Part shown: positions 1 to 64,000 of the stretch, one piece after another
Layout of the letters: every line of letters starts with the position of its first letter
How positions within the stretch are numbered: position 1 is the stretch's first letter
NCBI GenBank assembly: GCA_963799775.1
Contig: CAWCYD010000003.1
Location: forward strand, 704,001-768,000
Length of the DNA stretch: 64,000 nucleotides
From: an uncultured archaeon
GTDB lineage: Archaea > Thermoproteota > Nitrososphaeria > Nitrososphaerales > Gagatemarchaeaceae
Direction of reading: 5' to 3'
Translations under genes and position numbers: made by a program
The notes under the pieces: model-generated
Databases searched by the model: none
What the model saw: only the letters and a program-made list of their open reading frames with translations
What the model was told of the DNA's origin: nothing

Positions 1-1914
1 GACGACGCGCCGCATTATCTTCCCGCTCCTAGTCTTTGGAAGCTTGTTCACAAAGTAGACCTGGGCCGGCTCCGCTATCGGGCTGAAGTTGCTTCTCACC
101 CAGGCCCGGAGCTCCCGCCTGAGCTCGTCGCTCGGTGAGAACCCCTGCTTCAGGACCACGAAGGCGATGGTGACCTCGCCCTTGATCGGGTCTGGGACGG
201 CGACCACGGCCGCCTCGGAGGCTGCCTTGTGGGAGACGATCGAAGACTCGAGTTCGAAGGTCCCTATCCTGTGGCCGGCGACCTTGAGAACCTCGTCGGC
301 CCTCCCGGCGACCCAGATGTAGCCGTCGTTGTCTTTCACCGCGTAGTCTCCGCAGTAGAAGTACCCTTTGGGTGCGAAGCGGTCGAAGTACTGCTTCACG
401 TACCTCTCGGGGTCTCCCCACATCCCTGTCGGGGAGCCGGGCATGCCAGGCCACGGGTTCTTTATCACGAGCAGTCCCTTCTCTCCGTGCTTGACGGGCT
501 CGCCCTTGTCATCCACGACCTCGGCGTCGACCCCGGGTATCGGGAGGCCGTTCGTCCCCGGCTTCATCGGGATAAGCATCAGCCCGGGCAGGTGAGCTAT
601 CATTACCCCACCGGTCTCGGTCATCCACCACGTCGAACCGACCGGGCAGCGTCTATCCCCGACGACCTCGAACAGCCAGCGCCACGCAGAGGGGTTGATC
701 GGCTCTCCGACGCTGTGTATGAGCCTCAGCGAGCTCCTGTCGTGCTTCCTGACAAAGTCTTCGCCGAACCTCATCTGCATCCTTGTGGCGGTCGGCGTCG
801 TGTAGAACACGGAGACGCCGTATCTCTGTATCACCTGCCACCACCTGTCAGGCTGGGGGAAGTCTAGCGTCCCTTCGTAGACCACCGCAGTGGCTCCCTC
901 AATCAACGGACCGAAGACGACGTAGCTGTGTCCGGTCACCCACCCGATGTCCGCCGGACACCAGTAGACGTCGCTGTCCTTGATGTCGAAGACCCACTTC
1001 ATCGTCGCGTGCAGGAGCACCGCGTATCCCCCGTTGTCATGAATCATCCCCTTTGGTTTCCCAGTGGTGCCAGACGTGTAGAGGACGTATAGCGGGTGCT
1101 CGCTCTCGAGCGGCTCGGGGGCGACCCTGGCCGAGGTCGGCACGCCCATCATGAGCTCGTCGTACCAAAAGTCCCTCCCGACGGTCATCTTCGTTTCCTT
1201 TGTGTCCAGCCGCCTGACGACGATGACCTCCTTGATCGTCTTCGTCTGCTCGAGCGCCTTGTCGGCTATCCCCTTGAGCTCCACCTGCTTCCCTCTCCTG
1301 TTCAGGCCGTCGGCAGTGACGAGCATGGTCGCCCCAAGGTCGTTTATCCTCGAGGAGAGGGCCTCCGCGCTGAACCCGCTGAACACGACGGTGAAGGTCA
1401 CGCCCAGCCTGGCCGCCGCCAGGAGGACGACGACCGCCTCGGGGATGAGAGGGAGATAGACGGCCATCCTGTCCCCTTTCTTCAGTCCAAAGTTGTTCTT
1501 TAGCAGCGACGCGAACCGGTTGACCTCTCTCCAGAGGTCGTAGTAGGTGAGCTTCCTCACCTCGGCTGGAGAACCGTCCTTCCCCAACGCCTCGCTCTCC
1601 CATATCAGAGCGACCTTGTTCTTCCTAGGTCCCTCTACATGCCTGTCGAGGGCGAGATGGGAGAGGTTCAGCCTCCCGCCGGGGAACCACTTCGTCACGT
1701 GAGGGTGGTCCCCCGTGGCCATGACCTTGTCCCAAGGCTTCGACCAGGGCAGCTCCCTGGCTACGCTGTCCCACTGGGCGGCCGCTCCCTCGACCGACGA
1801 GGCGTGCATCGCCTGATACCTCTTGACGTCCACGCTCCTCTCGGACCAGTTTGGGAGTTCGATCCTCTCATCGAAGGGGAGGGACTCGCCCAGGATCTCG
1901 GTCTCTCCTGTCAA
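1..1914 (-). CDS. acs: Acetyl-CoA synthetase (AMP-forming), 3' end runs off the window
   Basis: Read by hand on the minus strand: TTG at 1914 is in frame with position 1. Motifs LYTSGTTGKPKG and LPKTRSGKIMRR. Absent from the ORF track because its stop lies outside the window. Confidence 0.95.
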   Translation of the reverse strand, partial: MTGETEILGESLPFDERIELPNWSERSVDVKRYQAMHASSVEGAAAQWDSVARELPWSKPWDKVMATGDHPHVTKWFPGGRLNLSHLALDRHVEGPRKNKVALIWESEALGKDGSPAEVRKLTYYDLWREVNRFASLLKNNFGLKKGDRMAVYLPLIPEAVVVLLAAARLGVTFTVVFSGFSAEALSSRINDLGATMLVTADGLNRRGKQVELKGIADKALEQTKTIKEVIVVRRLDTKETKMTVGRDFWYDELMMGVPTSARVAPEPLESEHPLYVLYTSGTTGKPKGMIHDNGGYAVLLHATMKWVFDIKDSDVYWCPADIGWVTGHSYVVFGPLIEGATAVVYEGTLDFPQPDRWWQVIQRYGVSVFYTTPTATRMQMRFGEDFVRKHDRSSLRLIHSVGEPINPSAWRWLFEVVGDRRCPVGSTWWMTETGGVMIAHLPGLMLIPMKPGTNGLPIPGVDAEVVDDKGEPVKHGEKGLLVIKNPWPGMPGSPTGMWGDPERYVKQYFDRFAPKGYFYCGDYAVKDNDGYIWVAGRADEVLKVAGHRIGTFELESSIVSHKAASEAAVVAVPDPIKGEVTIAFVVLKQGFSPSDELRRELRAWVRSNFSPIAEPAQVYFVNKLPKTRSGKIMRRVV

Positions 1915-1997
1915 GGCCCGAGCTTCTAGCCTTCCGTTGAGATATTAAGGTTCCAGCCGGTCAGCAACCTATATCTCGCGGTCGTTCTCGCGCGAGG

Positions 1998-2834
1998 TTG
2001 CCTCTTGCCCTTCGACCTCTCACGCGCCACGGGATCGTGCTGACCTTGGAGACCGTGCCCGTCGACCTGCAGGCCGCCCTGAGGCTCGTCCACCTCGTCA
2101 AGTCCTACGGAGACGTGAAGGCAGTGCGAGGGATCGACCTCACGGTGGGCAAAGGAGAGATCCTGGGCCTCCTGGGACCGAACGGCAGCGGCAAGTCCAC
2201 GACGATGAAGATGGTCCTCGGGATCCTGAAACAGGACTCGGGGGAGGTCTACATCCTGGGAGAGAGGCTCTCCGACGCGCCCCTGGAGCTGAAGAAGAAG
2301 ATGGGGTATGTCCCTGAGACCCCGCAGGTCTACGAGTTCCTCACAGGGATAGAGTACATCGACTTTGTGGCTGAGATGTACGGGGTTCCCCCCTCGGAGA
2401 GGAGGGACCGCATCTCTCAGTTCCTGACGGGCCTCCAGCTCGCGGGGCACGAGAACGAGCTCATCAGCGGCTACTCGCAGGGGATGAAGCAGAAGGTCGC
2501 GATAATCTCCGCTCTCGTACACAAGCCAAAGATCCTGGTCATGGACGAGGCGCTGAACGGGCTCGACCCCCGCTCGGCCCGCCTGGTGAAAGACCTTCTC
2601 AGGCAGCTCGCGAGCGAAGGCATCTCGATACTTTTCAGCACCCATGTTCTCGAGATCGCGCAGGCGCTCTGCGACAAGGTGGCGATAATGTATCAGGGGA
2701 CAATCCTTGCGCTGGGAACGGTCGCCGAGCTCCGGCAGACGGCGGGCCTCCCCGGTTCCACGCTGGAGGAGGTCTTCCTGAAGATGACAGGAACCGACAA
2801 CATAACCGAGGTCGTCAAGGAGCTGTCCAGATGA
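1998..2834 (+). CDS. ABC-2 type exporter ATP-binding subunit
   Basis: Walker A GPNGSGKST, signature YSQGMKQK, Walker B ILVMDE, H-loop STH. True start probably 2037-2046. Confidence 0.92.
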   Translation: MPLALRPLTRHGIVLTLETVPVDLQAALRLVHLVKSYGDVKAVRGIDLTVGKGEILGLLGPNGSGKSTTMKMVLGILKQDSGEVYILGERLSDAPLELKKKMGYVPETPQVYEFLTGIEYIDFVAEMYGVPPSERRDRISQFLTGLQLAGHENELISGYSQGMKQKVAIISALVHKPKILVMDEALNGLDPRSARLVKDLLRQLASEGISILFSTHVLEIAQALCDKVAIMYQGTILALGTVAELRQTAGLPGSTLEEVFLKMTGTDNITEVVKELSR

Positions 2835-2847
2835 GGTCGGCCGGGCA

Positions 2848-4521
2848 GTGTCAAGGCTAGGCAGGATCTACGCCATCGCTGACACGCTCTCAAAGTCCCA
2901 GCTTCGAGCGGGAAGAGCGGGGAGGGGGAGCGCGAACCTCTTCAGGAACCCGGCGATACTCGGCGTCATCGACGTGGTCTGCTTCGTCGTCTTCGCGCTT
3001 GTAGGCTACGGGATCATGCGTCTGGTCTCGACGCTGCCGCAGTCGGTGAGTGCCACGGTCGTGACGGCCCTCTTGGAGAGCTTGGTGTTCGTGCCTGCTC
3101 TCATACCGGGGGTGGTTCTCATCGCCGGCGTCCTCTTCGAGATGAGCTCGTCATCGAAGTTCGCCTCCAGCGACTCGATAAACTGGCTGCCCGTCACGCA
3201 GGTGGAGTACGTGACGGCGTCGACCCTCTCTGTCGCGTTCAACTACTCGGTCGTCCCGTCGGTCATACTCGGGCTGACCCTCTGGCCCGCTGTGAGCCTC
3301 GGCCACGGCGCGACATGGGTAGATGTCCTGATACTCAGCAGCGTCTCCCTGTTCTACGGCGGCGCGATAGTGGAGATACTCCGCGCTGCGGTCAACAGGA
3401 TGAGCACGGTGGTCATGCAGCGTGCACGGCGAGGAGCCCTGGTGCTGAGGCTCGTCGTGATGGTACTCGTCATCCTCGCGTTCCAGGTCATTTTCAACTT
3501 CTACTTCCTCGTCGACCTCATCAACAGCTTCAGCTCCTCGCTTAGCCTCGCAGCGTTCCTGCCGATCCTCTGGGCGTCCCTCGCCGTCAAGGCGAGCTTG
3601 GCGGGGGACGTCCTCCAGACCGTCGTCTACTCGGCCGCGACGTTCGGGTTCGCTGCCGCGATGCTCTGGGTCGCGGTCAAGGTGAGGTCGAGATACTGGT
3701 CGCCGACGCCTTCGCAGGTGACCGTGACTCACCGCGAGTACGTCCCCGGCGCCGGATCCGGTTTCGGGCTCTCAGTGTTGGGGCTAGGTCCGGTCGAGGT
3801 GACGCTCGTGAAGAAAGACCTCAAGGGCCTGATCAGGCGCCGGGAACTGCTCCAGTACTTCGCAATCCCGTTCGTCATGGGGATAGTCTTCCTCCTCCAG
3901 TTCACCTTCAATCCCGCCCTCAGTAGCGGTGCGGCGGCAGCCCAGACCCCGGCGTTCGTGAGCCAGCTGCCGGTCTGGTTCGTAGGGGGCTTCTTCGGGC
4001 TCATAATCTCCTCCATAAGCTACGGGCAGGAGCAGAAGTCCGCCTCGATGCTCTATGCGCTTCCCTTGACCGCGAAGCAGATCATGCGCGCCAAGCTCTT
4101 CGTGGCCCTCCTCCTCCCGATGGTGGCGACGGTGGGGATCTTCGCGATCATCGCCTTCCTCACGAGACCGCCGCCCTTGATCGTAGCGGAGGATTTCGCC
4201 ATCGCGGTCGCGATAACTGTGGAGGAGGTCTGCCTCGGGCTCGCCTTCGGGGCAAGATACCCCGACTTTCAAGAGCGCCCCAGGCCCAGGTTCGTGGATC
4301 CCATCGGCATCCTGATCCTCGTGATCCTGGGGCTTGTCGTGATGTTCTTGACCGCGCTGCCGGTCATCCTGATCGACATCCTGTCCTCGTTCTCAGGTGC
4401 CCAGTCGCAGGTGCAACCGCTCTTCCTCGTGGCGCTGGCCTTCGCCGTCGCGGTGGTCGGCCTCTCCTACAGCTTCGCGACCCGCCAGACGAAGAAGCTC
4501 TTCACCGAGTTCAAGTGGTGA
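2848..4521 (+). CDS. ABC-2 type exporter permease (polytopic membrane protein)
   Basis: Many hydrophobic segments, directly downstream of the ATPase, KKDLKGLIRR and LPLTAKQIMRAK motifs typical of this permease family. Confidence 0.8.
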   Translation: MSRLGRIYAIADTLSKSQLRAGRAGRGSANLFRNPAILGVIDVVCFVVFALVGYGIMRLVSTLPQSVSATVVTALLESLVFVPALIPGVVLIAGVLFEMSSSSKFASSDSINWLPVTQVEYVTASTLSVAFNYSVVPSVILGLTLWPAVSLGHGATWVDVLILSSVSLFYGGAIVEILRAAVNRMSTVVMQRARRGALVLRLVVMVLVILAFQVIFNFYFLVDLINSFSSSLSLAAFLPILWASLAVKASLAGDVLQTVVYSAATFGFAAAMLWVAVKVRSRYWSPTPSQVTVTHREYVPGAGSGFGLSVLGLGPVEVTLVKKDLKGLIRRRELLQYFAIPFVMGIVFLLQFTFNPALSSGAAAAQTPAFVSQLPVWFVGGFFGLIISSISYGQEQKSASMLYALPLTAKQIMRAKLFVALLLPMVATVGIFAIIAFLTRPPPLIVAEDFAIAVAITVEEVCLGLAFGARYPDFQERPRPRFVDPIGILILVILGLVVMFLTALPVILIDILSSFSGAQSQVQPLFLVALAFAVAVVGLSYSFATRQTKKLFTEFKW

Positions 4522-4579
4522 AAGGCCCTCTGTGCCTCGGTAAGGTTTAATCCTGAAGCGCCGACGGGATGGCAGGTAC

Positions 4580-6035
4580 TTGAAAGACGGGACATACGGG
4601 TACGACTCTTACCTCTCTCCATTCACATGGCGATATGGCAGCGAGGAGATGAGGAAGCTCTTCTCCGAGACGCAGAGGAGGGCGACCTGGAGGAAGGTCT
4701 GGCTCGGCTTGGCGGAGGCCGAGGCCGGGATGGGGCTGATCTCTGGCAAGGAGCTGGAGGGGATCAGGAAAGCGTCGAGCGAAAAAAAGGTCGACATCGG
4801 AAGAGCCCACGAGATAGAGAAGAAGATCAAGCACGACCTGATGGCGGAGCTCAGGGTCTTCGCCGATCAGGCGGAGGGCGGCGGCGGGAAGCTCCATCTG
4901 GGCGCGACGTCGATGGACATAGAGGACAACGCCGACGTGATGATGTTCGCACGCGGGCTCGAGATCGTAAGCGGGAGGCTGGTCAGCTGTCTGACGGCGG
5001 CCGCGGCCAAGGTCAAGCGGTACAAGGGGCTCGTCTGCATGGGATGGACCCATCTCCAGCCGGCCGAACCTACCACGCTCGGGTACAGGTTCGCGAACTA
5101 CGCCCAGGACACTCGTGATCGACATCCGCCTGATCGATGACCTCCGCAGGGATTTCCTAAAGGGAAAAGGGATGAAGGGGGCGGTCGGGACGTCGGCGAG
5201 CTACTCCAAGCTGCTTGGAAGCGCCGCGAAGGCCAAGCGCCTCGAGGAGGAGACGATGGGACACCTGGGTTTCCCCTTCTTCGATGTCGCCAGCCAGACG
5301 TATCCCAGGAAGTTAGACTACCTCATCCTCGCGGCTCTCGCCTCGGTGGCCGCCTCGTGCGCCAAGTTCGGGCTGGACATGAGCGGTCCCTTCAGTCTCC
5401 TGCCTTCGGAGAGCTCTCTGAGCCGATCGAGGACGAGCAGGTCGGGTCCAGCGCCATGCCGTTCAAGAGAAACCCTGTCACTGCTGAGAGGATGTGCTCG
5501 TTGGCGAGACTGGTCTCCGTGATGCCGCTGGTCGCTTTCATCAACGCCTCGAACACCATCCTCGAGAGGACGCTCGACGACTCTGCCGCGAGGAGGGTAG
5601 CGATCCCAGAGGCGTTCCTCGCTGTGGACGAGTGCTTGGCCATCTACGAGAGACTTATGACCAGACTCCGGGTTTATCCGGCGATGATAGAGAAGAACCT
5701 TGAGAGGTTCGGCGCGTTCTCTGGGACGGAGGCGGTGCTGATGGAGCTCGCCGAGAAGGGAGTGGACAGGCAGAAGGCCCACGAGGCGATCAGGGTGCGT
5801 TCCTTCGAGGCCTGGGAAGCGGTCTTGCGGGGGGAGCCGAACCCGCTCGAGGGGCTCCTCGCAAAGGACAAGCTTGTCTCTTCGAGGATCGCGAAGAAGC
5901 GGCTCGAGGTCCGTACTCGACCCGTCGAGGCACACGGGAAGGGCCGAAGATAGCTGCGACGACTTCCTGAAGAAGACGGTGGGCCCGATACTAGCCTCTC
6001 ACGGAAAGTCAAGGCCGAGCAAGGTCAGGTTCTAG
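4580..6035 (+). CDS. purB: Adenylosuccinate lyase (split by apparent sequencing frameshifts)
   Basis: HLGATSMDI, GWTHLQPAEPTT and signature GSSAMPFKRNP spread over ORFs 4580-5140, 5115-5522 and 5357-5953. Confidence 0.93.
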
Positions 6036-6045
6036 AGCGGCCTTC

Positions 6046-7119
6046 CTAGGCCAACCGGACCTCGCCGAGGACCACGCCTTCGCCTCGCTGGACCGAGCCG
6101 ATCGGACGTCCCTTGAAACCCTTCTTCCTGTAGGCCTTCAGGACCTGTTCCACCTCGCTTCGAGGAGCGACGACGCAGAGCCCGACGCCCATGTTGAACG
6201 TCTTGAACATCTCGGCGTCGCTGAGGTGCCCTTCGCGCTGCAGGAGACGGAAGATGGCGGGCCTCTCGCTCGTTGGGATCGCCTTGAGCCGGAACTGGAG
6301 TCTCCGGGAGCCGGTCAGCCTTGTGAGCTTCGTGAACGCCCCGCCGGTGATGTGCGCGATCCCATGGACCTCGCTCCTCCGGAGGGCTTCGAGCGTCGGC
6401 CCTACATAGATCCTGGTGGGTCGCAGGAGCGCGTCGCCGAGGCTCTCGCCGAGCTCGGGGAGCTCCCTTTCCAAGCTCTTGCCCTTGACGATCTTCCTCG
6501 CCAGGGTGTACCCGTTCGAGTGGAGGCCGCTGCTCTCGACCCCGATGACGACGTCGCCCTCGCGTATCGAGGAGCCGTCGACCACGTCTTCCTTGCCCAC
6601 GACTCCCACTCCCATCGAGATGAGGTCGAAGCCGCAGCCATCGATGCCTTTCACGAGTTCGCTCACGATCGCGGTCTCGCCTCCCACGATGGGCGCGCCG
6701 GCCTCCCGTGCACCCGAGACCAGCCCCTTCGATAGCTCCTCGACCAGTCCGGCGTCCTCGCGCTCAAGGCTCATGTGGTCTAGGAGCGCGATGGGCTCGC
6801 AACCCAAGCAGATTAGGTCGTTGACGGTCATCGCGACGCAGTCTATCCCCACGGTGTCGTACCTCCGGAGCTGCTGCGCGACCAGCACCTTCGTCCCGAC
6901 GTTGTCGGTGTGCAGCCCGAGCAGCCTGCCGCCGCCGATGTCGATGAGGCCGGCATAGTGGCCGATTCCGATGACTGGTTCGCCGAACTTGCCCTTTCGC
7001 GTCGAGAAGGTCGCCCCGAAGGTCTTCGCCATCTCCGCCTGCATCGAGCGCACCTTGACGACGTCGACGCCGGACAGCGCATAGGCGTCCCCGCGCCGTG
7101 CCTTGTTGACGCTGGGCAA
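6046..7119 (-). CDS. purM: Phosphoribosylaminoimidazole (AIR) synthetase
   Basis: TDNVGTK, GIDCVAMTVND, GGETA, SSGLHSNGY, HITGG, TFNMGVG. Confidence 0.96.
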   Translation of the reverse strand: MPSVNKARRGDAYALSGVDVVKVRSMQAEMAKTFGATFSTRKGKFGEPVIGIGHYAGLIDIGGGRLLGLHTDNVGTKVLVAQQLRRYDTVGIDCVAMTVNDLICLGCEPIALLDHMSLEREDAGLVEELSKGLVSGAREAGAPIVGGETAIVSELVKGIDGCGFDLISMGVGVVGKEDVVDGSSIREGDVVIGVESSGLHSNGYTLARKIVKGKSLERELPELGESLGDALLRPTRIYVGPTLEALRRSEVHGIAHITGGAFTKLTRLTGSRRLQFRLKAIPTSERPAIFRLLQREGHLSDAEMFKTFNMGVGLCVVAPRSEVEQVLKAYRKKGFKGRPIGSVQRGEGVVLGEVRLA

Positions 7120-7131
7120 GGGATGGCCTCC

Positions 7132-8001
7132 CTAACCTGTGGAAAGCTTTCGGCCCGTTATGCTCTCGTAGACGTGGACGTATCTTCTGCTGACCTCGTC
7201 GATGAGTTCGCCAGGCAGCTCTGGCGGAGGCGGGACCGGGAGGCTTGCCTTTCGCGCGGCGTCCAGTTTCGCCCTGTAGCCGGAGCTTTGGAGCCAATCG
7301 CGGATGGGCTGTTTGTCGTAGCTCTCCTGCGACTTGCCGGGCGAGTAGGAGGCGGCCGGCCACATCCTGAACTCGTCCGGGCCGATGGAGTCGGCCATCA
7401 GGATGGACCCATTCCGGTCCTTTCCGAACTCTAGCTTCAGGTCGGCAAGGATGAATCCCGCTCCTTTGGCCTTGTCAGACATCCTCTGATAGACCTCGAT
7501 AGTGGACGCCTTGACCTTCTTCAGCTCGGCGTCGGTCATGAGCCCCTGCTTGATGATCTCGGCCTCGGTCAACGGCTCGTCGTGGACCTCGGACTTAGTG
7601 GTGGGGTCGAAGTAGGGGGCTGGGAGCTTAGAGGCCAACACCCTCGGGCCGGGGAGAGAGACCTCGCCCTTTGTCAGCCTCTCGAAGAGGCTCCCGTAAA
7701 GGTAGCCTCGCACGATGCACTCGACCATTATCATCTTCAGCTTCTTCACGACCATCATGTTGGGGCCCTCGAGCCTGACCATGTGGTGGGGCACCCCGAG
7801 AGTCTCGAACCAGTACGCCCCCATCTTGCAGAGCGCCTCACCCTTCTTCGGGATGCTGGTGGGGAGCACGACGTCGAAGGCGGAGACGCGGTCGGTGAAG
7901 TGGAACAAGAGATGGTCGGCGTCGAACTCGTAGATGTCCTTGACCTTCCCCGACCTCAGGAAGCGTCCGGGCGGCTTCTGGGCCTGGGCTGTCAACGCCA
8001 T
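7132..8001 (-). CDS. purC: SAICAR synthetase
   Basis: GKVKDIY, TDRVSAFD, ADLKLEFG, SYDKQPIRDWL. Confidence 0.96.
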   Translation of the reverse strand: MALTAQAQKPPGRFLRSGKVKDIYEFDADHLLFHFTDRVSAFDVVLPTSIPKKGEALCKMGAYWFETLGVPHHMVRLEGPNMMVVKKLKMIMVECIVRGYLYGSLFERLTKGEVSLPGPRVLASKLPAPYFDPTTKSEVHDEPLTEAEIIKQGLMTDAELKKVKASTIEVYQRMSDKAKGAGFILADLKLEFGKDRNGSILMADSIGPDEFRMWPAASYSPGKSQESYDKQPIRDWLQSSGYRAKLDAARKASLPVPPPPELPGELIDEVSRRYVHVYESITGRKLSTG

Positions 8002-8444
8002 GCCTCCCGCATCTTCTCGATCTTTTCTCTGACGTTCTTGTCGCTCAGCGCGACTATCTCAGCTGCGAGGATGCCGGCGTTCCTGGCGTTGTCGATCCCG
8101 ACGCAAGCGACGGGGACGCCCGGGGGCATCTGGACTATCGACAGGAGAGAGTCGAGACCGTTAAGCTTAGCGTTCACCGGCACACCGATGACGGGCTTTG
8201 TCGTCGAGGCGGCTATGACCCCCGGGAGGTGGGCGGCCAGGCCCACGACCGCGATGAATATCTCCGCCTTGGATGAGGCCAGGTACCTCCTGAGGCCTTC
8301 GGGATTCCTGTGGGCAGAGAGGAACTGGACCTGGTGAGAGACCCCGAGTTCCGTCAGCGCCTTCACCGCGTCGTCGACTACCGCCTGGTCGCTCTTGCTT
8401 CCAGCGACTATCGCTACCTTGATGTTCTCCGGCATATCGCTCAC
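7992..8444 (-). CDS. purE: N5-CAIR mutase / AIR carboxylase
   Basis: GSKSD, SAHRNP, AAHLPG, PVIGVP, SIVQMPPGVPVA. Confidence 0.96.
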   Translation of the reverse strand: MSDMPENIKVAIVAGSKSDQAVVDDAVKALTELGVSHQVQFLSAHRNPEGLRRYLASSKAEIFIAVVGLAAHLPGVIAASTTKPVIGVPVNAKLNGLDSLLSIVQMPPGVPVACVGIDNARNAGILAAEIVALSDKNVREKIEKMREAWR

Positions 8445-9100
8445 TTCTGGCCCGGACGTTGTCTGTTTTTGAATGCTTTCGTCAGGCGGCGCGGCCTAAC
8501 GACCCTCGTATCCGTGACGATCACGTCAAGCGGGACGTCAAGACGAGACTCGGGGACGTGGGGGATCCTCTGAGATTCTAGGGCCAGGCCGACCTTCCTG
8601 ACCCCGGTCGCGCCTGCGAGCGACCTGTCGAAGTAGCCTGCCCCGTATCCGAGTCGGTGACCCTGCTCGTCCCAGGCCACGAGAGGGACGAGTATCATGT
8701 CGGCCTCCGAGATCGCGATGGGATGCGAGTGTGATGGGATCGGCTCCAGGATTCCGAAGGGGCCGGGCACGAGGTCTTCCTCGAACGATCCTATCTCGTG
8801 GAAGCTCAGCGTCCTCGAAGTCACGTTGGTGACAATAGCCGCCACCCGCTTCCCGTCTTCCAAAGCTCTCTCGACGATCGGTCGCGTCTGGACCTCGTCG
8901 GGTTTGGCGACGTATGAGATGATTTGACGTGCCCTCTGATACTCTGGAAGCGAGACCAAGTTCTTCAGCACGTTCGAGCTCAACTCGGCGAGTCGGGCGG
9001 GGTCGATCGACCGCCTCTTCAGCAAGGCCACTTCCCTCAGCTGCCGCTTCCTCTCCCAGGTGCTCAACCTCCGGCTCCTCGAGACGGCAACCGCTATCAC
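8441..9100 (-). CDS. 5-formyltetrahydrofolate cyclo-ligase
   Basis: C-terminal part of ORF 8441-10183: GPFGILEP and [25 protein letters not shown] start at 9100 overlaps the folD stop (GTGA). Confidence 0.9.
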
Positions 9101-9979
9101 ACCATGACCCCGCCGTGTTCCAGGCCGTTCTGGATGGCCGCGGCGATCAGGGTGTTCTCCATCAGCATGGCGACGGTCATTGGACCGACCCCTCCGGGCA
9201 CGGGCGTGATCATCGAGGCCTTCTGCGAGACTTCGTCGAACTCGGCGTCCCCTACGAGCTTGCCGTGGATCCTGTTCATCGCGACGTCTACGACGACCGC
9301 GCCGTCCTTGACCATCTCTCGCCCCAGGACGAACTCGGGACGCCGTCCGACCGCCGTGACAAGGACGTCTGCCTGCCTCGTCAGAGACACGAGATCCCGA
9401 GACTTTGAGTGACAGACCGTGACCGTGGCGTCCTGGGCAAGGAGGAGGTGCGCCAGAGGCCGGCCTACCAGGGCGCTCCGGTTGATTATCACGCACCTTG
9501 AGCCCGCGAGCGGGGACCTTGTGATGGCGCAGGAGTTCCATGATCCCCTTCGGGGTGCACGGGAGCAGCACCCCCTGGTTGTAGAACAGCCGCCCCATGT
9601 TCATAGTGGTCAGCCCGTCCACGTCCTTCTCGGGGGAGATCAGGTCTATCATCATCCTAGCGTTGAGATGGGAGGGAAGAGGAAGCTCCAGGATTATCCC
9701 GTTGACGGTCTTGTCCGAGTTGAGCTTCCGGATCAAGACGCCGAGGTCTTCGCTCAAGGATGTGCCTCTGAGGTGGTGCCCCTCGGTGGCTATTCCAAGC
9801 TCCTTCGCTGCGCGGTGCTTGCTGTCGACATAGATCTTCGATGGGGCGTCGTCGCCTACGAGGATCGTGGCGAGCTTCGGCTCCACGCCCCCGCCCATCT
9901 TCATCATCTCGGCCTCCTTTGCCAGACGGTCCCTGATCTCGTGCGCGAGTGCCCTGCCGTCCATCAAGACCGCAGTCAT
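9097..9979 (-). CDS. folD: Methylene-THF dehydrogenase/cyclohydrolase (frameshift near 9500)
   Basis: [27 protein letters not shown], then in another frame NRSALVGRP and [11 protein letters not shown]. Confidence 0.93.
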
Positions 9980-10614
9980 CTTCTGTCTATCACCACTCGT
10001 CTTCCCTCGATTTTTAGCCTTCCTTCGACGAAGAGCTTCACCGCGAGAGGGTAGATCTTGTGTTCTTCCTTCAATATTCTGGCCGAGAGCGACTCGACGT
10101 CGTCGTCCTCGTGGACCTTCACGGCGCTCTGCAAGATTATCGGTCCGGAGTCGACCTGGGGGACGACGAAGTGGACCGTGCACCCAGAGACCTTGACCCC
10201 GTGCTCCAGTGCCTGCTCCTGAGCGTGCAGCCCGGGGAAGGAGGGGAGGAGAGCGGGGTGTATGTTGACTATCCTTCCCCTGAAATGGTCGACGAACTCG
10301 CGCGAGAGCAGCCTCATGTAGCCCGCGAGTACGACCAGCCCCTCGCTGGCCGTTATCCCTCTCCGCCTCAGCACCTCCATCAGCTTCCTGTCGTAGTCGA
10401 GCCTGGTCGGGAGGCCCGAAGGGTCGAGGCAGATTGACTCCACGCCGTGCCTCTTCGCGAGCTCCAGCGCCTTCGCTTCAGGCTTGTCGCTTATGACGAC
10501 GCGGACCCGAGCCCCCCTGATGCGCTTGCGTTCGATGGCACGGATGATGGAGAGCATGTTGCTGCCTCTACCGGAGACGAGGATGGCGATGCTGCACGGC
10601 GAGGCTTCAGGCAA
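9976..10614 (-). CDS. purN: Phosphoribosylglycinamide formyltransferase
   Basis: SGRGSN, LAGYMRLL, NIHPALLPSFPG, GCTVHFV, DSGPII. Confidence 0.96.
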   Translation of the reverse strand: MPEASPCSIAILVSGRGSNMLSIIRAIERKRIRGARVRVVISDKPEAKALELAKRHGVESICLDPSGLPTRLDYDRKLMEVLRRRGITASEGLVVLAGYMRLLSREFVDHFRGRIVNIHPALLPSFPGLHAQEQALEHGVKVSGCTVHFVVPQVDSGPIILQSAVKVHEDDDVESLSARILKEEHKIYPLAVKLFVEGRLKIEGRRVVIDRR

Positions 10615-10629
10615 GGGACTCTCGGGCCT

Positions 10630-12049
10630 TCATCTCTTCTCTTTGACCCCCACTCCAAGCTTCGAGTAGTCGCCGTTGACGCACGCAAAGCAGAGGCTGT
10701 TCTTCGGCAGCCCTATGGCTTCCGCGAGCCCGTCGATGTCGTTGTAATGGAGCTCGTCCACACCCAGTGAAGCGGCGACCTTGGCGCTGATGACCTCCGA
10801 GTCATCGTCGTTGGGGGCGACCCTGTGGGCGAGCAGCTCTTCCCTGCTGGGGAAGTCTACGCCCATGTAGCATGGGTGCTTTATGGGAGGGAAGGTGATC
10901 GCCATCTTGATGCTCTTCGCTCCTGCTTCCTTGAGCGCATGCACTATGATCTCGGAGCTTGTCCCTCTCACCACGCTGTCGTCGACCACTATCACGTCCT
11001 TGCCCTGGATCGTCTCCTTGATCGGGATGATCCTCCGGACCACCTCTTCCCTCCCCCCTTGCTTGGGCTCGATGAAGCTCCTCATGGTGCCCTTCCGCCT
11101 GTACCTGTCCTTCATCAGCCCCTCGTCCATCGGGATGCCGCTCTCCGTCGAGTACCCGAGGGCCGCCGGTCTGGCTGAGTCTGGCACCGGGATCACGACC
11201 TTCCCCTTCATCTTCCTTCGGCGCGCGAGGATCTTGCCGACGTTCTTCCGGGCCTGGTAGACGTTGACGCCGTCGATCACGGAGGACGGGTGGGCGAAAT
11301 AGGTGTACTCGAACGAGCAATGTGCTGACTCGACCTTCGGGGAGAAGCGGAACGACTCGAAGCCCCTCTTGGCCCTCCGAGGCGTATCATCTCGCCGGGC
11401 TCGACGTCCCTGACGAACTCGGCATCGATTGCGGTGAGGGCGCAGCTCTCCGACGCCGCGATGTGCGTCCCTGACTTCTTCTGGAAGCCTATGCACAGGG
11501 GACGGTAGCCTCTGGGTTCCTCACCGCGAAGACCTCGCCCTGCTTGTTCAGGATGGTGAACGAGTAGGCGCCCTTCACCTCCTTCGCAAGCCGCTCGAAC
11601 GCCCAGAACCAATCGTTCTCCTCCTTCAGCATCTGCAAGAGCCTCTGCCCTACGACCTTTGTGTCGGTGGAGCAGTCGACGCTCGACCGGGAGGCGAGGA
11701 CAGTCTTCTTGAGGTCGTCGGTGTTGAAGATGGTCCCGTTGTGCGCAAGGCTGAACTCGTTCCCGAATTGGATGGGCTGGGCGTTGCCGAGGTTGGACCT
11801 TCCCTTGGTCGAATACCTGATGTGCCCGATCCCTGACGGCCCTTTGTAGCCTGTCAACTCCTGGGCGAAGTTGATCCAGTTGAAGGCCAACCCCATCCTC
11901 TTGAAGACGGGCTGGCCTGGGAGGGCGATCCCCCACGACTCTTGTCCCCTGTGCTGAAGCGCCTCCAAACCCTTGAGTATCTTGGGGACGACGTCCACCC
12001 CTTTTGTGGAGTGGGCCCCGACCACGGCGCAGGCCTCTTTTGCGCCCAT
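10630..12049 (-). CDS. purF: Amidophosphoribosyltransferase (frameshifts near 11500 and 11370)
   Basis: KEACAV N-terminal nucleophile region, LQHRGQE, GHIRYST, CSFEYTYF, VPDS, VDDSVVRGT. Confidence 0.94.
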
Positions 12050-14263
12050 CTAGTCCATCAGCTCCGGGATCGCGCCTTCCCACTTGGACTTGAGGGAGGA
12101 GACGCTCAGCTTCGTGGTCTTGCCGGAAGAGACCAGCGAGAGGGAGTCGCCCCCGACCTTGCCCACGGTGGCGCACCCAATTCCAGAGTCCTTCAACGAG
12201 GCGAGGACAGCCTCCCCGTCTTTGGCCTCGACGACAAACCGCCCGTGAGACTCTGAGAAGAGCGTCTCGATGTCCCTGCCGCAGGAGGTAGGCACCCGGG
12301 AGACGTCGACAGCCACCCCCACCTCGCCAGCGATGGACATCTCTGCTATCGCGACGGCGAGCCCGCCGCCTGAGACGTCGTGGACGGCGGTCACGAGACC
12401 ACCGTGGATCAGCTTCAGGATGGCCCGACAGGTGGCGAGGTCGCTCTTGACGTCTGGGCGAGGGGTCTCCCATGCGCCTTTGGCGATCGGAAAATTGACG
12501 GCGTATTCCGAGCCGCCGAGCTCAGGCCTCGTCGACCCGACGACGATGACAGAGTCGCCTTTCCGCTTGAAAGCCATGGTCATGATGTCCTCTTGCCTCT
12601 CGATCAGGCCCACGACAAGGGCTATCGGGCTGGGCTTTATCGCCCGTCCGGTCGCGGAGTCTTCGTTGTAGAAGCTCACCTTCCCCCCTACGACGGGCAG
12701 ATCGAACGCCTTGCAGTAGTCTGCCATCCCCGTGAGAGACTGCCGGAAAGTCCAGTAGACCTCGGGGTCGGATGGGTCTCCGGACTGGAGGTGGTCGACG
12801 AGCGCTATCGGCTCGGCTCCCACGGAGACGACGTTCCTGCACGCCTCAGCGACGCAGCCGGCCGCCCCGGAGTAGGGTTCGAGTGAGCACTGCTTGCTGT
12901 TGCCGTCCCCCTTGACCGCCAGGAAGCTACCGTTGGGGAGCCTCAAGACGGCGGCATCTCCCTGTCCGGGCTTGACGACGGTCCTCAACCCGACCTCGTG
13001 GTCGTACTGCTGATAGACCCAGCGCTTGCTCGCCACGTTGGGCGAGGTGAGGACCGTTAGCAGGGCGTCCTTGAGGGTGGGCTCGGACTTTGCAGACCGG
13101 CTCTTCGTCGCCCCTATCGGTGCCTTGGGCCGCGCCGACGGCCAGGGGATCAACGGAGCCTCGGTGACGAGCTTCGAAGGCAGGTCGGCGACCACCTTCC
13201 CGTCCCACCGGATGACCAGGTTCGGCCTGGAGGTGACCTTCCCGATCACGGAGTGCGGGACGCCGTACTTGTCAAGGACGGAGACCACACCTCCCTTTGA
13301 GTTCGCCTCTCCGGCCGGCAGGACCAAGAGCATCCTCTCCTGCGACTCTGAGATCATTATCTCGGTGGGCGACATGTCGCCCTCCCTCAGCCTCACCCGC
13401 TTCAGCTCCACATCGACACCGGTCCCGCCCTTCGAGGCGACCTCGGACAAGGCGGTGGAGAGCCCTCCGCCTCCCAGGTCCTTCATCCCTGGATCTTCTG
13501 CCCCTTCGCTATGACCTCGAGGAGCGAGTCCAGGAGGAGCTTCTTGATGAAGGGGTCGGTGGACCTGGACAGATGAGCGGTCGCTGGCCGCGTCTGCCTT
13601 TAGGTTCGCGGACGCGAAGGTGGCCCCCCTGATCCCGTCGCGCCCTGTGCTCCCGCCTATCAGCACCAAGACGTCGCCCTCCTTCTTGGCTTCCCCGAGG
13701 ATCAGGTCGCCCTTCTTTCCGACACCGACGCAGGCCACGTCGACTAGGCAGTTCTTCTCGAAGGAGTCGTCGAACTCTATCTCGCCAGCCACGGTGGGGA
13801 CGCCGACGCAGTTGCCGTAATCCGCTATCCCCCTAACCACGTTCTTGAAGAGCCATCTCGAATGCCCGCTCTCATCGATCAGTCCAAAACGCAAGATGTC
13901 GACCAGGGCGATGGGCCTGCTGGCCACAGAGAGTATGTCCCTCAAGACGCCGCCGATGCCCGTGGCGGCGCCTCCGTATGGGTCCACCGCGGAAGGGTGG
14001 TTGTGGCTCTCGATGTGAAGTGTGACGACGTATCCGCCGCCGACGTCGACCACCCCGGCGTCGTAGCCGGGCCCGAGGACGACCCTCTTTCCTGTCGTGG
14101 GGAAGAGCTTGAGGAGGGCCTTCGACGACTTGTAGCTGCTGTGCTCGGACCACTCGGCGTCTATGATCGACCACTCCGTCTCGTTGGGCTCGCGGCCAAG
14201 GGACTTTCTGACGAACGCCATCTCGTCGGCGGTGAGGCCCAGGCCCAGCTGCTCGGCCTTCAT
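12050..14263 (-). CDS. purL: FGAM synthase large subunit (compensating frameshifts near 13500-13560)
   Basis: WSEHSSYKSS, ESHNHPS, GAATGIGG, DLGGGG, SESQERM, QYDHEV, GGKVSFYNE, HDVSGGG. ATG 14263 overlaps the purQ stop. Confidence 0.95.
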   Translation of the reverse strand: MKAEQLGLGLTADEMAFVRKSLGREPNETEWSIIDAEWSEHSSYKSSKALLKLFPTTGKRVVLGPGYDAGVVDVGGGYVVTLHIESHNHPSAVDPYGGAATGIGGVLRDILSVASRPIALVDILRFGLIDESGHSRWLFKNVVRGIADYGNCVGVPTVAGEIEFDDSFEKNCLVDVACVGVGKKGDLILGEAKKEGDVLVLIGGSTGRDGIRGATFASANLKADAASDRSSVQVHRPLHQEAPPGLAPRGHSEGAEDPGMKDLGGGGLSTALSEVASKGGTGVDVELKRVRLREGDMSPTEIMISESQERMLLVLPAGEANSKGGVVSVLDKYGVPHSVIGKVTSRPNLVIRWDGKVVADLPSKLVTEAPLIPWPSARPKAPIGATKSRSAKSEPTLKDALLTVLTSPNVASKRWVYQQYDHEVGLRTVVKPGQGDAAVLRLPNGSFLAVKGDGNSKQCSLEPYSGAAGCVAEACRNVVSVGAEPIALVDHLQSGDPSDPEVYWTFRQSLTGMADYCKAFDLPVVGGKVSFYNEDSATGRAIKPSPIALVVGLIERQEDIMTMAFKRKGDSVIVVGSTRPELGGSEYAVNFPIAKGAWETPRPDVKSDLATCRAILKLIHGGLVTAVHDVSGGGLAVAIAEMSIAGEVGVAVDVSRVPTSCGRDIETLFSESHGRFVVEAKDGEAVLASLKDSGIGCATVGKVGGDSLSLVSSGKTTKLSVSSLKSKWEGAIPELMD

Positions 14264-14980
14264 GCCCGGCTGCTCCTCTTCCCCCGCGTCACCAGAGACG
14301 AGAGCATCAGCGCACCATCGTGCAGGCCCAGGGGGCTCAGAAGCGCCTCGGCGGCCCTTTCCGGATGGGGCATCAGACCGACGACGTTGCCCGGCTTGTT
14401 GCACACGCCCGCGATGTTGTGGAGCGTCCCGGTGGGATTGCTCTGCTCGGTGACCTTCCCTGAGGCGTCGCAGTATCTGAAGACGACGAGCCCGTCCTTC
14501 TCGAGATTCGCGAGCTCCGCGTGCGGCAGGAAGAACCTCCCCTCACCGTGGGCGATCGGCATCGACATGAGCCTGGCCCTGCGTGAGGCCCGTGGTGAAG
14601 GCCGTGTGCGCGTTCTCGACCCGCACGTTCGTCCACTTGCAGGCGAACTTCAGGGTCGAGTTGCGGAGGAGCGCGCCAGGAAGAAGGCCGCTCTCAACCA
14701 GGATCTGGAAGCCGTTGCAGACGCCCAGCACAGGCACCCCTCTCTCTGCGAGACGCTTGACTGACGCCATGGCAGGAGAGTTGGCAGCGATAGCTCCCGC
14801 CCTCAGCCGGTCTGCGAAGGCGAAGCCGCCCGGCAAGACGACTGCACCGTAGTCACCGCGCCCAAGGAGAGCGTCCTCGTGCCACACGAGAACGGGTTCG
14901 ACCCCCTTGATCAATCGCAGGGCCTGGACCATGTCGAGGTCGCAGTTGCTCCCGGGGAAGCGGATGACCGCTACCTTCAC
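14260..14980 (-). CDS. purQ: FGAM synthase glutaminase subunit (frameshift near 14570)
   Basis: FPGSNCD, LPGGF, GVCNGFQ, then PIAHGEG and GLMPHPER. Confidence 0.94.
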
Positions 14981-15267
14981 GTGCTCGGCGCCTTCCCGAC
15001 TGTAACTTCGCAGGAGTGCGCTGCTGGATTGAAGATGCGAAGGTCGTTGCACATCTTCTCGACGAGGCGCTTTGCGGAGGATTGGTCGGGAGCGACGACC
15101 TTCACCCTGAGATATTTCCCCGCGCGGATCGATTGGACCTGCCCGAAGCCAGACTTTGCGACAAGGTCGTGGAGGATGGTCTCGCCCTCGGGCTCCCGCA
15201 CGCCCGGCTTGTTGGAGATGACCACGCTCACCTCGAACGTCCGACTTTTAGTCGTAATTCCCGCCAA
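14977..15267 (-). CDS. purS: FGAM synthase small subunit
   Basis: KPGVREPEGET, IRAGKY, IFNP; position directly upstream of purQ. Confidence 0.9.
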   Translation of the reverse strand: MAGITTKSRTFEVSVVISNKPGVREPEGETILHDLVAKSGFGQVQSIRAGKYLRVKVVAPDQSSAKRLVEKMCNDLRIFNPAAHSCEVTVGKAPST

Positions 15268-15384
15268 TTTTCCGCGTCTATTTAAATCGAATTTGGCACG
15301 TTCCTGTTAAACGGCGCATCACACCGATAGGGCGAAATAGCCATCGCATGGAGCACGCAAGCGTAACACCGGTAGGTCGATCGA

Positions 15385-17013
15385 GTGCCAAAGTCAAGCG
15401 GCGACGTCAAGGTGAGGACCGCGGTTCTGAGCGTCGCAGACAAGTCAGGTCTGACAGACTTCGCGAGAGGGCTGCGTTCCTTTGGGGTGTCTCTGCTCGC
15501 GACGGGAGGGACGCACTCGGCGCTCAAGGAGGCCGGGGTCGAGGTCAGGAGCCTCACAGAGGCGATGGGTCTCTCGGAGGCGCTCTCTGGCCGGGTGAAG
15601 ACGCTCCACTCCAATCTGTTCGCGGGCATACTGGCGAGGAGAGACGACCCTGGGCACATGAGGGAGCTGAGGGAGATGGGAGTCTCGCCGATCGACATGG
15701 TGGTGTGCAACTTCTACCAGTTCGAGAAGGTCGCCCGCGACCCGAAGGCCACCGAGCAGACCGTCCTCGAGAACATCGACATCGGGGGCCCGTCGATGGT
15801 CAGGGCATCGACCAAGAACTGCCTGTTCGTGACCGTCGTGCCGTCCCCCAAGTTCTACGGCCCCGTTCTGGAGGAGCTCTCCAAGAGGCGCGGCAGCGTC
15901 GGGCTGGAGCTCAGAAAGTCCCTGGCGGTGGAGGCGTTCGCCTCGACCGCCTCATATGACGCCGTCATCTACGACGAGCTTAGGCGGAGGTTCCGCGCCG
16001 TCGAGGAAGAGAAGTTCCCACCGAAGTTCGTCCTCTCGGCCACCAAGTACGAGGACGCGAGATACGGAGAGAACCCGGACCAAGAGGCAGCCATCTACTC
16101 GATAGACGGGGCGCAGAGCATGACGCGGTGGGAGCAGCTCTCCGGCGACCCGCTCTCTTTCAACAACTACCTCGACATCGGCAGCGCGTACGGGCTGCTC
16201 GAGGGGTTCGAGCACGTTCCCACCGCCGCGACCGTGAAGCACGGTCAGATAAGCGGGTTCGCCTGCGCACCGAGGATAGCGAGGGCGTACGAGTTCGCGC
16301 ACGCCTGCGACCCCGAGGCAGACTTCGGCGGGACGGTGGTCCTGAACAGGAACGCGGACCTCGCCGCGGCGAGGCTGATCGGGAAGAACGAGGGCAAGAA
16401 GGACGACTCGGTCTACACCGAGATAGTCATCGCGCCTTCCTTCGACACCGATGCGATGAAGCTCCTAGAGTCGAAGCAGAAGAAGAAGATACGCATGATC
16501 CAGGCGGCTGAGAGGGCATTCTACGAATACGATTTGAAGGAGCTGGAGGGGGCGCTCCTTCTCCAGGAGCCGGCAGACTACCGCAAGAAGCTGGACCGGA
16601 GCAGGCTGACCTTCCCCACAAAGGCGAAGCCCGACGACGCGACTGTCCAGAAGCTCCTGGCGAGCTGGGAGGTGGTGAGGCGAGTCCAGTCCAACGGCAT
16701 CGTGATCGCCGACGGCAAGGTTGGGAGGGGGGGCGCCCTGGACGAGTTCTGGACAATCGGGGTCGCGAGCTTCAGGAAGAGGAGCGGCGCCGTCAAGATA
16801 GCCCTGGACAACGCGGGAGCGCGTGCGAAGGGCGCCGTCTGCGCCTCGGACGGGTTCTTCCCGTTCAGGGACAACGTGGACCTGTTGGGGGCCGCCGGGG
16901 TCAGGGCGGTGATCCAGCCAGGTGGGTCTATCAGCGATGAGGAGGTCGTAAAGGCGGCGGACGACTATGGGATCGCGATGGCGATCACCCACGTGCGAGC
17001 CTTCAAACACTAG
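15385..17013 (+). CDS. purH: Bifunctional AICAR transformylase/IMP cyclohydrolase
   Basis: LSVADK, ATGGT, GRVKTLH, ENIDIGGPSM, RYGENP, SFNNYLD, ASDGFFPF, IQPGGS, RAFKH. Confidence 0.95.
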   Translation: MPKSSGDVKVRTAVLSVADKSGLTDFARGLRSFGVSLLATGGTHSALKEAGVEVRSLTEAMGLSEALSGRVKTLHSNLFAGILARRDDPGHMRELREMGVSPIDMVVCNFYQFEKVARDPKATEQTVLENIDIGGPSMVRASTKNCLFVTVVPSPKFYGPVLEELSKRRGSVGLELRKSLAVEAFASTASYDAVIYDELRRRFRAVEEEKFPPKFVLSATKYEDARYGENPDQEAAIYSIDGAQSMTRWEQLSGDPLSFNNYLDIGSAYGLLEGFEHVPTAATVKHGQISGFACAPRIARAYEFAHACDPEADFGGTVVLNRNADLAAARLIGKNEGKKDDSVYTEIVIAPSFDTDAMKLLESKQKKKIRMIQAAERAFYEYDLKELEGALLLQEPADYRKKLDRSRLTFPTKAKPDDATVQKLLASWEVVRRVQSNGIVIADGKVGRGGALDEFWTIGVASFRKRSGAVKIALDNAGARAKGAVCASDGFFPFRDNVDLLGAAGVRAVIQPGGSISDEEVVKAADDYGIAMAITHVRAFKH

Positions 17014-17042
17014 AGCCATCATCGATATATCTTAAATCGCCG

Positions 17043-17648
17043 ATGGCTCGGGGTGGGTCTCGGAGCGATTTGAGCACTCTTCGGGATATGGTGAACGTCT
17101 CAGTCATGGTCGCGGTCGCCATGGTCGCCCTGCTGGTCTCCGTGCCCGCTGTCCAAGCCGCCAGCTACTCGGTGAGCCTCCAGACGGACTCGCCTTCATA
17201 TGCCGGGACGACGCCGATCGTCATCACGGGGACGGTAACTCCGGCACCTGGGTCGGGCACGGGCATCATAATCACGATAAAGAACTCCGCGGGGACTGTG
17301 GCGGACATCGATGAGGCGTTCCCCAACCCTGTGACAGGGACTTTCAACTACACCTCTTACCCCGGCGGGAACCCTGCCTGGACCAGCGGGGTGTTCTCCG
17401 TCAATGCGACGTGGGGAGGCAACTCGGGGACGGCATCCCAGGTGGTCACGTTCACGTACGCGGTCACGTCGACCACCACTACGACGACCACAACCACCAC
17501 AACCACCACCAGCACGGGCGTCACACAGACGAACGCACCTGAGTTCCCTGCAACCGCAGTGCCGGTCGTGACACTGGTCGCGATTGCTGCGATCGCGGTG
17601 CTCCTGCGAAGAGTCTCCTTGAGGCCTGCGACCCCAGTCAGCCTCTAG
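17043..17648 (+). CDS. Secreted/surface protein with Thr-rich linker and PEF-type C-terminal sorting signal
   Basis: Signal peptide ending VQA-A, beta-rich domain, poly-Thr, then APEFP + hydrophobic helix + RR. Confidence 0.75.
   Translation: MARGGSRSDLSTLRDMVNVSVMVAVAMVALLVSVPAVQAASYSVSLQTDSPSYAGTTPIVITGTVTPAPGSGTGIIITIKNSAGTVADIDEAFPNPVTGTFNYTSYPGGNPAWTSGVFSVNATWGGNSGTASQVVTFTYAVTSTTTTTTTTTTTTTSTGVTQTNAPEFPATAVPVVTLVAIAAIAVLLRRVSLRPATPVSL
17464..17513 (+). repeat. ACN codon run encoding poly-threonine linker
   Basis: acc act acg acg acc aca acc acc aca acc acc acc, in frame within the surface protein. Confidence 0.85.
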
Positions 17649-17726
17649 TCGTGCGGTCTCCTCTCAGTTTTCACCACGTGTAAACGCGTTAAATATGGAG
17701 CGCTCGCGGGCGAGCCCTACAGCGAT

Positions 17727-18887
17727 TTGCCAATGAAACCAGAGCAGCTAATGCGCACACCTGTGTCAGAGCTCAGCACTGACGCCCAGACCTTTCCGTC
17801 CAGCGAGCCCGTCTCGAAGATAATGGGCTACTTTAGCGAGTCGAAGATGCTCGAGGCCTTCGTGGATGATGGCGACGGCGCCACAAGCGTCGTCTCGATA
17901 CGGGGCCTTCTGGACGTAAACAACCTCGAGACGAAGCTCTCCGCGATCATGCACCAAGTGGCCCGCCTCGGTCCCAACAACAACGTGAGCGACGCTGCCA
18001 CGCTGATGCGCGAGTTCAGGACCCGCTCCCTGCCGATCTATAGTGGGAAGAAGCTTGCAGGGAGGATCACCTCCCCGTCGATAGTGGCGAAGCTCCTCGA
18101 CACCGACATGCCTGGGAAGATATCCTCGATCATGACTCCCAGTCCCATAACCCTGGATGCCTCCGACAAGGTATCCCAAGCAAGGGACATCATGATCAAG
18201 AAGAGGATCGACCAGGTGCCTATCACCAAGAAGGGTAGCCTCGATGGCATCGTGAGAGTAGACGAGATCGTCTTCAACCTCATGCCAAAGGCAGAGAGGG
18301 CGGCGAAGGGAGACAGCCCGAGAGGGAGGTATGCCGAGGAACTAGGGATGTTCGGAGGTGACGTGGTCATAACGAACGAGGTCACGGACTCCTTGCGGGA
18401 GGTCTACCAGAACATCTTGAAGAGCGGCTCCAACTACTCGGTGATAACGACGGACGACGAGATCCAGGGCATAGTGACCTATCGCGATTTCCTTACCGTG
18501 CTGACGAAGAAGGCCTCGAGCACGGTCCCCATGTACATCGTGGGGCTCCCTGAAGACCCGTTCGAGGCAGAGACGGCAAGGAGCAAGTTCCAGAGCGCCG
18601 TCGAGTTCCTGCGCAGGAGCACGCCGGACCTCGAGGAGGCGAGGGCGACGATAAAGATGGGCGTGACAAAGTCACCCAAGAAGAAGTACCAGGTGAAGGT
18701 GTTCTTGGTCTACCCTAGACGACACCTGTCCTACGAGATATTCTCGTATGAGCTGGCGGACGCGTTCGACCACGTGAACGGGTGGATGAAAGAGGTCATC
18801 GAGAGGTCGAGGCCCAGGAGGAGTTCCAGAGGCTCCAACTCCAGGTCCTTCCCGGAAGACTTCCGTCCAGAGACGGCCCCGGGCTAG
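17727..18887 (+). CDS. Four-CBS-domain protein with C-terminal HPF/RaiA-like domain (candidate ribosome hibernation factor)
   Basis: Repeated CBS motifs (LMRTPV, IMTPSPITL, IQGIVTYRD), then a ~100-aa alpha/beta domain ending YELADAFDHVNGWMKEVIERSRPRR. Confidence 0.7.
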   Translation: MPMKPEQLMRTPVSELSTDAQTFPSSEPVSKIMGYFSESKMLEAFVDDGDGATSVVSIRGLLDVNNLETKLSAIMHQVARLGPNNNVSDAATLMREFRTRSLPIYSGKKLAGRITSPSIVAKLLDTDMPGKISSIMTPSPITLDASDKVSQARDIMIKKRIDQVPITKKGSLDGIVRVDEIVFNLMPKAERAAKGDSPRGRYAEELGMFGGDVVITNEVTDSLREVYQNILKSGSNYSVITTDDEIQGIVTYRDFLTVLTKKASSTVPMYIVGLPEDPFEAETARSKFQSAVEFLRRSTPDLEEARATIKMGVTKSPKKKYQVKVFLVYPRRHLSYEIFSYELADAFDHVNGWMKEVIERSRPRRSSRGSNSRSFPEDFRPETAPG

Positions 18888-18915
18888 TCCGTGGTGAGAG
18901 AGGCCCTCAGATAGC

Positions 18916-19938
18916 GTGAGCGCGGTCAAAGGCTTTCCCAGACGCACTCCGGAAATATCAGAAGGTAGAGGGGCAAAGCGGGCAAGCACCGAGATGGCAC
19001 CTCCCGCAAAGGCAGGCAAGGCCCGGTCACTCCTGTCGGTCTCCGACCTCTCTGCGCGTGAGCTCACCGGGATGTTCGAGAGGATGAAGTCGATCAAGCC
19101 GGCCATCAGACGGCGGGACACGCTGTCCGACCTGAAGGGAAGAGCGGTCGGACTCTTCTTCGAGAAGCCATCCACGCGGACAAGGACCAGCTTCGAGGTC
19201 GCGACGGTGCGCCTGGGAGGCCATCCGGTCTACCTGGCGGCTGACGAGCTTCAGGCAAGCAGAGGCGAGCCTGTCCGCGACACTGCGAGGATCCTCGGCA
19301 GCTACCTGGACGTGATCGTCGGGAGGGTCTACTCCCACGAGACGTTGAGAGAGATGTCTCTGTACTCTGGAATCCCCGTCCTGAACGCGCTCAGCGAGCT
19401 GGAGCACCCCACCCAGGTCATCTCCGACCTTTTCACCATAATCGAGACGAAGGGCAAGCTCCAAGGCCTCACCCTCGCGTTCATAGGAGACGGGGACAAC
19501 GTGTGCAACTCGCTTCTCCTGGGAACTTCGCTCATGGGAATGAACATGGTGGCCGCCTGTCCCCCTGCATATGCCCCCAGCCCTGACGTAGTGCGCAGGG
19601 CGGAAGAGAACGCGAGGAAATCAGGGTGCAAGATGAGGATAGTTGAAGACCCGAAGGAGGCGGCTGTGGACTCCGACGTGCTCTACACCGACGTCTGGGT
19701 CAGCATGGGAGAAGAGAAGGAGAAGGGCAGGAGGATGCGCGCCTTCCAGGGGTTCCAGATCAACTCCGAGATACTGAAGCTGGCTTCGAGGGACGCGATT
19801 GTCATGCACTGCCTGCCGGCGCACAGGGGACTCGAGATAACGAACGACGTCATCGAAGGGAAGCAGTCCGTTGTCTGGCGACAGGCCGAGAACAAGCTCT
19901 ACGGGGCAGCAGTCTCGCTGGACTTTGTGGTCAGGTAG
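18916..19938 (+). CDS. argF: Ornithine carbamoyltransferase
   Basis: FEKPSTRTRTSF, HPTQ, GDGDNV, YTDVWVSMG, HCLPAHRG, QAENK. Confidence 0.96.
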   Translation: MSAVKGFPRRTPEISEGRGAKRASTEMAPPAKAGKARSLLSVSDLSARELTGMFERMKSIKPAIRRRDTLSDLKGRAVGLFFEKPSTRTRTSFEVATVRLGGHPVYLAADELQASRGEPVRDTARILGSYLDVIVGRVYSHETLREMSLYSGIPVLNALSELEHPTQVISDLFTIIETKGKLQGLTLAFIGDGDNVCNSLLLGTSLMGMNMVAACPPAYAPSPDVVRRAEENARKSGCKMRIVEDPKEAAVDSDVLYTDVWVSMGEEKEKGRRMRAFQGFQINSEILKLASRDAIVMHCLPAHRGLEITNDVIEGKQSVVWRQAENKLYGAAVSLDFVVR

Positions 19939-20033
19939 CAGGCCGCAGTTTGCTCGAATGGCGCAATTACGGCCCGCTCGACAACGACTTCGGGAAAGCA
20001 TATCTATCTTAAGGCGGGCACTCCCTCCACAGG

Positions 20034-20843
20034 TTGCGAATCAGGGACGCGCTCCCGCACGTCTTCAACAGGGCCTATCCGGTCCTTGACCCGAAGATGC
20101 CCATGCTCCCTGCCGTCTCGATGCTCCGTTTCCAGCAGATCGACGGCCTCCCGTTGGTGATCGAGACGGCGGCAGGCCGGCCGCGCGCCTTGCACGGATA
20201 CTCGCTCCTGAAGAGGATACTCGCCCTGGAGCAGGGAGGGTTCTGGAAGTTCATCGAGAGGCCGTGTGAGGACGCGGCCCAGAGCATCGGCGCGGTCTCC
20301 GCCCAGGACGACATTGAGAGGCTCTTCGACGTCTTCCTCAAGGAGAGATTCGGCTTCGCCTGGATCAGCGAGACAGAGAAGACGGGTGCCCCGGTGAGCC
20401 TGGCGGACGTCCTAGAGCTTTACAACACGGGGCTGATAGAATCAGACCTGCAGGTCAAGGACGTGGCATCCCCCGTCTTCGCGCTCCCCGGGATGACGCC
20501 GTTGAGGAAGGCGCTGCTCTTCATGTTCAGCCACAGGTTCAGGAGGGTCTTCCTCTCCGCGGGTGGCGCCTTCATATCGGACAGGAGCATAATCAGCCAC
20601 ATATTCAGCCCGGCCGTGCTGCACGACCTAGCCGCGAAGCCGGACAGCCTCCTGGAGAGGCCCATTGCAGAGATAGAGAAGAGCAGGTCCAGACGCGTGC
20701 CGGGACGGACTACGCTGAAGGCCGCCGCTGGCGCCCTGGCAGGAGACTTCGGACAGTGCCTCACTTCGAAGGGCTCTGTCATCACCCCGTGGGACATTAT
20801 CATGAAGCCGTGGGTCGAGAAGAAGCTCAGGATAAACGAGTGA
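20034..20843 (+). CDS. Degenerate CBS-domain protein
   Basis: VKDVASPV, FRRVFL, VITPWDI resemble CBS motifs. TATA-like TCTTAAG just upstream. Confidence 0.6.
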   Translation: MRIRDALPHVFNRAYPVLDPKMPMLPAVSMLRFQQIDGLPLVIETAAGRPRALHGYSLLKRILALEQGGFWKFIERPCEDAAQSIGAVSAQDDIERLFDVFLKERFGFAWISETEKTGAPVSLADVLELYNTGLIESDLQVKDVASPVFALPGMTPLRKALLFMFSHRFRRVFLSAGGAFISDRSIISHIFSPAVLHDLAAKPDSLLERPIAEIEKSRSRRVPGRTTLKAAAGALAGDFGQCLTSKGSVITPWDIIMKPWVEKKLRINE

Positions 20844-20856
20844 GCGGGATGGAGAT

Positions 20857-20953
20857 TGGTGGGCCGACCCGGATTTGAACCGGGGAACTTGACGACGCTT
20901 TCGCGTTTTCGCCGTGTGAGAGCGACGTCCAAACCAGGCTAGACGATCGGCCC
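20857..20953 (-). tRNA. tRNA-Val(CAC) with 19-nt intron at 44/45 (20889-20907), CCA encoded
   Basis: Minus strand GGGCCGA..TCGCT CTCACAC GGCGA A[AACGCGAAAGCGTCGTCAA]GTTC CCCGG TTCAAAT CCGGG TCGGCCC ACCA. TTAAAT box about 30 nt upstream. Confidence 0.92.
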
Positions 20954-21000
20954 AGATTGAACACGCGCCTATCGAGCCGATTTAAGCTGTGAGGCCTGGG

Positions 21001-21168
21001 CTACTTCTTCAGACCGACTGACCTGTTCTTCAGCCTAAGGACCGAGGCGTGGCACTTTCTGCACCTTGTGGCCTGCAGGGCGTTCCTGGCCCCGCAGCGC
21101 AGGCAGACCTTGAGAAAGAGACGCCTCTTCTGGGCGATCTGCTTCTTCGTCACGTCGGCGATCGGCAT
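21001..21168 (-). CDS. rpl40e: 50S ribosomal protein L40e
   Basis: Hand translation MPIADVTKKQIAQKRRLFLKVCLRCGARNALQATRCRKCHASVLRLKNRSVGLKK (below the ORF-track cutoff). Confidence 0.93.
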   Translation of the reverse strand: MPIADVTKKQIAQKRRLFLKVCLRCGARNALQATRCRKCHASVLRLKNRSVGLKK

Positions 21169-21235
21169 CTGCTGGATTCGTTCTCACGCCGTTCGGCGGC
21201 AGTTTAAGGACTTTTCGAAGCGCAAGCGACGGAAT

Positions 21236-22111
21236 TCAGCGGGCCGCTCGCCTCACGAGGGCGGGTATCTCGGACGTGGTCCTCGCGACGCTCGCCCCGA
21301 CGCCCTCCAGGGCTGCGATCTTGGTCTCTGCCGTCCCGAAGTTGCCGTAGATTATGGCGCCGGCGTGCCCCATGTGCTTCTCCTTCGGCGCAGACCTTCC
21401 CGCGATGTAGGCGACGATGGGCTTCGCGAAGCCCGTGTCTTTGACGTGCCTGGCCACCTGCTCCTCCGCGTCACCTCCGATCTCTCCGACCAAGACCACG
21501 CTCGAGACCTCGGCCGCTGATGCCGCCCAGTCCAGACACTCTGTCAGGGTCGTGCAGTTCACGGGGTCTCCCCCGACTCCGAGTGCGATGTGCTGGCCCA
21601 GCCCGGCCTTCGACAAGGTGTCGGCCACCTCGTACATCAGGGTCCCGCTCCGGGAGAAGAGGGCGACCCCTCCCTCGCGAAAGGACGACGAGGGCATTAT
21701 CCCTAGCTTCAGCATCTTGGAAGGCATGATCACGCCGGGCGTGTTCGGCCCCACGACGCGGGCGTCTGAAGCTCGGGCAAGGTCGATCATCTTGAGCGAG
21801 TCTCTGATCGGGACGTGCTCGGTTATCACGATGAGCAGCTTCACATCCGCGTCAATGGCCTCTCGGGCGGCCTCCAAGAGCGACGGCGCCGGCACGAAGA
21901 GCACCGATGCCCTCGCGCCTGTCGCCTGCGCCGCCTCCTTGACCGTGTCATAGACGGGGACGCCCCCCACTTCCTGTCCCCCCTTGCCTGGCGTCACGCC
22001 TGCGGCTATCCTGCTGCCGTATTCCTTCATCAGCCCGGCGTGAAGGCTGCCATACCTCCCCGTGATGCCCTGGACGAGGACAGGCCATCTGTCGTCGAAG
22101 AAGAGGCTCAG
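21236..22111 (-). CDS. sucD: Succinyl-CoA ligase alpha subunit
   Basis: VLVQGITG, GVTPGKGG, GPNTPG, SRSGTL, GVGGDP, GEIGG, MGHAGA. The frame extends to a CTG at 22111 that overlaps the sucC stop. Confidence 0.95.
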   Translation of the reverse strand: MSLFFDDRWPVLVQGITGRYGSLHAGLMKEYGSRIAAGVTPGKGGQEVGGVPVYDTVKEAAQATGARASVLFVPAPSLLEAAREAIDADVKLLIVITEHVPIRDSLKMIDLARASDARVVGPNTPGVIMPSKMLKLGIMPSSSFREGGVALFSRSGTLMYEVADTLSKAGLGQHIALGVGGDPVNCTTLTECLDWAASAAEVSSVVLVGEIGGDAEEQVARHVKDTGFAKPIVAYIAGRSAPKEKHMGHAGAIIYGNFGTAETKIAALEGVGASVARTTSEIPALVRRAAR

Positions 22112-23221
22112 CGAGGCTTTCCCCCATCCAACGCTGCCAGCACCGCCTCCTGAGCGGTCGGGAAGACGGAGATCTCGGTCCCGGACAGGGCAGCTCGCGC
22201 CTCCGCCTCCTCGGCCCCGCTTATCCTCGCGAAGATCGGGGCCATCGGGCCCTCCGCCACGACCGCCATCAGGCCCTCGGCCACGTCGGTCGTCCTGGTG
22301 ATCCCTCCGAAGATGTTGATCAAGACGGCCCTCACACGCGGCATCGCCCGCACCAGCCGGAGCGCGGCCTCGACCCTCTCGCGCTGGGCCCCGCCCCCTA
22401 GGTCAAGGAAGCAAGCGGGATAACCGCCTGCGTCTGTCAACAGGTCGAGGGTGGAAAGCACAAGGCCCGCGCCGTTGCCCACGACGGCGACGTCACCCTC
22501 TAGCCTCACAAAGGCGAATCCAGACCTAGCCGCCTCGGCTTCGAGGGGTGCCCTCGGGAGGCAGCTCGGAGAACTCTGGATGACGGAAGAGAGCGTTGTC
22601 GTCTATGACGACCTTGGAGTCCAGGGCGACGAGAGTGCCGTCTGAATGGATGACGAGGGGGTTGATCTCCGCGAGCTCGCACTCCTCCTCGCGTGAGAGC
22701 CTCTCAAGCCGCATGAGGATGCCGCTGAACTCGGCGAGCGTCCTTCCATCGAGCCCAAGCTCTCTGCCAAGGCCATCGGCGCTACCGCTTGCCAGCCCCT
22801 CGAGAGGGATGGGAATCCGGGGGATCTGGCTGCCGCCCAGGGACTCGACGTCCACCCCGCCCGTCGACGATGCGAGAGCCATGAACTCCCTCCTCCCTCT
22901 GTCGAGGCTTATCGAGAGGTACATCTCCACCGAATGCTCCAGTGCCTCCTCGACAAGCAACCCTCTCGTCGGTTCGCCGCCGATGACCGACCCGAAGAGC
23001 CGGCCCGCCTCGCTCAAGGCCTGTTCCTTGGTCCTGACCAGGACCACGCCTCCGGCCTTGCTCCGCCCGCCGGAGAGGACCTGCGCTTTGAGGACGACGG
23101 GCAACCCGAGTTCCTCGACAGCCGACACGACGTCCCCCGTGCCGTGCGCGAGCTTCGAACGAGGTACGGGGATGCCGTAGCTTGAGAAGAGCTCCTTCCC
23201 CTGGTGCTCGAGGAGCCTCAT
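22108..23221 (-). CDS. sucC: Succinyl-CoA ligase beta subunit (frameshift near 22530)
   Basis: MRLLEHQGKELF, KAQVLSGGRSKAGG, EINPL, GNGAGL, FLDLGGGA, NIFGGIT. Confidence 0.94.
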
Positions 23222-23338
23222 TGTTGACCGGGCCAAAATAGCGGCGTTCTCGGATAAACCTAGCTGCCGACGTCGCTCTCCTTGTTTTTCTAGGTAGACG
23301 TTTTTATATCGGCGAGAAGGCTGGTTTAAACTTAGGAC

Positions 23339-23871
23339 TTGCCGCTCCGAATTCCAATCTGCGCGTTCGATGCGAAGACGGGCATCCTATGTGCAAAATG
23401 CCAGGCCAAGCTCAGCGCAGGTCAGATTTCTAACTCGGACATCGTCGTCTCGAACTGTCCTCGTCAAGCTCGCAGAGTCGGTCCCTGAGCTGAACAAGGT
23501 CGCGCTCCTCAGGTCCTACAGCGTCGAGGGGAACTACGTGATGGAGATGGAGCAGGCGGACGCAGCTCTCCTGAGGTCCAAGCCCGAGATAAAGCAGAAG
23601 CTGGAAGACACGCTAAAGGGCAAGGTGTGGGTGATAGGGACCACGAACTCTGACAGGCAGTTCCTGGAGGAGCTGTTCTACCCCATCAGGATCCTCACAG
23701 TCAACACGGTGTGGCTTCCCGACGGCAGCAAGCTGACGAAGGTGATAATCCCCGGGAGGAGGCCGGAGAGGCTCCGAGGGGAGATCGAGTGCCCTCAAGA
23801 AGGTAGTGAACCAGGTGAAGGGGATAGAGCTGATGGTCGAGTCCGAGAGGGAAGCGACCCTCAGGCTCTAG
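23339..23871 (+). CDS. Archaeal NusA-like (KH-domain) transcription factor paralogue, frameshifted
   Basis: Reassembled: IPICAFDAKTGILCAKC...GKVWVI...FLEELFYPIRILTVNTVWLPDG, matching the TACK NusA-like family from memory. Confidence 0.72.
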
Positions 23872-23953
23872 CGGAAGCAACAAGGCGTCCGGCCGTCCCG
23901 TCTGTCATCTAGCCTAGCGAAGATTTAGAAACGCCAAACGGCCAACCGGGTGT

Positions 23954-24304
23954 GTGGAATTTCATCGCGAGGAGGGAGAGGGGGGCGCGCAGCAAAGATG
24001 GATAGATCACAACCTCCCCACCTGTCCTCTGTGCAGGCCCCAGGTATTATGGCGCATCGCCACCCAGGTGGACCAGCAGGCCCTCGTGAGGTGGTACTTC
24101 AAGTGCCCGAACTGCGCAGTCGTCATGTCGACGATACCAGACAAGGCCGTCTCGGCGCTGGCCGAGCCTGTCAACGTCACGAAGACCGCGCTCGAGGTCA
24201 ACCTGAGGATCGAGAGCGTTGAGACGAAGAGCGACGAGGACTTTGTCGGCGAAGAGTTCCCCCTGTCCGAGCTGCAGATCTGGGCCGAAGAGAGCGAGAG
24301 CTAG
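23954..24304 (+). CDS. Small Zn-ribbon hypothetical protein
   Basis: CPLC...CPNC pair, acidic C-terminus. Confidence 0.6.
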   Translation: MEFHREEGEGGAQQRWIDHNLPTCPLCRPQVLWRIATQVDQQALVRWYFKCPNCAVVMSTIPDKAVSALAEPVNVTKTALEVNLRIESVETKSDEDFVGEEFPLSELQIWAEESES

Positions 24305-24306
24305 TC

Positions 24307-24987
24307 TCAGACGAAGCCGTTCTTCACAAAGTCGGCTATGGAAGCCGAGGCACGAGTCGTTATCGGCGCACCGTGGCCTGGGAGTAGCAGGTCGTACTCG
24401 AGGGCAGAGATCTTCCTGATCGATTCTCTGGCCTGGTCCATGTCTACCGACAGGGAAGGCGGGGGGAGACGCGGCCATCCCTTCGAGTCGGTCCGTAGGG
24501 TGTCCCCCACGAAGATAGCCTCCCTCTCCCTGTAGAGGCAGATGCTCCCGCTTGTGTGTCCAGGGGTGTGCACGACCACGAGGTCGATGACCCTGTCCGA
24601 GTCCTTGAGCAGGACGTCTGGAGCGACGGGGACGAAGCGCATGACGGGGCCCATGACGCCGAAGAGGACGCCCATCATCCCCTTCGCCTCCTTGAGCTTC
24701 TCCTCCCCCGAGAGCTTCGCTGCATCCGCCTGATGGATTGCGACTTTGGCTCCCGTGAGGTCCTTCAGCTTCGCCGCGCTGCCGGAATGGTCGATGTCAG
24801 GGTGGGTCAGGACGATGTAGTCGAGCTTGGTCGGTTCCACGCCCGCCTTCTCGATGTACTCGGTTATCTTCCTCTCATTTCCCGGGAGGCCCGTGTCGAT
24901 GACGGCGGCACCGTCGCTTGTCATGACGAGGTATGAGCCGGCGCCGTTGAGTCTGTCGATCTTGTGTATCCCCGGACGGAGCTCCAC
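24307..24987 (-). CDS. MBL-fold metallo-hydrolase
   Basis: IDTG, THPDIDHSG, HTPGHT, GD, PGHG. GTG start at 24987. Confidence 0.9.
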   Translation of the reverse strand: MELRPGIHKIDRLNGAGSYLVMTSDGAAVIDTGLPGNERKITEYIEKAGVEPTKLDYIVLTHPDIDHSGSAAKLKDLTGAKVAIHQADAAKLSGEEKLKEAKGMMGVLFGVMGPVMRFVPVAPDVLLKDSDRVIDLVVVHTPGHTSGSICLYREREAIFVGDTLRTDSKGWPRLPPPSLSVDMDQARESIRKISALEYDLLLPGHGAPITTRASASIADFVKNGFV

Positions 24988-25034
24988 GTTGGTCCGAGGC
25001 GCGAAGGCATGATAAATCCTTCTGGCGCTCCGTG

Positions 25035-26352
25035 CTAGGGCTGCAGCCTCTCGGGGTCTCTCGGGAAGAGGGCGGCCTCCTTGACGTTCTCGATCCCGAG
25101 CAGGGACGCGGTCAGCCTCTCGATGCCCAGCGAGAACCCGCCGTGCGGAGGGCACCCGAACCTGAAGGGCTCTGTGAACCACGTCAGTCCCTCTGGGTCG
25201 AGCCCCTTCTCGGCGATCTGCTCCAGGATCTTGTCGTGCCTGTGCTCTCTCTGGCCGCCCGACGAGAGCTCCAGGCCCTTGAAGACGAGGTCCACCGAGC
25301 GCGCGAACTCGGGCGCCCCGTCGACGTGCATGACGTAGAACGGCTTGACGGAGGAGGGGAAGCGGTTGACGAAGAAGTAGTCGCTGTCGTATTCTTGTTT
25401 GACGTGCTCTGTGAGGAGCTTCTCAGACTCCCTGTCGAGGTCTCTGTCACGCGGCAGGGGGTGTCCCAGCACTTTCAAGGTCTCGTAGATCCCAGGAAAG
25501 GCGAGCTCCGGGAAGGGCGTCTTCGGCTCTTCGAGGTCAAGCTGGAGAATGTCGAGCTCTCGCCGGCACCGCGAGTTCACGTTCCTTATCCCGCTGACGA
25601 GCATCGCCTCCTCCACGCGCATGGTGTCCCTCTCGTCGTCCAGGAAAGAGATCTCCGGCGCGATGGTCCGGTGCTCGCTCATGTGCCTGGGAGTGTGCGA
25701 GACCTCGGCCCTCCAGCTCGGCCCGAGGTCGTAAACGTTCCCCAGCCCTCCTGCTATCGCAAGCTGCCTATGGAGCTGCGGGTCGCTGCCTGAGGAAGGC
25801 AGGCTTGCCGTAGTAGTCCGTCTTGAAGACCTCCGCCCCTCCCTCCGAGATCCCACCGAGGATGCTGGGGGTGAAGATGCGCATGAACCCCTTCGAGCGT
25901 AGATACGACTCCATGCCCTCCACGAGGGCGTCCTGGATGCGGAAGATCGCGATGAACCTCCGGCCTCCGGAGGTCTAGAGTCCTCCAGTTGAGGCGCGTG
26001 TCTATGTTCGCGTCTGTAACCCCTCGCGGGTCCAGCGGGAGCGGCGTCGCCGAAGCGCTGATGAACCTCCAAGCTCTCAGGGATGATCTCGAACCCGTTC
26101 TGCGCCACCTTCGCCTCCTTGACCAGGCCCGTGCACCTGATCACGTCCTCCGGATGGAGCGAGGTCACCTTTGCGACCATCTCTTCGGGGACACTTCTTC
26201 TTCGGGACTGTCAGCTGGATTATCCCTCGGCTGTTGCGGACGAGGACGAAGTTGATGCCCCCCAGCAGCCTGACGTCGTGGACCCACCCGCTGACGGTGA
26301 CCTTCTCCCCGAGCTTCTTCGCTATCTCTTCTGGGGAGGCGGTTTCTTCCAA
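25035..26352 (-). CDS. aspS: Aspartyl-tRNA synthetase, archaeal type (multiple frameshifts)
   Basis: GWVHDVRLLGG OB-fold, WRAE motif 2, ELSSGGQREH, PPHGGFSLGIERL, FPRD. Confidence 0.93.
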
Positions 26353-26387
26353 GGCCCCTCCGCACCTCCTTGGTGCGCTTTAAGAAT

Positions 26388-27698
26388 CTAGAGGGCTTTG
26401 TACTGCTCCGCCCAGTTCGCGTATGCGCGGAGCATCTCAGGGGAGACGCTCGGCTTGCGGGCCTTCATTATCTCCTTAAAGTCCGTCATCACTATCGGTC
26501 TCGGTTGTACGCTCTTGTCCAGGGCCTTGCCCGTCTCGAAGAGCTCGCGCACCACGCGGAGCTGCGCCCCCTGGCAGATGTCCCTGATGTCGGAGCCCGA
26601 GTACCCTTCTGAGATCCGCGAGAGGTTCTCCAGGCCGATGCCGGAGTCGACGTTGATGGGCGCCGTGTAGCTCTTGAACATCGACATCCTCCCCTCGAAG
26701 TTGGGGAGCGGGATGTAGATCCTCTTCTGGAACCTTCGCAGGAACGGCCAGTCGAGCGACCAGGGCTTGTTCGTGGCCCCCACTGTGTAGAGGTGGGTGT
26801 CGTTCCCCTTGTCCTGGATGCCGTCCATCTCCTTGAGGAACTGGTTCCTGACGCGAGTCTCGCCGCCCACCTCGTTCGTCCTGTTCCCGAGGATGGAGTC
26901 GAGCTCGTCGATGAAGATTATCACGGGGCTCCCCTTGTCGAGGAGCTTCCTCGCCTCTGTGAAGAGCTTCGAGACGTTCTTCTCGGCCTCTCCGAGCCAC
27001 TTGCTCATTATCGAGGCCGCGTCGATCGAGATGAAGTAGCCGTCTATCTCCGCCGCTGTGGCAGCCGCGAGCATCGTCTTGCCGCAGCCGGGAGGTCCAT
27101 ACAGCAGAATTCCCCGCGCCCAACCCAGCGGGAAAAGGTCGGGCCTGTCGAACGGGAAGACTATCGACTCGCGTATTGCCCTCTTCGCGTCGTCCAGGCC
27201 GATGACGTCGTCCCATCTCACGTTCGGCTTCTCGCGCACGACGAGCTCGTTGAAGGACGCCCTCAGCTGCGGGACCATCTGCGGCCCCTTGTTGCCGTTA
27301 CCGTTACCGTTACCGTTACCGTTGCCGGGCCTCTCTATTGTTACAGGGACCGTCTCGGCGCTGGAGGAGGCGGCCTCTCGGGCGCTCCCGTTGCCGTTGC
27401 CGTTCCCGCTCGGCCCGATGATCGAGAAGTTAGCAGTCTCGGGGGGAGTGTCTTGGGGGACCAGCCCGTGCGCCTGCTGGATCGCCTTCACGCGCTCCTG
27501 GTAGATGGACGCCTTGTCCATGTAATGCCTGTTCAGCTTGTAATCGGGATAGAGCCTGACCAGCTTTATCAGGGTGGAGATGGCCTTTTGATAGCTCTGG
27601 ATCGCCATTCCGTGCGCGCCCTGCGAGTCGAGGCGTATCGCCTCGCCCGCGTACTTCCTTGCGTCCTCCTCCAATTCCCTTGCAGCTACTACGCTCAT
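26388..27698 (-). CDS. cdvC: Vps4/CdvC AAA+ ATPase with MIT domain
   Basis: N-terminal MIT helices, GPPGCGKT, SIMSKWLGEAEK, FIDE, ATNKPW, RRFQKRIYIPLP, GYSGSDI. Confidence 0.95.
   Translation of the reverse strand: MSVVAARELEEDARKYAGEAIRLDSQGAHGMAIQSYQKAISTLIKLVRLYPDYKLNRHYMDKASIYQERVKAIQQAHGLVPQDTPPETANFSIIGPSGNGNGNGSAREAASSSAETVPVTIERPGNGNGNGNGNGNKGPQMVPQLRASFNELVVREKPNVRWDDVIGLDDAKRAIRESIVFPFDRPDLFPLGWARGILLYGPPGCGKTMLAAATAAEIDGYFISIDAASIMSKWLGEAEKNVSKLFTEARKLLDKGSPVIIFIDELDSILGNRTNEVGGETRVRNQFLKEMDGIQDKGNDTHLYTVGATNKPWSLDWPFLRRFQKRIYIPLPNFEGRMSMFKSYTAPINVDSGIGLENLSRISEGYSGSDIRDICQGAQLRVVRELFETGKALDKSVQPRPIVMTDFKEIMKARKPSVSPEMLRAYANWAEQYKAL
27291..27326 (-). repeat. 6-bp tandem repeat encoding (Gly-Asn)6; second shorter copy at 27387-27407
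   Basis: Plus strand gttgcc gttacc gttacc gttacc gttacc gttgcc. Confidence 0.9.
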
Positions 27699-27703
27699 GA
27701 TGT

Positions 27704-28574
27704 TTACTCGTTACTCCTTGACGAACCCGATGGCTTGACCTTGCCCTCCGCGACCAGGTGTATCATCGACTGCTCCACCAGGTCCTGCGGGATCCCAAGC
27801 TGCTGTGAGGTCCTTGAGATGTCCATGGCGCCCTCGTGCGTCGCCGCGTACCTGAGGACCGTCGTACTCGACCTTCTCGTCCTTCGGGCTCGCGTAGAGC
27901 GTCCCAAGCACGTTGCTCACCTCGTCGTCGTCTCCTGTCGCAAGTAGCGGCGTGTGGTCCTCGGCCGTCCTCATTATCTGCTCCTCGAACTTCCCGGGCA
28001 TCATGTTCAGGCTGTCTTTTAGCCGGTTCGCCTGCTCCTCGGCGAACTTCCTCGCCTGCTCGACCAGGTCCTCGGAGTTGTCCGCCTTGATGTCGATGTT
28101 GATGCTGGGCGATATCTGGCCCATCTGCGCCATCGTCTCGACGAGGGTGCTGTTGATGTCCGTGGACGCGGCGTCGAGGGCGGGGATCACTCCCTGCATC
28201 TCCTTGCTGATCTGCTTGAGCGACCTGAACGCGGTGTCCATGTGCACCATTGCGTCCCCTATCTCCGTGATGCTCTGCAATCGAAGCGAGACCTGTGTGA
28301 GCGCGAGCTCGCTGGCCTCGACTACCCTGCACACTTTCCTCACCTCGGCGTGCTCGGTGGCGTAGACCGCGGCCTTTGGCTTGTTCTTCTCCTGCAGGGC
28401 GCGCACAGTGACCTCGAAGAGCTTCTGCCTCCTCTCCCCGAGCCTCAGCTTGAGCGTGTCGAGCTCCTTGCGCTGGGCCTCGATTTCGCGGAGGGCTACG
28501 GCGATCCTTCCCTTGTAGTCGCCGCCTCCTCTCCCTCGCTTGAAGATGCGCAGCGTGTCCATCGAGGCCATCAC
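27704..28574 (-). CDS. cdvB: ESCRT-III CdvB with C-terminal winged helix (frameshift near 27865)
   Basis: Snf7-like helical core (AAVYATEHAEVRK, LTQVSLRLQSITEIGD). Winged-helix tail in ORF 27704-27907. Directly upstream of vps4. Confidence 0.85.
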
Positions 28575-28774
28575 TAACTAGGCACCTGCCCCGCTAGGGA
28601 GTACACTGGCACGGTAACCTCTCGCAAACCAAATCCGAAGTAATCATGGCTCAGGTCAACAATCGGAAACAAATCGCTGAACATGCGGCGAATCTTCGAA
28701 GGTGCGGCTCCCTTGTCGCTCAAGATCTTCAATCTATGACCTCGACTGATGCTAGTCTCGCTTGCTCGTTGTTA

Positions 28775-28830
28775 GTAAAAAGAGGAGATGAGGGGACGTT
28801 CCCACTTGCGCGGGCGCGCATCCCCCTCAC
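28775..28830 (-). terminator. Stem-loop plus T-tract downstream of cdvB1-like gene
   Basis: Minus strand GTGAGGGGGATG...CGTCCCCTCAT followed by CTCCTCTTTTT. Confidence 0.45.
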
Positions 28831-28847
28831 ACTTCCGACTGGTTCCT

Positions 28848-29496
28848 TTACGATGAGCTTTCCGTAGAGCTTTCCATCGAAGGGAGACCAGAGGGAATCT
28901 CTGGGAACTTCTCCTTCATCCTCTGCTCTGCGACTGCTGCAGCCTCTGCAAGAACCTTCTCTGCATCCTCGTTGGCAGCCTCGAAGTTGAGGTTGTATCC
29001 TCCCACTGTGCCCGCATCCACTAGGATGCTGCTCAGCAGGCCAGATATCTCCCCGATTTCGCCTTCTGCCTCCGGTAGGACACTGACAAGCCCTTGCCTG
29101 ACGCTGCGAATCACTGACATTGCAGGGGTGAGGGTCACCACGATGTCGCCCAGCTCGGTGATTGTGTTCAGCCGTAGGGTGATCTGCTCGAGAGCCAGTT
29201 TGGCCTGTGTGACCATCCTGTTCATCTTCCTTATCTCTGCGAGTTCGTTCGCATAGACTGAAGCATGCTGCGAGTCATGCTTCTGGATAGATGACACGAT
29301 CTTGTTGAAGATCGAGGCGTCTCGTTCCCTGAGCTTTGCTGAAGTTGCATCGAGTTTCGCGACTTGCACCTGAATCTGCCTTACTGCCAGGTCCAGCCTC
29401 GGCTCTGAGGGGACCAGGGTTCTTCACAGACTCACGTACTCGTGACGTGATTCCTGCGCTGTTTGACTTCTCCCACTTGCTTGCGAATTGGGACAT
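28848..29496 (-). CDS. ESCRT-III CdvB1/2-like Snf7 protein (frameshift near 29400)
   Basis: MSQFASKW, YANELAEIRK, LEQITLRLNTITELGD, EAAAVAEQRMKEKFPEIP. Confidence 0.88.
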
Positions 29497-29519
29497 ATTG
29501 ACTCGCTGCTTCAACATAG

Positions 29520-30811
29520 ATGACCAGTCTTCTTATGCAGAATGTCACCGAGCAACCCGTCACCTCGGTGAATGGCATGGGAGTGAATCGTGGAGCGGGC
29601 GGGATGAGCCTCGCAGACGACTCTGCTGAGCTCGTCGCGGGCCTTCAGGGGTTCGGGCTCACCGAATACGAGTCGAGGGTCTACTTCGCTTTGCTCTCGA
29701 ACGGTGCCTGCACGGTCAACCAGATACAGTATGCCTCCGGTGTCCCCCGGACCAAGGTCTACCAGGTCTCACAGCAGCTCACGCGCAAGGGGTTGCTCAG
29801 AGAGGTAGAGGGCGGGAAGCCGTCGAAGTTCGAGGCCCAGCCCCCGGAGATACTTCAGTCGATACTGGTCGAGAGGGAGAGGAAGGTCAGGTCGTTGAGA
29901 AAGTCCATGGTGGCGCTCAAGAAGGTCAGGGAGAAGAACGTCAACCCCGGAGACGTCACGGAGGAGAGGTATCTCTCTCTCGGTTCCCAGAGCCTCTTGA
30001 TGAAGCTCAAGGAGTCGATACTAAAGGCGGAGAAGGAGGTGAAGTGCATCGTCGACAACTGGGGGCTGCATCTCATCCAGGAGTGCATCGAGGAGATAGA
30101 GAGCGCGTGCAGGCACGACGCCCAGGTCAGGATAATCTCCTCTCTCGCGGAGACGGTCCCAGAGTTCCCGTTCTCCTCGCCTAGGCTGAAGCTGAGGTTC
30201 GGGAAGCACTTCGTGGCGAAGAGCGTGTTCATCATCGACAACTCGGAGTTGATAATTGTCAACAGCCAGACCGGCAGGGGCTACCAGCTGGTCCTGAGCG
30301 AGCTGAGGAGCGCCATCGGGGACGAGTTCTTCGAAGGCGCGTGGAAGACGTCGACAAGCAGCAGGGCGATCTCCTCTCTCCAGCTCGTCGACGGGATGCC
30401 CGTGTTCGTCGACCCGATCCTGATGAATGACTCTTCATCGAGGCCGTCTCTCGCGTCGTAAAGGACGAGGGCACGATCGAGAGCATAGGCGAGGCCCTGA
30501 TAGCGCTGGTGGAGGCGAGGGTGACCCCCAAGCTCACGCGCCAGCCGATCGACATCGCCGTCAGGTTCATGCTTGCCATGATGAGGGAAGAGCTGGGAGA
30601 GGATGTGACGTCGACGGAGTACGACCCCCTCACCAAGATAGCGAGGATCGAGATGCCAGACAGCCACGGGGCTGTCCCTGGGTCCACATGGTATTTCGCT
30701 CTCACCGGGATGCTGAAGAGATCGGGGACGGGGAACGAGCTACTGCAAGTGGTGGCCTCGCCCGAGACGAGGAGCCGCATCATCCAAAGGCGGTTCGCAG
30801 GGACGCGCTGA
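29520..30811 (+). CDS. TrmB-family transcriptional regulator with extended C-terminal domain (frameshift near 30430; likely start 29604)
   Basis: LQGFGLTEYESRVY, SGVPRTKVYQ winged HTH, PLD-like effector domain (AEKEV, VFIIDNSE). Confidence 0.85.
29545..29571. promoter_or_regulatory. Perfect 8-bp inverted repeat, candidate operator between divergent cdvB1 and trmB
   Basis: TCACCGAG-N11-CTCGGTGA. Confidence 0.4.
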
Positions 30812-30870
30812 GTGACACCCTCTCCAAAGTCTTAGATAGCTCTCAAGAAGGAAAGGGCGGCCGTTTCGAT

Positions 30871-31584
30871 TTGGCGTCTGGAGCAGAGACCAGGGTGGCC
30901 TTCATCTCCGATGTGCACTCGAACCTGGAGGCCCTGGAGGCTGTGCTCGACGAGGTAGGTAGGCTCAAGGTGTTCTGCGCAGGGGACGTCCTAGGCTATG
31001 GCGCGTCGCCGAACGAGGTCGTGAGCCTCCTCCGCAGCATCCGAGCGACCTGCGTCCGCGGCAACCACGACCAAGCCGTGTTGGATGGGGATGCGGGGGA
31101 GTTCAATCCGACCGCGGCGGTCGCGGCCAAATGGACGACGGACCACCTGGACCGAAAAGGCCGGGAGTTCCTTGAAGGGCTCCCGACCGTCGTGACGACG
31201 GAGATTGGGGGGAAGAGGCTCTTCATGACGCACGGGCCCCCCAACGACCCGATGTGGGAGTATGTCTCCCCTTCCACTCACTCAGACCTCTTCGATTACT
31301 ATCTGGACAAGACAAAGTCTCAGGTGATCGCACTCGGCCACACACACATCGCCTTCCAGTGGCACGGCGACGACGGCGGCGTCGTATTCAACCCCGGGTC
31401 GGTTGGGCAGCCCCGGACGCGAGACCCGAGGGCCTCGTTCGCCATCCTGACGGTGAGAGAAGGCAGCCCTGAGGTCGACGTAGACCTCAGGAAGGTCGAG
31501 TACGACGTGGAGAGGGCGGCGAAGAAGATATTGGAGTCAGGACTTCCTGCTTCGCTTGCGAGCCAGCTTCTTGCGCGGGACTAG
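30871..31584 (+). CDS. Metallophosphoesterase (YfcE/MJ0936-like)
   Basis: SDVHSN, GDVLGY, RGNHD, THG, GHTH, NPGSVGQPR. Confidence 0.92.
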   Translation: MASGAETRVAFISDVHSNLEALEAVLDEVGRLKVFCAGDVLGYGASPNEVVSLLRSIRATCVRGNHDQAVLDGDAGEFNPTAAVAAKWTTDHLDRKGREFLEGLPTVVTTEIGGKRLFMTHGPPNDPMWEYVSPSTHSDLFDYYLDKTKSQVIALGHTHIAFQWHGDDGGVVFNPGSVGQPRTRDPRASFAILTVREGSPEVDVDLRKVEYDVERAAKKILESGLPASLASQLLARD

Positions 31585-34500
31585 GCCGCCTGAGACGTCG
31601 ATGTAGATGGGCCTGCCGTCGAGCTCGTCCTCCTCCCATTCGCCGCCCTCCGATTGCTCTTGGGAGACCTCGATGTCCTTCACCCGCACGAGGAACGCCA
31701 GGTGCTTCTTAAGCGGCGAGAGCATGGAGACCGTCTCCTCGTCGAGTCCGGCGACCCTCGCTTTCGCGAGCACCGCGGCGGGTGAGTACCCCCTCTTCTT
31801 TCTCAGGGCCTGGAGCCTCCTCGCGACGTCCCTCTCGACGCCTTCGGCCATCAGCTTGTCGTCTCTTACCTTCTCGATGGCCACGATCGTCTCTCCCTTG
31901 GAAGCGGCCTCCCAGTCGCCGGTGCCCCTGAAGCTGAACTCCATCGCCGAGACGGGGACGTCCAGCTGCTTCCCCCCGACCTTGAGCTTGATGGGGGCGC
32001 CGGCCCGATACGTCTCCCAGGCTTCGTCGGCCCTCGAGGAGCTTGAGGCTGGAGAGACTCGTTCGTCTTCTCCTTGAAGTAGGCGCCGATCTGCGACCTG
32101 TTGGGACTGAGTGTCACAGAGACAGGCAGTGCGGAGACCTTGGACGCGAACCTCACCTTCTTGACGTTGCAGAGCAGGGCGATGAGCTTCTCCGCGCGCT
32201 TCATCCTCGTGAGCTTCTCCGCCGGGACATAGACCTCCATGCTCCTGAGGGGCCACCGCCGCTTGAGCCTAGCCTTCACCCTCGCAGAGTTGCACGCGGC
32301 CTCGACCAGGAGGGCGAACTCGACCGCCTCCGTCTCTGCCTTCGCAGACTTTGGCAGACCGAGCTTCGGGAGTTCCTCGAGGAGGAGAGGCCCCTTCCAG
32401 GGCTTGGCTGCGAACATCTCCTGGTGAAGGTACTCTGTGATGTAGGGGGAGACGGGATGGAGGAGCATGTCGACAGCGGAGAGCGCGTACCCCAGGACTG
32501 CGAAGATCGCCAGCCTCCGCGGCTTCTCCTTGGGGCTGTCGCTCCAGAGCTCGTTCCTTACCATCCTGACGTATCCCTGGCTGACCACCTCAACTATCTG
32601 GTGCTCCAGCTCCTTGCACGCGTCGTTGTACCTCGCGGTCTCGTACGCGTTCTCCACGCTCTCGACTGCCTGCTGGAGGTTGTAGAGCACCCAGAGGTCG
32701 ACCTGCGTGAGGAGCTTCCTGCCCAAGGCCCATTTCGCCGTGTGCTTGCGCGGGTCGAAGCCGTCCTGCTCGCCGTTCTGTTGAAGATAGACGTGGAGGT
32801 GATAGAGGGTGTTGATGGCACCTGGTAAGGCCTCCCCGACATCTCCTTGGTGTCCATGCTGAGGGCGTCGACCGGCGAACTCTTCCAAATGATGTAGTAG
32901 CGGAGCAGGTCCACGGAGCCTGTGTTCAGCATCTCTAGCGCGTCGAGGACGTTCCCCAGGCTCTTGCTCATCTTCCGACCCTTCTCGTCGAGGACGTGCC
33001 CCTGGAACAGGAACGCCTTGTACGGGGAGACGGGCTTGCCCTCATAGATCACGTTGAGGACGAGCAGGGTGTAGGCCCAGCCGCGCGTCTGGTCGATCCC
33101 CTCGGTGAGGTGGCCCACAGGGACGAGCGAGGCCCTCTCGGCGTCGGTGAAAGCAGACAGCGGCGCGGAGCCGCTGTTGTGCCAGGTGTCGAGTACGAAG
33201 GGCTCCCTCCTGCACGGTGCGCCGCACTTTGGGCACTTTAGCAGCACCCTGTCTATCCACGGCCGGTGGAGCTCGAACGACTCGCCGTCTGGGAGCTCCA
33301 GGGCCTTGTCGAGTATCTGCCTGCGTGAGAAAGCCGTGCACCTTCTCCTTGCACTTTGTGCAGACCCATATCGGGAGCGGCGTGCCCCAGACCCTCTCCC
33401 TGGAGATGCACCAAGGGGGGACTGTTTGATGAACTCGATGAACCTGTTCCTGGGCTGGTCGAAGTAGTACTCGACGTGCTCTGCGGCCTCCACCAGCTGC
33501 TCCTTCACCCTGTCTATCCAGTAGAAGTACTCGCGTCTCGCCACCCAGACGAGCCTGTGCCCGGACCTCCAGCATGTCGGGTACTCGTGCTCGAGCCTGC
33601 CCTCGTTGACGAGGCTGCCCTTCTCCGTCAGGAGCTTCGAGACGAGGCTGTCCGCGTCCCTCACAAACATCCCGGCGAACCTCCCTGTCTCCGCTGTGAA
33701 CCTCACACGGTCGTCGATGGGGGCGAAGACGGGGATCTTCCTCCTGGTCGCGACCAGAAAGTCCTCCTCGCCGTTCGCGGGGGAGAGGTGCACCAGCCCT
33801 GTCCCGGTCCCTGTGTCGACGAAATCCTCCGCGACGACCTTGTGTATGGTCCCCTGGGCGTGGACCCTCTCCAAGCCTGGGATTTCTTTGAGGAGGGGAT
33901 GCTGGTATTCGAGGGCCCTCCAGGTCTCTTCCCTTCACGACCTTTATCGTCTCTCCTATCGGCAGACCAAGCTCCTTCGCAAGGGCCGCCTTCCTGTCCT
34001 CCCCCACCACCCAGGTCTCGTCTCCGACCTTCACGTAGACGTAGTTGGCGTCGGGCTTGACGCCCACGAGCTCGTCGGTGACGACCGTGAAGGGCATCGT
34101 CGTCCAGATGAGGAGGTAGCTCCCGTCGGATGAGACCTCACCTTGTAGTATAGGCTGGGTGCCCTCCAGCGTCTCGTAGCCCAGGACTGCCTCGGCGTGG
34201 CTCAGAGACGTCATGCAGCTGGGGCAGTAGGGTACGACCTTGAAACCCTCGCCGAGGATCTTCTTCTCCCATGCCCTCTCGAGGAACCTCCACTCGCGTT
34301 CGATGTAGGCGTCCTTGTAGGTCATGTACGCCTTGGAGTGGTCCAAGAGCAGGCCCAGGAGGACGTCCGCGTCCTCCCACGACTGCAGGTACTTGCCGAG
34401 AAGCCGTTTGCAGGCCTCGACGAGCTTCTCCTCGCCGATCTGCTTGAGATCCCTCCCACTTGTTTCCGGATAGGCCAAGCTCCTTCTCGGCCTGGAGCTC

Positions 34501-34818
34501 GACCGGGAGGCCTTGACAGTCCCAGCCTGCCCTGAAGACCACGTTCTCCTTGAGGAGGAGCGTGCTGTAGCGATACCAGAGGTCGTCCTCCATTATGCGC
34601 CCGCGTATGTGACCGATGTGAGGGACGCCGTTGAGGGTAGGGGGGCCTTCGACGTAGCCCACTCGGGGCTTGGAACCCAGTGCCTTTGAGACCTGTCCAT
34701 GGAGGTCTGCCTCCTTCGTGAAATGCTGGACCCTCGACTCGACCGTCTTCCAATCGAAGACAGAAGGGAACTTCTGCTCGCTCGCCGTTGGCTCAGTCGG
34801 CACGGATTTGATAATCAC
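31537..34818 (-). CDS. ileS: Isoleucyl-tRNA synthetase (several frameshifts)
   Basis: EGPP..NG.PHIGH, GWDCQGLPVE, IWTTMPFT, GTGLVH, WCISRER.WGTP, EGIDQTRGW, KMSKSLGN. Confidence 0.94.
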
Positions 34819-34898
34819 TCATGCGCTTCTCTTGCCGCAGGAGGGCACGACGAAATCGATTTTAAAATCCTTCGGCCAGAAAAGCTGGAGGGGGTCGG

Positions 34899-35899
34899 TC
34901 AGGTGTCCGACCGATAGTCCGAGAGGGCGGCCTGGTACCCGTCAAGCGGCTTTGCGTCGAAGCCCTCCGCCCTCAGGGTCCTCGCGAACTCGTTCGTGAA
35001 GCCGTGGGTGGTGTAGACGACCTCCGGTGAGACGTCCTCGACGAGCTTGAGTAGCTCTGAATAGTCGCAGTGGTCGCTTACCGGAAAGGAGTAGTCAGCT
35101 CCCATAGATCCCCCGTATCCTCGCTCCACTGCCCAGCCGCTGAATGCGGTCAGCACGGCCCCGAACTCCTTCTTCAGCCTGACCGCCACGCGGTTCCTCG
35201 CGCTCATCATGGGCGCTATCATCACCCACGGCCCTTGCGGGAGCCCGTCGAGGGCCTGGATATGGTCTTGGCGGCGGCCTTGAGCGGGACGCCCGACTCT
35301 CTGTAGATGTCGTTCGATCTGGCCCACCGACTCGTGCACGAAGAACGGCTCGACGAGGAGAAGAGAGACGAGAGTATCTGGGACTTGCCGAGCGGATACC
35401 CCATGAGGACGATCGGCCTCCCCCTGTCGAACGTGTGGGCGATGATCTCGTTGACGAGCTTGACCGTCTGGTCCAGCGGAGGGAAGATGTAGCGCGGGTC
35501 GCCAAAGGTCGTCTCCGTTATCAGGACCCTTGCCTTCTTCGTCTTGCAGCGGCTCATGAACGCTCGCTCCCTTCCCGCCGCGTCTCCCGTGTAGAGCACC
35601 TCGTCCTTGATGTAGAGCGCCCTCGCCCCGAGTATGTGGCCGGAGTCTAGGAGGGCAACGTCGTCAGGGAGCGCATGCCTCTCAGAGCCGAGCTCGACGC
35701 CCCTCGCGCGCGCAAGCGTCACGGTCTCCTTCGAGGCGAGCACCTTCGAGGCTGGATGCGGCGTCTCGACGTGGTCCATGTGGGCATGAGAGACGAAGGT
35801 GTAGTCGGCCCTTACCGAAGCTTTCGGGTCGAGGGCGTATTTTACGCCTCGATGCTGCACCATGATGCCGGCCCCGAGAGACACACTTGCCATAGTCAA
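34899..35899 (-). CDS. Beta-CASP/MBL-fold nuclease (frameshifted)
   Basis: SHAHMDH, GHILGA, YTGD, ETTFG.P, GYPLGKSQ, SDHCDY, THG. Confidence 0.85.
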
Positions 35900-35987
35900 A
35901 GTGAGGGGAAGTCCACCTTGCCCTGAGCCTTCGCCGGTGAGAGCTTATGATGTTTGGGGTCGGTGCCGACATCCAGAGCCTGCGGCC

Positions 35988-36377
35988 TCAGGCGCCGAAG
36001 AGATGAGCTCGCGCGTGGACCGTGAGGAGCTCCTGGTGCTCTGTCACGAAGGCGCAGTAAGGGCACTGGACCACGTTGGGGGGAAGCTGGTTCTGCTTCT
36101 TCTTCTTGCTCGCAGCGATGGGGTCGGCAGAGTGCACGACGAAGCGCTCGCCCTGCACCTCCAATGAGTAGTGTTCGGAGTCCTTCCTGCGGGAGATGAA
36201 GCCCGTCACGGCCTGCCGCACCATCTCGGGCTCTGGCTTCGTCTCCGTGAGGACGTCCAGCACGATGCTCTCGTCTTTGACCAGTGCGATCGCGATGCCT
36301 TCAAGGCTGTCAGAGATCTGAGAGGCTAGTGCGAGCTTCTCGTCCGCTGAGAGCTCGGTGCAGTCCACCAGGATCAT
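35988..36377 (-). CDS. Hypothetical protein with C-terminal C2H2 zinc finger
   Basis: CPYC-x12-H-x3-H at the C-terminus. Confidence 0.7.
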   Translation of the reverse strand: MILVDCTELSADEKLALASQISDSLEGIAIALVKDESIVLDVLTETKPEPEMVRQAVTGFISRRKDSEHYSLEVQGERFVVHSADPIAASKKKKQNQLPPNVVQCPYCAFVTEHQELLTVHARAHLFGA

Positions 36378-36426
36378 TGAGTCGGCGGCGGGTAGCCCGA
36401 GAGATAGAGCTTTTGGTGCGGCCCGT

Positions 36427-36910
36427 TCACTTGAACTTGCCGAAGAGTCGCTTGAAGAATCCGCCCGTCCTCTGGGCTGGCGCGGCGGCCTCGGCCGGAG
36501 CGGGGCTCGCAGGCTGCGGTGCGGCGGGCGCAGTCACCGTCTCGGCGACTGGGACTGGCGAGGAGGCGATGACCTCGACGATGCGTTGGGTGAGGGCGAC
36601 TGGTTCGTCAGCCGGCAGCACGACCGGCTCCGTCTCTGGCTCGATCTGGCCGCTGCTGGAGCAGCGGCGACCTCCCTGATCTCCGGGATCTGCGATATCT
36701 CCGTTATCTCAGGTGCCTCGATTGCCTCCGCTGTTGCAACCTTTGCCTGCGCAATGCACCTTCAGCGCGTCGGCGGAAGAAGACTTCGTTGTAAGAAGAA
36801 CGCGACGAGGGCCCGCCTTGGACCGTCGTTGCCGGCCCGGAAGAGGGGAATGTCGTGGCTTGAGCGGATTTGGCCCGTCTCAGAGGGTCGTCGCCTAGGC
36901 GCTTTGGCAA
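36427..36910 (-). CDS. ParA-coupled low-complexity protein with C-terminal amphipathic helix (two apparent frameshifts)
   Basis: TTG start overlaps the parA 3' end. Reassembled MPKRLGDDPLRRAK...APEITEISQIPEIREV...GGFFKRLFGKFK, about 160 aa. Confidence 0.6.
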
Positions 36911-37767
36911 GCTAGTATCTCCTTTGCAAGGTCTCTGTACGCCCTGGCGCCGGAGCTCTTCGGGTCGTACTCGAAGATCGACTTGTGGTGGCTGGGGGCC
37001 TCCGCAAGGCGCACGTTGATCGGGATGTAGGTGGAGAAGACCCTCCCTTCGAACTCGTCGCGCACCTTCTCCGCGACCTCGCGGGAGATGAGCGTCCTTC
37101 TGTCGTACATGGTCAAGACCGCGCCCAGGACTCTGAGGGAGGGATTGATGTCTTCCTTGACCTTCTGGATCGTCTCTTGGAGATGGACCACGCCGTCCAA
37201 CGCGAAGTAGTGCGTCTGGACTGGGATGATGACGTCGGTGGCCGCCGTGAGGGTGTTCACCATCAGGAGACCTAGCGACGGAGGCGTGTCGACCAGGACG
37301 AAATCGTAATGCCTGTCACCATCGGTGAGGGCCTTTAGTTTCTTCTTGAGCTTGAACTGCATGTTGATGTCGTTCGCGAGCCTCACCTGGCAGGAACTGA
37401 GGTTCTGGCTGGAAGGAGCGATGTCGAGGTTCGCCCTGCAGCCGGCCAAGACGACGTCCCCGAACGAAACAGAGTCGTCCAGCAAGAGGTCTGCCGTGCT
37501 CTTCCCTTGGGGCGCGTCAGGGGAGACCAGATAGTCGGTCGAGTTGGCTTGCGGGTCTAGGTCGATGAGCAATACCTTGTATCCGAGGGAGGCCAGCTGA
37601 CAAGATAGGTTGACCGTGAGGTCGGTCTTGCCTACGCCGCCCTTTTGGTTGGCCACCGCGATCACTCGTGTGAGCGCCTGCATCGAGGCGGAGACTGTCC
37701 TTGAACCTGAGGATGAGCCTGCCATCCTGCTCGAAGTCTTCATCTCCAATCTCCCGTCTGTTCTCAT
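36895..37767 (-). CDS. parA: ParA/Soj family ATPase (start may be 37683)
   Basis: ANQKGGVGKT, IDLDPQANST, DTPPSLG, TMYDRRT, INVRLAEAPS, YDPKS.GA.AY..LA.E. Confidence 0.93.
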   Translation of the reverse strand: MRTDGRLEMKTSSRMAGSSSGSRTVSASMQALTRVIAVANQKGGVGKTDLTVNLSCQLASLGYKVLLIDLDPQANSTDYLVSPDAPQGKSTADLLLDDSVSFGDVVLAGCRANLDIAPSSQNLSSCQVRLANDINMQFKLKKKLKALTDGDRHYDFVLVDTPPSLGLLMVNTLTAATDVIIPVQTHYFALDGVVHLQETIQKVKEDINPSLRVLGAVLTMYDRRTLISREVAEKVRDEFEGRVFSTYIPINVRLAEAPSHHKSIFEYDPKSSGARAYRDLAKEILACQSA

Positions 37768-37852
37768 CTCATGAGGGTTCCCGATAATAACCGCGAGGTG
37801 ATTTCATTTACATCTCGAGGCTAACTCATCTTAACAAAATCACCGGAGACGG

Positions 37853-40233
37853 TCAGCGCGCGGTCGAGACCTTGAGCGCCCTCCACGAATTTGGCTTCAA
37901 GTCAACCTTGATCTCGAGCCTCGAAACAAGTTTCAATCGGTCCATCTTGACCCAGAGCCCGGTCTCAGGCTGCAGCTCCTCGACCTCTGCGAATAGAGAC
38001 GTCGCGAAGGACTTGGACTTGGCAGGTAAGGGGACCAGGCCAGAGAATGGGACAGGTTCCGTGTTCCCGAGACAGATAAGGCTCGCACCAACGTCCCAGA
38101 AGAGGATGCCTTGCAGCCCCCCGGTGCCTTCCACCCTCAGTGCTTCCGGAAAGTGAGCCGAGGTCGGCATCGTCCCGTCCGCCCATCGCGAGACGTCGAG
38201 ACTCTCCTTCCCGAAACTGGAGGCGACGAACGCGCGACCCCCGGCCCTGCCGACGAATACAGACCCCTTCTTCCCCAGGTCGAGGTCGTGGACAAACAGC
38301 CAGCGCAGCTTCGATGCCTCGGGGACCTTGAACCGCAGCCCTTCTCCGCCCCAGGCTAGGCCTGCCTCGCCGAAGAGCAACGTCTCGACGAACCTCGAAG
38401 CGGCGACGGGGTCGGACCCAGAGCTCTGGATCTGCTTCCTCTCGCAATCGATCCAGTGCGGGAACTCTCCTGGATGCCTCCGAGCCGTTCCGCCTCGAGA
38501 TGAACCAACCTCGCAACTTTCTCGAGCTGTGCGCTCCCTATGCTGGGGTACCCGTTCGCGAAGGCCAACGAAGCATGAGAGAGGGCAGCCCTTGTCCAGT
38601 AGCCGCCCAGCTGCCCGTCTCCATAGGTCGGACTGTAGTATAGGTTGTTCGAGCTCGGGACCGTGCGAGGGCCCCAGCCCGTCTCAAAGTCCTTGTCCAT
38701 GAGCCTGTGCACGACGGAAGAGGCCAGGTTCTGGTCAGGCGAGAAGAACGAGAGACCCACGGCCTGGTCCACAGTCATCTCCTTGTGGACGACTCCCCGG
38801 GAGTCCACGTTTAGCGCAAGCGCGCGTGTCTCGGGGCCCTAAGTTTCTCGTTCAGCGAGTCCAATAGCCTGAGGCTCTGTTCACGGAGCTTCGCGGAGTC
38901 GCTCCCCCTGCCCGCCAGCTGCGCGACCGTCGACGCGTCACGGAGGGCTCTTACGGCGACCAGGTTGACTTCGGCTGTGTGACCGGTCGGGAAACCGGCG
39001 CCAAGCCGGCGCCTCCACCCGTCTGGGGACTCGGACGACGAGACCAACAGGCCGTCGGCTAGCATGTTCGAGAGGCCGTCCGCGACCTTCTTGACGTTCG
39101 GGTAGGACTTCTTGATGGCTCTCCTGTCCTGGGAGCGCGCCGTGAGACAGGCGCACAGCCCGATGAGGTAGAGCGAGGTCTCCAAGGACACTCCTCTCTC
39201 GAGGCCAAGCCCTGCGTCTCGAGCGGTGTCCGAGTAGCGGATCGTCCCGTCCTTCCTGAGATTTCTTCTTCCCCACTCGGTCAAGGTCTGGACGAAGTCA
39301 CCCTGGAGCAAGGAGAGGCCGATGCTGGCAGACAGGCGCTCCTCCAGGTTCTCTTCGCTCTCTATCGAGCAAAGGATGGCCTTTGCCCACTCGAAAGCGA
39401 AATTGACGGAGGGATTCGAGGTGACGAAGCCGACCCCGGCTGGATTGACCGAGCCAGACGCGCCCTCCTCGGCCAGAGCGGTCGTCGCCGCGCTGAGCGC
39501 GGCCTCCAGCGATGAAGGGTGATAGAGAGAGAAGGACCTGATCTCCGCGACGCCACCAGGCAGGAGGTCGAGTGCCCTGCTGCGTCATGATGATGACCGA
39601 ACCTGACATTCCGAGCGAGCTCTCTGGGAGCTCCCCGAGGGAGAGCAGCTCCGCGGCTCGGCTCCTGTCCTTCGTCATGTATATGACGGATGGGCGGGAG
39701 GAGAAGCCGATCACCCTGACGCCTGTGGTGTCGCCCACGTCGTCCATCACGACCTGGTCTTGACGGTTGAACGCGTTGACCCCGATCTCTCCGGGAGCAT
39801 CGCGGTCTCGTCTGAAGTTCAAAGACGTGGGGTCATGGAGGGTCAACACCCTCAGCCTCGCCACCGCGTCGGTCCTGTTGGTGAGGGTCACAGCCCTTAC
39901 CCAGCCCTCGCACTCACCGTGGAGCAACCTGACAGAGTGCACGGCTTGGATCTTCTCCACCCCTCGCGGTGAGTAAGAGGCACCAGTCGGAGTGGTCCTC
40001 AGAATGACGTCCTGGGAACGTACGCCTATCTTCACGCCGGCTTGGATCTTGAAGACCTCGGTCGAAATCCTCCCGAAGACGAGCTTCCTCGCGTGCGCGC
40101 TGTAGAGCCAGGACATGGACCCGTCAGGCTCTATCTTGGCTCGGATCCCGCCACGGAAGAGGAAGATGCCCCTCTTCAGCTGCGAAGCCGAGAGCTCGCG
40201 GGTCTGGGGGAACTGCGAGAGCCCGCGCTGCAT
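37853..40233 (-). CDS. Glycogen-debranching/amylo-alpha-1,6-glucosidase-like glycoside hydrolase (fragmented)
   Basis: Four consecutive fragments. GWGPRTV...YYSPTY...GGYW resembles the (alpha/alpha)6 debranching-enzyme motif. Confidence 0.5.
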
Positions 40234-40260
40234 GTCTGCACTTTGCGGTCTCTTGGTGAA

Positions 40261-41453
40261 CTAATGCACCGGGATTGAACCTACTTGAGCATCGGGTGAA
40301 CTACCCTCGGCAACGCCGTAGGCTTCTTGCTTCAACGGCACGAACTTGCTTATCCGCCGGTGAGGGAGAAAAGGCAGAGGCTGCGCCTCAGCATGGGCCT
40401 GTTCCAGGCCCCTTTGCAGCACGTTCCTGGCCGCGTTCACGTCCCTATCGAGGACGAGACCGCACACCGGACACCGGCGTATACGCACCCAGAGATTCTT
40501 CTGAACCACGGCACGACATCTGGAGCATTCCTGCGACGTCCCGCGGGGGTTGACGAGTATCACCCGCCCACCATGCCTCTCCGCCTTGTAGGCGGTCAAG
40601 GTTCGGAGCTGACCCCATGCGGCGCCCATTATTGCTCTGGCGAGATAGTGGCGTTTTACCATCTTTGGAATATGCATATCCTCAAAGACGATTACGGAAT
40701 GATTCTTAGCGAGGTAGTGGGAAAACCTTGTGCGTCTTGTCGATGCGCTGGTTCTTCACCTTGCGCCATTCCTTTGCTAACGCGACCCTGGCTTTCTGGC
40801 TGTTTCTTGAGCCCGGTCTCTTTCGTGACAAAGACCTCTGCAGAGTCTGAATCTTCTCGGCGGATCGCTTGACATAATCCGGGTTGTCAAATGTCGTTCC
40901 ATCGCTTAGGACGGCTAGCTTTAGCAAACCGAGATCCACTCCGATGGGTGGTCTGTCATTGGTTACCTTTTTCGCGTCTGGTAGTTCGACCTGAATGGCA
41001 GCAAACCAGCGGTCAATCTCGCGAATTATCGTGCATCTCTTAGGCTCACCGAGTAGTTTTCGATGGACTTTCATCCTGATTTGGCCAATCTTCGAAAGTC
41101 TCAATCGGTTCTTCCAAATACCAAAGCCCGGTTGTTGTGGATAGGTGAAGGAGTTGTACCTTTCCCTCCGCTTGAATCTCGGCTTCTTAGTAAGCCCCTT
41201 GACCCATGATGTGTGAGCCTTGTCGAGCCTGATATTGACATCCTGGAGAACTTGTGAATGCACTGCCTTCAGATACTTGTTGTCGACCTTTCTTGTGACT
41301 AGAGATGCCTGCTTCTGATAGAAATCTGATCGCATCTCATGAGTTTCCTCGAGGAGCTGGTTATACAGGTGCCTGCATGTCTCAATGAACCTCACTCATC
41401 AAGAATTCCTGCGTTCTGGTCGGATAGAGCCTGAACCTGTAGGTGCTTATCAA
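40261..41453 (-). CDS. tnpB: RNA-guided endonuclease TnpB (frameshifts near 41395 and 40710)
   Basis: YRFRLYPT HTH, LYNQLL, PRFK, RuvC-I GVDLG, RuvC-II FED, TSQECSRC...CPVCG Zn finger, RuvC-III DRDVNAARN. GAGGTG RBS and TTATAT box upstream. Confidence 0.92.
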
Positions 41454-41528
41454 ACACCTCTTGTTCCAGATTTCGGATATAAGCGCCCATCCTAGCGGTC
41501 AAATGCACAGTCTCCCAATCAGCATCGG
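40296..41528 (-). mobile_element. tnpB-only IS200/IS605-family (IS1341-like) element
   Basis: Lower GC than the flanks. Right-end motif GAAGCC..CGGC-GTT-GCCG..GGGTAGTTCAC ends at 40296. No tnpA. Left boundary uncertain. Confidence 0.8.
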
Positions 41529-42974
41529 TTAAGATGCAGTTGACAACTTCTGCCAGACAGGCCCGTCCGGGGTGTCCTGGACGACCACTCCCCTCTCCTT
41601 GAGCTGCGCGCGCAGCGAGTCTGCTCTGGAGTAGTCCTTGGCCATCCTCGCCTTTTCCCGCTCATCTACGAGCGCTTGTATCTCGGATCCCTCGCGGCCA
41701 TCCCCCTCTTCGCGTCCAGCCTTCTCCTCCCAAGGAACCACCACCCCTAGCACTCCGTCGATCCTCTCCAAGGTCTTGACTATGAGGTCAAAGTCTCGCT
41801 TCGTCAGTCGTCTGGAGTCGATCATCGCGTTGATCCTTCGCTGGAACGAGAAGAGGGAGGCGAGGGCCTTTGGGGTGTTGAGGTCTCCGTCCATGGCCCG
41901 CTCGAAGCTCCTGAGGAGAGACCTGGTAGGTTGCACGCTGAGGATCGCCGGACCGGGAGGTGCAGACTTTGCTGCGCGCGAGAGCCTTGAGTGGAACTCG
42001 TCCACGCTCCTGATCGTCGCCGCGGCCTGCTCCATCGAGGTGTCGGTGAGGTTCAGCTCGTCTCTGTAGTGGGCGCCGATGAGGAAGAGCCTGATCGCCC
42101 TCGCGCTCGACCCTTGCTTCAGGAGGTCGCGCAGGGTGACCATGTTCCCGAGCGACTTGCTCATCTTCTCTCCGTTGATGTTCAGGAACTCCGAGTGGAG
42201 CCAGACGTTCACGAACTTCTTCCCGGTCAGCGACTCGGACTGGGCGATCTCGTTCTCGTGGTGTGGGAACTTCAGGTCCTTCCCGCCAGTGTGGATGTCG
42301 AAGCTCGGGCCGAGATACTTCATTGCCATGACCGAGCACTCGATGTGCCAGCCGGGCCTACCCTTGCCCACCGGGGTCTCCCAGAAGACCTCGCCGTCCT
42401 GAGGGTCCCACGCCTTCCAGAGCGCAAAGTCGTTCGCCCCCATCTTCTCGTAGTGGTCTAGAGCGACCCGCGTGCCCGACTTGACCTCGGCCTGCTTGAT
42501 TCCTGATAGCCTCCCGTACTTTGGGAACTTCTTTATCGAGAAATACGTCGAGCCGTCGTCGCCCCGGTAGGCGTACCCTTTCTTGGTCAGCTTCTTGACG
42601 GCCGCCGCCATCTCGGCGATGAGCTGGGTGGCGCGAGGGTAGTGCTCCGCTCTCTCAATCCTCAGGGTGTCCAGGTCTTCCATGAACGCCTCGGTGTAGT
42701 AGTCGGTGAGCGCTTGGAGGCTCTTGCCAGAGCTCTTTATGCCCTCGATTATCCTGTCCTCCACGTCCGTGATGTTCTTGACCTGCACGACCTTGTAGCC
42801 CTTGTACTTCAGGTACCTGCGGAGGACGTCCTCGAAGACGAAGGTCCGGAAGTTGCCTATGTGGGCGAAGTTGTAGACGGTCGGCCCGCAGGTGTACATC
42901 CTCACAGTCTTCCCGGAGAGCGGCTTGAACTTCGTGAGCCGCCTGCCCAGGCTGTTGTGAAGGACGAGGACCAT
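41529..42974 (-). CDS. cysS: Cysteinyl-tRNA synthetase
   Basis: CGPTVY, HIGN, DFALWK, GRPGWHIECS, DIHTGG.DL.FPHHENE, KMSKSLGN. Confidence 0.97.
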   Translation of the reverse strand: MVLVLHNSLGRRLTKFKPLSGKTVRMYTCGPTVYNFAHIGNFRTFVFEDVLRRYLKYKGYKVVQVKNITDVEDRIIEGIKSSGKSLQALTDYYTEAFMEDLDTLRIERAEHYPRATQLIAEMAAAVKKLTKKGYAYRGDDGSTYFSIKKFPKYGRLSGIKQAEVKSGTRVALDHYEKMGANDFALWKAWDPQDGEVFWETPVGKGRPGWHIECSVMAMKYLGPSFDIHTGGKDLKFPHHENEIAQSESLTGKKFVNVWLHSEFLNINGEKMSKSLGNMVTLRDLLKQGSSARAIRLFLIGAHYRDELNLTDTSMEQAAATIRSVDEFHSRLSRAAKSAPPGPAILSVQPTRSLLRSFERAMDGDLNTPKALASLFSFQRRINAMIDSRRLTKRDFDLIVKTLERIDGVLGVVVPWEEKAGREEGDGREGSEIQALVDEREKARMAKDYSRADSLRAQLKERGVVVQDTPDGPVWQKLSTAS

Positions 42975-43061
42975 CTGGAGGCGGGCGGTTCACGTCACGT
43001 GCGTGATAAGGTCTTCCACGCGGAAAAATAAAAGGAGGGGGGAGATAGAATTCGCTTGCTT

Positions 43062-43229
43062 TTACTTCAGTTTGCCGATGCGGAAAATTGGCTTTCCGCA
43101 TGACCCGCAAGTCCCCCGCACTGCAAATCGGCCGTTCTTCAGTTTGATTTGCTTCGGGTTCTTGATCTCCCTGTTCTTCTTCTTCTCGTAGACACAGTAG
43201 CCCGTGACCACGTTGCTCGAGTCTCTCAT
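43062..43229 (-). CDS. Small basic DUF5679-like protein (start may be GTG 43211)
   Basis: Hand translation (MRDSSN)VVTGYCVYEKKKNREIKNPKQIKLKNGRFAVRGTCGSCGKPIFRIGKLK. TTAAAT box upstream and T-rich tract downstream. Confidence 0.75.
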   Translation of the reverse strand: MRDSSNVVTGYCVYEKKKNREIKNPKQIKLKNGRFAVRGTCGSCGKPIFRIGKLK

Positions 43230-43563
43230 GGTGCAAGGTCGATATTTAAGCTCTCGCTAACGGAGCAAAATTTACGCTTTTTAGGGAAAACGAAGACTTA
43301 GAAATGCCGGAAGCCGTTTTTGGGGCAAGCGAGCACTCGAAGATGAGCTTCCAATTCGTCTAATCAAACCGTTAACGAAGAACAGGTGCGATGGTCCTTG
43401 TTGGAGGCTCTTCAAAGCGGCGCAAATCAGACCGGATATTGTTGCGACTAGAATAGAGAATCCGACGAATCGGAGATAAGAGCCCGAATATGGCCCGCAG
43501 AAAAATCTCACGCCGCATGAACCCGGTCAGAGAAGAGAGGATCGCAGGGAGGTGGCGGAGAGG

Positions 43564-44332
43564 CTAGCCTGACTCCACGATTACCGTGCCCGTCATCCAC
43601 GCGTGATAGTTGCAAGAGTATTTGAAAGTCCCCGCGGTCGTGAACGTGTACGAGTAGCTCGCTCCTGCAGCTAGGTTGCCCGAGTTGAAGCTCCCGTCGG
43701 CCGCAGTGACCGTGTGGGGGACCGAGTCGTTGTTCACCCAGGTCACGGTGTTGTTCACTCCGATCACCACAGTTATCGTCGCTGGCGCGTACCCGGGCGC
43801 GGCGTTATGGCCCTGACCCGGCGCCGCTGGGGATGGAGACGTTGACCGCCGCAGTACCCTGCTTGACGACGATGGTGGCCATCATCCAGGCGTGATAGTT
43901 GCACTTGTACTGGTAGGTGCCAGGCTGGGTGAAGTTGAACGTGAAGCTCTGTCCCGCGTTCAGGTTCCCAGAGTCGAAGACAGGGGCCCCTCCTGTCATA
44001 TTGAGAGACGTCACCGTGTGCGGGACCGAGTCGTTGTTAGTCCAGGTCACCGTGGCGTTCTGCCCTATGTAGACGACCGCGTTAGCGGGCGCGAAGCCAG
44101 GCGCGGCGCTCGGACCCGAGCCGGCGCCGCTAGGAATGGATATTGTCGCTCCCGATGCGGCCCCAGAGCTGCTTGTAGCCGCCGTCGAGGTGGCGCCGCC
44201 GGGGAAGCTGTAGCCCGTGCTGCTCGCCATCCCGCTGACCAGGAAGTAGCCGACCAAGATGGGGATCAATATCGCGACGATCCCCAGCACCCCCAGGGTT
44301 AGCTTCGGAGGCGCGTAGTCTTGTGTTTGCAT
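43564..44332 (-). CDS. Membrane-anchored two-domain blue copper (cupredoxin) protein (frameshift near 43805)
   Basis: N-terminal TM helix and two repeats, each with NNDSVPHTVT and CNYHAWM type-1 Cu ligands. Confidence 0.88.
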
Positions 44333-44340
44333 GTCTATCA

Positions 44341-44602
44341 CTAGCCAGCGAAGGCGAAGAGCATCGTGAGGATCAGGACCATTATGAGCGCCAGAGGCGC
44401 GAGCATCAGGTACTGGATCACAGGAGGCTCCTTCCTGATGTTCATGAGGAACAGCGCCGCGACGAGGCTGTTCACCATCGCGATGACCCCGATTCCGATG
44501 TCCACCGAGAAGCGTCCCGGGCCCCGTGTAGAAGAGCAGGACTTCTCCCACGGTCGTTATGACCATGTACAACCAGATTGCAAGCGGTAACGTGTAGTTC
44601 AT
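44341..44602 (-). CDS. Heme-copper oxidase subunit IV-like (frameshifted)
   Basis: Three short hydrophobic helices with LFLMNIRKE after frame correction; position in the cox operon. Confidence 0.6.
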
Positions 44603-44620
44603 TCTCTCATTCTCACCAAT

Positions 44621-46984
44621 CTATAACAGGTAGAAGAGCGGGAAGACGAATATCCAGACGATGTCGACGAAGGCCCAGTACAGCGCGAAGTTCTCGATGC
44701 CGGTGTGGTTCTCCTTGGTGTAGCCGCCCATCATCCCCTTCTTGATGAGATATACCATTATGATCAGCCCTGCGGTGACGTGGGCCGCGTGGAGGCCGAC
44801 CGTGAAGTAGTAGGTGCTCCCCGCCAGGTTCGTCGTCCAGCTGAAGCCTTTGCCAAAGTACAGGTTGTACCACTCCGCTCCCTTGATCCCGAGGAAGGTC
44901 GCGCCCAGGACGAAGGTCGCGCCCAGCCACATTATCATGTTCCTCTGCTTGCCTTCCTTGATCGACTCGAGGGCCAAGAACGCCGTGAGCCCGCTCGTAA
45001 GGAGGATTATCGTGTTCGTGAGGCCCAGGGGGATTTCGTGGATCGAACCGACCGCCGGCCAGTTCGGGGTGAAAGACCTGATGTAGAGGTAAGCCCCCAG
45101 GATCGCACCGAAGACTATGACGTCGGTAGAGAGGAAGATCCACATCCCGAGCCTCATCTTGGGGATGGCGTTGAACGGCCAGCTCTCCGTCACCTCCTCG
45201 GGCATGTGGAAGCGCTCGTGGAGGTCATCGACCATCCACGCCACGATGGCGACCCCGTCGATGGCGAGTCCGACGATGAACACTGCGAGCCCCCAAGAGT
45301 AGACCAGCATAGCCAGGCCCAGGAAACTTACCGCGATGCCAGCAGCAAGCCATATCGGCCGCGAGCTGTAATGATGCCCTCCCGCGTGGCCGCCCTCGGC
45401 CCCCACCGCGCCCGTGGTCGCCGTGGCTCCGTGGGAGGCACCGGTGATGATCGGCACCCACTCTGGCGTGGTGGCTCCCCATGGGTTGGGAGGCGCTATC
45501 TTGCCGCCCCTCAAGACGCCGAGGAGGTTCAGGAGCAGGAGGATCTGTGCGCCCGCGAATATGAACGCGCCCACGGTCGAGATGAGGTTGAGGGTGTTCC
45601 AGCTGGGCAGCGACTGGTAGGTGTAGATCCTCCTAGGCATGTCGTAGAGGAAGAACATCGGGAAGTACAGCACGTTGAACCCGATGAACGAGGTGATGAA
45701 GTGCCAGTTCGCGAGCTTCTCGTTGTACATCTTCCCTGTCATTATCGGGATGTAGTAGTAGAGCCCGGCGATCAGGCCGAAGATCGCGGCGCCGACCATC
45801 ACATAGTGGAAGTGGCCCACGACGAAGTACGTGTTGTTGTAGACCACGTCGAGGACGAACGAGGAGAGGAAGACCCCTGTAATGCCGCCGATGATGAAGA
45901 GGAAGACGGACCCGATGCAGAAGAGCATGGGGGCCGTGAGACGGATCGAGGATTTTGTCAGGGTCTTGATGAAGGCTAGCGTGATGACGTCGAAGGGCAA
46001 CGATATCAGGATCGTCGCGACGCTGAATGCCTCGTCCTCGCTCAGTGTGACTCCGGTGATGAACATGTGGTGCGACCAGACCATGTAGCTGAGCGGGATG
46101 ACGATCGCCCCTGTGCAGATCAGTATGATGTTCTTCTCGGCGAGCGGCCTCCCAGTGAAGACAGGGAAGATCTCCGCGATCAGGCCGAACGCTGGGAGGA
46201 GGACGACGTAGACCTCCGGATGGCCGAAGAACCAGAAGAGGTCGTCCCAGAGGATGGAGCCGCCAGCGGCGGCGGAGAAGTACATCGTCCCGAGGACCCT
46301 GTCTGAGATGAGGAGGACGAGGGCCGCGAGGAGCGACGGGAAGGAGAAGAGCATCGCGATGATCGTGAAGAGCATGAACCAGCTGAACATCGGGATCTTC
46401 CTCCAGGTCATCCCCGGCCCGCGGTGGACGGCCACTGTGAGGAGAATGTTGACGCTGCCGACTGTGATGGAAGTGGCGAGCATGATGAGACCGGCGAACG
46501 CGAGGGTTGGGCCTGGCCCTGGGCTGAACTGCCCACCAGAGAGAGGAGAGTACGCCGTCCAGCCTCCCGCTGTGTTTCCGCCCGGCATGAAGAACCCGAG
46601 CGTCGCGACGATGCCGCCGAAGAGCCAGAGCCAATAGCCTAGGGCGTTGACTCTGGGGAGAGCCAGGTCGGCCGCCCCTATCTGAAGAGGAAGGAAGTAG
46701 TTAGCGAGGCCGATCGCCAACGGAGAGAGGAACCACAGGATCATGATAAGACCGTGGAGCGTGACGGCCTGGTCGAAAGAGGCGCCGCTCAGAAATGTCT
46801 GGGCTGTGCTCGGCCAGCACATCCCCGTGACGCCTGCAGCGCAGACCGGGACCGCGAGCTCAACCCTGACGAGGAGGATCAGGACAGCTCCGATGAAGCC
46901 GAAGTACATCGAGCCGATTATGTAGAGCAGCCCGATGTCCTTGTGGTTCGTCGTGTAGAGCCATCTGGAGAGCCAAGCGTTCAT
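44621..46984 (-). CDS. coxA: A1-type heme-copper oxidase subunit I fused to subunit III
   Basis: TNHKDIG, TLHG, FWFFGHPEVY, WSHHMF, GHFHYV, MPRR, then subunit III motifs GMWIFLSTD, NTIILLTS, GLHAAHV, YWAFVD. Confidence 0.95.
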   Translation of the reverse strand: MNAWLSRWLYTTNHKDIGLLYIIGSMYFGFIGAVLILLVRVELAVPVCAAGVTGMCWPSTAQTFLSGASFDQAVTLHGLIMILWFLSPLAIGLANYFLPLQIGAADLALPRVNALGYWLWLFGGIVATLGFFMPGGNTAGGWTAYSPLSGGQFSPGPGPTLAFAGLIMLATSITVGSVNILLTVAVHRGPGMTWRKIPMFSWFMLFTIIAMLFSFPSLLAALVLLISDRVLGTMYFSAAAGGSILWDDLFWFFGHPEVYVVLLPAFGLIAEIFPVFTGRPLAEKNIILICTGAIVIPLSYMVWSHHMFITGVTLSEDEAFSVATILISLPFDVITLAFIKTLTKSSIRLTAPMLFCIGSVFLFIIGGITGVFLSSFVLDVVYNNTYFVVGHFHYVMVGAAIFGLIAGLYYYIPIMTGKMYNEKLANWHFITSFIGFNVLYFPMFFLYDMPRRIYTYQSLPSWNTLNLISTVGAFIFAGAQILLLLNLLGVLRGGKIAPPNPWGATTPEWVPIITGASHGATATTGAVGAEGGHAGGHHYSSRPIWLAAGIAVSFLGLAMLVYSWGLAVFIVGLAIDGVAIVAWMVDDLHERFHMPEEVTESWPFNAIPKMRLGMWIFLSTDVIVFGAILGAYLYIRSFTPNWPAVGSIHEIPLGLTNTIILLTSGLTAFLALESIKEGKQRNMIMWLGATFVLGATFLGIKGAEWYNLYFGKGFSWTTNLAGSTYYFTVGLHAAHVTAGLIIMVYLIKKGMMGGYTKENHTGIENFALYWAFVDIVWIFVFPLFYLL

Positions 46985-46990
46985 TTCTCA

Positions 46991-47680
46991 CTAGCCTCCT
47001 GTGGTCGATGTCGAGGACCGGCTTGTGGAAGACGAGGTAACCGGGAGCTTGTTGTACCAATCATAGTACTTCGTTTGGCTTACCACGTTAAGTTTCGCGA
47101 GCATTGTCGCGTGTCCAGCGCCACAAAGTTGTCTACACGAAATCGTGAAAGTCCCGGGCTGGGTCGCATTAAACCACAATTGGTTGTAGAATCCTGGCTG
47201 GGCATCTTTGGCAACATCGAGCGCAGGAATGTAGAATCCGTGCGTGACATCGGCCGAGGTGATGTTCAGTATCACTACCTGGTCAAGGGGAACCGTCAGG
47301 TTCGAGAAGGAGGTGTAGCCGTCGGCATATGTGAAGCTCCATACGAACTGGCGACCTGTGACTCCTATGTTGACGTTCGGGTCGCCAGGCATGGCGATCA
47401 GGTTCGCAGAGGCGAACGTCTCGTACTCGACGAAGGCCAAGACGGAGCCTGTGATGCAAAGGGTGAGGACCACGCCTTTCCAGTTGCCCCAGTCCCCCTC
47501 CTCGTGGTGGAACGCAGGGACCGCCCTGCCGGGCCTTTCCCGGTTCTTGATGATGTTGTAGATCATGAACGCGCCGACTACGACGCCAGCTGCCGTGCCG
47601 AGGATGACGTAGTAGTTGGAGAGCGTCGTCCAGATTGCTACTGTTGGCGGTGTCGCATCTAGGGGAAGCGAATACAGCAT
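46991..47680 (-). CDS. coxB: Heme-copper oxidase subunit II (CuA)
   Basis: Two TM helices, QFVWSFTY, SADVTHGF, CRQLCGAGHATM. Confidence 0.93.
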   Translation of the reverse strand: MLYSLPLDATPPTVAIWTTLSNYYVILGTAAGVVVGAFMIYNIIKNRERPGRAVPAFHHEEGDWGNWKGVVLTLCITGSVLAFVEYETFASANLIAMPGDPNVNIGVTGRQFVWSFTYADGYTSFSNLTVPLDQVVILNITSADVTHGFYIPALDVAKDAQPGFYNQLWFNATQPGTFTISCRQLCGAGHATMLAKLNVVSQTKYYDWYNKLPVTSSSTSRSSTSTTGG

Positions 47681-47802
47681 GCAGCGACCAACGCCCACTT
47701 GAATATTTCATATAAGTCTTGTTTCACTGACATAGGACCAATCAGGGGTCCGCCTAACGCATAATTAGTCGAAGAGAATGGCGAGACCTCCGCAGAGTCT
47801 GT

Positions 47803-47898
47803 GGTGGGATGGCGGAGCGGTTACGCGTGCGCCTGCAGTTTCGTTCAACACGCGAGACCGAGAGCGCATTCACGAGGGTCCGAATCCCTCTCCCACCT
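47803..47898 (+). tRNA. tRNA-Cys(GCA) with ~24-nt anticodon-loop intron (about 47839-47862)
   Basis: GGTGGGA/TCCCACC acceptor stem, U73 discriminator, TGCGC CT GCA G[intron]A GCGCA, GAGGG TCCGAAT CCCTC, T-tract after. Confidence 0.85.
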
Positions 47899-47985
47899 TT
47901 TTGGTTCAATTGGCTCGAATTTGAGTCTTTGTATCTAATGCGGTTGAATGCTACCGTATTTTGTTCAATACGTCTCCATTTCAGC

Positions 47986-48804
47986 TTAATCGACGCTTGT
48001 CGCAGAAGCAAGTCGATTCCGCTTACGCCCGATTGTGAAGCCCACGCGTGTCTCAAATTGCCTCAGTGAGTCGGATCGCACGTAAACGCGATAATGGTTC
48101 TTGTTTACGTTCCAAGTTTTTCCCTTGATGACAATCTTGCCACCGGCCCGCCGCCTGAGATGAGGTGCCTGTCGTCTCTATTCCGAGAGAACCTAACAAC
48201 TGACAAACAAACCGCAGTTTGTCAAGGTCGCCGTTGTACAGGTGCAATGATCGGCCCGAAATTGAGCCTTCAGAGTCATAGAATCCTCTGAGGAACGCAC
48301 CTCTGCACAGGTCGCAGTGGCAAATGGTCGGAATCTGGCCTCGATCCCTAGTCTCAAGAGATTCTGGAGCAGAAGACTAGAGGTCTCGACATGCCAAGAT
48401 TGAGTCCGTTCATTCCATCTTACATTTGGCGGGCTCCTCTTGAGAACGATTGAAAGGCACCGAGAGAACTCTTGAGCGAAATCTTTGTCTGTTACTCGCA
48501 GCTTTATCATGTGCATATGATTCTTGTTGGTGTTTGTGGAGGCATCTCCCCATTTGACTCCTATGATGTACGCGAGCTCAGGGCAGGGTGTCGACGCGAA
48601 CTGCCTAACGTAACCAAATGGTCTATGTTTCCCGTTGAGCCAGCCGGAGATATGCGATTTGTTGAGCGAGACCCCGGACTCAAGGTGTATCCTTTCAATT
48701 ATCTGGTTGTAACTCAGCCCTTCTCTTCTCAATTTCAGAACCGATTGGTACAGCTTCTCCCGCTCAATAGTCGGCCTAAGGCGGACACCTTTTCTCGACG
48801 CCAT
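47986..48804 (-). CDS. Free-standing two-motif LAGLIDADG homing endonuclease with N-terminal HTH (frameshifted)
   Basis: LAYIIGVKWGDA, then AFLRGFYDSEGS in a shifted frame, C-terminal F...VGFTI.RK. Lower GC than the host genes. Confidence 0.82.
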
Positions 48805-48946
48805 ATCGTCAAAGTCGGACTCTGCTATTAAGGACCCACGAAGCGAACCTTTTACTTGGCTCGAGTTTCGGGCCGGTTCACCCTCCGGAGAGCGAGATCA
48901 CATTGTCCCCAGAAATTGGAGCACGAGCGATGAGAGGAACTTCGCC

Positions 48947-50005
48947 ATGAAAGCGAAGTCTGTCTTGGGGATGCTCTACTCGGTCCCCTTCCTGGGGTTC
49001 GTCCTCTTCGTCTTCTCGGTCGGGTTCCCTCCGTTCGACGACGCGACCACGCTGGACCTCACGACCCACATGATCCAGCACATCATCATAGTGATCGCCG
49101 GGATAATGATCGCCTACCCCCTCCACAAGAAGGGATTCTTCCGGCCCATCGAAGGGAAGAACTCGGCTTACTTCGGGCTCGCAGTGATCATCGTCTTGAT
49201 AACGATCTGGCACCTGCCGCAGTTCTGGGACGCGGCGATCCTCAACCCTGCCGTCCATGCGGTGGAGCACGCGTCGTTCCTTCTTGTCGGGATACTAATC
49301 GGCTCCACTCTGCAGACCCTGTCGGACCGAGCGAAGCTGGACGTCCTGATCTTGGGTTTCTTCGGCCACTTCTTCTACGGCCTCATCCTGATCTCGAACT
49401 ATCGCATCTATCCTCTCTATTCTCTGGCTGACCAGGGCGCCCTGGGGATAGTGATGTTCAGCGTCGGGCCTTTCTATTGGACGGGGATACTCTACATCCT
49501 ATTCAGGAACAGGGCCTGGTTCAAGGAGTTCTCCACGACCGGTTACGAGGAGCCCATGGTCCAACGGAGAGACCTGGGAGGCGATGACCATTCAGGCGGC
49601 TCGAGGCTCAGACGGACCGGGAGGGTGGTCACGTCAGTGTCAATCGTCGTCCTGTTGGCGGTCCTTGTCGGGTTCTACGCCACCAGCGCGGCGGCGATCA
49701 CGTTGACCCCTGTCCCTCCGCATTCGAGTTCGACCGCGCAAGTTCTCATAGTGGAGACCCCGGTGACCTGGAACTACTATCCCCAGGCAATCACGGTCGT
49801 GCTGGGCGTGAACAACACGGTCACCTGGGTCAGCCACTCGCTCGCCTACGACACGGTGACAGGTGTGAACAGCTCTATCAACTCAGGTTCGATCCCGCCG
49901 GAAGGGCACTTCACATACACCTTCGCGACAGCAGGGACGTATCCTTACCGGTGCATCTACCACCCCTGGATGACAGGCACGGTCAGGGTGGTCGCGAAGA
50001 GCTAG
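48947..50005 (+). CDS. CtaG/DUF1404-like oxidase assembly membrane protein fused to a cupredoxin domain
   Basis: HMIQH, WHLP, HAVEH, YPLYSLADQ..LG..M; C-terminal GTYPYRCIYHPWMTGTV. Confidence 0.75.
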   Translation: MKAKSVLGMLYSVPFLGFVLFVFSVGFPPFDDATTLDLTTHMIQHIIIVIAGIMIAYPLHKKGFFRPIEGKNSAYFGLAVIIVLITIWHLPQFWDAAILNPAVHAVEHASFLLVGILIGSTLQTLSDRAKLDVLILGFFGHFFYGLILISNYRIYPLYSLADQGALGIVMFSVGPFYWTGILYILFRNRAWFKEFSTTGYEEPMVQRRDLGGDDHSGGSRLRRTGRVVTSVSIVVLLAVLVGFYATSAAAITLTPVPPHSSSTAQVLIVETPVTWNYYPQAITVVLGVNNTVTWVSHSLAYDTVTGVNSSINSGSIPPEGHFTYTFATAGTYPYRCIYHPWMTGTVRVVAKS

Positions 50006-50052
50006 GGCCCGCGGAAGAGATAAAAACTGAAAGGACGGCGTCAACCTTCGTC

Positions 50053-50427
50053 TTGAAAGTTGTAAAATCGAAGAAAGCGCCGGAACCGATAGGGCCGTAT
50101 TCTCAAGCTATAGTCGTGAAGAACCTGGTCTTCGTCTCTGGGATGATCGCGCTCGACCCCGCGACGGGAAAGATGGTAAGCGGTGGTGTCAAGGAGCAGA
50201 CAGGCAGATGCCTGACGAGCATGAAGGGAGTTTTGAAGGCCGCAGGGACGAGCGAGAAGAACGTCGTCAAGACGACCGTCTACATCAAGCAAGCCTCTTT
50301 CTTCAAAGAGATGAACGAGACCTATGCGAAGTTCTTCGGCAAGCACAAGCCGGCGAGGGCCACCCTCGTCACGGGTTTCCCGAGGGAAGACGTCCTCGTG
50401 GAGATCGAGGCTATCGCCACCAGGTGA
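50053..50427 (+). CDS. ridA: RidA/YjgF family enamine deaminase
   Basis: APEPIGPYSQA, VVKTTVY, MNETYAKFF, PARA, VEIEAIA. Confidence 0.92.
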   Translation: MKVVKSKKAPEPIGPYSQAIVVKNLVFVSGMIALDPATGKMVSGGVKEQTGRCLTSMKGVLKAAGTSEKNVVKTTVYIKQASFFKEMNETYAKFFGKHKPARATLVTGFPREDVLVEIEAIATR

Positions 50428-50458
50428 CACCCCGTAAGATGCCGGACGGCGGGATCGC

Positions 50459-50587
50459 TTGAAAGCCTCTGAAAAGGGGCCGGCATGTCCGTGCTGCGGC
50501 ACCCCAATGGATGTCGTCTCCGAGGGAGCGACGAAGCTGAGCCTGAGATGCCCCGCTTGCCTGGTGACGGACGTCCGGCTGAAGTAG
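50459..50587 (+). CDS. 42-aa CPxCG-type zinc-finger microprotein
   Basis: Hand translation MKASEKGPACPCCGTPMDVVSEGATKLSLRCPACLVTDVRLK (TTG start). Confidence 0.55.
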   Translation: MKASEKGPACPCCGTPMDVVSEGATKLSLRCPACLVTDVRLK

Positions 50588-50596
50588 GCCGAGTCG

Positions 50597-52747
50597 CTAT
50601 ACTAGACGAATAGAGCGTAGACCACTATCGCAGACACGAACACGATGGAGATCGTGTTGATGGACCTTGATCAGCGAGTTGATCGTGGGCCCCGCGGTGT
50701 CCTTGAAAGGGTCTCCCACGGTGTCTCCCATGACGGCAGCTGCGTGAGTGGGTGTCCCCTTGCCCCCCAGGGCGCCGGTCTCGATGTACTTCTTCGCGTT
50801 GTCCCAAGCCGCTCCGCTGTTCGTCATTGTGAAGGCCAGATAGACACCTGCGACCACGCTGCCGATGAGCACCCCTCCGAGCGCAAGCGGTCCTAGCGTG
50901 AAGCCTACGACGAGAGGCGTGAGGACGGCGAGGGTAGCCGGCGCGGCGAGCTCCCTGATGGCTGCCGTGGTGCTGATGTCGACGCACTTTGCATAGTCAG
51001 GCTTGCCCGTCCCTTCCATTATGCCGGGGATCTCCTTGAACTGGCGCCTCACCTCGTTGACCATCTTGATCGCCGCGCGACCGACGGCCTGGATGAGAAA
51101 GCTGGAGAAGTAGAACGGGAGAAGGCTCCCGATGAACAGACCTAGTATCACGTGAGGGTCGCTGAGAGTGAACGAGAGCGTCCCTCCAGGGGCCAACCCG
51201 TACTTGGAGAACAGGTTGTGGAGTGCTATCTGACGGTTGACCTCGTATTGGAAGGCCTCGAAGATCGAGACCGCCGCGAGGGCGGCCGACATGATGGCGA
51301 AGGCCTTCGTCGTGGCCTTCGTCGTGTTCCCTATCGCGTCGAGCTCGTCGGTGACCACCCTGACATTGCCCTCGAGGCCCGCCATCTCGGCGATCCCGTT
51401 GGCGTTGTCGGTGATCGGCCCGAAGGAGTCGATGGACATGATCACTCCCGTGAGAGAGAGCATCGACATGGTCGCGACCGCCGTGCTGTAGACTCCCATG
51501 AGGGAGTTTGAGCCGGAGCCGTAGTAGCCGAGGTAGTAGGAGGCCAGGATCGCGCCGACGAGGACTATCGCGGACGGGAAGTTGCTCTGGAGCCCGGTTG
51601 AGAAGCCCGCCAAGAAGTTGGTGGCCGCCCCTGTCTGGCTCGCCTCGGCGATATGACGGACGGGAGGATAGAGGTACGATGTGAAGTAGTCCGCCACCCT
51701 CTCGATCACGACGACGACCACGACGCCCACGATCGCGCTGCCGAACAAGTAGTAGGACACGGAGCTCCCTCCGAAGAGGGACTGCCCGAAGGCAAAGTCG
51801 ATGACGACGGTGATCACTGCGGCGATCATCAGCGCCGTGTTCAGCGCTGCCATCGGCTTTGCCTTTATCGAGCGCCGGATGTAGAAGCCGCCGACAATCG
51901 AGCCGATGATTCCGGCCACGCCCAGCGTCAAAGGGTAGAGTATGAGCTGATTGGCACCGAGTATCGAGATGATCGAGGCAGGCTTCGCCAGCTGGACGAG
52001 CCCTCCGAGGATTATCGCGGCGATTGCTGTGACCACGAAGGACTCGTAGACGTCGGCGCCCATCCCAGCGCAGTCTCCGACGTTGTCTCCGACGTTGTCG
52101 GCGATTACGGCGGGGTTGCGAGGGTCGTCTTCAGGGATGTTCGCCTCCACCTTGCCGACGAGGTCGGCTCCCACGTCTGCCGCCTTTGTATAGATACCTC
52201 CAGAGACCCTCATGAACATCGCGATGAGCGAGGCGCCGAAGCCTAGCCCGGCCATCGTCGCGGGGTTGGCTGTGATCGTGCCCTGGTACGCGATGTAGAA
52301 CAGTGATATCCCTAGGAGCCCGAATCCGACGACCGCCATTCCCATGACGCTACCGCCCCTGTACGAGACCGTGAGGGCGTCGCCGAGCCCTTTCTTCGCC
52401 GCCTCGGCGGTCCTCGAGCTTGTCCGCACCGTGATCGCCATTCCGACGTAGCCGGCGAATGCGGAGAGCACCGCCCCGAGCACGAATCCCACCGCAATCG
52501 AGCCTCCCGTGGCCAGCGGGATGTCGATGAAGCCGTAGATCGCCACGGCGACGATTATCGCGACCGGGGTGATCACCTTGTACTCCCTCGAGAGGAACGC
52601 GTTGGCTCCCTCCCTGACCGCGCCCGCAATCTCGAGCATCCTGGGGGTGCCCGGGTTCTGCGAGCGGACGTTGAAGATTAGCACGACCGCGTAAACGAGG
52701 GCGACGAGTGCGCCTCCGACGGCCAGGAGACTGTAATCGAGAGCCAT
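50597..52747 (-). CDS. hppA: Membrane H+-translocating pyrophosphatase, K+-independent type
   Basis: GGIYTKAADVGADLVGKVE, DNVGDNVGD, GNTTKA (Lys at the K+-dependence position), GDTVGDPFKDTAGP. Confidence 0.95.
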   Translation of the reverse strand: MALDYSLLAVGGALVALVYAVVLIFNVRSQNPGTPRMLEIAGAVREGANAFLSREYKVITPVAIIVAVAIYGFIDIPLATGGSIAVGFVLGAVLSAFAGYVGMAITVRTSSRTAEAAKKGLGDALTVSYRGGSVMGMAVVGFGLLGISLFYIAYQGTITANPATMAGLGFGASLIAMFMRVSGGIYTKAADVGADLVGKVEANIPEDDPRNPAVIADNVGDNVGDCAGMGADVYESFVVTAIAAIILGGLVQLAKPASIISILGANQLILYPLTLGVAGIIGSIVGGFYIRRSIKAKPMAALNTALMIAAVITVVIDFAFGQSLFGGSSVSYYLFGSAIVGVVVVVVIERVADYFTSYLYPPVRHIAEASQTGAATNFLAGFSTGLQSNFPSAIVLVGAILASYYLGYYGSGSNSLMGVYSTAVATMSMLSLTGVIMSIDSFGPITDNANGIAEMAGLEGNVRVVTDELDAIGNTTKATTKAFAIMSAALAAVSIFEAFQYEVNRQIALHNLFSKYGLAPGGTLSFTLSDPHVILGLFIGSLLPFYFSSFLIQAVGRAAIKMVNEVRRQFKEIPGIMEGTGKPDYAKCVDISTTAAIRELAAPATLAVLTPLVVGFTLGPLALGGVLIGSVVAGVYLAFTMTNSGAAWDNAKKYIETGALGGKGTPTHAAAVMGDTVGDPFKDTAGPTINSLIKVHQHDLHRVRVCDSGLRSIRLV

Positions 52748-52793
52748 TTTATAGAAAACTGACTGCGGGGGTTTTCTCGAACCGGTTATAAGC

Positions 52794-53732
52794 TTAGGGG
52801 CGTTTGCTGCCTTTTGTCATCGCATAGGTCACGACCAAGGGCAGGGCTATCGTCGCGTCGGCGATGAGCGTCGATTTCTTCGCCTTTGGCCTGACCTTCC
52901 CCCACGAGATGGCCTCCTTGACCTGGGCGCCGCTCAGGCTCCCATCGTACTCGGTGGCCGTCGTGATGTAGCACGCGTAGTCCAGTCCTCCCTTGAACTG
53001 GGACCACCAGATCACGTGATGCTTGGAGATTCCTCCGCCGACCACAAGCGCGCCGCTCTTCTTGGCGTCGAAGACGATGTCCGCGAGCCTCTTCTCGTCC
53101 CCTATCACGTCCACCCTAAAGTCGCTCCTCCTGTTAGCGAAAAGCCAGAGCTGCGAGCCCACAGCGCCGTCCATCGGCCCTGGCAAGAAGATGGGCACGT
53201 TCTTCTTCTTCGCCCAGTGAAGGATCGAGTTCTCGTCCGCCAGCTCAGCGAGAGAAGAGCAGAGCTGCTCGGTGGTCATGGTCTTGGCTCCCTCCGCGTA
53301 TCTGCGGTCTAGCCACGGCTGGATCCGCTTCTCGAGCGCGGGGCCGTAGGTCTCCAACGGGACGAGTATGTTGCCCAGCCTGTGGTAGCCCTGCCTCTTG
53401 AGCTTCACGTCGTCTAGGTCGAAGCTGCCGTGGAAGTACGACCCCCAGCTCCGGGCGAGGTCGTGGTCTAGCGTCCCTGAGGCCGTGACTATGACGTCCA
53501 CCATCCCTTCGCGTATCATGTCCACTATCACTCCCCTGGTGCCCGTCGCGACCAGGGCTGCGGGGAAGGAGAGGAACTTGGTGCAGGCGGGGTCGGCGAC
53601 CATGTCGCTCAACACGCCCGCAGCCTCTGCGAGGTGCCTTCCCATGAACCCGCCGGCGGCGCGCATCTGGTCGACCATGGCCACGACGTCGGTCGACGGT
53701 CGGAGATGGACGTCCCTGACCTTCTCTAGCAA
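52794..53732 (-). CDS. dys: Deoxyhypusine synthase
   Basis: RLGNILVP, DGAVGSQ, GGGISKHH, DGSLSGA..KEAISWGK, DATIALP. Confidence 0.95.
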   Translation of the reverse strand: MLEKVRDVHLRPSTDVVAMVDQMRAAGGFMGRHLAEAAGVLSDMVADPACTKFLSFPAALVATGTRGVIVDMIREGMVDVIVTASGTLDHDLARSWGSYFHGSFDLDDVKLKRQGYHRLGNILVPLETYGPALEKRIQPWLDRRYAEGAKTMTTEQLCSSLAELADENSILHWAKKKNVPIFLPGPMDGAVGSQLWLFANRRSDFRVDVIGDEKRLADIVFDAKKSGALVVGGGISKHHVIWWSQFKGGLDYACYITTATEYDGSLSGAQVKEAISWGKVRPKAKKSTLIADATIALPLVVTYAMTKGSKRP

Positions 53733-53899
53733 GGCGAACGCCCTCGCGACTTCGTTCTTGCTTTAAACGGTTCGGGAGCACTTTCAGGCATCTCACCCCC
53801 CTCCGCAACGGCCCGACAGGTGGGAGCGCGGTGCGACCGCTGACCATGGGGTCGGCATAGCCAATCCCGGAGATTACCCCCAGGGCCCTGAGCCCCTTC

Positions 53900-54925
53900 A
53901 TGCTTACTTCGGCATATTCTGTTGACGACGACGCCAGGTGCACGCACTGCTCTGGGAGGATGGTCGACATCGACGAGGAGATGGTCTGCTCCTCGTGCGG
54001 GGGCGTGAGGCCAAAGGAGACCGAGACAGGCTCGGCGGACGCTGTGCGAAGGGCGCACGCGGTAGACTACACGAACCACTCGCTAGGTAGCTTTCTCGGT
54101 CCGATCGACTACGACCGCGACGATGCGCCCGCGAGAGGGCTCTCTGGCTCCTCCTCCACGTTCAGATACCTGAAGACAATCTCTGACTACTCGCAGGTGG
54201 ACGAGGTCGGCGTCTATCCGTGCGCGAAGCTGATCGAGAGGATCTGCGAGAAGCTCTCGCTCCCGGTAGGGGTGATGGGGCAGTCGATATCAGTGGCCAA
54301 GGGCCTCCTGATGATCAGGAAGCAGAGGGTAGGCTACACGATAGCGGCGATCTCCGCCTTCTCGATAATAAGCGCGTGCAGGATCTGCGGCGTCTCGACG
54401 GTAGGGGCGAGGGAGGTCGTCGCAGCCCACAAGGCGCTGGGGCACAATGTCAGGCCATCGATGCTGATCAAGATGGGGTTCGACTCGCCGGTCAAAGCGA
54501 GCGCCATGAGGGCGGAGGAGTACCTGGGCAGGGTCGCGGCCCGCTTCTCCGAGATCCTGCCGCGGCTGCACGCCCCTCCTGGCTACCAATACAGGCTCCT
54601 CCACCTTGCGAGGAGGGCGCTAGCGATGCTGGATTCCTCGGTGAGGGGCGGCCACAACCCGCGCGCGCTCGCAGCGACGAGCTTCTACGCGGCGGAGGTG
54701 GCGATCGCAGAGAGCGAGTCGAGGAAGAGGTTGTTCACCCAGAGGGACATCGCGACATGCATCGAGGCTGCCGAGTACACGGTGAGAGAGCAGTTCTGCG
54801 AGCTCTTCAGACCGCGTTGGGATGAAATCTATGGTGAGCTCAGGCCGATGCTGCAGGCCCAGAGCCAACCACAGTCCAGTCAAAGCTTCCAGTCGCTCCA
54901 GGCACTCCAAGCTCGACCAGCTTGA
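53900..54925 (+). CDS. Divergent transcription initiation factor IIB (TFB) paralogue
   Basis: CTHC..VCSSCG Zn ribbon, IERICEKLSLP cyclin fold, GHNPRALAATSFY, TQRDIA....EYTVR BRE-binding HTH. Confidence 0.85.
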   Translation: MLTSAYSVDDDARCTHCSGRMVDIDEEMVCSSCGGVRPKETETGSADAVRRAHAVDYTNHSLGSFLGPIDYDRDDAPARGLSGSSSTFRYLKTISDYSQVDEVGVYPCAKLIERICEKLSLPVGVMGQSISVAKGLLMIRKQRVGYTIAAISAFSIISACRICGVSTVGAREVVAAHKALGHNVRPSMLIKMGFDSPVKASAMRAEEYLGRVAARFSEILPRLHAPPGYQYRLLHLARRALAMLDSSVRGGHNPRALAATSFYAAEVAIAESESRKRLFTQRDIATCIEAAEYTVREQFCELFRPRWDEIYGELRPMLQAQSQPQSSQSFQSLQALQARPA

Positions 54926-55625
54926 ACCAGTAGCTCGGGGCGCAGACGGCGCCCCAGACCAGGCCTGCGGTGAGAACGAACCCCAGTGCCGACGCCTCAG
55001 TCATCAATCCGGGCAACGTCGCCCCGAAGGCGGCCTGGACCAACGTTGAGTTGCAAGGAGACCTCGAGAGCGCAGAGCCGAGAGCGTCCTGCGCTGACGC
55101 ACAGAGAAGAGCCGCGTCACCGAGGCGCACAGGGACGTTCAAGACGTGGGTCTCATGTCTCTCGAGCAGGACAGACCCTCCGCCCCCGACCTCCCTGATG
55201 GAGAAGGCGACGCGCATGTCGAGCGCTCCCTCCGCGCCTCCCGAGAACGGGGACACCACCGTCAAGTTATCGGCCGCTGGCGAGGACGGCCCGGCGTCTC
55301 CGACGCCTGTGGCATTGGCGACGTACGATGTCCCGGAGTCGTCTCCTGAGGATGAAGACGAGGCCGAGATGGATCCGACGTAGCCCTCGAACTCCCCGCA
55401 GGTGGCCGGGTTCGTCGAGAGGAAGGACTGGGCTTGAGCGAGTACTCCCATCGAGAGGCTTCCCATGAGCGCTTGTTCGAGCACCAGTTCCCTCGTCTCG
55501 ACGCGAGAGAGCTGCGACCCCGCGGCAAGGTTGTCCTGGGCAGAGACGATGGTGGCATCTGCGACGACGAGGAGGCTGAGCAAGACGACCGAGGCCAGCG
55601 TGGCGGCTACTGCCCTTCTAGCCAA
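54840..55625 (-). CDS. Minor pilin/TadG-like secreted protein with class III-like signal
   Basis: TTG at 55625 gives MARRA|VAATLASVVLLSLLVVA, then a Ser/Gly-rich extracellular domain with Cys residues. Confidence 0.5.
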   Translation of the reverse strand: MARRAVAATLASVVLLSLLVVADATIVSAQDNLAAGSQLSRVETRELVLEQALMGSLSMGVLAQAQSFLSTNPATCGEFEGYVGSISASSSSSGDDSGTSYVANATGVGDAGPSSPAADNLTVVSPFSGGAEGALDMRVAFSIREVGGGGSVLLERHETHVLNVPVRLGDAALLCASAQDALGSALSRSPCNSTLVQAAFGATLPGLMTEASALGFVLTAGLVWGAVCAPSYWFKLVELGVPGATGSFDWTVVGSGPAASA

Positions 55626-55972
55626 GCTTGTATCACGACCACGCGGCCGGGCAGGTCCAGCGTCAGGGACGAATGGGGGGCGAACGGAGACGGGGAGGGC
55701 GACCCCTCGCATCCCGCCCCCTGCAACGACACGTCGAAGACAAACGTCGAGTTGCTGGCCTGCAGGCCGCTCGCGCAGAGCGAGGACTCGGTGGAGCTTG
55801 TGAGGAACGGGAGACCGACTTGGCCCAGATAGGCGAGGATCGCCGAGTCCACCCTGGAGTCTGCCGCCGCCTCGACTGCTCCCTCTCTCGCGGCGATGGG
55901 GTTCATCAGGACTATGAGGGTGATGCAGAGCACCGCGTAGCCCGTCCCGACCGCTATGTCGATGAGCTGCAC
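55607..55972 (-). CDS. Minor pilin-like protein
   Basis: MQLIDIAVGTGYAVLCITLIVL N-terminal helix, GAGGTG RBS, small Cys-containing domain. Confidence 0.5.
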   Translation of the reverse strand: MQLIDIAVGTGYAVLCITLIVLMNPIAAREGAVEAAADSRVDSAILAYLGQVGLPFLTSSTESSLCASGLQASNSTFVFDVSLQGAGCEGSPSPSPFAPHSSLTLDLPGRVVVIQAWLEGQ

Positions 55973-55995
55973 CTTAAGCCACCCACCTCATCCAA

Positions 55996-56100
55996 TCAGC
56001 CTGCGAGGGCGAGGTGCGAGATCACGACTGACAGAGCGACGACTGTCAGCAGCGAGAGCATGACCAGAGCGATGCACACTTCCAGGTAGTCCTCAATCAT
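55996..56100 (-). CDS. 34-aa single-helix pilin-like peptide
   Basis: Hand translation MIEDYLEVCIALVMLSLLTVVALSVVISHLALAG. Its start overlaps the upstream gene's end. Confidence 0.45.
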   Translation of the reverse strand: MIEDYLEVCIALVMLSLLTVVALSVVISHLALAG

Positions 56101-56479
56101 CGCGCGCCGGTGCGACTAGCACCTTCCCTCCTTCCAGCGTGAAGTTGTACAGCGGTCCGGGATAGAGCACGCATCGCTCAAGCTCCCATTTCACCTGAGT
56201 CTCAGCTCGGGAGCCACCGAACGAAGCCGTGACTGTTCTCCCAGAGAGCGAGACGGAGAGAGCCACCGCGGGGTAGCTCTCCAGTCTGGCCAGCACGCTG
56301 GTCCCTGCGGTCATCGAGTCGATCGTGCTGCTCAGGCTGAGCGCGACGACCTCTGCAGACCTCTCCTGGGAGGTCGCGTACACGTGATAGACAGGAGGCG
56401 CGAGCAGCAGGAAGAGGCTCATGATGGCGGCGAAGTAGACTGCGTAGGAGACCTGCGAAGAGAGTCCGACGGTCGGCAT
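56093..56479 (-). CDS. Minor pilin-like protein
   Basis: N-terminal hydrophobic helix, amphipathic helix (AEVVALSLSSTIDSM), beta-rich tail; operon position. Confidence 0.5.
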   Translation of the reverse strand: MPTVGLSSQVSYAVYFAAIMSLFLLLAPPVYHVYATSQERSAEVVALSLSSTIDSMTAGTSVLARLESYPAVALSVSLSGRTVTASFGGSRAETQVKWELERCVLYPGPLYNFTLEGGKVLVAPARDD

Positions 56480-56480
56480 C

Positions 56481-56846
56481 CTAGCACTCCACCGTCAGCT
56501 GCAGCGAGGCGGAAGTGGGGAGGAAGTCTAGCGTGCAAGCACCGTCGAGTCCACCGTAGTCGAAGGAGCAAGGAAAGCCCAGCTCGTAGACCCGAGACGC
56601 GCCTCCCAAAGTTACTGAGAGGCTCCCGTCTGAGCACGAGACGGAGGTGTCTTGCAACGGGAGCACCAGTGCCACCTCCCTTCTCTCGATGGAAGAGACC
56701 CTCGCCGCACCAGCGATCTGGTCCGACTTTGAGGACGCCGCCAACTGGTTCAGCCCCGGCAACGCCTCGCTCACGAGCATCACGCTCATCCCGGCCAGGC
56801 CCGCGGAGATGCCGAGGACCAACACGTATTCTATCAGCTCGACCAA
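56481..56846 (-). CDS. Minor pilin/TadE-like protein
   Basis: MVELIEYVLVLGISAGLAG (pilin-like EY motif), four Cys in the C-terminal domain. Confidence 0.55.
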   Translation of the reverse strand: MVELIEYVLVLGISAGLAGMSVMLVSEALPGLNQLAASSKSDQIAGAARVSSIERREVALVLPLQDTSVSCSDGSLSVTLGGASRVYELGFPCSFDYGGLDGACTLDFLPTSASLQLTVEC

Positions 56847-56929
56847 TGGAGATGCACACCAGAGAGCTCGGCCGGAGACTTAAGCGCCCACGCGTTGGCG
56901 CTTTATTATCAGACCGCACTAGGTAGGGG

Positions 56930-58418
56930 TTGATAGGCCGTCTGGAAAGATGTCTGCTGCGTCTCGCGCGCAGAAGAAAGGGACATGCGCCTGCCCGAGG
57001 TCCGCTCCTCGTCGAACTTCTCGAGTCGACCGACGCGGAGCTGGTAGAGTCGTATCCAAACGGGCTCTTCAGGTCCGAGATCAGGAAGGGAGAGGGAGGG
57101 ACGCTGTACGACCTCGTGCCTTGTTTGGGCGCGGAGAACCTCTCCCTCCTAAGGACGGCTGTGGCGAGGATAAGCGAGACGCTCTCTCCTGAGCAGGTCA
57201 AGCCGTTGGACTTCACGCGCCTTGTCGAGGTGCTCGGACAGATGGCAGCTCGGGAGCTCTCGCGGATACGAGACCTCTCACTCGTCAGGGAGCTCTCTCG
57301 GTTGGCTGCGTTCGAGGCAGTGGGACTGACCACCTTGTACGCCCTGTCGAGAGACAGGAACGTCCAGGAGTTCTACCTTGACTCCCCGACCACCCCGGTC
57401 TATCTCGACCACGCGAAGTTCGGGAGGTGCGAGACGAGGATATTCTTCACAGAGAGGGAGAGGAAGGCCATCGAGACCCACATGGACACCTTCAAGGGGT
57501 ACACGCTCGACTACGCCAACCCCTCGCTGAAGAACGAGTTCGAGGTCTTCGGGACAAGGCTCCGCATCTCGTTGGACCTGGAACCGCTCGCTGTGAGCGG
57601 ATTCTCCCTCGACGTACGCAAGCTGACGTCCAACGTGATGACGATAAGGGACCTGATCGGCATCGACGTCCTCTCTGTCGAAGCGGCGGCCTTCCTGCTT
57701 GCCGCCTTGGAGGCGGGGGTCAACGTGACGATCGTCGGGGAGACGGGGACCGGGAAGACGACGCTGTTGAACGCCCTCGACGAGTCGCTCGACCCGAGGC
57801 TTCGGAGGATATACGTCGAGGACGCGGTCGAGACGAATGGACCTGCTGGAGCGGGGGTATCATCAGATGAAGCTACGAGTCGACCCGTTCGAGAGGGGCG
57901 ACGAGGCCCAGAGGACCAAGTCGGCCGAGATAACGAAGATCCTGCACAGATCACCGGACCTTCTGGTGCTCGGTGAGATTCAGTCCGAGGAGCACAGCAG
58001 GGCGTTCTTCCAGGCTCTCGCGGCAGGCGTCCGGGGACTGCAGACGTTCCATTCCTCCTCGCCGGAGCAGGCCATCAGAAGATGGCTGGAGCTGCACGGC
58101 GTCTCGAAGGCCAACCTCGCCGACCTCGGGGTCATAGTCCAGATGCAGCGACCCCAAAGGCTCTCCTCTCGGAGGTGCGTCCAGAGCATCTCGACGTTGG
58201 GGCGAACCCCTTTCAGCGACCCGGGCGAGGCGAGGGCAGAGCCGGCCCTCAACAGGTTGTTCGTGAGGGCGACAGGATGTCCCCTTGTGAGGACGGCATC
58301 TTGGGAGCAGATGGACCTTGCGACGGTCGCCATCCCACTAGAAGAGTTCTTGCGGGCGGTCGAGACGAAGATCGAGAGCATCGGTGAGATGAGGGCGGAG
58401 AGGGCGGCGCTCGATTGA
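56930..58418 (+). CDS. Type IV pilus/Tad secretion ATPase (VirB11/CpaF family; frameshift near 57837)
   Basis: Walker A GETGTGKTT, Asp box VEDAVE, Walker B LLVLGEI, His box TFHS. Confidence 0.88.
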
Positions 58419-59125
58419 GAGTGGAGTCGTGGGAGAGGCTCGGCCTCGACAGCGGCAGGTTCCTCTTCCTCTCCCTGGTCGTCGCGGCGGCGCTCCTCGG
58501 CGTGGTGCTCATCGTTGGAGAGGAGCTGCATCTTGGTGCGGTCTCGTTCGTCCTTGCCACGGTGGCGGCGGGCTGCTCCTGCTATCTCGTCTCTTCGTCG
58601 CCGAGGAGGAAGATGAGGCTGGCCGCGTTCCGGCAGGCTTCGGAGTCGCCCTCGCTGGCTGCCTCTTCGAACATCTATCTGAGGTCGACTGGCTCCAGGA
58701 GCAAGACGCTCCTGAACCTTGCCGCCGAAGAGTCGATGCTAGGCACCTTCCTCGCAGACGTGAGAAGGATGACCCTGTTAGGCTACGACGCGACATCAGC
58801 CATCGAGGCGTCACGGCCCGAGGACCATGTCTTCTCAGAGTCGGCGAGGACCGTCCTCAACGCGGTTGTCAGACTGGACCCTGCCAGGGTGGACGAGGGG
58901 GGCGAGGAGCTTGATGGGATCCTGAGTTCGGGCGGCCTGGACCAGGAGACCAAGCTGCCGCTCTTGGTCGCGGTCTCATTCTTCCTCCCCATCATGCTCA
59001 TGCTCTTCGCCGCGACGACCAAGCAGACCGGCCCGGTGGCGATGGTCGCCCTCCTCTTGCTCGAGGTCATCATCCTTGACATGACCCTCGCCCTCTCCAG
59101 CGAGACCGTCGGATGGGGGGCGTAG
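58415..59125 (+). CDS. TadB/TadC-like membrane platform protein
   Basis: Two N-terminal TMs, soluble helical region, FFLPIMLML TM pair; overlaps the ATPase stop. Confidence 0.65.
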   Translation: MRVESWERLGLDSGRFLFLSLVVAAALLGVVLIVGEELHLGAVSFVLATVAAGCSCYLVSSSPRRKMRLAAFRQASESPSLAASSNIYLRSTGSRSKTLLNLAAEESMLGTFLADVRRMTLLGYDATSAIEASRPEDHVFSESARTVLNAVVRLDPARVDEGGEELDGILSSGGLDQETKLPLLVAVSFFLPIMLMLFAATTKQTGPVAMVALLLLEVIILDMTLALSSETVGWGA

Positions 59126-59134
59126 AGACGCGTC

Positions 59135-59791
59135 TTGACTGACAAGAAGAGCGCACGCGGGACGGGCGCGGAGCTGGAGCTCGTCAGGCGACTGCGGGCG
59201 GTTCTCAAGCGGACTTCGGGGGGCATGGGGGTCGCGGCCGCTTTCGTCGGCGTCTTCTCGGGCTCACGGAACACCGGAGAACGCGAGGCGGTAAGGAGGA
59301 TCCTTCTCGGGACCCCCGTGGAGGCAGCCTCTACATCTCTCACTAGGCAGAGCGGCACTTCGGGAGAGCTCCTGGGCTTCATCGCGACCATGTCAAGGTT
59401 CAGCTCGACGGACGCCGGCAAGGGAGCCGAGAAGCTTGCAACGATGTTCGACAGATGGACCCTCATGAAGGAGAAGCAAGCTGCGGAAGAGAAGGTCATG
59501 GCCTTCCGCGGGCTTGTCATCTCCGTGGTCGCGGGAGTGGTCGTTGGGATGCTCGGAAGCCTCGCTCCAGTGCTCTCGACATTCCAGATCTCACTCGGGG
59601 CGGCGACCACCCCGCAGCCCGTCGGGTTCTCTCCCTACGAGGGGGCGATCTTCCTGATCCCCAGCGCGGTCTGCCTCGGGTGTTTCCTCTCGAAGCGGCG
59701 GCCCTACGTGAACGTCCTTCTCTCTCTCGCCGCGTTCGCGGGCGTGGTCTACCTGATGGGGCCGATGACCTCTTTCACGCTCGGTCCTTGA
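59135..59791 (+). CDS. Second TadB/TadC-like membrane platform protein
   Basis: RRILLGTPVEAA T2SSF-like helix, three C-terminal TMs. Confidence 0.65.
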   Translation: MTDKKSARGTGAELELVRRLRAVLKRTSGGMGVAAAFVGVFSGSRNTGEREAVRRILLGTPVEAASTSLTRQSGTSGELLGFIATMSRFSSTDAGKGAEKLATMFDRWTLMKEKQAAEEKVMAFRGLVISVVAGVVVGMLGSLAPVLSTFQISLGAATTPQPVGFSPYEGAIFLIPSAVCLGCFLSKRRPYVNVLLSLAAFAGVVYLMGPMTSFTLGP

Positions 59792-59807
59792 GCCAGACTG
59801 ATGGGAG

Positions 59808-59816
59808 GTTAAATAT
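59808..59816 (+). promoter_or_regulatory. TATA box upstream of pilin gene
   Basis: GTTAAATAT about 25 nt before ATG 59837, as seen at other gene starts in this window. Confidence 0.55.
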
Positions 59817-59836
59817 CGTCACGGACTAGGAGAGCA

Positions 59837-60055
59837 ATGATAATCGAAAGAATTTTCCCGACCCTCGGGAAGAAGAGAAGAGCCGCGCAGCTCATCGAAG
59901 AGGCGCTGCTCCTCTCGGTCGCGCTCGTGGCGCTGTCTCTCCTTGTCGGCGGGGTCGACTCGATCCTGAAGCAAGCGGGGAACATGACGTCCAACATCTG
60001 GAACTCGATATCTTCGAGCCTCAGCGACGTGTTCGGTTCAGCGTTCCACTGGTGA
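59837..60055 (+). CDS. Flp-like major pilin with class III signal peptide
   Basis: GKKRRA|AQLIE (Glu at +5), then a hydrophobic helix and a short amphipathic tail; 72 aa. Confidence 0.75.
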   Translation: MIIERIFPTLGKKRRAAQLIEEALLLSVALVALSLLVGGVDSILKQAGNMTSNIWNSISSSLSDVFGSAFHW

Positions 60056-61854
60056 GCTGGCCTCACTTGGGGACCGAGGAGCCGACTGTCTCTGGCGCGG
60101 GGCCTCGAGCGGGAGGGCTCTTCACCCGGTTCAAATGGAGGCTCTCGGGCGGCGTTCCGATAAGGGTCGAGTCCGTCTCCGTGGTCGAGGGACGATATCT
60201 CGCGATCACGAGATCCAGCAACATCAGGCTCTTCTCACTCCTCCGTGTGAACCTCTCCGACACGAGCGAGGAACCGAAGCTCGACTACTCGGCGGCGGTG
60301 AGGATAACCCTTCAGCACCAGAGGATGAAAGGGCTCCTGGACGGGCTCCACAGGGCCAGGATACCGTTCCTGTACACGATGATGGTGAAGCCCTCGAACA
60401 GCGCGGATGAGGAGGAGGACCAGGTGTTCGAGTTCGACCTCGTGGTGGGCACGTGGGTGGACGCGCGCGGAAAGGAGCTCCAAGAGGCAAGGAGCGAGTG
60501 CGAGCAGAACGCATCCACGCTCGCCGCGACCCTGGCAGTCGGCCTCCCGAACTCTACCGTCAGGCGCCTGACGAGGAACGATCTGGTGAGCTTCGCCGAG
60601 GCGCTCCTGCTCCCCGCGGCCCCGAAGCTCCGGCAGGTGGCGGACTCCTCGACGCTCAGCGCGCTCGAGCCGTTCGACTCTCACGGCCCCAGCGTCGACT
60701 CGGCGAGCACGGCGCCAGACTTCTACGTCCCCAACTCGAAGGAGTCGGGGACCGAGAGAGGAGACGGGATAGTCCTCGGAAGGGTGAAGACACGTTCGGG
60801 CAGCACCCATGAGTTCCGGCTGCAGCTAGACGACCTGAGGAGGCACGTCACCCTCATGGGCATGACGGGCTCGGGCAAGTCGACCACCGCCGCCGTCATC
60901 GTGCGCCAGGTCGCTGCGATGGGCCTCCCTGTGATGATCCTCGACTGGCACAACGAGCACGCCGACCTCGTGAAGTCGGTGGGAGGACAGGTGCTCTCCC
61001 CGGGGAAGGACGATTTTGCGATCAATCCCATGGACATGGGGCCGGCGACGGAGCCGTCGGAGCACGTCGAGATGGTGACCGACATCTTCTCGGACACGTA
61101 CCATTTCACCCACCCCCAGGCCTACATGTTCCGGAACGCGCTCCAGAGGTGCCTGGGAGAGGCCGCGGACAGGGAGGTCCCGACCCTGGCCTCGCTCGTG
61201 GGCACGATCGAGAGCTATCCGCTCCGGTCCGCCTACGACAACGAGACCAAGGTCGCGCTCCTCAGGCGGCTCGTCCCCCTGACGCAGGGTCACGTCGGTC
61301 GCGCGTTCAACTCCCCTTCGAGCCACACGGTGGACGAGCTGCTCGACAAGGTCCTCTGCGTCGAGCTGGGGAACATCAGGGAGACCCTCTCGAGGGGTAT
61401 CTTCGCCGACGTCCTGATGAAGCTCGTCTATGAGATGAGGGTCGCCAGGAAGGTAAGGATGGAGCACGTCATGATGATCGAGGAGGCGCGCAACATCGCG
61501 CCGGCCCGCAGGGTGGAAGACCCTCCCAGCGTCGGCGAGAGGATGATATCGGAGCTGAGAAAGTTCGGGGAGTCGATGCTCTTCGTCGCGCAGTTCCCCA
61601 CCCAGGTCGCGGCGGAGGTGGTCAAGAACTCTGGGGTGCGCATTATCCACAGGGTCGCCTGGGCGGAGGACCTCAGGCTGGTCCGCGACTCGCTGAACCT
61701 GACGAACGAGCAGGTCGCCTACGTCTCGGGGCTCGGTGTGGGCGAGGCGGTCGTGAGCCTGACCAGGATACAAAAGCCGCTGCTCGTTCAGGTCGAGGCA
61801 GGAGGCTCGTTGGTCCAGGCGAGGAGGGACCTCAGTTTGGTCGGAGAACCATAG
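60052..61854 (+). CDS. VirB4/HerA-FtsK superfamily ATPase (DUF87-like)
   Basis: RHVTLMGMTGSGKST, ILDWHNE, INP, MMIEEAR, ELRKFG..FVAQ, GVGEAVV; ~240-aa N-terminal extension. Confidence 0.87.
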   Translation: MSWPHLGTEEPTVSGAGPRAGGLFTRFKWRLSGGVPIRVESVSVVEGRYLAITRSSNIRLFSLLRVNLSDTSEEPKLDYSAAVRITLQHQRMKGLLDGLHRARIPFLYTMMVKPSNSADEEEDQVFEFDLVVGTWVDARGKELQEARSECEQNASTLAATLAVGLPNSTVRRLTRNDLVSFAEALLLPAAPKLRQVADSSTLSALEPFDSHGPSVDSASTAPDFYVPNSKESGTERGDGIVLGRVKTRSGSTHEFRLQLDDLRRHVTLMGMTGSGKSTTAAVIVRQVAAMGLPVMILDWHNEHADLVKSVGGQVLSPGKDDFAINPMDMGPATEPSEHVEMVTDIFSDTYHFTHPQAYMFRNALQRCLGEAADREVPTLASLVGTIESYPLRSAYDNETKVALLRRLVPLTQGHVGRAFNSPSSHTVDELLDKVLCVELGNIRETLSRGIFADVLMKLVYEMRVARKVRMEHVMMIEEARNIAPARRVEDPPSVGERMISELRKFGESMLFVAQFPTQVAAEVVKNSGVRIIHRVAWAEDLRLVRDSLNLTNEQVAYVSGLGVGEAVVSLTRIQKPLLVQVEAGGSLVQARRDLSLVGEP

Positions 61855-62360
61855 TCCAGGGTCCAATCGATCCAGGCCGCTCGCGGCGTCTTCCGCCCGT
61901 CACTCCGCCCCGCGTCAGATGCGATCGCCTTTGCGACGCTCCTCGGCGTGGAAGAGGTGGTGTCGTACTCCCTCACGATGTCAGGGCCGAACCGCTTCAC
62001 GCACTCCGAAAGGACAACGCCGATCAGCTCGGCCTCGACGTTCTCCCGCACCTTGGACCTCGGGTAGCCTCTCGCCTCCAGCCTCCCGCGGAGGACCATC
62101 GGGTCGCACCTCAGCACGGCGACGAAGGAGGCCTCGCGTCTGGTGAGCACGTGTGGGAGCAGATGCCCGAAGAGCACCGCCCTCCCGGGAAACGCAGCGA
62201 GGAGCTTCCTCCGCAGCGCTCCCGTGTCCACCTCGTCGCCGCGTCGTGGCGCGAGCGAGTTCAGGGAAAGTTGCGGGAGCCCCATGATCGACGCGACGAG
62301 CGGTGCGACGGTCTTCTTTCCTGTCCCAGGCGTCCCGCTGACCCCTACTATGCCACGCAC
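61788..62360 (-). CDS. Archaeal adenylate kinase (AK6/Fap7 type)
   Basis: GTPGTGKK, FGHL, LRCDP..L..RL..RGY...KV.EN.EAE. Confidence 0.85.
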   Translation of the reverse strand: MRGIVGVSGTPGTGKKTVAPLVASIMGLPQLSLNSLAPRRGDEVDTGALRRKLLAAFPGRAVLFGHLLPHVLTRREASFVAVLRCDPMVLRGRLEARGYPRSKVRENVEAELIGVVLSECVKRFGPDIVREYDTTSSTPRSVAKAIASDAGRSDGRKTPRAAWIDWTLDYGSPTKLRSLLAWTNEPPAST

Positions 62361-62404
62361 ACCCGGTCGGCGGCGCTTCTAGGTAAAAAGCGAGTCGAGG
62401 CCGC

Positions 62405-62953
<549 letters not shown>

Positions 62954-62992
62954 GTCAGCAGAAAATGGAGGGAGGAGCCCTATAATCCTTCT

Positions 62993-63961
62993 TCAAGATT
63001 GAGGCCGGCACGCGCCGCCGCCCGCGACCCTGAGGCTCTTCCCGTTCAGGTCGACCACCCCTACCCTCATCCCGTCCCAGACGGGCGCACCAGACGGGAG
63101 CGCGGCGGAGAAGGTCGTGCCAGCCTCCGCCTTTAGCTTGCAGGTGAGCATCTCTCCCGGGAGCTGCAGGTGCATGTCCCTGCCGTCGATGGCCTGCTTG
63201 TAGAACCTGCTCTGCTGGAGCTCGAAGGTCACCTTGTCCCGCACCTGGAAGCTCCCGTCGTCCATCCAGGAGACCTTGTCGAGGTCCTTCAGCTCCACGC
63301 CCTTGAGTGAGAGGCCCACGCGGAGGCCCCGGCCGACGGTGTCCTGGTCTTCGTCGCTTACCTGGATGCCCCTCACCTCCGCCCGCTTCCCATCGGCGCT
63401 CGGGACGAGCCTGAGCTGGTCATGGACGCTCACGTTGCCGCCCAGGACGAAGCCAAGGACGACCACGCCGACGCCCTTGACGCTGAAGGCCCTGTCGATG
63501 TAGATGAGCGTCCCGGTGGGAGGGACGTTGGGGCCTGTCTTGATTAGCGAGAGGTCGATCACTGAGGACTGGGAGCTGCGCGCACTCGCCTTGAAGCCCT
63601 CAAGCCGCGTCCCCTTGAAGTATGACCCTATCCCCGTAGGTGGCTCCTCGTCGACTGCGAAGATCTCGCCCTCGAGGCCGAGCGAGTCGATTATCACAGC
63701 TAGCTCGCCGTCGGGCGGGGAGATCTTCCCGAACTTCGGCAGCACGTAGAAGGCGCGGTCCGAGATCGAGGCGATCCTCGAGTATCCCTGCACCTTGTCC
63801 GGAAACTGCGAGTCGTCGAGGAAAGAGTAGTTCACGCCCGCCTCCACCCTGCGGTGGACGACGACCGCGCCCTCGGCCTCGCTCTTCTTCGTTATCGGGC
63901 CGAGGAGTGCGCCCTTCGCGCCGGCGTCGGTGCCGAAGACTCCGACTATCTTCCCTTCCAA
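62993..63961 (-). CDS. SelB-like protein with degenerate GTPase domain and EF-Tu domain II
   Basis: IDRAFSVKGVGVVVLG, VRGIQ, RVGLSLKG; no intact P-loop or NKxD. Confidence 0.75.
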   Translation of the reverse strand: MEGKIVGVFGTDAGAKGALLGPITKKSEAEGAVVVHRRVEAGVNYSFLDDSQFPDKVQGYSRIASISDRAFYVLPKFGKISPPDGELAVIIDSLGLEGEIFAVDEEPPTGIGSYFKGTRLEGFKASARSSQSSVIDLSLIKTGPNVPPTGTLIYIDRAFSVKGVGVVVLGFVLGGNVSVHDQLRLVPSADGKRAEVRGIQVSDEDQDTVGRGLRVGLSLKGVELKDLDKVSWMDDGSFQVRDKVTFELQQSRFYKQAIDGRDMHLQLPGEMLTCKLKAEAGTTFSAALPSGAPVWDGMRVGVVDLNGKSLRVAGGGACRPQS

Positions 63962-64000
63962 GTCCTTGTCCTCGCGCTGATCGGAATGGTGCCCCGGCCG

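Follow-up and report, generated by a model that had tools for sequence, protein, structure and literature searches.

The window, i.e. the whole 64-kb stretch of archaeal DNA that was analysed, carries at positions 53900 to 61854 a TFB paralogue, four pilin-like genes, a FlaI/TadA-type ATPase, two membrane proteins, a 72-aa prepilin and a 595-600-aa ATPase. The arrangement is largely that described in an earlier note on this DNA: the TFB gene converges on the small minus-strand genes, an ATPase of the VirB11/CpaF kind diverges from them, and a Flp-like pilin gene with its own TATA box overlaps the start of a VirB4/HerA-type ATPase, the small genes being four and not five. The flanks, given there as housekeeping genes (dys, adenylate kinase), hold deoxyhypusine synthase, H+-PPase and an adenylate-kinase-like gene, the GC content is flat (0.61-0.66 across 53-62 kb of the window), and scanning 13 proteins with family models gave no integrase or relaxase match.

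Genes of the locus

The TFB paralogue (53900-54925, plus strand) is divergent and full-length. The single protein scores only 26.8 bits with NF001658 (cut-off 384). A profile built from 17 orthologues and run against PDB sequences matched TFIIB (E 7.2e-17), the archaeal TFB core (1d3u_B/1ais_B, E 3.4e-12, profile positions 103-305) and the zinc ribbon 1pft (E 2.9e-4), indicating a Zn ribbon and two cyclin repeats. The gene keeps its position at the locus in relatives.

All four small genes (minus strand) have a hydrophobic window at or near the N-terminus of their product, and the same four slots are present in relatives. Gene D (54840-55625) encodes about 261 aa from a TTG start, with the N-terminus LARRAVAATLASVVLL, hydrophobic from residue 1; its open frame extends to 55712, its orthologues start with M-x-R-R-A/G-V-A-A, and no Pfam or NCBIfam family was found for it. 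The products of genes C (55607-55972, 121 aa; N-terminus M-[KRQ]-x-[IL]-D in the orthologues) and B (56093-56479, 128 aa; conserved in family f1) begin with a hydrophobic helix, and that of gene A (56481-56846, 121 aa) has the N-terminus xVELIEYVLV. Family searches with these three gave no match.

The FlaI/TadA-type (T2SSE) ATPase (56930-58418, plus strand) is split in this assembly. Both halves match PF00437 (34.9 and 37.3 bits; cut-off 24.9), and there are further matches to the TadA-family model TIGR03819 (2.8e-18) and to FlaI (6.2e-16). In the divergent intergenic region a TTTATTAT box (56903-56910), read directly from the window sequence alone, sits 20 nt ahead of the TTG start. The two frames of the ATPase, 56930-57976 and 57837-58418, arise through one extra T at about 57837, which lies outside any homopolymer and is missing from all 11 aligned relatives; in relatives the ATPase is encoded in one frame of 471-516 aa. 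Unless the extra base is an assembly error, the copy of the pilus system in this assembly may be inactive.

For the membrane protein of 236 aa (58415-59125, plus strand; four hydrophobic windows) 28 of the 30 named Atlas matches were in T2SSF sets (scores 0.94/0.91/0.90), and it is probably a single-domain T2SSF platform, TadB/EpdJ-like. The 218-aa membrane protein (59135-59791, plus strand), with 24 of 30 named Atlas matches in a T2SSF set, is probably a second such platform, TadC/EpdK-like; hhalign aligned the two families with a probability of 44% (E 2.3e-4). Pfam did not recognise T2SSF in either protein, and the 236-aa protein gave no match at E<=1. The two genes claimed earlier as TadB/C-like are there, and their T2SSF assignment, which comes from the Atlas and hhalign evidence, is the softer part of that claim.

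The 72-aa Flp-like prepilin (59837-60055, plus strand) is likely the major pilin. The leader closes with RR[GA], and [AVI]Q[LI][VIL]EE comes next; all 22 sequences have Q18, E21, E22 and L25, with the invariant Glu at +5, and one orthologue matches PF04964 (Flp_Fap) with E 0.0034 and 17.6 bits, below the cut-off of 32.2. The gene is preceded by the conserved promoter element TGGGAGG-TTAAATAT (59802-59817, plus strand), whose TTAAATAT box (59810-59817) is 20 nt from the ATG. The pattern TNGGNNNTTAAATA occurs once in the window, compared with a shuffle mean of 0.20, and 40 of the 42 element-bearing fetched loci have a single copy, at the equivalent site 5' of the small pilin gene. Conservation of both the gene linkage and this element makes it plausible that the TFB paralogue controls the locus.

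Relationships of the CedD-like ATPase

The prepilin stop overlaps the GTG of the large ATPase at 60052 (GTGA). From this start the protein is 600 aa long (60052-61854, plus strand); from 60067, the start used by the gene callers of the public collection, it has 595 aa. It carries DUF87 (E 4.7e-16; Pfam label 'Helicase HerA, central domain'). The best curated family is CedD (NF053655, 182.6 bits, E 1.2e-53), with a score far under the cut-off of 600 bits and a match that spans the motor domain only (residues 239-582). Two repair-HerA models gave 65 and 55 bits (cut-offs 800-970) and the VirB4 model TIGR00929 gave 31.7 bits (cut-off 643). CedD likewise ranked first among the families for 72 of the 76 scanned profile matches, which were drawn from the top 150 and included bona fide CedD proteins (610-746 bits). 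An HMM of the family's motor domain scored 186-208 bits with CedD, 90-92 with repair HerA and 28-30 with CedB. Neither the Walker A residues nor the EE pair of Walker B varies across 29 ATPase sequences.

In the careful tree the pilus-linked ATPases, to which the window's protein belongs, form a well-supported clade (94/99) and repair HerA a clade of its own (100/99). The backbone between the pilus-linked clade, CedD, repair HerA and CedB has a support of 15/28, so that this tree does not resolve a sister relation to CedD; the quick tree alone joins them (SH-aLRT 89). In the AF2 model (pLDDT 81) the N-domain aligned with TrwK/VirB4 over 165 residues (Z 9.2; next match Z 6.2), and Foldseek also found VirB4/TrwK (E 3.1e-4), which fits the likeness of the CedB and CedD N-domains to parts of the VirB4 N-domain described in PMC11868833. 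The best Foldseek match of the whole protein was Sulfolobus HerA 4d2i (E 1.3e-20). No N-terminal membrane helix was predicted in the window's protein, unlike in Sulfolobus CedD. Judged from the sequences, the kinship with the Ced system, which the earlier note had raised, is real but partial: CedD stands as the nearest curated family, with a score far below the cut-off and no resolved sister position in the careful tree.

CedD of crenarchaeal Ced import (Saci_0667/SiRe_1715) and TedD of Thermoproteales are likewise FtsK/HerA-superfamily ATPases of similar size. Two Sulfolobales species are described as unable to import DNA without CedD (PMC11868833; PMC11823120), and the range of CedD is given as Sulfolobales, Desulfurococcales and Acidilobales, with TedD in Thermoproteales (PMC11823120). 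The CedD-like genes of two crenarchaeal-type families (L108, L111, L120) share the convergent kinase neighbour of the window's gene and have no pilus genes beside them, so the ATPase can work without this pilus. The window-type ATPase gene is preceded by a Flp-like pilin gene and pilus-assembly genes, whereas true cedD loci (L118, L119) are not.

Conservation of the cluster

Of the 12 fetched genomes of family f1, 10 have the full cluster, and so do 6 of the 16 loci that come from other classes in the phylum. In a set of 20 loci, drawn from six additional families of the class and three more f1 genera, 17 have the pilus ATPase gene just 5' of the CedD-like gene, and two of the three exceptions are short contigs. 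The pilin gene is immediately 5' of the ATPase gene in all 25 mapped loci (24 plus L121). The synteny between the ATPase and the pilus genes is kept in relatives. The adenylate-kinase-like gene of the PRK03839 type (61788-62360, minus strand; NF003012, E 6.8e-23) adjoins the CedD-like ATPase gene in all three fetched sets of relatives; it is a conserved convergent neighbour, probably outside the machine.

The cluster keeps its place beside this kinase gene in non-ammonia-oxidising Nitrososphaeria and in other classes of the phylum; the 'thaumarchaeal lineage' proposed earlier is too narrow. In two large ammonia-oxidiser-like families of the same order the cluster was found in 0 of 223 and 1 of 78 genomes (one weak match). 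Relatives were seen to differ in length in two cases only, by a deletion (G009) and, in another relative, by an unrelated 19-kb insertion. The cluster is not an island. It is an old archaeal cluster, fixed in the chromosome, of a Flp/Tad-like pilus machine, its own TFB copy and a CedD relative. No published description of it was found in a literature search.

Possible function of the cluster

Two single-T2SSF platform genes and a short pilin define Epd-like and Tad systems as described in PMC6668835. Like methanogen Epd-like pili and the Tad (type IVc) pili of bacteria, as presented there, the locus has a FlaI/TadA-type ATPase, two small platforms, a short Flp-like pilin, the Glu at +5 and extra pilin-like genes. 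It differs from them in that family searches found no TadZ/FlaH-type second ATPase or prepilin peptidase in the locus, the platforms are too divergent for Pfam T2SSF, and the CedD-like ATPase and the TFB paralogue are fixed parts. In the T4P-like subclade 4D, described from Pyrobaculum/Thermoproteus (Makarova, Koonin and Albers 2016; PMC4858521), a TFIIB homologue likewise shares a neighbourhood with a small membrane protein and a divergent ATPase of the pilus type. By its published description 4D lacks pilins, and its TFIIB, about 160 aa long, is of the single-cyclin kind, whereas the locus has a TFB with both a Zn ribbon and two cyclin repeats, and includes pilins and the CedD-like ATPase. 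By these comparisons the whole locus does not appear to match an already characterised adhesion-pilus subclade. A link to Ups pili was not borne out either: the pilus ATPase of the cluster scores 80-92 bits on FlaI/TadA-family models, compared with 227-690 bits for ordinary crenarchaeal pilus ATPases on their best model (FlaI or BasE).

We give a probability of about 0.5 to the reading that the locus is a machine which couples DNA translocation to a pilus and has a dedicated TFB. In this reading its genes make up a type IV filament machine of the Epd/Tad-like kind (ATPase, two platforms, Flp-like major pilin and four minor-pilin-like proteins), which is permanently joined, by gene order and inheritance, to a hexameric-type FtsK/HerA-superfamily ATPase and a dedicated TFB paralogue. 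The analysis shows which genes are present, their family kinship, the fold, and the conservation of both the linkage and the promoter element; the regulation by TFB, any DNA substrate and the direction of transport are inferences. The TFB paralogue would activate the locus promoters, among them the conserved TNGG-N3-TTAAATA element 5' of the pilin gene, the pilus would contact DNA or a partner cell, and the CedD-like ATPase, presumably co-translated with the pilin, would drive DNA across the membrane, much as Sulfolobales need CedD to import DNA. The cluster is a candidate DNA-exchange apparatus of uncultured archaea and, if the reading is true, unites pilus, DNA pump and TFB in a single chromosomal cluster; the single-locus pilus plus DNA pump proposed earlier is retained in this form, with DNA transfer as its conditional part. 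The frameshifted pilus ATPase counts against the DNA-machine reading, as do the lack of a nuclease, relaxase or DNA-binding gene in the locus and its flanks (13 proteins scanned) and of a CedB match in the genome (81.67% complete). The sub-cut-off CedD score, confined to the motor domain, the low backbone support of the careful tree and the missing N-terminal membrane helix also speak against it. A search of the same 81.67% complete genome for TrbL/VirB6, one form of the channel suggested earlier, gave no match, and with no CedB found either the candidate machine has no known channel.

The main rival to the DNA-machine reading is that the CedD-like ATPase serves as a second pilus motor, a VirB4-like pilin dislocase or an assembly/retraction ATPase acting on the Flp-like pilin, in which case the system would function in adhesion, aggregation or protein secretion and not in DNA transfer. 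This is possible, if somewhat doubtful. The protein has the N-domain fold and the motor-domain fold of VirB4/TrwK of bacterial type IV secretion, in which VirB4 is cited as powering pilus biogenesis (PMC11823120). It differs from VirB4/TrwK in being some 200 residues shorter, and searches detected no partners of the VirB3, VirB6 or VirB8 kind. Against the rival, the motor domain stands closer to CedD than to VirB4 models (183 versus 32 bits). The overlap and adjacency of the pilin and ATPase genes form the pattern expected of a stoichiometric enzyme-substrate or anchor pair, and no DNA-processing gene is linked to the locus among the 13 proteins scanned, but the crenarchaeal relatives mentioned above have kept the ATPase without the pilus genes. 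Since archaea are described in PMC4858521 as being without PilT-family retraction ATPases, a second motor would fill a gap.

It is rather unlikely that the system is decaying here, i.e. that the frameshift is real and the locus is heading for loss, as in one relative and the ammonia-oxidiser-like families. The inserted base is missing from every aligned relative, G009 has lost everything from the TFB start to ATPase residue 54, and the cluster is nearly absent from the two families of the same order (see above). The remaining genes of the locus are, however, all intact, and a second gene broken into five frames elsewhere in this assembly, together with housekeeping frameshifts in other few-contig assemblies of the genus (L024, L025), points to assembly indels.

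An origin of the locus as the remnant of an integrated conjugative element is very improbable. Its gene repertoire overlaps in kind with the conjugation modules of thaumarchaeal elements (FlaI, TadC, pilins, VirB4/VirD4-type ATPases), each of which is described as having a TFIIB homologue (Krupovic et al. 2019; PMC6563490). In contrast to these, the cluster is chromosomal and syntenic over large distances, with the same housekeeping flanks across a family, in several other families of the class and in other classes, and with flat GC; the locus has no match to integrase, ParB, VirB6 or VirD4 families, the genome none to TrbL, and the best match of the VirB4 model in the genome is the CedD-like ATPase gene itself (E 1.6e-8). 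The earlier description of the locus as 'domesticated' implies a mobile origin, for which no evidence was found. That the large ATPase is an ordinary repair HerA merely lying beside a pilus operon, as its Pfam label and best whole-protein Foldseek match might suggest, is highly unlikely in view of the separate clade of repair HerA, the low HerA scores (55-65 bits versus 183 for CedD), the lack of NurA, Mre11 and Rad50 families among the 13 proteins scanned, the VirB4-like N-domain, which is unmatched to HerA, and the conserved linkage to the pilin gene.

Gene content of the locus

The cluster around window positions 53900-61854 is classed here as a combination of an Epd/Tad-like filament with a motor of the CedD/VirB4-like kind. 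It is bounded by a deoxyhypusine synthase gene (52794-53732, minus strand) and an adenylate-kinase-like gene (61788-62360, minus strand), with eleven genes between them. The plus strand carries a TFB-like gene (53900-54925), for which the family scans gave weak TFIIB signals only, two frames of a T2SSE-family pilus ATPase (56930-57976 and 57837-58418, both PF00437), two membrane proteins (58415-59125 and 59135-59791), a gene for a 72-aa protein (59837-60055) and a gene for a 600-aa ATPase with a DUF87 match (60052-61854). The space between the TFB gene and the pilus ATPase is occupied by four small minus-strand genes (54840-55625 or 54840-55712; 55607-55972; 56093-56479; 56481-56846), each encoding a hydrophobic stretch at or near the N-terminus. 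An earlier note on this DNA had listed five small pilin-like genes here; minus-strand genes with hydrophobic N-termini were indeed found, but their number is four, and the same four slots recur in relatives.

In scans against Pfam and NCBIfam no family match was obtained for any of the small minus-strand genes, for either membrane protein or for the 72-aa gene. Pfam was also run on 24 proteins of these kinds (small or membrane) taken from four lineages, and none rose above the threshold. The same two libraries gave no family match to an integrase, relaxase, ParB or nuclease in the locus, and the GC content was 0.61-0.66 throughout, which bears out the statement of the earlier note that integrase, relaxase and GC shift are lacking.

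The filament genes

As judged from its sequence, the 72-aa protein is a Flp-like prepilin. All 22 pilin sequences compared across the class have a basic leader ending in G or A, followed by x-Q-[LI]-x-E-E and a hydrophobic helix, and thus carry a class III (Flp-like) leader on a short prepilin; residues Q18, E21, E22 and L25 are invariant in the 22 sequences. When four copies (that of the window and three orthologues) were scanned with Pfam Flp_Fap, one orthologue matched, at E 0.0034 and under the cut-off.

The two membrane proteins (236 and 218 aa) are the putative platforms of the filament. PF00482 (T2SSF) matched none of ten orthologues at E≤1. In the protein atlas the nearest named clusters were archaeal T2SSF families in 28 of 30 cases for the 58415-59125 protein and in 24 of 30 for the 59135-59791 protein. 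The two families align weakly to each other over the cytoplasmic helical part (hhalign probability 44%), and their profiles matched PDB sequences at chance level only. Two single-domain platform genes and a very short pilin have been described as a signature of Epd-like and Tad systems (PMC6668835). The T2SSE-family ATPase and the short prepilin with class III leader, both known here from the genes, are features shared with Epd/Tad-like filaments. No prepilin peptidase (PF01478) is encoded within the locus; the genome contains one borderline candidate (25.7 bits, cut-off 26.5) about 85 kb past the end of the window.

The two halves of the pilus ATPase matched PF00437 with 34.9 and 37.3 bits (cut-off 24.9), and their best NCBIfam models were those of the TadA family and FlaI. 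This ATPase is unusually divergent: three intact orthologues scored 80-92 bits on the FlaI and TadA-family models, in contrast to the 227-690 bits reached on the best model, FlaI or BasE, by 12 ordinary pilus ATPases from four crenarchaeal-type genomes and the window's own genome. Because the scores of the cluster's ATPase are so far under the ordinary ones, a kinship of the pilus part with Ups, the pili of Sulfolobales, was not seen and the idea was dropped. The window's genome has three further T2SSE loci. Outside the window (C3:638352-640784 and C3:2038181) it also has a 1477-aa frame with T2SSE at two places and a 934-aa frame with DUF87, the latter forming a very long branch in the ATPase tree described below.

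Alignment with 11 relatives showed that the two frames of the pilus ATPase gene result from one extra T at about position 57837, between the codons for ...VET and KDLL.... The extra T, which lies outside any homopolymer and creates the ATG of the second frame by chance, is absent in all 11 relatives, whose pilus ATPase is a single frame of 471-516 aa. In the same assembly a glyceraldehyde-dehydrogenase-like gene is split into five frames (C3:1418947-1421154, outside the window), and housekeeping genes are frameshifted in other few-contig assemblies of the genus (L024, L025); together these point to assembly indels. Considered by itself, the five-frame gene suggests either indel errors in the assembly or several pseudogenes in the organism. 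A search of sequencing runs gave one DNA run, with 0.24 of the sampled words, and no RNA run. Short contigs from the DNA run match parts of the locus at full identity; among the matches listed (8 of 34), no read-derived piece spans position 57837 and no indel was reported.

The large ATPase

The best curated family for the large ATPase (60052-61854) was NF053655, which describes CedD, an ATPase of the crenarchaeal Ced DNA-import system. The score was 182.6 bits (E 1.2e-53) against a cut-off of 600, and the match spans model positions 198-526 of 527, that is, the motor domain only. The repair HerA models NF040937 and NF040819 gave 65.4 and 55.2 bits (cut-offs 800 and 970), and the VirB4 model TIGR00929 gave 31.7 bits (cut-off 643). 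When ten family members were made into a profile and 1.84 billion representatives were searched with it, 396 proteins were retrieved at E≤1e-30. Of the top 150 matches 76 were scanned, and for 72 of these the best family was CedD; three were bona fide CedD, with the 610-746 bits on NF053655 typical of true CedD proteins. A motor-domain HMM built from the large-ATPase family was scored on related groups, and the following values (in bits) were obtained: 186-208 (CedD), 150-195 (relatives of ~1000 aa), 108-172 (shorter CedD-like proteins), 90-92 (repair HerA) and 28-30 (CedB).

An AF2 model of the whole protein (pLDDT 81) matched HerA and VirB4 structures, as is expected for the superfamily. For a model of the N-terminal domain (residues 1-232, pLDDT 75.9) the TrwK/VirB4 N-domain ranked first in two independent searches: with VIA-align against 7o42_A (Z 9.2, rmsd 4.4, 165 residues aligned; runner-up Z 6.2) and with Foldseek against 8rtb_A (E 3.1e-4). 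The predicted fold of this domain is therefore of the VirB4 type, in agreement with a published comparison in which the N-domains of CedB and CedD were likened to parts of the VirB4 N-domain (PMC11868833). CedD of Sulfolobus has an N-terminal membrane anchor, whereas a hydropathy scan of the window's ATPase detected no hydrophobic window in the first 270 residues. Such an anchor is present in some more distant members of the clade, and some CedD proteins have been described as lacking it (PMC11823120).

In the final maximum-likelihood tree, which comprises 56 motor domains, 27 pilus-linked proteins and five relatives of ~1000 aa formed one clade (support 94/99), CedD and two groups of shorter relatives formed another (94/73), and repair HerA was separate (100/99). 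Grouping with stand-alone repair HerA, the outcome that the earlier note had named as damaging to its proposal, was thus not observed. Comparison with CedB and CedD had a divided result: the pilus-linked proteins have a clade of their own and the HMM scores show kinship with CedD, but branching as sister groups was not obtained, as support for the backbone between the pilus-linked, CedD and repair HerA groups was 15/28. The pilus-linked group and the CedD group did come together in a quick tree made beforehand (SH-aLRT 89), an arrangement that the careful tree did not reproduce. Family scores, N-domain fold and tree taken together, the large ATPase is CedD-like and VirB4-like and belongs to a clade of its own; it is neither a member of the CedD equivalog nor a repair HerA.

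Four genomes of the same genus (G014, G006, G015 and G021) encode paralogues of ~1000 aa (open frames 825-1059 aa) with 28-32% identity in the motor domain. In the tree, representatives of the ~1000-aa class were placed inside or beside the pilus-linked clade.

Conservation and synteny

A strong match to the large ATPase (E≤1e-100) was found in 22 of 24 other genomes of the window's own family; in other families of the order the best match was no better than 2e-10 (16 genomes sampled). The window genes were mapped on 13 stretches from 12 genomes of the family. The whole series of H+-PPase, deoxyhypusine synthase, TFB, four small genes, pilus ATPase, platforms, pilin, CedD-like ATPase and kinase was present in 10 of the 12; one of the others is cut by a contig end and one (G009) has a deletion. 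In G009 (L020:9785-11600) the pilus genes are absent and the first 66 TFB codons abut residue 54 of the CedD-like ATPase, a junction that represents a clean ~6 kb deletion or a misassembly.

In a class-wide sample strong matches were found in 41 of 401 genomes. Counted by family, these included 9/11 genomes of the window's own family, 5/9, 14/14, 1/1, 7/10 and 2/2 in five others, and 1/1 in one more. Two large families of the window's order, which judging by the size and number of their genomes look like ammonia oxidisers, gave 0/223 and 1/78 (one weak match); AmoA had no match in the window's genome in a search run without a positive control. In 17 of 20 loci fetched from these families the pilus ATPase precedes the CedD-like gene at close range. 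Of the other three loci, two are short contigs and one (L074) has pilin, ATPase and kinase only.

Across the phylum the CedD model matched at E≤1e-30 in 94 of 301 genomes, only 10 of them, all from one family, above the cut-off; the control for this model was positive only in Sulfolobus acidocaldarius. Sixteen loci from other classes were compared. TFB, pilus ATPase, pilin, CedD-like ATPase and kinase follow in the same order in six; one short contig has pilin, ATPase and kinase, and one locus (L114) has the ATPase alone. Three (L108, L111 and L120) lack pilus genes; their CedD-like gene, whose product has two membrane helices at the N-terminus, is next to the same convergent kinase. This common neighbour hints at positional orthology between their CedD-like genes and the pilus-linked clade. 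The remaining five loci, including two true cedD loci, have neither pilus genes nor kinase.

The synteny in relatives, for which the earlier note had proposed a test, is thus found within the family and beyond it, and the cluster is old and vertically inherited, with repeated loss of parts, rather than an island. It also differs from the thaumarchaeal integrative and conjugative elements, which have integrase, ParB, VirB6 and VirD4 and a variable position, whereas the cluster lacks these families and is fixed between the same genes. A profile search of genome contigs was dominated by the Walker A pattern; seven loci were confirmed, two of them useful.

In G017 (L019:11892-19901, L029:1-10385) ~19 kb are inserted right after a complete CedD-like gene. 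The insertion is followed by a second copy of the last 307 codons of that gene (~91% identical) and then by the usual kinase, and it looks like an element integrated into the 3' end of the CedD-like gene. Among its 15 ORFs scanned, an AbiEii-like nucleotidyltransferase and a PQQ-repeat protein were the only ones recognised.

The TFB paralogue and the pilin promoter

The TFB-like gene at the start of the locus was searched as a profile of 17 orthologues, which matched TFIIB (7.2e-17), the archaeal TFB core with both cyclin repeats (3.4e-12) and the Zn ribbon (2.9e-4), and the four Zn-ribbon cysteines are invariant or nearly so. The gene is thus predicted to encode a full-length TFB with a Zn ribbon and two cyclin repeats. 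As it scored 26.8 bits on the model of the housekeeping orthologue, far under the cut-off of 384, it is a divergent paralogue, as the earlier note had described it. TFIIB homologues adjoining archaeal pilus loci have been noted (PMC4858521), and one has been reported in every thaumarchaeal conjugative element (PMC6563490).

A TTAAATAT box, preceded by TGGGAGG, is located 20 nt before the pilin ATG. The pattern TNGGNNNTTAAATA occurs once in the 64-kb window (shuffle mean 0.20; at least one match in 19 of 100 shuffles), and it occurs singly in each of 42 of the 172 loci fetched. By coordinates it is at the place expected for the pilin promoter in 40 of these 42 (the exceptions are L081 and L144); by our own count the 40 loci represent 24 different genomes, with GC contents from ~0.38 to 0.64. 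Since the box is only ~21-35 nt from the start codon, the arrangement suggests a leaderless or short-leader pilin transcript. The motif upstream of the pilin box differs from the purine-rich BRE consensus that is usual. We infer that the TFB paralogue reads the pilin promoter. The cluster would then offer a natural TFB-promoter pair for work on the use of TFB paralogues in archaea.

Another A/T-rich box, TTTATTAT (56903-56910), with GTTGGCGC before it, is found 20 nt ahead of the pilus ATPase start, in the region common to this gene and the divergent small-gene operon. It resembles the pilin promoter and falls outside the pattern TNGGNNNTTAAATA.

Possible functions of the cluster

To our knowledge, Sulfolobales and close relatives are the only archaea whose DNA exchange is understood. 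There, separate loci encode pilus, importer and the regulator TFB3. Two Sulfolobales have been shown to depend on CedD for importing DNA (PMC11868833, PMC11823120). Taking into account this role, the VirB4-like N-domain, the translational coupling of the ATPase to the pilin and the fixed pilus-assembly kit, the simplest reading is that the cluster encodes a pilus-coupled DNA translocation machine, to which we assign a probability of about 0.5. Against this counts that no DNA-processing gene is linked to the cluster and that two models had no match in the window's genome (81.67% complete): NF041017 (E≤0.001) for CedB, which is part of the Ced system, and PF04610 for TrbL/VirB6, the kind of channel for which the earlier note had proposed a search.

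The tight pairing of the pilin and ATPase genes would suit equally well an ATPase that acts on the pilin itself, like VirB4 on VirB2, or that is a second filament motor. We regard this as the main rival of the DNA reading and as less likely than it; an ATPase that does act on the pilin would represent a pilus motor of a new kind, in a domain without PilT.

The proposal of DNA translocation can be extended, in a tentative and doubtful form, to a widespread and vertically inherited organelle for DNA uptake or exchange. Here a VirB4/CedD-like translocase would be in physical contact with a Flp-type pilus, and a TFB of its own would activate the organelle through a private promoter. Crenarchaeal CedD would be the surviving motor of this older machine, left after loss or replacement of the pilus genes; the kinase next to CedD in some lineages would be a trace of that history. 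If true, natural DNA exchange would occur in non-ammonia-oxidising Thaumarchaeota and in other classes of the phylum.

The lineages carrying the cluster, for which genetics is lacking, dominate soils and sediments. For them a single conserved cluster that unites a Flp-type pilus with a CedD-like motor and with its own TFB is a concrete candidate for DNA transfer. It may also be an evolutionary bridge from type IV filaments to the motors of VirB4-type conjugation.

Relation to described loci

A literature search, with the supplements of bioRxiv preprints outside its scope, found no description of a pilus cluster with a CedD-like ATPase. The published range of CedD covers Sulfolobales, Desulfurococcales and Acidilobales, with TedD in Thermoproteales (PMC11868833, PMC11823120). 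In its main text, the 2016 census of archaeal pili ties no HerA-type ATPase to pilus loci and mentions HerA only twice, in a superfamily name and in a reference (PMC4858521). The T4P-like subclade 4D of the census (arCOG05557-05559) was compared with the cluster by its published description alone, including Table S4 part 188 (PMC4858521). Table S4 lists arCOG00280 in 20 loci, mostly as short haloarchaeal proteins, and also one locus of Cenarchaeum in which FlaI and a small membrane protein occur together with a HerA-type gene of 634 aa (PMC4858521). In the rows for the ammonia-oxidising Cenarchaeum symbiosum (1145-1151), FlaI, a two-helix membrane protein and the HerA-type gene stand beside an actin-like gene (PMC4858521).
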